The translations under genes were made by a program, and so were the position numbers. A DNA stretch of 26,993 nucleotides from a virus (lineage: Duplodnaviria > Caudoviricetes): IMG/VR virus record IMGVR_UViG_3300030372_003023, positions 1 to 26,993 of that record; one strand, written 5' to 3'. The notes under the pieces were generated by a model that did no database searches, was not told the origin of the DNA, and saw only the letters and a list, made by a program, of their open reading frames with translations. This document shows, piece after piece, positions 1 to 26,993 of the stretch; position 1 is the stretch's first letter, and the number at the start of each line of letters is the position of its first letter.

Positions 1-750
1 ATGGGTAATTATATACATCACATTTCTAATATGTGTAATAGTAATGGGGTACTCTTTAAAATGCCTACTGCTGATGGCTCAGCAGGTCAGATAATACAAA
101 CCAATGGTTCAGGAGTTTTATCATTTACAGCAGCAGGTGGAACAAGTCCAACAGTTACAGGGGTAACACCTTCAGCTATTGGCAATAGTGCAACATCAGT
201 CGTTATTGCAGGTACAGGATTTGTAATTACACCAAATGTAGAATTTATTAATTCATCAGGGGTTATAACTTTACCAAATAGTATCGTCAGAGATTCGGCT
301 ACACAGCTTACAGTCAATGTAACACTAGCCACAGATGGTACATACTTTATCAGAGTTGAGAATCCTGATGGTTTAGCAGCAAGGTCAAGTTCTGCAATAC
401 TTACAGTATCAGACGCACCAACATGGAGTACATCTGCTGGAAGTCTTGGAAGTGTAGCAGCAGGAGATAGTGTCAGTTTGTCAGTCGCAGCTTCTAGTGA
501 TAGCACAGTTGCTTTTTCTGAAACCACAAGTGTATTAACGAGCAACACAGATACACCTGCTAGTACCATGAATTTATCGCTTAACAGTTCGACAGGTGCT
601 ATAACAGGAACAGCACCATCAGCAACAAGTGAAACGACTTACAACTTTACCTTACGAGCTACAGACGCAGAATCGCAAACAGCAGACAGAGCATTTAGTA
701 TAACAGTAACAGTAGGATTAAATAACAGTATTACATTCCAAAACCCATAG
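1..750 (+). CDS. Virion/tail protein with IPT/TIG and He_PIG-type Ig-like domains (possibly 5'-truncated by window edge)
   Basis: PTADGSAGQIIQTNGSGVLSF phage tail motif; PTVTGVTP (IPT-like); LSLNSSTGAITGT...YNFTLRATD (putative Ig); Ser/Thr rich. Confidence 0.75.
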   Translation: MGNYIHHISNMCNSNGVLFKMPTADGSAGQIIQTNGSGVLSFTAAGGTSPTVTGVTPSAIGNSATSVVIAGTGFVITPNVEFINSSGVITLPNSIVRDSATQLTVNVTLATDGTYFIRVENPDGLAARSSSAILTVSDAPTWSTSAGSLGSVAAGDSVSLSVAASSDSTVAFSETTSVLTSNTDTPASTMNLSLNSSTGAITGTAPSATSETTYNFTLRATDAESQTADRAFSITVTVGLNNSITFQNP

Positions 751-758
751 GAGATTAA

Positions 759-2201
759 ATGTCAGCATATTTATCAAGAACAAACTCATCGGCAGGTAAC
801 AGAAAAACCATGACTTGGAGTTTTTGGATTAAATTTAACAGAGGAGAAAACGCATCATACTCATCATCAGAACCAGCAATTGTGTTGTATGGAGATGCAC
901 AAAGTGGTTATCCAGCACATAGAATTTCTTTTTATCAAGGTAAAGCAACTTTTTATTCAGCAGATGATGCTGCACAAAATGGCAAGGTAGCTATGGAATC
1001 AGGAGATATTAGATTTAGAGATTCTAGTGCATGGTATCATTTTGTTTATACTCTTGATACTACTGCTGGTAGTGCAGCAGCAAGACAAAGAGTTTGGGTT
1101 AATGGTGTAGCAGCAGAAGTCAATGGTAATGGTGGTTGGGTTCAAACAGATGCTGGGCAAAACAAAGACACAGACCACAACGGAACAGAAACAATTTATA
1201 TAGGTAAGTATAGTTCCATAGGTTACTTTGATGGACAGATAGCTGATTATCATTTTATAGATGGTCAAGCTAAAATACATACAGACTTTGGACAGTTTGA
1301 TACTACGTCAGGTATTTGGAAACCTAAAGCCTACTCAGGCACATTTACAGGAAACTCATTTTATCTTAAAGGAGAAAATGCTGGTAATATAGGACTAGAC
1401 TCATCAGGACTCAGCAATAACTTTACTGTATCAGGTACTAATGTTTATCAATCAGAAGATACTCCAAGCAATAACTTTGCAATATTGAACTATGACAATA
1501 GTCGTAAAGATGCTGTTGGCAGAATAATTAATGGTGGTTTAACTATTAGCAATAACAATGATAGTTATTCTTTTGGAACTGCATCAGCAACACTTGCTGT
1601 ATCTAAAGGTAAGTGGTATTGGGAAGCAAAAGCAACAGGAGCTGGTGGCTATGTTTATGTGGGCTTTTGTGTTTTTGGAGATTTTAAATCAACAAATAAA
1701 AGAAGTTTAGACCCAACATCACAAACTGATAATTCATCATGGATGTTTATGAGTAGTACAAATTCAAGTTATCAACTCAAAAAAGTTAAACACGATAACT
1801 CAGATGTTTTAACATCATTCGGACCTACTATAGCACAAAATGACATTATTATGTGTGCGTTAGATTTAGATAATGGAAAATGTTGGTGGGGTGTTAATGG
1901 CACATGGTTAGATAGTGGTAGTGGAACAGGAGTACCAGCAAGTGGTACATATCCTCATGTAACCTTTACTCAAAATCCAAGTGGAGAGGGAACTACACCA
2001 GTATTTTATTCACCTTTATTTACAACTTATGGGTTTGCTGGAAATTCTGAATTGCAAGTAAACTTTGGAGCAACAGGCAAATTTGGAAATACAGCATTAT
2101 CATCAGCACAAGCAGATAATGGTGGGAATGGTACATTTGAATATAGTCCACCTAGTGGTTTTTATTCATTGTGTACTAACAATATAGCAGATTATGGATA
2201 G
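759..2201 (+). CDS. Tail fibre/receptor-binding protein with LamG/concanavalin A-like and SPRY-like domains
   Basis: TWSFWIK, WYHFVYTLDT, YFDGQIADYHFIDG (LamG-like); GKWYWE, IIMCALDLDNGKCWWGVNG, NFG...PPSGFYSLC (SPRY-like); SD GGAG upstream. Confidence 0.75.
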   Translation: MSAYLSRTNSSAGNRKTMTWSFWIKFNRGENASYSSSEPAIVLYGDAQSGYPAHRISFYQGKATFYSADDAAQNGKVAMESGDIRFRDSSAWYHFVYTLDTTAGSAAARQRVWVNGVAAEVNGNGGWVQTDAGQNKDTDHNGTETIYIGKYSSIGYFDGQIADYHFIDGQAKIHTDFGQFDTTSGIWKPKAYSGTFTGNSFYLKGENAGNIGLDSSGLSNNFTVSGTNVYQSEDTPSNNFAILNYDNSRKDAVGRIINGGLTISNNNDSYSFGTASATLAVSKGKWYWEAKATGAGGYVYVGFCVFGDFKSTNKRSLDPTSQTDNSSWMFMSSTNSSYQLKKVKHDNSDVLTSFGPTIAQNDIIMCALDLDNGKCWWGVNGTWLDSGSGTGVPASGTYPHVTFTQNPSGEGTTPVFYSPLFTTYGFAGNSELQVNFGATGKFGNTALSSAQADNGGNGTFEYSPPSGFYSLCTNNIADYG

Positions 2202-2212
2202 GAAAATAAATT

Positions 2213-3319
2213 ATGGCATACGCATCAATACCAAAAAATAAAGCACATTTTACATCAGTAAGATACACAGGTTCAGATTCAACAACAACGATAAGTGGTT
2301 TAGATTTTCAACCTGATATAGTATGGACAAAAAACATGGATACAGGTTCTACTAACTGGAATTGTGTTGATAGCACTAGAGGGAACACAAGCAATATGTA
2401 TCTCAACACAAACGATGACGCAGAAACAGCTACAAGAGTAGCAAGTTTTACATCAGATGGTCTTACCCTTACAGGTAATGAATCAAGTACAAATGACGCA
2501 AGTGATAATTACATTACTCAGTTATTTAAAATAAATGGTGGTACAACATCATCGAATGGAGATGGTTCTATTACATCTACAGTACAAGCAAATGCGTCTG
2601 CTGGTATGTCTGTTGTTAAATATACAGGCACAGGTAGTGCAGCAACAGTAGGACATGGATTAGGACAAAAGCCTGATTACATTATTATTAAAAGAATAAA
2701 TAATGCTACTGCTTATTGGACAATATATTCAAGTAAATTTAATGATGATGACAGCTCATCATTTAGCACAGACCCTGAAACTGATTATATAGAACTAGGG
2801 CATAATGCAGCATTAACAGATGATAGTACTAGGTTTAATGACACAGCTCCTACCACAAGTGTTTTTAGTATAGGAACAGCTAATGCTGTCAATGCTAGTG
2901 GAAGTGATTATGTAGCTTATTGTTTTGTAGGCATAAAAGGATTTAGTCATATAGGTTTATATAGAGGTAACGGACAAAACGACTCATCTTTTATATACAC
3001 AGGTGGCAAACCTAGAATGGTTTTAATTAAATCTATGCATACAGGTGCATGGGTTATGCAAGACTACGGAATGAATTACAATAGATTACAGGGTTCAGGT
3101 AATCAATATTTTATGACACCTGAAAATACTAATGCTAAAGAAGCACAAACATCAGGTCAATATAGTGGTCATGGTGTATCATGGATAGATTTTAGAGCCA
3201 ATGGGTTTAAAATAGCAACAAGTAATGCCTGGCTAGGAGATGGCTATAAATATTTATATATAGCATTTTTAGAAGAACCTATTGTTTCAACAAACAAAGT
3301 ACCAGCAACAGCAAGATAG
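2213..3319 (+). CDS. Tail fibre-associated beta-repeat virion protein
   Basis: Repeated YTG.G / GLDFQPDIVWTK / GHGLGQKPDYIIIK / YVAYCF motifs typical of marine phage tail proteins. Confidence 0.65.
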   Translation: MAYASIPKNKAHFTSVRYTGSDSTTTISGLDFQPDIVWTKNMDTGSTNWNCVDSTRGNTSNMYLNTNDDAETATRVASFTSDGLTLTGNESSTNDASDNYITQLFKINGGTTSSNGDGSITSTVQANASAGMSVVKYTGTGSAATVGHGLGQKPDYIIIKRINNATAYWTIYSSKFNDDDSSSFSTDPETDYIELGHNAALTDDSTRFNDTAPTTSVFSIGTANAVNASGSDYVAYCFVGIKGFSHIGLYRGNGQNDSSFIYTGGKPRMVLIKSMHTGAWVMQDYGMNYNRLQGSGNQYFMTPENTNAKEAQTSGQYSGHGVSWIDFRANGFKIATSNAWLGDGYKYLYIAFLEEPIVSTNKVPATAR

Positions 3320-3328
3320 GAGAATTTT

Positions 3329-4057
3329 ATGGGATTAGAAACAGGAACATATATAGACAGTCTTAACAGTTCAAACCCCTCAGCAGGCGACCCTGTTAAT
3401 GAGGGTGATGACCATATAAGATTGGTAAAATCAACGGTAAAAGCAACATTTCCTAACATATCAGGAGCTGTTACTTCTACGCATACAGAATTAAATTTAC
3501 TCGACGGTGTTACAGCAAACACTACGGAACTTAATTATGTAGATGTTGCTACATTAGGAACTGTAGAAGCGTCTAAAGCAGTTACGGTAGATGCTAATAA
3601 AGATGTTACAGCTATTAGAAATCTTACTATGACAGGTACGCTAACTGTAGGTGGTAATACAGCAGCTACTTTACAAGCTGTATATCCTGTAGGTTCTATT
3701 TATATTAATGCAGCAGTGGCTACCAATCCTGCTACATTATTAGGTTTTGGAACTTGGGTAGCATTTGGAGCTGGTCGTGTAATGGTTGGTATAGATTCAA
3801 GCGACACCGATTTTGATACAGCACAAGAAACAGGTGGTTCTAAAACTCATACATTAACTACTTCTGAATTACCATCACATACACACACATTAAATATTCC
3901 TTCATCAGAAAATGGTGGAACTTCTAATGACCACGCTTTATTTCCTGACAACACATCTAGTGGTGAAACTTTTACTACAGCAGCAACAGGAAGTAATTCA
4001 GCACACAATAATGTGCAACCATATATCGTTGTATATATGTGGAGAAGAACAGCATAA
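3329..4057 (+). CDS. Tail fibre/baseplate protein (gp10 C-terminal-like domain)
   Basis: YPVGSIY...NPATLLGFGTW...GRVMVG...GGSKTHTLTTSELPSH...HNNVQPYIVVYMWRRTA motif. Confidence 0.75.
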   Translation: MGLETGTYIDSLNSSNPSAGDPVNEGDDHIRLVKSTVKATFPNISGAVTSTHTELNLLDGVTANTTELNYVDVATLGTVEASKAVTVDANKDVTAIRNLTMTGTLTVGGNTAATLQAVYPVGSIYINAAVATNPATLLGFGTWVAFGAGRVMVGIDSSDTDFDTAQETGGSKTHTLTTSELPSHTHTLNIPSSENGGTSNDHALFPDNTSSGETFTTAATGSNSAHNNVQPYIVVYMWRRTA

Positions 4058-5595
4058 TGGCAATATTTCAAGTAGGGCCTCCAAAAGGTATGTCTAAAGA
4101 CATAAACCCTACTGCGTTACCAAATGAGGTGTTTTCACACACAGAAAACGTTAGGTTTGAGGACAACGCAGCTAAAAAAATATTAGGACACGATACAGTA
4201 TTTACAACACCTAGTGTAGCACCTTATTTTTTATTAAATTTAACTGGTTCTACTAATTATTGGTTTTACGCAGGAACTGCTAAAATATATAGGACAGATA
4301 GTACTAATAATGTAGATGTAACAAGGGCATCGGGTGGAGATTACAGTACAAACTTAACAGGCACAGGAAACTGGGTAGGTTCAATATTTAACGGTAATCC
4401 TATACTATGTAACGGTGTAGATGACCCACAACTTTATGATTTAAGTACAAGTAAGTTTTTAGATTTAACTAACTGGCCAGCAAGTACGACTTGTAAATCT
4501 ATAAGACCTTATGGTAATTATTTAATAGCTTTAAATTTAACAGAATCAGGAACTAATTTACCAAATAAAATAAGATGGTCTGACGCATCTATATCTGTAC
4601 CTAGTACATGGGTAGCAGGCGCTACCAATGACGCTGGCGCTAATACTATTGGTGATGAAGGAGATTTTATTGTTGATGGTTTTCCACTTAAACAATCTTT
4701 TATAATTTACAAAGAACGTAGTACATGGTTAATGAATTATATAGGTGGTAACCTTGTATTTAGTTTTCAAAAATTATTTAACGATAGTGGGGTGTTATCA
4801 AGAAATTGTGTTGTTGAATTTGACGGTAAACATTTTGTTGTTATAGAAGGAGATTTAATAGTACATAATGGTGTTTCAAAACAATCGGTAGCAACTAATT
4901 TAGTAAAAAGAGCATTATTTAACGATTTAGACAGTACTAACTATAAAAACATATTTGTTGCGCACAATAAACAAAAAAATGAAATATGGGTTTCTTATCC
5001 AAGTGTAGGCTCTACATTTTGTAACAAAGCATTAATTTGGAACTATAGAGCAAATGCTTTTAGTTTTAGAGATTTACCAAACATACTACATATTGGTACT
5101 GGTATTGTAAATCCAGGCACATCAAGTATTGTTTGGTCAGGACAAAGTCAAACATGGATTTCTTACAACACTACTGAAAACTGGGGACAACGTAATTATA
5201 ACCCAGCTGAAGTTAGTATACTTATGGCAGGTACTGACGACACTAAGTTTTATAGAGGAGACAAAGGTTTTGATTTTTCTGGTTCTGACTTTACTATGAC
5301 ATTAGAACGTAAAGGTTTAGTTTTAGACGGTAATACCAATACGGTAAAACAAGTTAGGAAAGTAACACCACGTATTTCAGGTACAGGTTCTTGTCAAATA
5401 TTTGTTGGTAGTTCTATGTCCCCTAACGGAACATACACATACGGTACACAACAACATTTAGACCCTAATTCACAAAATAAAGTAGATGCTAGGACTACTG
5501 GTAAGTACATAGCAATAAAATTTCAACATACATCATCAAGTACATTTGAGTTAAATGGGTATGATTTAGAATACGAGGTATTAGGAGAAAGGTAA
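4057..5595 (+). CDS. Tail hub/nozzle (packaged-DNA stabilisation, P22 gp10-like) protein
   Basis: ~510 aa beta-rich protein after fibres and before ejection genes; start placed at the TAATG overlap (MAIFQVG) rather than 4039. Confidence 0.55.
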   Translation: MAIFQVGPPKGMSKDINPTALPNEVFSHTENVRFEDNAAKKILGHDTVFTTPSVAPYFLLNLTGSTNYWFYAGTAKIYRTDSTNNVDVTRASGGDYSTNLTGTGNWVGSIFNGNPILCNGVDDPQLYDLSTSKFLDLTNWPASTTCKSIRPYGNYLIALNLTESGTNLPNKIRWSDASISVPSTWVAGATNDAGANTIGDEGDFIVDGFPLKQSFIIYKERSTWLMNYIGGNLVFSFQKLFNDSGVLSRNCVVEFDGKHFVVIEGDLIVHNGVSKQSVATNLVKRALFNDLDSTNYKNIFVAHNKQKNEIWVSYPSVGSTFCNKALIWNYRANAFSFRDLPNILHIGTGIVNPGTSSIVWSGQSQTWISYNTTENWGQRNYNPAEVSILMAGTDDTKFYRGDKGFDFSGSDFTMTLERKGLVLDGNTNTVKQVRKVTPRISGTGSCQIFVGSSMSPNGTYTYGTQQHLDPNSQNKVDARTTGKYIAIKFQHTSSSTFELNGYDLEYEVLGER

Positions 5596-5855
5596 TGGCA
5601 CAAGCACCTAGATATACCCCTAATCCTGTACCCGAAAACCCCGAAGATTTACCAAAATATATATTTGAGGAATTTATAAAATTACAAGGAGCATTAGAGG
5701 AAACACCTGTAACTTTTATAGAAATAAAAAACGTGACACCCGATAGAATAAAACAAGGAGATATAGTTTACGCAGATGGCTCTAATTTTAATCCTGGCGG
5801 TGGCGAGGGTATATATTTTAGAAACTCTGCTGGTAGTTGGGTTAAATTAGGATAA
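5595..5855 (+). CDS. Small virion/tail-associated protein
   Basis: TAATG coupling, SD AGGAG; synteny. Confidence 0.55.
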   Translation: MAQAPRYTPNPVPENPEDLPKYIFEEFIKLQGALEETPVTFIEIKNVTPDRIKQGDIVYADGSNFNPGGGEGIYFRNSAGSWVKLG

Positions 5856-5859
5856 AAAT

Positions 5860-6288
5860 ATGAAAACAACACTAATGGGTGTTCCACCTGAAAACATAGA
5901 AGATGTGTGGGATAAATGCGAACATTTTATAGAGTTAGGTAATAATAAAAGTCAAGAAGAAATGACAGTTGAGGACATAAAGGAAGCTTGTTCTAACGCT
6001 GAAATGCAATTATGGATAATATATAACGAAGGTTTATATTGTATTGGAGCTTTTACTACACAAATATTAGATTATCCTAATAAAAAAGTTTGTAGAATTG
6101 TAACTTTAGGGGGAAAATATATGGATAAATGGTTACATTTAATAGAATTTATAGAAGATTGGGCTATAGAAAAAGGCGCTAAACACGTAGAAATGTTTTG
6201 TAGAGCTGGTTTTCTTAAAAAATTAAATAAAAACGGGTACAATGTAATATACACAGTACTCGGTAAAGAATTAACAACATTACACTAG
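5860..6288 (+). CDS. GNAT-like tail assembly protein
   Basis: MQLWII...CRIVTLGG...IEDWAIEKGAKHVEMFCRAGF acetyltransferase-like pattern between tail and ejection genes. Confidence 0.55.
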   Translation: MKTTLMGVPPENIEDVWDKCEHFIELGNNKSQEEMTVEDIKEACSNAEMQLWIIYNEGLYCIGAFTTQILDYPNKKVCRIVTLGGKYMDKWLHLIEFIEDWAIEKGAKHVEMFCRAGFLKKLNKNGYNVIYTVLGKELTTLH

Positions 6289-6300
6289 AGAGGTAAAATT

Positions 6301-7173
6301 ATGAGTGGAGGAGGCGGTAGTACCGTACAAAAAGCTGAACCGTCAGATATACAAGCCCCTTATTTATCAAATATGTACAGTTCAGCTCAGCAATTATATG
6401 ACGCTGGGCCTATGCAGTTTTATCCTAATAGATTAACTGCGTTGCCAAGTGCTGAACAATTACAGGGGGAGGATTTAGCAAGATTAACTGCTTTAGGTGG
6501 ACAATCTACTATAGCAGGAGCTGCCATACCAGCTGCTCAATTTCAACTAGCAGGCCCTGCTAATTTAATGAATAACCCATACTTAGCTGGCGCAACTGAG
6601 GCGGCACTTAGACCGTTGTTTACACAAACACAAGGTTTGTTACAACAAGCTAGGAGAGATGCTACAGGTGCAGGACAGTTAGGTAGTGATAGACAAGCAA
6701 TACTCGAGGGTAATGTTATCGGTAATTATTTACAAAGAGCTGGAGATGTTACAGCGCAAATGTACGGACAAGCATATCAAGACGCTTTGAAAACACAGAC
6801 AGCAGCTTTATCACAATTACCAACTGTAATGTCATCTGTAATGACACCAAGTCAATCATTAATGCAGTTAGGTGGTTTAGAAACACAAAGAGCTCAACAA
6901 GCAATAAATGACGCTAGAGCAAGGTTTGAGTTTGAACAACAAGCACCACAAGTTGCTTTACAAAATTATGCAAACATTGTTGGTACAAATATGTTGCCAG
7001 GCACACAAACAACTACAGCGGGTGACCCATTATTAGACCCAGCTGGTGCATTAGTTGGTGGTGGCGCAGGTTATTTAGGTGGTTCTATGGTTGCTGGAGC
7101 TACAGCTGGTAGTACATTGGGGGTTCCAGGCATGGTAGCTGGAGCAATTATTGGAGGTTTATTAGCAGGATGA
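6301..7173 (+). CDS. DNA ejection/internal virion protein (pilot-like)
   Basis: MSGGGGS start, Gln/Ala-rich, Gly-rich hydrophobic C-terminus; SD GAGG. Confidence 0.6.
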   Translation: MSGGGGSTVQKAEPSDIQAPYLSNMYSSAQQLYDAGPMQFYPNRLTALPSAEQLQGEDLARLTALGGQSTIAGAAIPAAQFQLAGPANLMNNPYLAGATEAALRPLFTQTQGLLQQARRDATGAGQLGSDRQAILEGNVIGNYLQRAGDVTAQMYGQAYQDALKTQTAALSQLPTVMSSVMTPSQSLMQLGGLETQRAQQAINDARARFEFEQQAPQVALQNYANIVGTNMLPGTQTTTAGDPLLDPAGALVGGGAGYLGGSMVAGATAGSTLGVPGMVAGAIIGGLLAG

Positions 7174-7733
7174 ATATAATTAGTATGTACCCGTTATATA
7201 CAAAAAAAGATAATGATAACCCATTTTCTTTAGAAGCTAGGGCAAATTTAGCAAAAACGTATGGTATACAAACCCCTTTAAATATTAGTAGTGGTATACC
7301 CAATACACCAAACACATTTGGTATGAATAATATGGTACAACCAAAAAACCCAAGTCAAAGTATATTAGATTATTTTGGTGATAAAATAGATGGATTATTA
7401 CAAACTAATTACATGGAACAACCCGTTTCTAATGTAACTACTTACGATGTAGATGGTACGACTGCAACACAAGTTAATAGAATACCTGATGTTCCAAATA
7501 AACCAAAAGTAGATGTTTCAAATGTAAAAACACCAACAGATAATGTTGTAGAAACTGGTGGTTTATTAGATAATTTGAATATGAGCGATATTCAAGGTTT
7601 ATTAACTCTATTTAGTGGTTTAACTAGTACTAACTCTACTCCTGTTGCGCCTTTAAAAGGTATACAGGGGACACCAACTAATTATATAAGTCCATATACA
7701 TCTTTATATGATGATGAAGAAAGGAGGGTTTAA
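7170..7733 (+). CDS. Putative internal virion protein
   Basis: ATGA overlap; position in ejection cluster. Confidence 0.5.
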   Translation: MNIISMYPLYTKKDNDNPFSLEARANLAKTYGIQTPLNISSGIPNTPNTFGMNNMVQPKNPSQSILDYFGDKIDGLLQTNYMEQPVSNVTTYDVDGTTATQVNRIPDVPNKPKVDVSNVKTPTDNVVETGGLLDNLNMSDIQGLLTLFSGLTSTNSTPVAPLKGIQGTPTNYISPYTSLYDDEERRV

Positions 7734-8896
7734 TGGCTGAAGAAGAAAAAAGTAGGTTACTTTTAGAAGAACAATATAATGTACAAAATACTAATACTGG
7801 TAATAGAAATACTTTTGTAAACCGTTTAGGCATGGGAAATTTATTATTAGGTTCTATACTAGCTGGCTCTATGATGCCACAACCAGCTGGTAAAAACGCA
7901 GTATCTAATGCTACTGATTTGTTTTTGAAAACACTTACAGCAACTAATCCAAAAACACTTATGCCGCCTGGAGAAACTACTTTAAAACAAGAAAGAGCAA
8001 AATCTTCTGTAAAACGTGAAGATAAAATATACGAAGCGGCAAGAAACGCACAAAATGTTTTATTGGATACACAAAAATTAGATACTATTGTAAATACTAT
8101 AAACACTAAAGGTTTCCAAACAGGTGGCAACCTACAACTTGTAAATAGCTTGATAGGTATAGGAAGAAAATATGGATTACAGTTTGACGGAGATACAGAA
8201 AATGTTAATGATTTAATTAACTATGGTAATATTGTAACTAAAGAATTAGCTATGGGTGGATTACAAGCATTTCCTGGCGCTATATCAGATAGAGAATTAA
8301 TTTATAGTGAAAGTAGTCAATTAGGTTTAGGTTTAGAAGATGTTACGTATAAACTAAAAAGTACTATAGATAAAAGTAAATCACAGTTTTTAATTGACAG
8401 CGCTGACGCACAAAGTATTTTCCAAAGTGGTGGCGCTAATATTAACGACAGGGTAACAATACAAAAAAGTAATATTACAGGTAAAGCAGAAAGTTTAACT
8501 AACGATGAATTTAGAAAAGATTACTTATTAGGTTTAGGTTATGAATTTGTAAATAAAGATGGTTTAACAGTACCTAAAGAAAAAATAACTTTGCAAAATA
8601 TAAATAAGTTACAAATAAGTCTTTTAAATAATTTAGACAGACAAGCTTTAGATTTACGTTTAAGACTTAATAGTGACAAAAACTATACAAATTCTAATTC
8701 TTGGATTACTAAAGAAATTAATGGTGAAACATTTTATATTTATAAAGGAGCTTTAAATGAAAAAAATGAGTTAGATAATAAATATTTTAAATTTTTAGAC
8801 GAAGGTAAAACACAAAAAAATCCTAATTACAGCCCTTACATAACTGGACAAGTAATAATAGAAGAAGATAAATATAAAAAATTAACAGGTAGATAA
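7733..8896 (+). CDS. Putative DNA ejection/transfer protein
   Basis: 387 aa; SD AGGAGG; PGAISDRE motif seen in ejection proteins; synteny. Confidence 0.55.
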   Translation: MAEEEKSRLLLEEQYNVQNTNTGNRNTFVNRLGMGNLLLGSILAGSMMPQPAGKNAVSNATDLFLKTLTATNPKTLMPPGETTLKQERAKSSVKREDKIYEAARNAQNVLLDTQKLDTIVNTINTKGFQTGGNLQLVNSLIGIGRKYGLQFDGDTENVNDLINYGNIVTKELAMGGLQAFPGAISDRELIYSESSQLGLGLEDVTYKLKSTIDKSKSQFLIDSADAQSIFQSGGANINDRVTIQKSNITGKAESLTNDEFRKDYLLGLGYEFVNKDGLTVPKEKITLQNINKLQISLLNNLDRQALDLRLRLNSDKNYTNSNSWITKEINGETFYIYKGALNEKNELDNKYFKFLDEGKTQKNPNYSPYITGQVIIEEDKYKKLTGR

Positions 8897-8897
8897 T

Positions 8898-11477
8898 ATG
8901 TCAACAAGAGAAGAAGATTTAGTTCAAGATATACGGAACAAAGCAACCTTAGATGTACCAAAATCAGATAAAATAGGTTTTTTTGATGAATTAAGAGGTG
9001 ATGCTGTAGAATTTAAAGATTTACCTAGTAGTTATTTTTCAAGTGAGATAGTTAATGATTTTGCAACAGCAGACCAAAACAGAGCAATATCTTTGGGTTA
9101 TGGTGTTAGTTTAGACAACAACGCAATAGCTGATATTATAAAAGAACAATTTCCTAACGTAGTATACACAAACGATAAATATAATAATTTAATTGCAACT
9201 ATACCTAGATATGAAAATAACGTACCTGTAGAGCCATATAAATTTTACGTAAACCCTAGAGGCGCACAAGGGGTAGATTTTGCACAATTAGCAGCTCAAA
9301 CTTTACAATTTATACCATTTATGAGAGTTGGTGCGGGAACACTAAAAGGCGCAAATATGGCTCAACAATTCAAAGAATTAGCTACAAAAGGTTTAAAATT
9401 ATTTGGCGCTGGAGCTGGATTAGATGTAACACAACAAAGTGTAGCAGGTGCTTTAGGTAGCGAACAAGGTACGGTAAACTACGGGCCAATAAAATTTGAC
9501 CCAATACAAAGTGCTATAGTAGGTGGTATAACCCCGTTTGGCGCAATGCTTGGTTATTATGGTAGTAAAGCAACAGGTGCTGGTGTAGAAAGATTTTTAA
9601 AATACAAAAGAGATTATTTTCCTAAATATTTTGATAGAAAAACAAATGTAGTAAATGAAGACGGGGCGGTAGAATTATCAAAAATAGGTATAAAATTTTC
9701 ACAAGATAAAGATAGTTCGTTTTTTACCGACCCCAAAGGCGTAATTTATAAACCAGACGATAAAATTTTAACAGATACACTTATAGCAATAGAAAAAGGT
9801 ATACCAGCAGAAAATGCTTGGTTACACGCAAGAGCAGAAAGTTTAGGTATTCCTCTTATGGGCTTTCAAGTAAGAGGCAAAACAAAAACATCAACAATAA
9901 TGAGTCAAAGTGAAGATGAAACTTTATTTAATGATTTTTTAAACGGTAGATACGGTGGGGAAGCACAAGAAATAGCTATGCAAGTTAAAGGTCTACAAGA
10001 AGAAAATGCTTTGAGAGCTTTTGCAAAAACAATAGGTATTGAAGATGAAGACGCTATAAAAGGTTTAATGAACACTTTAATAGACCCTAAAGCAGGCGGA
10101 CATACTACGTTAGTAGATGCTTTAGGCGCATTTACAGCTACTAATTTAAAAAACCAAAAAGAAGGTTTAGAATCACAAATAGCGCAACAATATACTAAGT
10201 TTCAAGACGACAGGTTACAAGTTTTACCTGCTGAATGGGAAAAACTAGGTTATAATATGGATAATCACATAAAAGCTATAACTGGTTTGCCAAGTAATTC
10301 AGCTAATTTGAAAAAAACATCTCCTTATCTACTACGCGCACACGAAATGAATCAAACATTCATTAAGGATATGCATGGTAAAGGTGGAAATTTTGTTAAA
10401 GGTTTTGATTTGAAAGCCATTATGAATCATAGGACTAAAATGCAACAACTTTATAATAAAGTTCCAAAAGACAAACCACAACAAGCTGCTGAGGTTCTAT
10501 CATATTTTAACAAAGTTGATGAAAACATAGATGGTATGTTTAATGCAATGCTTACAAAACCAACATCTAATTTTACAAAACAAACATATAAAGATTTAAT
10601 GGACGCACGCGCAATGTTTAGAGAATTACACGTCAAGTTTGGTAAAAATCAAACGTATAACATGGGTATTTTAGAAAAAATAGACGACCAATTTATTTCT
10701 AGAATTGTAAATCAAAAAGATATTAGTCCAATGGAAATAGGTTTTTGGTTTCAAAACAATAAAAACATAGGTTTAGATGACAGAGTAATTGGAACAATTA
10801 ATAAAATACGAGATATTTTTAAAGATGACCCTAATACTTTATTAAACTTTAATAATTTGTTAAAAAAATCATTATTATCTGAAATGGCTTTTACATCAGT
10901 TGTCAAAGAAGGTTCTGAAGTATCAGCTGGCGCGGTTATAGACTCTAGATTACTATCAAATGCTACTCAAAAATGGTTTAAAACCTCTAGTGGTAAAAAA
11001 ATATGGAACAATGTTTTTGGAGAAGAATCAGCGTCTACAAAACAAAAACTAGAAACTTTAATAGAAGTTTTAGACTCTACAAAAAATAAAACAAAAATAC
11101 CAGTACGTACCGCTGATACTGGCTCTACATTAGGTAGTACTTTGTTTACGCAGGGTGGAGCTGTAAACGATGTACTTCAATTAATGTCTTACAAACACGC
11201 TGGTTTAGAGGGACTGTACGCTTATAAAGTTTTAACTAGAGATATTTCTAAAGGTGTTAATCCTGATTTTGACATAATAGAGTTATCCAACAATAATTTA
11301 CCTCTTTTAGATTTATTTAAATCAACTGGTTTTTCTACTATACAAAAAGGCAGAGAATATTTGTCGGGTGAAGGTGAGGGACAATATGACTCTAGTATAA
11401 TGGAGCAAGAAACTGGTATGGGTGTAAATATTAATAAATTAGAAAAAGCTTTAGATGATTTACAAAAAGTGAGGTAA
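8898..11477 (+). CDS. Large DNA ejection/transfer protein
   Basis: 859 aa helical protein with Gly/Ala-rich membrane-like segments; last and largest of the ejection cluster. Confidence 0.55.
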   Translation: MSTREEDLVQDIRNKATLDVPKSDKIGFFDELRGDAVEFKDLPSSYFSSEIVNDFATADQNRAISLGYGVSLDNNAIADIIKEQFPNVVYTNDKYNNLIATIPRYENNVPVEPYKFYVNPRGAQGVDFAQLAAQTLQFIPFMRVGAGTLKGANMAQQFKELATKGLKLFGAGAGLDVTQQSVAGALGSEQGTVNYGPIKFDPIQSAIVGGITPFGAMLGYYGSKATGAGVERFLKYKRDYFPKYFDRKTNVVNEDGAVELSKIGIKFSQDKDSSFFTDPKGVIYKPDDKILTDTLIAIEKGIPAENAWLHARAESLGIPLMGFQVRGKTKTSTIMSQSEDETLFNDFLNGRYGGEAQEIAMQVKGLQEENALRAFAKTIGIEDEDAIKGLMNTLIDPKAGGHTTLVDALGAFTATNLKNQKEGLESQIAQQYTKFQDDRLQVLPAEWEKLGYNMDNHIKAITGLPSNSANLKKTSPYLLRAHEMNQTFIKDMHGKGGNFVKGFDLKAIMNHRTKMQQLYNKVPKDKPQQAAEVLSYFNKVDENIDGMFNAMLTKPTSNFTKQTYKDLMDARAMFRELHVKFGKNQTYNMGILEKIDDQFISRIVNQKDISPMEIGFWFQNNKNIGLDDRVIGTINKIRDIFKDDPNTLLNFNNLLKKSLLSEMAFTSVVKEGSEVSAGAVIDSRLLSNATQKWFKTSSGKKIWNNVFGEESASTKQKLETLIEVLDSTKNKTKIPVRTADTGSTLGSTLFTQGGAVNDVLQLMSYKHAGLEGLYAYKVLTRDISKGVNPDFDIIELSNNNLPLLDLFKSTGFSTIQKGREYLSGEGEGQYDSSIMEQETGMGVNINKLEKALDDLQKVR

Positions 11478-11481
11478 TAAA

Positions 11482-11913
11482 ATGATACCGATGGAGTTAT
11501 TATCAATGTTAGCTAGTACTGTTCTAGGAGGCGTTATGTCAATAATGGCTCAGAAAGGACAAGCTGAGGCCGAGAGAGAAAAGATGTTAATGCAACGTGC
11601 AAACTTTGCAGCTAAACAAACTGATAAAGCTAGAGCAGTATCAGACCCTCACACGAAACACACTAGACGTTGGATTGCCCTGATGTGTGTATTCAGTATT
11701 ATTGTAGTACCAATCGTTGCTCCAATTTTCTCTGATGTAAATATTGCATATCAAATTGTAACTGAAGCAGATAGTGGTTGGTGGATATTTGGCTCGACTT
11801 ACGAAACTTCATATTTTGAAGAGGGTAATACTATTTTTATAACTAACCTACAATCTCACACGATTTTCTCAATCATCGGGCTCTACTTCGGAGGCTCGTT
11901 GACACGTAAGTAA
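11482..11913 (+). CDS. Holin-like membrane protein (3TM type)
   Basis: Hydrophobic segments, TRRWIAL and IIGLYFGG motifs; SD GAGG. Confidence 0.5.
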   Translation: MIPMELLSMLASTVLGGVMSIMAQKGQAEAEREKMLMQRANFAAKQTDKARAVSDPHTKHTRRWIALMCVFSIIVVPIVAPIFSDVNIAYQIVTEADSGWWIFGSTYETSYFEEGNTIFITNLQSHTIFSIIGLYFGGSLTRK

Positions 11914-11915
11914 TT

Positions 11916-12083
11916 ATGGCTAAAACTAAATCAAAATCTAAAAACATACCAACTAACAAAGCATTGTATTCTAGAGTAAAATCAGAAGCTAAGAAAAAAT
12001 TTAAAGTATACCCCTCAGCGTATGCAAACGCATGGCTTGTAAGAACATACAAGAAAAGAGGTGGTGGTTACAGAAGTGGCTAA
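11916..12083 (+). CDS. Small basic protein, 55 aa, missing from ORF track (DUF5872-like)
   Basis: Hand translation MAKTKSKSKNIPTNKALYSRVKSEAKKKFKVYPSAYANAWLVRTYKKRGGGYRSG; PSAYA...YKKRGG motif common in phages; fills the gap exactly. Confidence 0.75.
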   Translation: MAKTKSKSKNIPTNKALYSRVKSEAKKKFKVYPSAYANAWLVRTYKKRGGGYRSG

Positions 12084-12342
12084 AGCAACTGGTGGTTTAA
12101 CTAAATGGTTTAAACAGAAATGGGTAGATATAGGGGCACCTAAAAAAAACGGTAAATATCAACCTTGTGGACGTTCTAAAGGTAGTAAACGTGGTTATCC
12201 TAAATGTGTACCTTTATCAAAAGCTAGGAGTATGTCTGAGTCACAAAAAAAATCTGCTGTTACAAGGAAAAGAGCTAAGAAACAAGGGGTAGGTGGCAAA
12301 CCTACTAATGTTTCAACTTACGCAAAAAGGAGCAAAAGATAA
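12076..12342 (+). CDS. Small basic phage protein (DUF5872-like)
   Basis: GGLTKWFKQKWVD...CGRS...YPKCVP motif; GTG start at 12076 preferred (overlaps upstream stop). Confidence 0.65.
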   Translation: MAKATGGLTKWFKQKWVDIGAPKKNGKYQPCGRSKGSKRGYPKCVPLSKARSMSESQKKSAVTRKRAKKQGVGGKPTNVSTYAKRSKR

Positions 12343-12584
12343 TGGTAGCTAAAAAATATCAAAGTAAAACTGGTGGTTTAAACGAAGCAGGTAGAAAATA
12401 TTTTAAAAGAACTGAAGGCGCAAACCTTAAAAGACCAGTTACAGGCAAGGTAAAACGAGGCTCTAAAGCAGCTAAAAGAAGAGCAAGTTTTTGCGCAAGA
12501 ATGAGTGGTGTTAAAGGCCCTATGAAAGACAGTAAGGGTAGACCAACTAGAAAAGCATTAGCGTTAAGAAAATGGAAGTGTTGA
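12342..12584 (+). CDS. Small basic phage protein (DUF6321-like)
   Basis: GGLNEAGRK...RRASFCARM...ALRKWKC motif; TAATG coupling. Confidence 0.65.
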   Translation: MVAKKYQSKTGGLNEAGRKYFKRTEGANLKRPVTGKVKRGSKAAKRRASFCARMSGVKGPMKDSKGRPTRKALALRKWKC

Positions 12585-13195
12585 GATTTAAACAAGCAAT
12601 ATACATATTAATCATTATGGTTATATTGCTAGGTATAGAAAGCGCTGTATCTGATGTTACATCTAGTGGAGCAACTACTTTAGAGCAGACTAATACGAGT
12701 GGTACGAACACAAGTATATCGGGAGGATATAGTTCAGAAACAACTTATCAATCAGGCAGTAGTTCCAACACTACGAATACCACCAATAACAGCAACAATA
12801 CCAAGACTGCCGTGAATCCAAGTAATGCGCCTGCTATGAGTGTCTACGGGCAAGACAGTTGCGTCATTCCTCTTGCAGCAGGTATAACCGTTATTGGTTT
12901 TTCGGGTACTTACGGAAGTTATTATACTGACCCAGCATGTGAGTTAAGAAAGAAAAGCAAATTGTTGGATAAGCTAGGTATGAAAGTTGCAGCAATAAGT
13001 TTGATGTGTCAGGACAAAGCAGTTTTTGATGCCATGATGAACGCTGGAACTCCTTGTCCAATAGATGGCTTAATAGGACAGGATGCTAAAGAAAAATGGC
13101 TAGAAAAAAGAAAAAAAGATTTAACTAACGAAACAAACAAAAGGTCTATGACTTGGAATGAGAAACCTATACCTAGCGGCAATATTACTAAGTAG
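12572..13195 (+). CDS. Secreted/membrane-anchored Cys-containing protein with Ser/Thr/Asn-rich linker
   Basis: Hydrophobic N-terminus, low-complexity linker, C-terminal domain with 4 Cys; exact start uncertain. Confidence 0.6.
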   Translation: MEVLRFKQAIYILIIMVILLGIESAVSDVTSSGATTLEQTNTSGTNTSISGGYSSETTYQSGSSSNTTNTTNNSNNTKTAVNPSNAPAMSVYGQDSCVIPLAAGITVIGFSGTYGSYYTDPACELRKKSKLLDKLGMKVAAISLMCQDKAVFDAMMNAGTPCPIDGLIGQDAKEKWLEKRKKDLTNETNKRSMTWNEKPIPSGNITK

Positions 13196-14471
13196 TACTT
13201 TATTAGCAGAAGAACTAACAACCGAAAACTTAATCACTAATGGTACGTTCGATAATGGTACAACAGGTTGGACTTTGACGGGTAATGCAGTTCGTATTGG
13301 AGATTGTTGCCCAGGCGGGCACGACCTAGAGTTTGGAGATAGTGGCAGTATTGAGCAGGCGTTCGGCTTAACTTCAAATAATATTTCACAACCAATGCTT
13401 GATAATGGTATTACTCTAAACTCTAGTGTTGAAGTACAAAATGGGGAGTGTGGTGTTGCGCAATGTTGGGGTGGACAAGGCAACGCTGACAGCTTTACAA
13501 TAAGATTACAAATAAGAGATAGCAATAATGAAATATTGGCAACAACTAGTCAAACTAGGACAAACATTACAGGCATTAACGGTAAAGATTTCACGGATAG
13601 TCTTACATATACAGGGATTGGTAGTAACATTGGAAATATTCTTATTACTGGCTCTGATGCTAATAGCCCTGCTTATCTTGGTGGCCCTAATGTAGATAAC
13701 ATATTGGTTACTATGACGTATGACAATACGGTTTTAACTACTACACAAACAGAAGAATTACAAGAAATTGAGGAAATTATATCTTTTATTGAAACAGAGC
13801 CAATAGAATTTACAGAATTGTTTGAGGAAGTTACAGTACAAGAATTTGTAGAAGAAGAATACAGTTTTGAAATACTAACAGAAATGGTAGAATTAAACGA
13901 AGAAGAAAAATTTGTTGAGGAATCATTAGTATTAGAAATATATGAAGAACCAGAGACCGAACAAGAAGTCGCAACAGAAATCGAAAGAGAAGAAACTGTC
14001 GTTGCAGAGGAGCAAACGGGAACTGAAGAAGTATCTGAAAGAGAAGAAGGAAACTCTGTTGAAGAACAACCCACAAATTTTAATGAAACCAGCAAAGAAA
14101 TTGTTGCCGAACAAACCGAAAGAGACGATACCACAGGAAACAGTACAAGTAGTGTTTCAGAGGAAGAAGTTGTCGATGAGAGAACACCTACAGAAAATGT
14201 ACGTGTCAATATTAAAGATATTTCAGAACAAATAGCAAAAACTAATTTAAGCATTGACCAACAGCTAGTTTTAACACAAAAAATTATTGCTAAAGCAATG
14301 TCTGACACTACAAAAATAACTGGTTATACACAAAAAAACTTAGATATTTTTAAACAACCAAACATTATAGACACAAACATAGATAGTTACATGAACAATA
14401 TTTATGTAGATTCTAGGGAAATTTATCCAAATCAGTATTACGAGGACAAACTATGGACATCAAGACAATAA
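13158..14471 (+). CDS. Secreted protein with carbohydrate-binding-like N-domain and long Glu-rich region
   Basis: Signal-peptide-like start; NLITNGTFDNGTTGW (CBM-like); very acidic central region. Confidence 0.6.
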   Translation: MRNLYLAAILLSSTLLAEELTTENLITNGTFDNGTTGWTLTGNAVRIGDCCPGGHDLEFGDSGSIEQAFGLTSNNISQPMLDNGITLNSSVEVQNGECGVAQCWGGQGNADSFTIRLQIRDSNNEILATTSQTRTNITGINGKDFTDSLTYTGIGSNIGNILITGSDANSPAYLGGPNVDNILVTMTYDNTVLTTTQTEELQEIEEIISFIETEPIEFTELFEEVTVQEFVEEEYSFEILTEMVELNEEEKFVEESLVLEIYEEPETEQEVATEIEREETVVAEEQTGTEEVSEREEGNSVEEQPTNFNETSKEIVAEQTERDDTTGNSTSSVSEEEVVDERTPTENVRVNIKDISEQIAKTNLSIDQQLVLTQKIIAKAMSDTTKITGYTQKNLDIFKQPNIIDTNIDSYMNNIYVDSREIYPNQYYEDKLWTSRQ

Positions 14472-14644
14472 CAGGAGCAATAGGTGCTGTAATTGCTATA
14501 GCATCTTTATTCGTATTTCAAGGACAACTAATACAAAGAGTAGAAGTTTTAGAGGGTAAAATGATAGACCCAAAAGAAATAACAGCAATTAAAAAAGATA
14601 TAGAATCATTACAAAAGAAAAATAAAAACCCACTTTCACAGTAG
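14453..14644 (+). CDS. Small membrane-anchored coiled-coil protein
   Basis: N-terminal TM then coiled coil; SD GAGG. Confidence 0.55.
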   Translation: MDIKTITGAIGAVIAIASLFVFQGQLIQRVEVLEGKMIDPKEITAIKKDIESLQKKNKNPLSQ

Positions 14645-14652
14645 AGGTAAAT

Positions 14653-15132
14653 ATGCCAAAAAAAGCAGATAAATTAAAAGAAGAACAATTCGTAAACTAT
14701 TTTACAGACGGAAATACACAAGGTAATGCTACTAAATCAGCTGAAAAAGCTGGTTGGACTAAAACACCTGCGCAAATGGGTGCTTACTTAAAGCGTAAAT
14801 TACAAGTAGAAATAAGAGAAAAGAACGAGGAACGTATACAAGGTACATCTAGTAAAGCAATTAGTGTGTTACAAAGTTTATTAAACTCTGAACAAGATAG
14901 TGTTAGGTTAAATACAGCTAAGTTAGTTTTAGAATTAGGTAATTACTCTCAACAAACTATTAACTTAAATGTTGATAATTTAAACAACAAAACGGATGAA
15001 GAACTTGTTTTAGAACTTAAAGACTTGTTAAAAGAAGTACCTAGTTTAAAAACTGTAGAAAAACAAATAGAGGGTAAACAACCAATAGATGTAATTACAG
15101 AAAAAACTACAAAGAGTAAATTACACCACTAA
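14653..15132 (+). CDS. Terminase small subunit-like HTH protein
   Basis: EEQFVNYF...GNATKSAEKAGW matches the TerS GNAT.AA..AGY pattern; DSVRLNTAKLVLE; SD GAGG. Confidence 0.55.
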   Translation: MPKKADKLKEEQFVNYFTDGNTQGNATKSAEKAGWTKTPAQMGAYLKRKLQVEIREKNEERIQGTSSKAISVLQSLLNSEQDSVRLNTAKLVLELGNYSQQTINLNVDNLNNKTDEELVLELKDLLKEVPSLKTVEKQIEGKQPIDVITEKTTKSKLHH

Positions 15133-15322
15133 ACAAAATAATACACCCTACTGCGTTTATAAACATAATAGAATAATCTTTCCATAAAACACCTACCAAA
15201 AACCACCCACTAGCCCCTATAAGTTGTATGTATAAATTTAATGGGTAAATGTTTGCTGCCGTTAAACACAATCCAGTAGATAAAATTATTGAACTAGTCC
15301 ATTTTAATATGTTTGTGTTCAA
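15107..15322 (-). CDS. Small 3-TM membrane protein
   Basis: Three hydrophobic segments; NIYPLN...GW..VGVLWKD motif. Confidence 0.6.
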   Translation of the reverse strand: MNTNILKWTSSIILSTGLCLTAANIYPLNLYIQLIGASGWFLVGVLWKDYSIMFINAVGCIILFSGVIYSL

Positions 15323-15537
15323 CAGTCCTTACCAAAAAACAAATCAAGGTTAGCATTGTAAGTAGCTATAAACCTATCTTTTTCTTCCTTAGACCATACA
15401 CGGTTAGGCTCTACTATTGCTAACTCAGCGGTGTACTTAGCCCAAGCACATTCTGCTGATGTTTTTTCATTTACATCTACACCCGTGTTTTGTAATTGCT
15501 CTATATCTTCCATTAACTCACTTTTCACTCTTCCCAT
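15319..15537 (-). CDS. Hypothetical protein
   Basis: ORF track 15319-15558; ATG at 15537 (MGRVKSEL) has SD GAGAGG. Confidence 0.55.
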   Translation of the reverse strand: MGRVKSELMEDIEQLQNTGVDVNEKTSAECAWAKYTAELAIVEPNRVWSKEEKDRFIATYNANLDLFFGKDC

Positions 15538-15541
15538 GACA

Positions 15542-15691
15542 TTACCTCTCTTTGTCATTTTCTATTTCATTATCAACCTTGTGTTCTAACTTATTTTCTA
15601 AACCATACAAATAACTTTCGAACATTTTAGCTGGTAATTCTTTGTACTTACGTATTATATCTTTAACAATGTATAATTCTTTAATACTCAT
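15542..15691 (-). CDS. Hypothetical 49-aa protein, missing from ORF track
   Basis: Hand translation MSIKELYIVKDIIRKYKELPAKMFESYLYGLENKLEHKVDNEIENDKER; ATGA overlap with upstream gene; fills gap. Confidence 0.55.
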   Translation of the reverse strand: MSIKELYIVKDIIRKYKELPAKMFESYLYGLENKLEHKVDNEIENDKER

Positions 15692-15942
15692 GTTGAACTT
15701 TTTGTCACCATTTTTTCTAATTTATTTAACTTTTCTAATTTCTTTTTTATATTTTGGTAATTTTTAATATTACGTTTTTTAAAAGCAAGTTTATTTTTTA
15801 AATAATATTCACGTTTCTGTTGTTTTTCTTGCTCTAATTCTTCCTCTGTCATGTTAGCACGTTTTTCTAGTCTTTTTTCACGTAGCTTTGTAGACATTTT
15901 TCTGTAATACTCCCTGTTGTAAGTATTTTTACTCTTCGCCAT
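15688..15942 (-). CDS. Basic coiled-coil hypothetical protein
   Basis: YNREYYRK/KREYYLKNK repeats; start 15942 with SD GGAG. Confidence 0.55.
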   Translation of the reverse strand: MAKSKNTYNREYYRKMSTKLREKRLEKRANMTEEELEQEKQQKREYYLKNKLAFKKRNIKNYQNIKKKLEKLNKLEKMVTKSST

Positions 15943-16132
15943 TAATAACTCCAATTTTTAAAAACTTATCTTTTAACACAAAAAACCACACCAAATCATT
16001 GTGTGTTGCTAAACTTTCGTTATCAACAATTCCTTTGTAATGTTTGTAAAGAGTAGACACTTCTTCTTTGCTAAGTGTTTTTACGTACTTAACTACACTC
16101 GATGCATCTACTCTTTCCATTATATTACTCAT
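15929..16132 (-). CDS. Hypothetical protein
   Basis: ATGA overlap within operon. Confidence 0.5.
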   Translation of the reverse strand: MSNIMERVDASSVVKYVKTLSKEEVSTLYKHYKGIVDNESLATHNDLVWFFVLKDKFLKIGVINGEE

Positions 16133-16473
16133 AAAAAGTTGTTTATATCGTTCCCACCGTCAGTATTTTGTGGTTTTTTATACGTAGAATCTTTAACTTG
16201 TAAAGTAAAAATAAGATTACCATTGTCATCTTTGCCTACCCAAAAGTTCCAAGTATAATCCCTACCTGCTAACAAATCTTCACGTAAAGCAAACTTACCA
16301 TTACTGGCAAACGGTCTAATCCTAATTTTTTCCAACTGTTCAGCTGAAATGTTTGGATTATCAATATATGCTTGTTCTTTCTTTGCTTTGAGAAGTTCGT
16401 GAGATTTCTCTAATACTGCATTGTTTTGCTCCTCGTAATCTTTATCGGGGAATATCCTAATATTTACACTCAT
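16129..16473 (-). CDS. Putative single-stranded DNA-binding protein
   Basis: Follows Sak and exonuclease; beta-strand pattern WNFWVGKDDNGN..FTLQV and short flexible C-tail. Confidence 0.35.
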   Translation of the reverse strand: MSVNIRIFPDKDYEEQNNAVLEKSHELLKAKKEQAYIDNPNISAEQLEKIRIRPFASNGKFALREDLLAGRDYTWNFWVGKDDNGNLIFTLQVKDSTYKKPQNTDGGNDINNFL

Positions 16474-17141
16474 AATTTAACCTCTAATAATTTAGTATAT
16501 GTTTCATATTTCCCAGTATATCGTTTTGGTTTAGGAGTTATCTCCCCACCATTTAACAATACATTAGAAAATTCATTTAACAACGATATTAAGTGTTCCT
16601 CGAATTGTTCGTCGGGGTATACTTCCCAAACCCTAAAGGTATGGGGTGTCCACTCACAAAGTTGCGTTTTTTCTATTGGTAAACCATTTTTCTTGAGTAC
16701 CAACTGTTGTCCAAATATCTGTGGTAATCTAGTCAAGTCAAAATCACTTCGTAGTTTACCGCCTTCGTTTGGGCATTTAACCTCAATAATGGTTTTACCG
16801 TCTTTAGATACACCATCTGGCTTAGATGACAACGAAACCGTACCTTTATCACACATATAAAAATCGGTAAAAAGGTAATCTTTTTGTTCATCTAGTATAT
16901 TTTTTGGAAAGTTTCCACCACTACAACGTAATAACCAGTTAGCAACACCGTCTATTTCGTGTTCTGACCCCCAATTCATACGTTTTTTAGCAAAATCGTC
17001 CTTATCGGGTATTGTTGTAGGGTCTTTTATGTAACCAACCATATCGCAACGATTAGTCCACTTTCCAAACCCAATATTAATAAACTCCGAACTATGCAAT
17101 GCGTAATGCGGAAGCGAGTTGTCTTGCGTCTGTTTTGTCAT
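16470..17141 (-). CDS. YqaJ/lambda-exonuclease family recombinase nuclease
   Basis: SSEF, MNWGSEHE, SSKPDG, IIEVKCP, QIFGQQLV: PD-(D/E)xK lambda-exo motifs. Confidence 0.85.
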   Translation of the reverse strand: MTKQTQDNSLPHYALHSSEFINIGFGKWTNRCDMVGYIKDPTTIPDKDDFAKKRMNWGSEHEIDGVANWLLRCSGGNFPKNILDEQKDYLFTDFYMCDKGTVSLSSKPDGVSKDGKTIIEVKCPNEGGKLRSDFDLTRLPQIFGQQLVLKKNGLPIEKTQLCEWTPHTFRVWEVYPDEQFEEHLISLLNEFSNVLLNGGEITPKPKRYTGKYETYTKLLEVKL

Positions 17142-17712
17142 TTAATTTATCCTCTTTGTATAATTTTTCAAATATTTTTGCTTTTTCGTCATAGATAGAA
17201 CCACTAGTAGTACCGTCTTTTTCTTTTTTGACTTTACCCTTTTTTGCCTCACTTAGTTCTTTCAAACCAGTATCTATAACATTTACTTCCATACCAACAT
17301 CTTCATCGGGTAAATCCTCACCACGATATATGTATAATGCTAAACCGAACATAGCTATACATTTAACCAAACACCTCATTTTAGCAGTGTTTACCTGCCA
17401 TGAGTTCGGGTTTGCTATGGGTTGATTGTTGTAATTCATTACGGGTAACGACATTTCTCTACTGTTACCCTCAATATCAATTACACAAATCACTTCCTCT
17501 GTACCGTCAGGGTATTTAATTCTAGGTAAATAACGGTATGTAGCTTGTGGATAGTTATCCATAAGTGCTTTCCAACCGTTAGCCCAAGATAAATAGGTAA
17601 GTTCCGTCTTACCCCCTTTGGTATTGGTGTAGTCATTTACATTAACTTGGCTAAGAGTGTCCCATATCTCAGCAAAAGTAACCTTTTTTTCTTCTTTTAC
17701 TTCTGTTTTCAT
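17092..17712 (-). CDS. Sak-type single-strand annealing protein (DUF1071)
   Basis: LTYLSWANGW, LPVMNYNN, VNTAKMRCLVKCIAMFGLALYIYRGEDLP. Confidence 0.85.
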   Translation of the reverse strand: MKTEVKEEKKVTFAEIWDTLSQVNVNDYTNTKGGKTELTYLSWANGWKALMDNYPQATYRYLPRIKYPDGTEEVICVIDIEGNSREMSLPVMNYNNQPIANPNSWQVNTAKMRCLVKCIAMFGLALYIYRGEDLPDEDVGMEVNVIDTGLKELSEAKKGKVKKEKDGTTSGSIYDEKAKIFEKLYKEDKLNDKTDARQLASALRIA

Positions 17713-17972
17713 GCAAACACCGCCTTTTTCCTACCTTTGTAAATGTATTTTACCCAGTTACATCTTCCGTCTTCTTCATCTCTTTGGGATACAGATTTTA
17801 TGTTTACGTGTACCTTTAAGTTAAAAATTATTGAAGATAGTCTTGTAGCTTTGTATTTGGTTATAGCTTCCCAAGTGTCAATACTACCTACATTTACTAA
17901 ATGAGATAATACTTTTTCTGTCTTAGACTTTGGGTTTTCTATATTCCAATCAGCTATTTGTTTAATTTTCAT
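17709..17972 (-). CDS. Winged helix-turn-helix protein
   Basis: KVLSHL..VGSIDTWEAITKYKATRLSSIIFNLK phage wHTH pattern; SD GAGG. Confidence 0.7.
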   Translation of the reverse strand: MKIKQIADWNIENPKSKTEKVLSHLVNVGSIDTWEAITKYKATRLSSIIFNLKVHVNIKSVSQRDEEDGRCNWVKYIYKGRKKAVFA

Positions 17973-18158
17973 GTTAATTGCCTCGTATATTGTTGTATTA
18001 CTAGAATATACTATAAATAAATATTTATTTAAAGAGTTAATTTAACAAATTAGTTGTAATTATTAATTATTTAATATAAATTGAATATAATATTATATAT
18101 ATATATATAATTATAATAATAAAATTATTAGAGTTGGTAACAAACTAGTGGGGTTTAC
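17973..18158. promoter_or_regulatory. Divergent, extremely AT-rich control region (promoters, possible origin)
   Basis: Between divergent operons; several TATAAT-like hexamers, (TA)n run, 18-bp palindrome TAAATAAATATTTATTTA at 18014-18031. Confidence 0.5.
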
Positions 18159-18617
18159 GTGGAAAAAGATGAATTTAAGCAAATAATAAACTTATTCGAT
18201 AAAACATATCCCAAACAACCACCTTTGACTTTAGAACAACAGGCGGTTTTTTGGATGTCTTTACAAAGATATAGCAAAGAACAGGTTTTCTTAGCATTTA
18301 TATCACACACAGAAGATAAAGATTTTGGTATTTGGAAACCCCAAGTACCTGTCAATATAACTAAATATCTAACTAACACAGATTTGGAAATAAAAGCTAA
18401 ATTTCAAGATTATTTTGACCACAAAGAAGTAAAAGACCCAATAACATTGAGTATTATTAGAAAAATGGGTGGGGAAAAGTTACGTAGAATTACACAAAAA
18501 GAGTACACGGTAAAAGAAAAAGAGTTTACCGAAATGTATAAACTGAAACTTAACAGAGAAAATTACAGTTTGTTACCTCCAGAGCTAAAAAATAAACTTT
18601 TAATGGAGAAAACATGA
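18159..18617 (+). CDS. Putative replication protein (helicase-loader/DUF6475-like)
   Basis: F...L...YP...FWMSLQRYSKEQV..AF..H...W.P.V pattern; GTG start. Confidence 0.4.
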   Translation: MEKDEFKQIINLFDKTYPKQPPLTLEQQAVFWMSLQRYSKEQVFLAFISHTEDKDFGIWKPQVPVNITKYLTNTDLEIKAKFQDYFDHKEVKDPITLSIIRKMGGEKLRRITQKEYTVKEKEFTEMYKLKLNRENYSLLPPELKNKLLMEKT

Positions 18618-19042
18618 AATTACACGATGAAATAGTGAACGATAACGAAAAACACATAGAAAAATTACTTAAAACTAAAAATACTTGTCCAATTACTTTA
18701 GGAGAAGAGGGAATAGAACGGGTAGTTCATAATATTTTTGTGTTCTATGAAAAAAAAGCATACTGGCAAAAAACATTGTTAAGATTAGAAAAAACACAAA
18801 AAAACAAAGAATACGAAGAATTTAACAAACTAGGCAAAGAACACGGAACAATAAAAGACCGTGAGATAACTGCTAAATTATCAGATAATGTTAAAAAATA
18901 TGACAACGAGATAACCCATGCAGTTTATATGTTGGAATGTTATAAAGGTTTAATTGCACAAACTGAAATGGCTTGTAATTTGTATAGAACTCAACAAGCG
19001 AGTAACAGAAGTCAGTTAGCAAGTTATACCAGTTTAGGTTAA
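18614..19042 (+). CDS. Helical hypothetical protein
   Basis: ATGA overlap; SD GGAG; coiled-coil character. Confidence 0.55.
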   Translation: MKLHDEIVNDNEKHIEKLLKTKNTCPITLGEEGIERVVHNIFVFYEKKAYWQKTLLRLEKTQKNKEYEEFNKLGKEHGTIKDREITAKLSDNVKKYDNEITHAVYMLECYKGLIAQTEMACNLYRTQQASNRSQLASYTSLG

Positions 19043-19353
19043 TGAGTAAAAAAAATAAAAGGCAAATAAAAAAAGAAATGGCTAAGATGTGCGAATTTGG
19101 ATGTTTCATTTGTAAAAAATATTACGGTGTAACAAATACACACGACTTAAACATACATCATTTACGTACTGGGGTTGGTATGGGTCAAAGAAACCACGAC
19201 CAATTTATTTGTCTATGTGTTAAACATCATCTTTGGGGATTAGAAGCTATACATGGTATAGGAAAAAAAGCATGGGAAGAAAAGTTTGAAAGCGAAATAT
19301 CGTTGTTAGAGTGGTACAAAGAACAAGAAACGGAGACAAAGATAAATGGATAA
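19042..19353 (+). CDS. Ref/DUF968-like HNH nuclease
   Basis: GCFIC...IHHLRTG.GMGQR...ICLCVKHH...AIH.IGKKAWE. Confidence 0.7.
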   Translation: MSKKNKRQIKKEMAKMCEFGCFICKKYYGVTNTHDLNIHHLRTGVGMGQRNHDQFICLCVKHHLWGLEAIHGIGKKAWEEKFESEISLLEWYKEQETETKING

Positions 19354-20224
19354 AAAATTATCAAAACCCGTATTAACACCCGTAGAAGAATATAACGGTA
19401 TTTATTTTAAGCGAGACGATTTATACGCACCTTACGGAGAAAATTTTATTACGGGTGGTAAAATAAGACAATGTAGACATTTAGTTGAAAGTAATTTAGA
19501 ACAAATACACAAAGAATTTGACAGTACTATTACAACTGCCGCATCAATACATTCACCCCAAAACCCTATTGTTGCCCGTGTGGCAAAAGAATTTAATTTA
19601 AAATGTCTTATTGGTATAGGTGGTACAACTGTCGAAAAAGCAAAACAAAGAAAAGGTATAGAATTATGTTTAGACTTAGGTTCGGAAGTAAAAATTTTAT
19701 CAGAACATTACGCATTTAACAACGTACTATACTCTAGACTTGGTAAATTATGTGATGAAAAACCAATGTTCAAAATATTGTTCGGTTATTCTATGAAAAC
19801 ACACAAAGACTCAATAGTAGACACCATAGCAGACCAAGTACAAAACGTTGATTGTGATAGTTTATACGTTATTGTAGGTAGTGGGGTAACATTAAACGGT
19901 ATTTTAGAGGGTGTTAGGAAATATAATAAAAAATTTCAGATAATAGGTTTACAACCATTCGGACACGATAGAAGAAAAACAATGCACCCATCGCCAGAGC
20001 TTTGGGAACTAACAGAAAATGGTGGAATATATACAAAAATACGCTCGCACAGGTACAAATATATAACAGGTAAATACCCATACAACGCTCTGTTAAAAAA
20101 GAATGTTGGGTTTGATTTAGACATGATTTACGAGTCAAAAGGTTTTGAAATGATGGAAAAAATCATAAAACCTAACGAAAAATCTTGCTATTGGGTAGTT
20201 GGTAACAGTAATATCATAAGATGA
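19346..20224 (+). CDS. PLP-dependent fold-type II enzyme (ACC deaminase/D-cysteine desulfhydrase-like)
   Basis: LTPVEE...FKRDDL...GGKIRQ (PLP lysine), SPQ, VGSGVTLNG, LDMIYESK. Confidence 0.75.
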   Translation: MDKKLSKPVLTPVEEYNGIYFKRDDLYAPYGENFITGGKIRQCRHLVESNLEQIHKEFDSTITTAASIHSPQNPIVARVAKEFNLKCLIGIGGTTVEKAKQRKGIELCLDLGSEVKILSEHYAFNNVLYSRLGKLCDEKPMFKILFGYSMKTHKDSIVDTIADQVQNVDCDSLYVIVGSGVTLNGILEGVRKYNKKFQIIGLQPFGHDRRKTMHPSPELWELTENGGIYTKIRSHRYKYITGKYPYNALLKKNVGFDLDMIYESKGFEMMEKIIKPNEKSCYWVVGNSNIIR

Positions 20225-21654
20225 GAGACCATAAAACACAAAATTTGTTTGTAGAAACACAGAAACCAGTAATAAAAGTGTCTGAAAACATACAATATTT
20301 AACAAAATATGCTAACGAACAAGGTATACCTATACTGTGGCACGAGGATTTTGCTACATTAACCAACGAAATAGGTTCTGAGAAGTTTAGAGAAGATTTA
20401 GCGCAATATATATATGAAGTTAGACCACCATATCCGACACAAGACATTACTGAAAAAGATGTTGCAAAAAGTTTTTTTGACTTAAAATCAGCTTATACCT
20501 ATAAACACACAATACCAAACGAGGATATAACGAAAAACGTTAATGAAAAACACGATGATTATAAATATCCGTATAAAGATTACGGGTTAGGTATTATTGA
20601 CACATCTGGCACACATAACGCAGTTAGCAATTATTACCACCAATTACTAAGGTTAAACTGTCCAAGTGCACGTGGAAAAGCAGTCGCAGATACATGGACA
20701 GATGGCACTGCAAGAGAAATATGGGCTTGTTTGAAAGCTTGTTGGGGTGGCATAAACAACATGAAAGAGGTTGAAATAAATGGTGTTAAACAGAAAGTTG
20801 GTGGCGCTTTAACCAAAGATGTATATAGGTCTACTTTTAGATTAGGTAGTTTTATTGCTACGCAATTTAAACCTTTGGTAGCAAAAACAATTTATACTAT
20901 GACACAAGCAGAAAAAGTATTAGATACAAGTTGTGGTTGGGGGGATAGGTTAGCAGGTTTTTACACCAGTAACGCTAAAGAGTACGTTGGTTCCGACCCA
21001 AACCCTAACACTTTTGAAAAATACAAAGAACAAGTGAAAGATTACGAAGAAATGTTGGGTAGTAAAGCAGATATACACGAAGAAACTGATTTTTTCTACT
21101 GTAATGGTGTAAAAAAAGTAAAAATTTACAGGAGTGGCGCTGAAAACTTGCCGTGGGAAGATATAGATAACGTTGATTGTTCTTTTACAAGCCCACCATA
21201 TTTTTCTACTGAACGTTATAACGAGGGTGGTTTACACGAACAAGACCAATCATGGAAAAAATTTGTTACATTTGAAGATTGGTTGAATAAATTTTTTATA
21301 CCAGTAAGTGTTAATTGTTTTAATAGTTTATCAGATAAAGGACACTTATGGATAAATATAATAGACCCAACAATCGGCAGTAAAAGACATCGTTGTTGCG
21401 ATGTTATTGTAGATGAATTATTAGATTCATTTAAAGGAATTGTAGGTATGACTATGGCGCAAAGACCGTTAAAACGTACAGCAATACAACGTGAAAACAA
21501 CAAAAAAGGTCTAAACAAAGATTTAGCTTTAATGACTGATGATAATAAATTATTAGCACATTACATAGAAAACATTTGGTGTTTTGGTAAAAATGACTTA
21601 GATTATTTTCATGAGTATAAAACTGAAAGGGATAGACAAAGTACGTTATTTTGA
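20221..21654 (+). CDS. DNA amino-methyltransferase (N4-C/N6-A type)
   Basis: Motif I VLDTSCGWGDRL and motif IV FTSPPYF. Confidence 0.75.
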   Translation: MRDHKTQNLFVETQKPVIKVSENIQYLTKYANEQGIPILWHEDFATLTNEIGSEKFREDLAQYIYEVRPPYPTQDITEKDVAKSFFDLKSAYTYKHTIPNEDITKNVNEKHDDYKYPYKDYGLGIIDTSGTHNAVSNYYHQLLRLNCPSARGKAVADTWTDGTAREIWACLKACWGGINNMKEVEINGVKQKVGGALTKDVYRSTFRLGSFIATQFKPLVAKTIYTMTQAEKVLDTSCGWGDRLAGFYTSNAKEYVGSDPNPNTFEKYKEQVKDYEEMLGSKADIHEETDFFYCNGVKKVKIYRSGAENLPWEDIDNVDCSFTSPPYFSTERYNEGGLHEQDQSWKKFVTFEDWLNKFFIPVSVNCFNSLSDKGHLWINIIDPTIGSKRHRCCDVIVDELLDSFKGIVGMTMAQRPLKRTAIQRENNKKGLNKDLALMTDDNKLLAHYIENIWCFGKNDLDYFHEYKTERDRQSTLF

Positions 21655-22184
21655 ATAAAAGTATAAAACCCGAGTTACTAAAGTTACTTACCCCAAGTTC
21701 CCCGAAACTAGAGTTAAGTGGTAAAACACACGATAGTATTTCTACAGAAGACATTAATGCTTTGTTGGGTTTTTCTAAATTAACTAATTTAGAGTATGCA
21801 CTTTTAGTACATAAATACATAAATGAAAACCTAAACGATGATTTTTATAGAAGTTTAAAAACCCATGTTCTAAAAGATTTAAAACAGAATACCAAATTTA
21901 AACTAAATAACGAGATAAAATTAGATGATTTATTACATTTAGCAATAATAGAATTAACCGTTACTAAGTGTTGGGTTTGTAAAGGCACAGGTTTTTTAAT
22001 ACATTTGAACAGTTTATCGAATTGTCCACATTGTGATAATGGAGATTATATTTACAACGATGTAGTTCGTACAGCAATATTAAAAATAAAAAGAAATGAA
22101 TATTACAAAATAAACAAACTTTACAAATACATATTAGATTTCGTAACTGAAATAGAATATTCAGCATTATCTAAAATATCATAA
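21651..22184 (+). CDS. Zn-finger late regulator, antiterminator Q-like
   Basis: CWVCKGTG...CPHCDNG; last gene of the middle operon. Confidence 0.5.
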   Translation: MNKSIKPELLKLLTPSSPKLELSGKTHDSISTEDINALLGFSKLTNLEYALLVHKYINENLNDDFYRSLKTHVLKDLKQNTKFKLNNEIKLDDLLHLAIIELTVTKCWVCKGTGFLIHLNSLSNCPHCDNGDYIYNDVVRTAILKIKRNEYYKINKLYKYILDFVTEIEYSALSKIS

Positions 22185-22186
22185 GC

Positions 22187-22219
22187 AAAAAAAGACCCCA
22201 CGCCTTTAAGCGTGAGGTC
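22187..22219 (-). terminator. Rho-independent terminator of the minus-strand ribozyme operon
   Basis: Minus strand GACCTCACGC-TTAAAG-GCGTGGGGTC (10 bp, one G.U) followed by T7. Confidence 0.85.
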
Positions 22220-22277
22220 GGAGGAAACAGCTCAGTAAAGAGCCTATCCGTGTGGGTTTTACATATAACCCATTCTA

Positions 22278-22676
22278 CTAGTCTGTATTATTAATTACAA
22301 GTCCATGTCTACACATCAAAAACCTAAAATATTGTTCTTTAAACAGAACCAACAACCCGTTAAGTTGTGTTAAGTTTAAGTTTTTCATAGCAGGCATGGT
22401 GTCTACGTTTGATAGACCACTCAAAAAATTATACATTCTCGTTTGAGTTACATCGTACATATCATAATCTTTATCTTCTTCTAGCCATTTTACACGGTTT
22501 GCAAGTGTCATTATACTTTTGCATTCGTATAATATTATTGCAATCTGGTGTTTGTCTAAAATAAGATTGCTATCTGACAAAACATATTTTAAAACACTTA
22601 TTAGGTAATCTGTTTTATCACGTAAAGAATTACGGTATTTTAGCAACTCTTTTTGTTGTTTTTGTATATCACTCAT
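22278..22676 (-). CDS. Hypothetical protein
   Basis: 132 aa ORF, SD AGGAGGT. Confidence 0.75.
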   Translation of the reverse strand: MSDIQKQQKELLKYRNSLRDKTDYLISVLKYVLSDSNLILDKHQIAIILYECKSIMTLANRVKWLEEDKDYDMYDVTQTRMYNFLSGLSNVDTMPAMKNLNLTQLNGLLVLFKEQYFRFLMCRHGLVINNTD

Positions 22677-22690
22677 GTTTACCTCCTATT

Positions 22691-22759
22691 GTAATAGACC
22701 CCTATCGGAACATCTTACGAAGATAGGGGTTTCGTGTACTAAACACTCATCAGTATTAC
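22691..22759 (-). ncRNA. Type I hammerhead ribozyme HHR1
   Basis: GUAAUA CUGAUGA GUGU-UUAGU-ACAC GAA ACCCCUAUC-15nt-GAUAGGGGU C^UAUUAC; GUC triplet, cut 22697/22696. Confidence 0.95.
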
Positions 22760-23100
22760 TGTTTTGATTGGGATATGCGTTCTTTAATAGAAATTTCATG
22801 GTTTATTTCTTCTATCAAATCATCTATAAGTTCGCTAACTGTATTTAACATACCACCATTACGCAACATATTTCTAGTCATCATACGTTTATGTAATATT
22901 ATATTATCATCTTTCCTAGATAACTCATACGCAAGCAACTTAAGTCCGACTAACGTGAAAAACCTTGAATCAACTTCGCTATCATCGTGTCCGAGTTTAG
23001 GCGATAACTTTGCAGTATCAACTAAGAACTCAGCAAGTATTTCATCTCGGGATTGTCGTTTAGTTACTTTAGCATCTACTCTATGTAGTGTATTTTTCAT
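22756..23100 (-). CDS. Hypothetical protein
   Basis: 114 aa, SD AGGAGG; TAA stop lies in stem I of HHR1. Confidence 0.75.
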   Translation of the reverse strand: MKNTLHRVDAKVTKRQSRDEILAEFLVDTAKLSPKLGHDDSEVDSRFFTLVGLKLLAYELSRKDDNIILHKRMMTRNMLRNGGMLNTVSELIDDLIEEINHEISIKERISQSKQ

Positions 23101-23121
23101 ATTTTCCTCCTTTGGAGTGTT

Positions 23122-23210
23122 GTATAAGACCTAGTGGATTTTTACTAGATAGAATCCTCTATCAGCTGTTTCGCACTAGGTTTCGTCTATTCAAGACTCA
23201 TCAGTTATAC
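23122..23210 (-). ncRNA. Type I hammerhead ribozyme HHR2 (extended stem III)
   Basis: GUAUAA CUGAUGA GUCU-UGAAU-AGAC GAA ACCUAGUG-insert-CACUAGGU C^UUAUAC; cut 23128/23127. Confidence 0.93.
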
Positions 23211-23231
23211 TACTAATTTAGTTGATTTACA

Positions 23232-23309
23232 GTAACCGACATTCCACTTCTCGTTACATTCTATTATAAAATGTGTGTATAACTACACAGAAAGTAAAAT
23301 GTCAGTTAC
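23232..23309 (-). ncRNA. Candidate structured RNA (long stem with three-way junction)
   Basis: GUAACUGACAUUUUACUUUC pairs with GAGAAGUGGAAUGUCGGUUAC (~19-20 bp with G.U pairs valid only on the minus strand), enclosing two hairpins. Confidence 0.6.
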
Positions 23310-23316
23310 ATGAAAA

Positions 23317-23589
23317 CTACCATTTTAGTTCTTCATGGGGTTGCGCTACAATGTAACTTACACACCTAACAATATCACCAGTTTGTTTTTCAATTTGTTT
23401 ACTTAACTTATCAACTTTTTCTGTATACCAGATAAAGTCGCCTTCCATACATTTTAAGCAATGTATTTTAGCGTCAGAATAATTGTCAAAAGTTTTAACT
23501 AGAAAATATCTGTATTTGTGTACATCAACACCGTCACGCATACTAATATAATCTCTTCGCATTACATCATAGTATTTTTTTTGTTCCAT
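23317..23589 (-). CDS. Hypothetical protein (90 aa)
   Basis: Start reassigned to MEQKKYY at 23589 (SD AGGAGG); the ORF-track extension runs through HHR3. Confidence 0.75.
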   Translation of the reverse strand: MEQKKYYDVMRRDYISMRDGVDVHKYRYFLVKTFDNYSDAKIHCLKCMEGDFIWYTEKVDKLSKQIEKQTGDIVRCVSYIVAQPHEELKW

Positions 23590-23605
23590 ATTTCCTCCTT
23601 TGTTT

Positions 23606-23663
23606 ATGTAAGACCCCCGAAATAAATCGAGGGTTTCGACCAATCAGGTCTCATCAGTTACAT
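23606..23663 (-). ncRNA. Type I hammerhead ribozyme HHR3
   Basis: AUGUAA CUGAUGA GACC-UGAUU-GGUC GAA ACCCUCGA-UUUAUU-UCGGGGGU C^UUACAU; cut 23612/23611. Confidence 0.95.
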
Positions 23664-25093
23664 TTTTGTTCTAATAAATATAATTTTGCTCCTATTTTAC
23701 ATAAAGCGTCATTATATGAACTAGATAAGTGGTCGCCTGTGTACCAATGTCCAAACTCATGAATAATTAAAGCCATTATATCTTCTTTATTAACTTCCCA
23801 GTTAAACCATTTCTGACTTAAATGAGCAGTATTGAAGTATAAATCACACTTTCCGTATCTAGCCACAGCGTTATCTTTGTGGTTTTTATAGAAAGTTACA
23901 TTTAACTCATCATTGAACAGTTTGATATGAAAACTTTTAGCTTTATTAGCTATACGTTCCATATCTTCTGTTACTTTGGTTACTTGGTTGCCATCTATAT
24001 GCATCATAATATTACACGTTTGATATTGTGATAAACTAGATGATGACGGTACTAGATTTGGGTTTTCTTCTCTGTGATTTCTGACATTTTGCCATACTTT
24101 CCCCGAGTAAGAACCAGCGTAAACAACTTCCCTACCGTCTGCCATAGCTTTTTTGCTAGATTCAGGGTCAGCAGGACTAAATGTTACAGCGTCTTCCCCG
24201 TGTCGTACTTCAAACACATGACTAGTTGCTTTTTCGTTAGCTTTTTCTAACGCTGTATTTACCCAAGATGATTTAATATCATCTTCGGACATTTCTTCAT
24301 ACATAGCATCTAATACCCCTGTTTGTAGTTTACGTAGATATATAGGTTTAACATTATCTCTATCCTTGTTTAAAGGAATTTTCTGTAAAACATTTACAGA
24401 AAAAGACATGTCTGTTTCGACTATTGGTATTCCCATTTCACATATATAAGATTTAGGGGTTTTATAAACCTCTACATCTGTAATTCTATGTGTGTCAAAC
24501 AAATTACCTTTTTTATCTACGCCAACAGTAGGGAGTTCAAATCTAATTACTTTCAATGGTTTCTTCTTTTCTATTACCTTTTCATTTATTGTTAAAACAA
24601 TATGATTAGGTACTAGAATATTAGAACATTCAGCAACTATTGAGTTGACTTCATCTTTAGTTAGTACATTTTTAGATATAAAACCCTCAAATACACTACC
24701 TTTGTCGGTAGAATCTTCAGATTTATTTCTAGTGCCATCTTTATTAAAGATTATTGTACCCGTAGTTGATGTAATCTTTGCAGTTTCAAACATTGATAAA
24801 ACAAGTTTTTCACCTAGATTAAATCTACCACGTTGTTCAACGTTACCTTTTTTATAGGATGGCGCAAATAATGTATAACTATCCGTTAATGACTTAAACC
24901 CGTTAGGGCTATCATCTTTAACGACTATAAGATGTTTATTAGCAAACGTTTTAATAGTTACATTACATCTAGTTACATTTTCATCAAACGCATTAGATAT
25001 TAGTTCATATAAGATAAAGTGTTTAGCTCTTCCAGATTCTATCTGTTTAAGACCTTCTTTATCTACAACGAACCACTCGTTACTTTTTGACAT
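23654..25093 (-). CDS. GHKL (HATPase_c) ATPase with C-terminal HEXXH motif
   Basis: ELISNAFD (N box), VKDDSPNGF (G1), RGRFNLGEK (G2), KGSVF; C-terminal LIIHEFGHW; SD AGGAGG. Confidence 0.8.
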   Translation of the reverse strand: MSKSNEWFVVDKEGLKQIESGRAKHFILYELISNAFDENVTRCNVTIKTFANKHLIVVKDDSPNGFKSLTDSYTLFAPSYKKGNVEQRGRFNLGEKLVLSMFETAKITSTTGTIIFNKDGTRNKSEDSTDKGSVFEGFISKNVLTKDEVNSIVAECSNILVPNHIVLTINEKVIEKKKPLKVIRFELPTVGVDKKGNLFDTHRITDVEVYKTPKSYICEMGIPIVETDMSFSVNVLQKIPLNKDRDNVKPIYLRKLQTGVLDAMYEEMSEDDIKSSWVNTALEKANEKATSHVFEVRHGEDAVTFSPADPESSKKAMADGREVVYAGSYSGKVWQNVRNHREENPNLVPSSSSLSQYQTCNIMMHIDGNQVTKVTEDMERIANKAKSFHIKLFNDELNVTFYKNHKDNAVARYGKCDLYFNTAHLSQKWFNWEVNKEDIMALIIHEFGHWYTGDHLSSSYNDALCKIGAKLYLLEQKCN

Positions 25094-25108
25094 ATTTCCT
25101 CCTTTTTT

Positions 25109-25165
25109 GTAATAGACCCAATCTTATCGATTGGGTTTCGGGTATCCAACCCTCATCAGTATTAC
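25109..25165 (-). ncRNA. Type I hammerhead ribozyme HHR4
   Basis: GUAAUA CUGAUGA GGGU-UGGAU-ACCC GAA ACCCAAUC-GAUAA-GAUUGGGU C^UAUUAC; cut 25115/25114. Confidence 0.95.
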
Positions 25166-25175
25166 TTTTTCTGTC

Positions 25176-25367
25176 TTAAATGTGATTGAAAGGCATAATA
25201 ACAACTGTGTACGATACTCTCTGACTTTCTTGTCTGTTAGAAAAATCAGCGCAAAGACTATTTGCAAGGTCAACACTATAATAGAGTTTCTCACCAACTA
25301 TATTATAGGTTGATGTTTGCTCGTTGTTTTTATATCTTCTTACGATTGCATAAGTTTGTTTTTGCAT
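25176..25367 (-). CDS. Hypothetical protein
   Basis: 63 aa, SD AGGAGG. Confidence 0.7.
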   Translation of the reverse strand: MQKQTYAIVRRYKNNEQTSTYNIVGEKLYYSVDLANSLCADFSNRQESQRVSYTVVIMPFNHI

Positions 25368-25381
25368 TTTTTCCTCCTATT

Positions 25382-25456
25382 GTAAAAGACGCCAACACTC
25401 GCCCACTATCTATGGGCTAGCTGGCGTTTCGGATAATCAATCCTCATCAGTTTTAC
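25382..25456 (-). ncRNA. Type I hammerhead ribozyme HHR5
   Basis: GUAAAA CUGAUGA GGAU-UGAUU-AUCC GAA ACGCCA-(GCCCA/UGGGC hairpin)-UGGCGU C^UUUUAC; cut 25388/25387. Confidence 0.94.
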
Positions 25457-25465
25457 TTTGTTTTT

Positions 25466-25630
25466 TTACCTCAAGAATATAATTAATAATATTGGTAGCA
25501 TTAATATTACCAATAACCCGTTCATTAATGCTTTTTCCCCGTCAGTCACATTTGACGCACATACAATATATGTATATATCAAACAAGCTAAACAAAAGAG
25601 AAAAACAAAAAAATATAAGTCAATCATCAT
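25466..25630 (-). CDS. 54-aa two-TM membrane protein, missing from ORF track
   Basis: MMIDLYFFVFLFCLACLIYTYIVCASNVTDGEKALMNGLLVILMLPILLIIFLR; SD AGGAGG; sits exactly between HHR6 and HHR5. Confidence 0.75.
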   Translation of the reverse strand: MMIDLYFFVFLFCLACLIYTYIVCASNVTDGEKALMNGLLVILMLPILLIIFLR

Positions 25631-25643
25631 ATTTCCTCCTTTT

Positions 25644-25704
25644 GTAATATATACCCAATTTAAAAAACTGGGTATTTCGAGTATTTAACTCTCATCAGTA
25701 TTAC
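25644..25704 (-). ncRNA. Type I hammerhead ribozyme HHR6
   Basis: GUAAUA CUGAUGA GAGU-UAAAU-ACUC GAA AUACCCAG-9nt-UUGGGUAU A^UAUUAC; AUA triplet, cut 25650/25649. Confidence 0.93.
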
Positions 25705-25713
25705 TTTTTATTA

Positions 25714-25869
25714 TTAACCTATACCCATTTCTTTCATTCTTGCTGGGATTACTTTTTCAGAATTACAATCCGAACAACAATCACCATTGGCTAAAGGCTC
25801 TGCATTGTTTCTGTCGTATTGGTTTTCAAACTTTTTACCACACAAACAACAATTATCTTCTTTTTCCAT
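25714..25869 (-). CDS. 51-aa Cys-rich zinc-finger-like protein, missing from ORF track
   Basis: MEKEDNCCLCGKKFENQYDRNNAEPLANGDCCSDCNSEKVIPARMKEMGIG; CxxC...CxxC; SD AGGAGG. Confidence 0.8.
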   Translation of the reverse strand: MEKEDNCCLCGKKFENQYDRNNAEPLANGDCCSDCNSEKVIPARMKEMGIG

Positions 25870-25885
25870 TTTTTCCTCCTTTGTT

Positions 25886-25937
25886 GTAATATACGCCCCT
25901 AAGGGCGTTTCGGGTATTAAACCCTCGTCAGTATTAC
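25886..25937 (-). ncRNA. Type I hammerhead ribozyme HHR7
   Basis: GUAAUA CUGACGA GGGU-UUAAU-ACCC GAA ACGCCC-UUAG-GGGCGU A^UAUUAC; GUA triplet, cut 25892/25891. Confidence 0.95.
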
Positions 25938-26185
25938 TTTTCTCCGTTTATACCATTTAACTCAATAGTCATTCTGAAATTATATGTACCTAACATAGAA
26001 TTAGATATTTTGAATTCACCTAGATTATCAATTAATTCTAATAAATTACCTACTGTAAAATCATTAAAATATTCTACTTCTGCAAATTCATTTCCTAATA
26101 AAACATTATCATCGTGTATATTTGATTCTAAAATTTTATCTTTAACTCTATAACTACAACCATTAAGTTCGTGTATTTTTTGCAT
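25934..26185 (-). CDS. Hypothetical protein
   Basis: 83 aa, SD AGGAGG; TAA stop in stem I of HHR7. Confidence 0.75.
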   Translation of the reverse strand: MQKIHELNGCSYRVKDKILESNIHDDNVLLGNEFAEVEYFNDFTVGNLLELIDNLGEFKISNSMLGTYNFRMTIELNGINGEK

Positions 26186-26199
26186 TTTTTCCTCCTTTT

Positions 26200-26256
26200 G
26201 TTATATACACCCAAACGAGTCGGGTGTTTCGGGTACTTAACCCTCGTCAGTATAAC
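26200..26256 (-). ncRNA. Type I hammerhead ribozyme HHR8
   Basis: GUUAUA CUGACGA GGGU-UAAGU-ACCC GAA ACACCC-9nt-GGGUGU A^UAUAAC; cut 26206/26205. Confidence 0.94.
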
Positions 26257-26323
26257 TTTTGAACGGTATTAACATTTCGCCTGTTTCAACGTCTATTACA
26301 CCGTGTTCAGTTTTTTCATACAT
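26237..26323 (-). CDS. 28-aa micropeptide, missing from ORF track
   Basis: MYEKTEHGVIDVETGEMLIPFKSYTDEG; SD GGAGG 7 nt upstream; between HHR9 and HHR8, reads into the HHR8 core. Confidence 0.65.
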   Translation of the reverse strand: MYEKTEHGVIDVETGEMLIPFKSYTDEG

Positions 26324-26340
26324 AATGTTTCCTCCATTTT

Positions 26341-26397
26341 GTAATATACCCTACCTCATAAATAGGGTTTCGGATATTAAATCCTCGTCAGTATTAC
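26341..26397 (-). ncRNA. Type I hammerhead ribozyme HHR9
   Basis: GUAAUA CUGACGA GGAU-UUAAU-AUCC GAA ACCCUA-UUUAUGAGG-UAGGGU A^UAUUAC; cut 26347/26346. Confidence 0.95.
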
Positions 26398-26747
26398 TAT
26401 GCAACATTATTCATGGCATTTTCTTCGTCATAATGCGCATGGAATATTTTATTTTGGTCTTGTACAACTTCTAATCTTTGATTTTTTGGGTTGTAATATG
26501 CAATTTTAACAACTACATCATCAACTAAAAATTCAAATTTATAAAGTTCAGCATCCCACACTTTATTGCTGTCGTAAAAGGTTTTTTTAATTACCGTTTT
26601 TTTAATTTCCGTTTTAACAAAGTCAAAAGAATTTACTCTACTTGTACCTATTTTTACATCGGTAGTAGTGTATTCTCTTGTTCCGTAAGATTTAGAACTG
26701 TTGTAATTAGGCGCATCTACAACGCACCATATTGGATATTGTCTCAT
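26397..26747 (-). CDS. Hypothetical protein
   Basis: 116 aa, SD AGGAGG; TAG stop overlaps first base of HHR9. Confidence 0.75.
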   Translation of the reverse strand: MRQYPIWCVVDAPNYNSSKSYGTREYTTTDVKIGTSRVNSFDFVKTEIKKTVIKKTFYDSNKVWDAELYKFEFLVDDVVVKIAYYNPKNQRLEVVQDQNKIFHAHYDEENAMNNVA

Positions 26748-26764
26748 TTTTTCCTCCTTTTGTT

Positions 26765-26824
26765 GTAATAGATACCGTTACGTTAATAACGGTATTTCGG
26801 TTATTAAAACCTCGTCAGTATTAC
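26765..26824 (-). ncRNA. Type I hammerhead ribozyme HHR10
   Basis: GUAAUA CUGACGA GGUU-UUAAU-AACC GAA AUACCGUUA-UUAACG-UAACGGUAU C^UAUUAC; AUC triplet, cut 26771/26770. Confidence 0.95.
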
Positions 26825-26991
26825 TTGGTATACAACTTATTTTCTATTTCGAACGTTTCCAATCTACTAATAATAAGTTTTTCAAAGTCACCTTCTGCAA
26901 AATTAATCACAGTCATATAACAGAAAACATCTAAATCGTCAATTAACTCAACGCCTGCTTTCGTCAACATAATAAAAAATTCATTCATTAA
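26821..26991 (-). CDS. 3' part of hypothetical protein (open at window edge)
   Basis: ...LMNEFFIMLTKAGVELIDDLDVFCYMTVINFAEGDFEKLIISRLETFEIENKLYTK*; TAA in stem I of HHR10. Confidence 0.65.
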   Translation of the reverse strand, partial: LMNEFFIMLTKAGVELIDDLDVFCYMTVINFAEGDFEKLIISRLETFEIENKLYTK

Positions 26992-26993
26992 AG

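Follow-up and report, generated by a model that had tools for sequence, protein, structure and literature searches.

Clustered hammerhead ribozymes have been known from phages since 2011, when Perreault et al. described several hammerheads flanking single genes of variable identity and proposed that long phage transcripts are split by such clusters into mRNAs for single genes. In that paper's account of tandem prophage ribozymes, the tested sets, of three ribozymes, cleaved in vitro, one set also in E. coli (PMC3088659). According to a later treatment of bacterial and phage self-cleaving ribozymes, polycistron processing has been suggested rather than defined, and most of their purposes are still open (PMC6765202). 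A hammerhead is also placed before a ribosome binding site (RBS) in RiboJ, which gives a standard 5′ end whatever lies upstream and after whose cleavage a piece bearing a hairpin remains ahead of the RBS; the protein level goes up 2-10 fold and that of the mRNA about 2 fold, and the authors suggest that this piece explains the gain in stability (PMC6206723). The PeSL cassettes of T4-type phages are intergenic repeats among small orphan genes, built from a sigma-70 promoter and a terminator stem-loop, and their excision results in one chimeric element (PMC2839356). In eukaryotic RNA viruses, type I ribozymes occur in untranslated regions before ORFs and their cleavage is tied to translation initiation, which is cap-independent and uses no Shine-Dalgarno (SD) site. 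RNase III cuts the early transcript of phage T7 into messages for single genes, on which 3′ hairpins can be retained; the process needs a host nuclease and produces 5′-phosphate ends. The T7 R1.1 site is treated in PMC6993053.

The locus described here is a compact variant of the clustered phage hammerhead layout known since 2011. In the window, by which we mean the whole analysed stretch of 26,993 nucleotides from a marine phage (Caudoviricetes, record IMGVR_UViG_3300030372_003023), ten type I hammerheads were parsed on the minus strand, one ahead of each of ten consecutive genes (Table 1). Related contigs carry 12 ribozymes (the near-identical L109; 11 type I and one type III) and 16 (L014). 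In the part of L109 that lies outside the window, the first array gene follows a long non-coding leader, an anti-SD box and a type III hammerhead; a type III ribozyme of phage PaP3 (L176) shows the same U10.1-U11.1 variant and, as in this clade, stands before the first gene of a run. The fixed 6-bp stem I, the minimal leader tuned to the start signal of the host, the linkage to the upstream gene and the anti-SD boxes are not part of the clusters as portrayed in the text of PMC3088659, although the subfamily may already figure in its Dataset S1.

Table 1. Features of the ribozyme array in window coordinates, from its first gene to its terminator; cut sites are predicted.
Feature	Position	Strand	Remarks
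First array gene	26821..26993	-	3′ part only (93 aa in L109)
Type I hammerhead 1	26765..26824	-	AUC, cut 26771/26770; chimeric, combining two ribozymes seen in near-identical contig L109
Leader	26748..26770	-	23 nt, AGGAGG
ORF	26397..26747	-	116 aa, no family at cut-off; homologues on 5 other contigs, followed there by 4 different genes
Type I hammerhead 2	26341..26397	-	GUA, cut 26347/26346
Leader	26324..26346	-	23 nt, UGGAGG
ORF	26237..26323	-	28 aa, crosses core of next ribozyme, stop in stem II; L014 homologue 23 aa
Type I hammerhead 3	26200..26256	-	GUA, cut 26206/26205
Leader	26186..26205	-	20 nt
ORF	25934..26185	-	83 aa, stop codon within stem I of next ribozyme
Type I hammerhead 4	25886..25937	-	GUA, cut 25892/25891
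Leader	25870..25891	-	22 nt
ORF	25714..25869	-	51 aa, Cys-rich
Type I hammerhead 5	25644..25704	-	AUA, cut 25650/25649
Leader	25631..25649	-	19 nt
ORF	25466..25630	-	54 aa, hydrophobic
Type I hammerhead 6	25382..25456	-	GUC, cut 25388/25387; long stem III
Leader	25368..25387	-	20 nt
ORF	25176..25367	-	63 aa
Type I hammerhead 7	25109..25165	-	GUC, cut 25115/25114
Leader	25094..25114	-	21 nt
ORF	23654..25093	-	479 aa, GHKL (HATPase_c_3)-like phage protein; UGA stop within core of next ribozyme
Type I hammerhead 8	23606..23663	-	GUC, cut 23612/23611; top Rfam scores, all below gathering
Leader	23590..23611	-	22 nt
ORF	23317..23589	-	90 aa
Long branched hairpin	23228..23317	-	z -5.9; also in L014
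Type I hammerhead 9	23122..23210	-	GUC, cut 23128/23127; stem III region 51 nt
Leader	23101..23127	-	27 nt
ORF	22756..23100	-	114 aa, stop codon within stem I of next ribozyme
Type I hammerhead 10	22691..22759	-	GUC, cut 22697/22696
Leader	22677..22696	-	20 nt
ORF	22278..22676	-	132 aa, last gene of the array
Anti-Shine-Dalgarno-like box	22220..22227	-	UUUCCUCC, immediately ahead of terminator
Intrinsic-terminator-like hairpin and U tract	22187..22219	-	closes the array

All ten ribozymes possess the canonical core (C3-U4-G5-A6-N7-G8-A9, G12-A13-A14, A15.1-U16.1 and H17), a 6-bp stem I, a 4-bp stem II and a long stem III, with GUC as the cleavage triplet in five, GUA in three, and AUC and AUA in one each. 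The topology is that of type I, with three helices and an open-ended stem I, and is backed by covariation. Strict matches were absent from 100 dinucleotide shuffles, and a pattern search gave 7 matches against none in 100 shuffles. In an alignment of 31 copies, chosen by hand, 98.9% of the stem cells pair, compared with 28-47% in slid-alignment controls, and double changes were found in 12 of the 15 stem pairs, which none of 500 shuffles matched; since the stems differ by compensatory change, the RNA structure is maintained. Of 87 candidates from a parser blind to stem I, 85 have a stem I of exactly 6 Watson-Crick pairs (mean of permutations 26, maximum 38). Loop II begins with U in 79/79 copies and ends with U in 77/79, figures that are partly dictated by the search pattern, while A follows just past stem I at leader positions +7 (79/85) and +8 (76/85). 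Fast hammerheads need a tertiary contact, which loop II and stem I may provide here. Cleavage, as well as the resulting 5′-OH and 2′,3′-cyclic phosphate ends, is predicted from the consensus. The ribozymes resemble the Rfam families RF03152 (RAGATH-1) and RF00163 (Hammerhead_1) in topology, core, long stem III and the A-rich stretch ahead of stem I, but stem II has a single pair in the RAGATH-1 model and four pairs here, and membership was rejected for both families because all scores remained below gathering (best RF03152 score 37.4 in the window and 42.0 in L014, gathering 56.3; best RF00163 score 28.9 and 31.5, respectively, gathering 34).

A preliminary description of this DNA had drawn attention to uniform leaders of 19-27 nt between cut site and start codon. 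The ten distances, 20, 27, 22, 21, 20, 19, 22, 20, 23 and 23 nt from low to high coordinate, were reproduced in every case, as was the make-up of the leader: the 6-nt 3′ strand of stem I, an A-rich spacer, GGAGG and ATG. AGGAGG is present in nine leaders and UGGAGG, at 26335, in the tenth, 4-7 nt before ATG. GGAGG occurs 12 times on the minus strand, ten of these being the ribozyme leaders, and lies at most 25 nt upstream in only 2 of the 26 other ORFs. The claim that these sites are more uniform than elsewhere in the window was likewise borne out, with a pairing energy, computed against a 16S tail, of -11.2 ± 0.8 kcal/mol (n=10) vs -6.7 ± 2.5 kcal/mol for 22 hand-chosen starts out of the 26 others (Mann-Whitney p=9e-5).

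Short leaders are not confined to this clade, in which they measure 19-28 nt in 43 non-redundant copies, some of them found with SD-containing patterns. With patterns blind to the leader, a cut-to-start distance of 16-30 nt was found in 36 of 47 loci against a null of 10.7%, namely in 16/18 copies with and 20/29 copies without an SD. SD-less leaders of unrelated phages contain 2% G, with A at -3 in 16/20 and at -6 in 18/20. That phages without relation to each other share the short distance, whether or not they use an SD, makes selection for a uniform ribosome landing site look likely. Similar ribozymes are present in cultured Flavobacterium elemo phages, OM43 phage MEP301 and SAR11 phage HTVC201P. 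Three cultured relatives, recognised by their capsid or terminase (Baldr, HTVC106P and Venkman), yielded no type I hammerhead to the parser. The metagenome pattern hit 121 loci, and a type I hammerhead was parsed in 9 only.

In regard to transcription, the preliminary description had named a separate promoter for each gene as the arrangement that would speak against its reading. No sign of it was found: promoter-like sites number 28 against 29.7 expected, and the best match per gene covers 6-9 of 12 positions, as in random windows, so per-gene promoters were rejected. The promoter candidate is a conserved AT-rich stretch outside the window. A stricter scan revealed one terminator only, at the array end, in 4/4 clade contigs extending that far. 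Among the metatranscriptome matches listed, three runs (two samples, both from one study) match portions of the 479-aa gene. No RNA joint connecting cut sites was seen and most small cassettes are uncovered in these assembled RNA contigs, which cannot show ends, and the gaps carry no information on cleavage or expression.

We therefore consider it likely, with a probability of about 0.62, that the array hammerheads, which fill the spacers between the genes, cut one long, probably early, transcript into self-contained single-gene messages. Transcription would start once, upstream of the first gene, and stop at the terminator. Each ribozyme would fold right after a stop codon and then cut, and the pieces would separate thanks to the weak 6-bp stem I. 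The downstream piece would begin with a 5′-OH and a hairpin-free leader of about 20 nt, holding little beyond the translation initiation signal of the host, while the upstream piece would keep the hairpins of the next ribozyme and a 2′,3′-cyclic phosphate, i.e. a terminator-like 3′ end without termination. As with the T7 early transcript, a single transcript would be cut, the host nuclease being needed only in T7.

A unit of leader, ORF and ribozyme would thus be self-contained, so that accessory genes could be gained, lost and reordered via recombination at the repeats; such exchange would need no promoters, terminators or translational coupling. Gene order is indeed shuffled among relatives, with 28 ORF families in 53 cassettes, and the repeated element sits at points of gene gain, loss and exchange. 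On the assembled contigs compared, L109 holds two additional cassettes, and the chimeric ribozyme 1 of the window is joined across 12 shared nt. Stem III of the ribozyme 3′ of a gene is at least 80% identical in 7/13 homologue pairs, that of the ribozyme 5′ of it in 2/18 (7 families each, pairs not independent; background 3.7% of 670). This suggests that each ribozyme tends to be inherited with the gene ahead of it, not with the downstream one. Upstream stop codons lie within -23 to +13 nt of the next core in 32/34 cases. In L044 and L131, the last gene lies within the array without a ribozyme, indicating that cutting is not needed for every gene.

Phage genes, including one for a Sak single-strand annealing protein, were confirmed in the window. 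Among cultured phages, those of SAR11 give the nearest matches for capsid and terminase, which loosely hints at a proteobacterial host; at 50-60% identity they failed to assign one, the Sak protein was uninformative, and the same ribozymes were also met in Bacteroidota contexts.

The preliminary description proposed that the ribozymes are natural insulators whose 5′-OH ends give long-lived, highly translated messages. The proposal is supported in part; as the main purpose of the array we regard it as possible, yet doubtful. A standard 5′ end regardless of the upstream gene is predicted for all ten units, and the distance is conserved in the other phages. The layout also agrees with RiboJ in placing the cut before the RBS, but the hairpin remnant is missing: the downstream message would carry a 6-nt strand only, with both hairpins on the upstream message. 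The RiboJ-like ribozymes are those of type III, which stand ahead of the first gene in L109, L014 and L044 and ahead of the GHKL gene in L014; their leaders measure 60-69 nt in L109 and L014. Besides uniform leaders and strong SDs, one gene family favours insulation, with an SD energy of -11.6 behind a ribozyme (L014) vs -7.2/-7.9 without it (L044, L131), and so do the rise in protein and mRNA with RiboJ and the loosely proteobacterial relatives. That 5′-OH RNA is a poor substrate for RNases E and J holds for the 5′-sensor route of RNase E: some such RNAs are cut poorly, and E. coli apparently leaves hammerhead-made 5′-OH ends unphosphorylated (PMC4191395, citing unpublished data). However, it does not hold for direct entry by RNase E, described in the same article, nor for RNase J1, which degrades the 5′-OH product of the glmS ribozyme (PMC11780869). 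High translation would stem from the strong SD, which folding predicts to be equally open before and after the cut. The mean opening cost of -20 to +13 shifts merely from 5.0 to 4.4 kcal/mol (improved by more than 1 in 4/10 leaders, worsened by more than 1 in 2/10) and that of SD-AUG from 3.2 to 3.4 kcal/mol. Predicted accessibility shows no consistent improvement, and folding lends no support to cleavage as an ON-switch common to the ten window genes. Inheritance with the upstream gene also argues against insulation. Stabilisation, if any, would more likely come from the 3′ hairpins and the ribosome-occupied strong SD than from the 5′-OH alone.

A common off-switch, with the uniform SD as the target of anti-SD boxes at both array ends, is a tentative and rather unlikely model. 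The 5′ box would mask the SD of the first gene until the type III hammerhead cuts, after which all leaders would be bound by the freed leader RNA and by the last message, and the whole array would be damped. The box UUCCUCCUCCUU is invariant 60-62 nt ahead of the type III cut in L109, L014 and L044, is also present in L002, and neighbours a GUAA hairpin showing a compensatory change. Folding predicts that it pairs with the SD of the first gene at 0.88-0.95, and that the cut lowers the cost of opening this SD from 7.3-11.0 kcal/mol to 0.5-1.1 kcal/mol. At the other end, UUUCCUCC precedes the terminator in 4/4 contigs despite differing hairpins, is kept in L001/L014, L044 and L131, and is mostly unpaired in local folds; as an RBS of the opposite strand it was rejected, with no start codon 4-14 nt past GGAGG in 4/4. 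The chance of such a box is about 0.001 per 20-nt slot, and its predicted trans duplexes with the ten leaders range from -10 to -17 kcal/mol. On the other hand, the pattern was noticed post hoc and is carried by 3-4 haplotypes of one clade; no box was found outside this clade, and the 170 nt upstream of each of the other 12 distinct type III pattern matches (about 10 real ribozymes) contain none. Moreover, folding programs will pair any CCUCC with GGAGG, covariation is lacking because none of the 8 anti-SD:SD pairs varies, and two short helices might keep the pieces joined after the type III cut. In its full form, which we hold equally speculative, this would be a ribozyme-built regulon: a hammerhead ON-switch would free the ribosome site of the first gene from the anti-SD strand, type I ribozymes would release 10-16 interchangeable single-gene messages with a common SD box, and both end fragments, exposing CCUCC between hairpins, would silence the array as phage small RNAs. 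If so, the uniform leader would be both a landing site and the address of a master switch, new cassettes would join the same control, and the working boxes would constitute a natural ribozyme-gated translation switch.

It is also conceivable, but quite improbable, that the leader is uniform mainly as a side effect of one ribozyme-leader element being duplicated and recombined repeatedly, rather than as a tuned translation device. The shuffled gene order, the chimeric ribozyme with its 12-nt junction and the Sak protein agree with this, and inheritance of the ribozyme with the upstream gene would make many exchanges fall in or near the leader. An equivalent excision logic is reported for PeSLs (PMC2839356), although the array repeat combines catalytic RNA with an RBS and its promoter signal is at chance. 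Against it stand the compensatory stem changes and the identical cut-to-start distance in the G-poor, SD-less leaders of unrelated phages.

By analogy with glmS, the cut could instead expose single-stranded 5′-OH ends to RNase J, so that early messages would soon be gone; we judge this improbable to a still greater degree. RNase J is present in many alphaproteobacteria, and ribosomes may block it. The leaders lack a protecting hairpin, which would suit this possibility, as would the SAR11 phage matches and the attack of RNase J1 on the glmS product (PMC11780869; PMC6765202), but the strong SDs 10-17 nt from the cut and the stable 3′ hairpins would counter decay, and the Bacteroidota contexts do not fit. 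The 5′-OH and cyclic-phosphate ends of RNA are ligatable. Ligation of the cut units into circular messages is nevertheless very improbable: stem I is alike between copies, but a perfect head-to-tail stem I is possible in 2/9 window units while that of the own ribozyme is perfect in 10/10, no RNA ligase was found among 36 scanned ORFs, and circles were undetected in 2011 according to the account in PMC3088659.

Selection need not have favoured the modularity that would follow from cutting the transcript into single-gene messages, which may itself be a by-product. For phage biology, polycistron processing would become testable with a part of 60 nt. Such a ribozyme part would leave a bare leader, the length of which is kept among hosts that use SD signals and hosts that do not, place the structure on the upstream message and serve as a gene-shuffling joint too, and it could offer a hairpin-free means of splitting synthetic operons.

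The array is best read as one transcript processed into self-contained single-gene messages, a reading to which we give a probability of roughly 0.6. Its spacers are occupied by ten type I hammerheads, all with a full core. In each, stem I measures 6 bp and stem II 4 bp, the latter capped by a 5-nt loop, and stem III is long; 100 shuffles yielded no strict hammerhead match. Rfam detects four of the ten, each under its gathering score. In an alignment of 31 copies chosen by hand (eight of the ten window copies and 23 from other loci), 98.9% of the cells are paired and 12 of the 15 pairs show double changes, while slid control alignments pair at 28-47%. A parser blind to stem I, which loses any copy whose first four stem III pairs include a G-U (e.g., one at 23657), found exactly six Watson-Crick pairs in this stem in 85 of 87 candidates. 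An A flanks stem I on either side (80/85 and 79/85), so the first two As of the spacer may be part of the tertiary fold of the ribozyme and not of the RBS. The array itself is real and, judged from sequence, its hammerheads are real RNA structures. In the related contig L014, one hammerhead has the core CCGAUGA (U4C; 10700), and the stem III of another carries a large insert holding a second core-like sequence (8341-8478).

In regard to the transcript, the case that the preliminary description had set against itself, a separate promoter for each gene, finds promoter-like sites in the array only at chance level. A stricter scan gave one terminator each, located where the array ends, for the window, its relatives L044 and L131 and the compared contig L001; another scan additionally lists a weak site of five pairs within the 479-aa gene. 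The array start is seen in L109, which is 99.76% identical to the window over 4.1 kb. There, the AT-rich candidate for the promoter is conserved, as are the ~550 nt of non-coding leader, and the first gene is preceded by a type III hammerhead that carries a U10.1-U11.1 mismatch. The same variant stands ahead of the first gene of a run in PaP3, and a U-U start of stem II was already described in 2011. This leader, possibly a new phage ncRNA, has no Rfam match; L109 and L014 share conserved blocks of it, and the L044 version has diverged further. One of its hairpins (GUAA) covaries, and another, a long one, competes with the type III hammerhead's stem III. Type III hammerheads of this variant followed by an SD and an ORF were also seen in several unrelated viral contigs (among L181-L198), two of which, L187 and L198, hold one type III and four type I hammerheads each.

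Positions of features in the window and in compared contigs (L-handles)
Feature	Position	Strand	Remark
Anti-SD box UUUCCUCC	window 22227-22220	-	immediately 5′ of terminator
479-aa phage protein	window 23654-25093	-	N-terminal GHKL-like domain, C-terminal HExxH motif
Long branched hairpin	window 23228-23317	-	z -5.9
Long branched hairpin	L014 11738-11818		z -5.4
Non-coding leader, ~550 nt	L109 9140-9697; L014 7260-7792; L044 7200-7722		upstream of window end
Hammerheads in cultured phages	L173 708; L174 2268; L175 8231 and 10002

The leader lengths of the preliminary description (20, 27, 22, 21, 20, 19, 22, 20, 23 and 23 nt from predicted cut to ATG) were reproduced, and its view of the SDs as more uniform than elsewhere in the window was borne out, with 10 of the 12 GGAGG motifs on the - strand lying in these leaders. 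Their SD energy, calculated with what we take to be the 16S tail sequence, is -11.2 +/- 0.8, versus -6.7 +/- 2.5 for 22 other starts. The 43 non-redundant clade leaders, part of them retrieved by SD-containing patterns, measure 19-28 nt. Outside the clade, where the retrieving patterns end at GAAA(Y), i.e., before the leader, the cut falls 16-30 nt from ATG in 16 of the 18 copies with an SD and in 20 of the 29 without (against 10.7% of random positions), and 51-84 nt from it in the remaining 11. The SD-less leaders have 2% G and A at -3 and -6, and are located in Flavobacterium and Bacteroidia contigs, which fits the SD-less translation initiation of Bacteroidota; by hand reading, a probable copy also lies ~28 nt ahead of an annotated start in a cultured Flavobacterium phage. 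What is conserved would thus be that the predicted cut borders the ribosome landing site, regardless of the host signal. In several SD-less phages (L011, L013, L017, L018, L019, L022, L030, L033), the ribozyme is followed by a longer conserved leader (73-80 nt where measured), which opens with a small hairpin and is probably another RNA element.

The core of the proposal, that the cuts standardise the start site, is therefore supported, while the RiboJ-like layout and the 5′-OH protection attached to it do not hold. In RiboJ, the remnant before the RBS contains a hairpin which its authors suggest may cause the stability gain (PMC6206723), whereas the predicted type I cut leaves both hairpins on the upstream piece (-12.7 to -26.8 kcal/mol, with a 1-nt tail) and only the 6-nt strand, held by ~-2 kcal/mol, on the downstream one. 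Predicted folding gave a mean start-region opening cost of 5.0 kcal/mol before and 4.4 after the cut, with four of ten starts clearly better and two clearly worse, and SD-AUG opening of 3.2 versus 3.4 kcal/mol. The 5′-OH end, held to be a poor substrate for RNases E and J, does evade the 5′ sensor of RNase E, but it stays open to direct entry (PMC4191395), and RNase J1 degrades the 5′-OH product of the glmS ribozyme (PMC11780869); the sign of a stability effect, gain or loss, would therefore depend on the host. A stabilising 5′-OH insulator as the main purpose is possible, at about one chance in four.

Slightly less probable is an anti-SD regulon. The UUUCCUCC box also precedes the terminator in three other contigs with differing hairpins, and in four contigs UUCCUCCUCCUU stands unchanged ~60 nt upstream of the type III cut. 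The 7-mer occurs once on the array strand of the window (27 kb), at the tabulated site, with a chance of ~0.001 per 20-nt slot. In predicted local folds both boxes are mostly single-stranded, and the 5′ box would keep the first SD masked, with pairing of 0.88-0.95, up to cleavage, which would lower the opening cost from 7.3-11.0 to 0.5-1.1. However, the boxes show zero covariation, are confined to one clade and were observed post hoc. The single-gene processing, the insulator and the regulon are mutually compatible.

Hammerhead clusters flanking phage genes, and the idea of polycistron processing, date from 2011 (PMC3088659), and their role was still described as unresolved in 2019 (PMC6765202). 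No paper was found on the hairpin-free type I arrangement or on the anti-SD boxes, in a search that covered few subscription papers. The ribozyme subfamily itself may not be new, because Figure S6 of the 2011 paper includes active marine-metagenome variants and an unassigned strand opening with this stem I sequence. Such hammerheads are also carried, unannotated in their records, by the cultured phages MEP301, HTVC201P and a Flavobacterium elemo phage, with 49 elemo-group records matching.

The window, one single contig, encodes tail and virion proteins, a Sak recombinase, a methylase and a small terminase. Its array region was found mostly in marine metagenome runs (all four runs with at least half of its words are marine), and its virion and terminase proteins are 39-60% identical to those of PaP3/LUZ24-like and SAR11 phages; the source is therefore an uncultivated marine phage, probably with a proteobacterial host. 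On the + strand, a PLP-dependent enzyme-like gene adjoins a methyltransferase-like gene (19346-21654), possibly a DNA modification pair. The array comprises 11 mostly small - strand genes from 22278 to the window end. Nine of the ten preceded by ribozymes fall below the Pfam cut-off and lack a PHROG match, and the remaining one encodes the 479-aa GHKL-like protein, which has 524 homologues, almost all unnamed, and is preceded by a type I ribozyme in the window and a type III in L014. Contigs of this gene occur in three RNA libraries made from two samples of a single study and are uninformative on ends, strand and level.

Units of leader, ORF and ribozyme appear to be shuffled: 53 such cassettes in nine contigs hold 28 ORF families in varying orders, and L014 alone has 16 genes with 14 type I and two type III ribozymes. 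Two L109 cassettes are missing from the window, whose first ribozyme consists of halves of two L109 ribozymes joined over 12 identical nt. This matches the excision pattern of PeSL, the promoter/terminator cassettes of T4-type phages (PMC2839356); an assembly error is a possible source of the chimera. One gene family has a ribozyme and an SD of -11.6 in L014, and no ribozyme and SDs of -7.2/-7.9 in L044/L131. The branched hairpin lies 3′ of a 90-aa gene family and is missing behind the homologous genes of L044 and L131; it may serve as an RNase III site or be a mobile RNA module. Upstream stop codons lie -23 to +13 nt from the next core in 32 of 34 clade cases, and in five of 34 the ORF reads into or through that core, so that translating ribosomes would cross it; in the window, this is seen at 26237-26323 and 23654-23657 (-), where two ORFs have their stops at +13 and +3. 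Among homologous genes with different neighbours, compared in non-independent pairs, stem III of the ribozyme that follows the gene reaches at least 80% identity in 7 of 13 pairs, compared with 2 of 18 for the ribozyme ahead of it; the background is 3.7% of 670. In these comparisons, the ribozyme thus mostly goes with the preceding gene, as its 3′ end.
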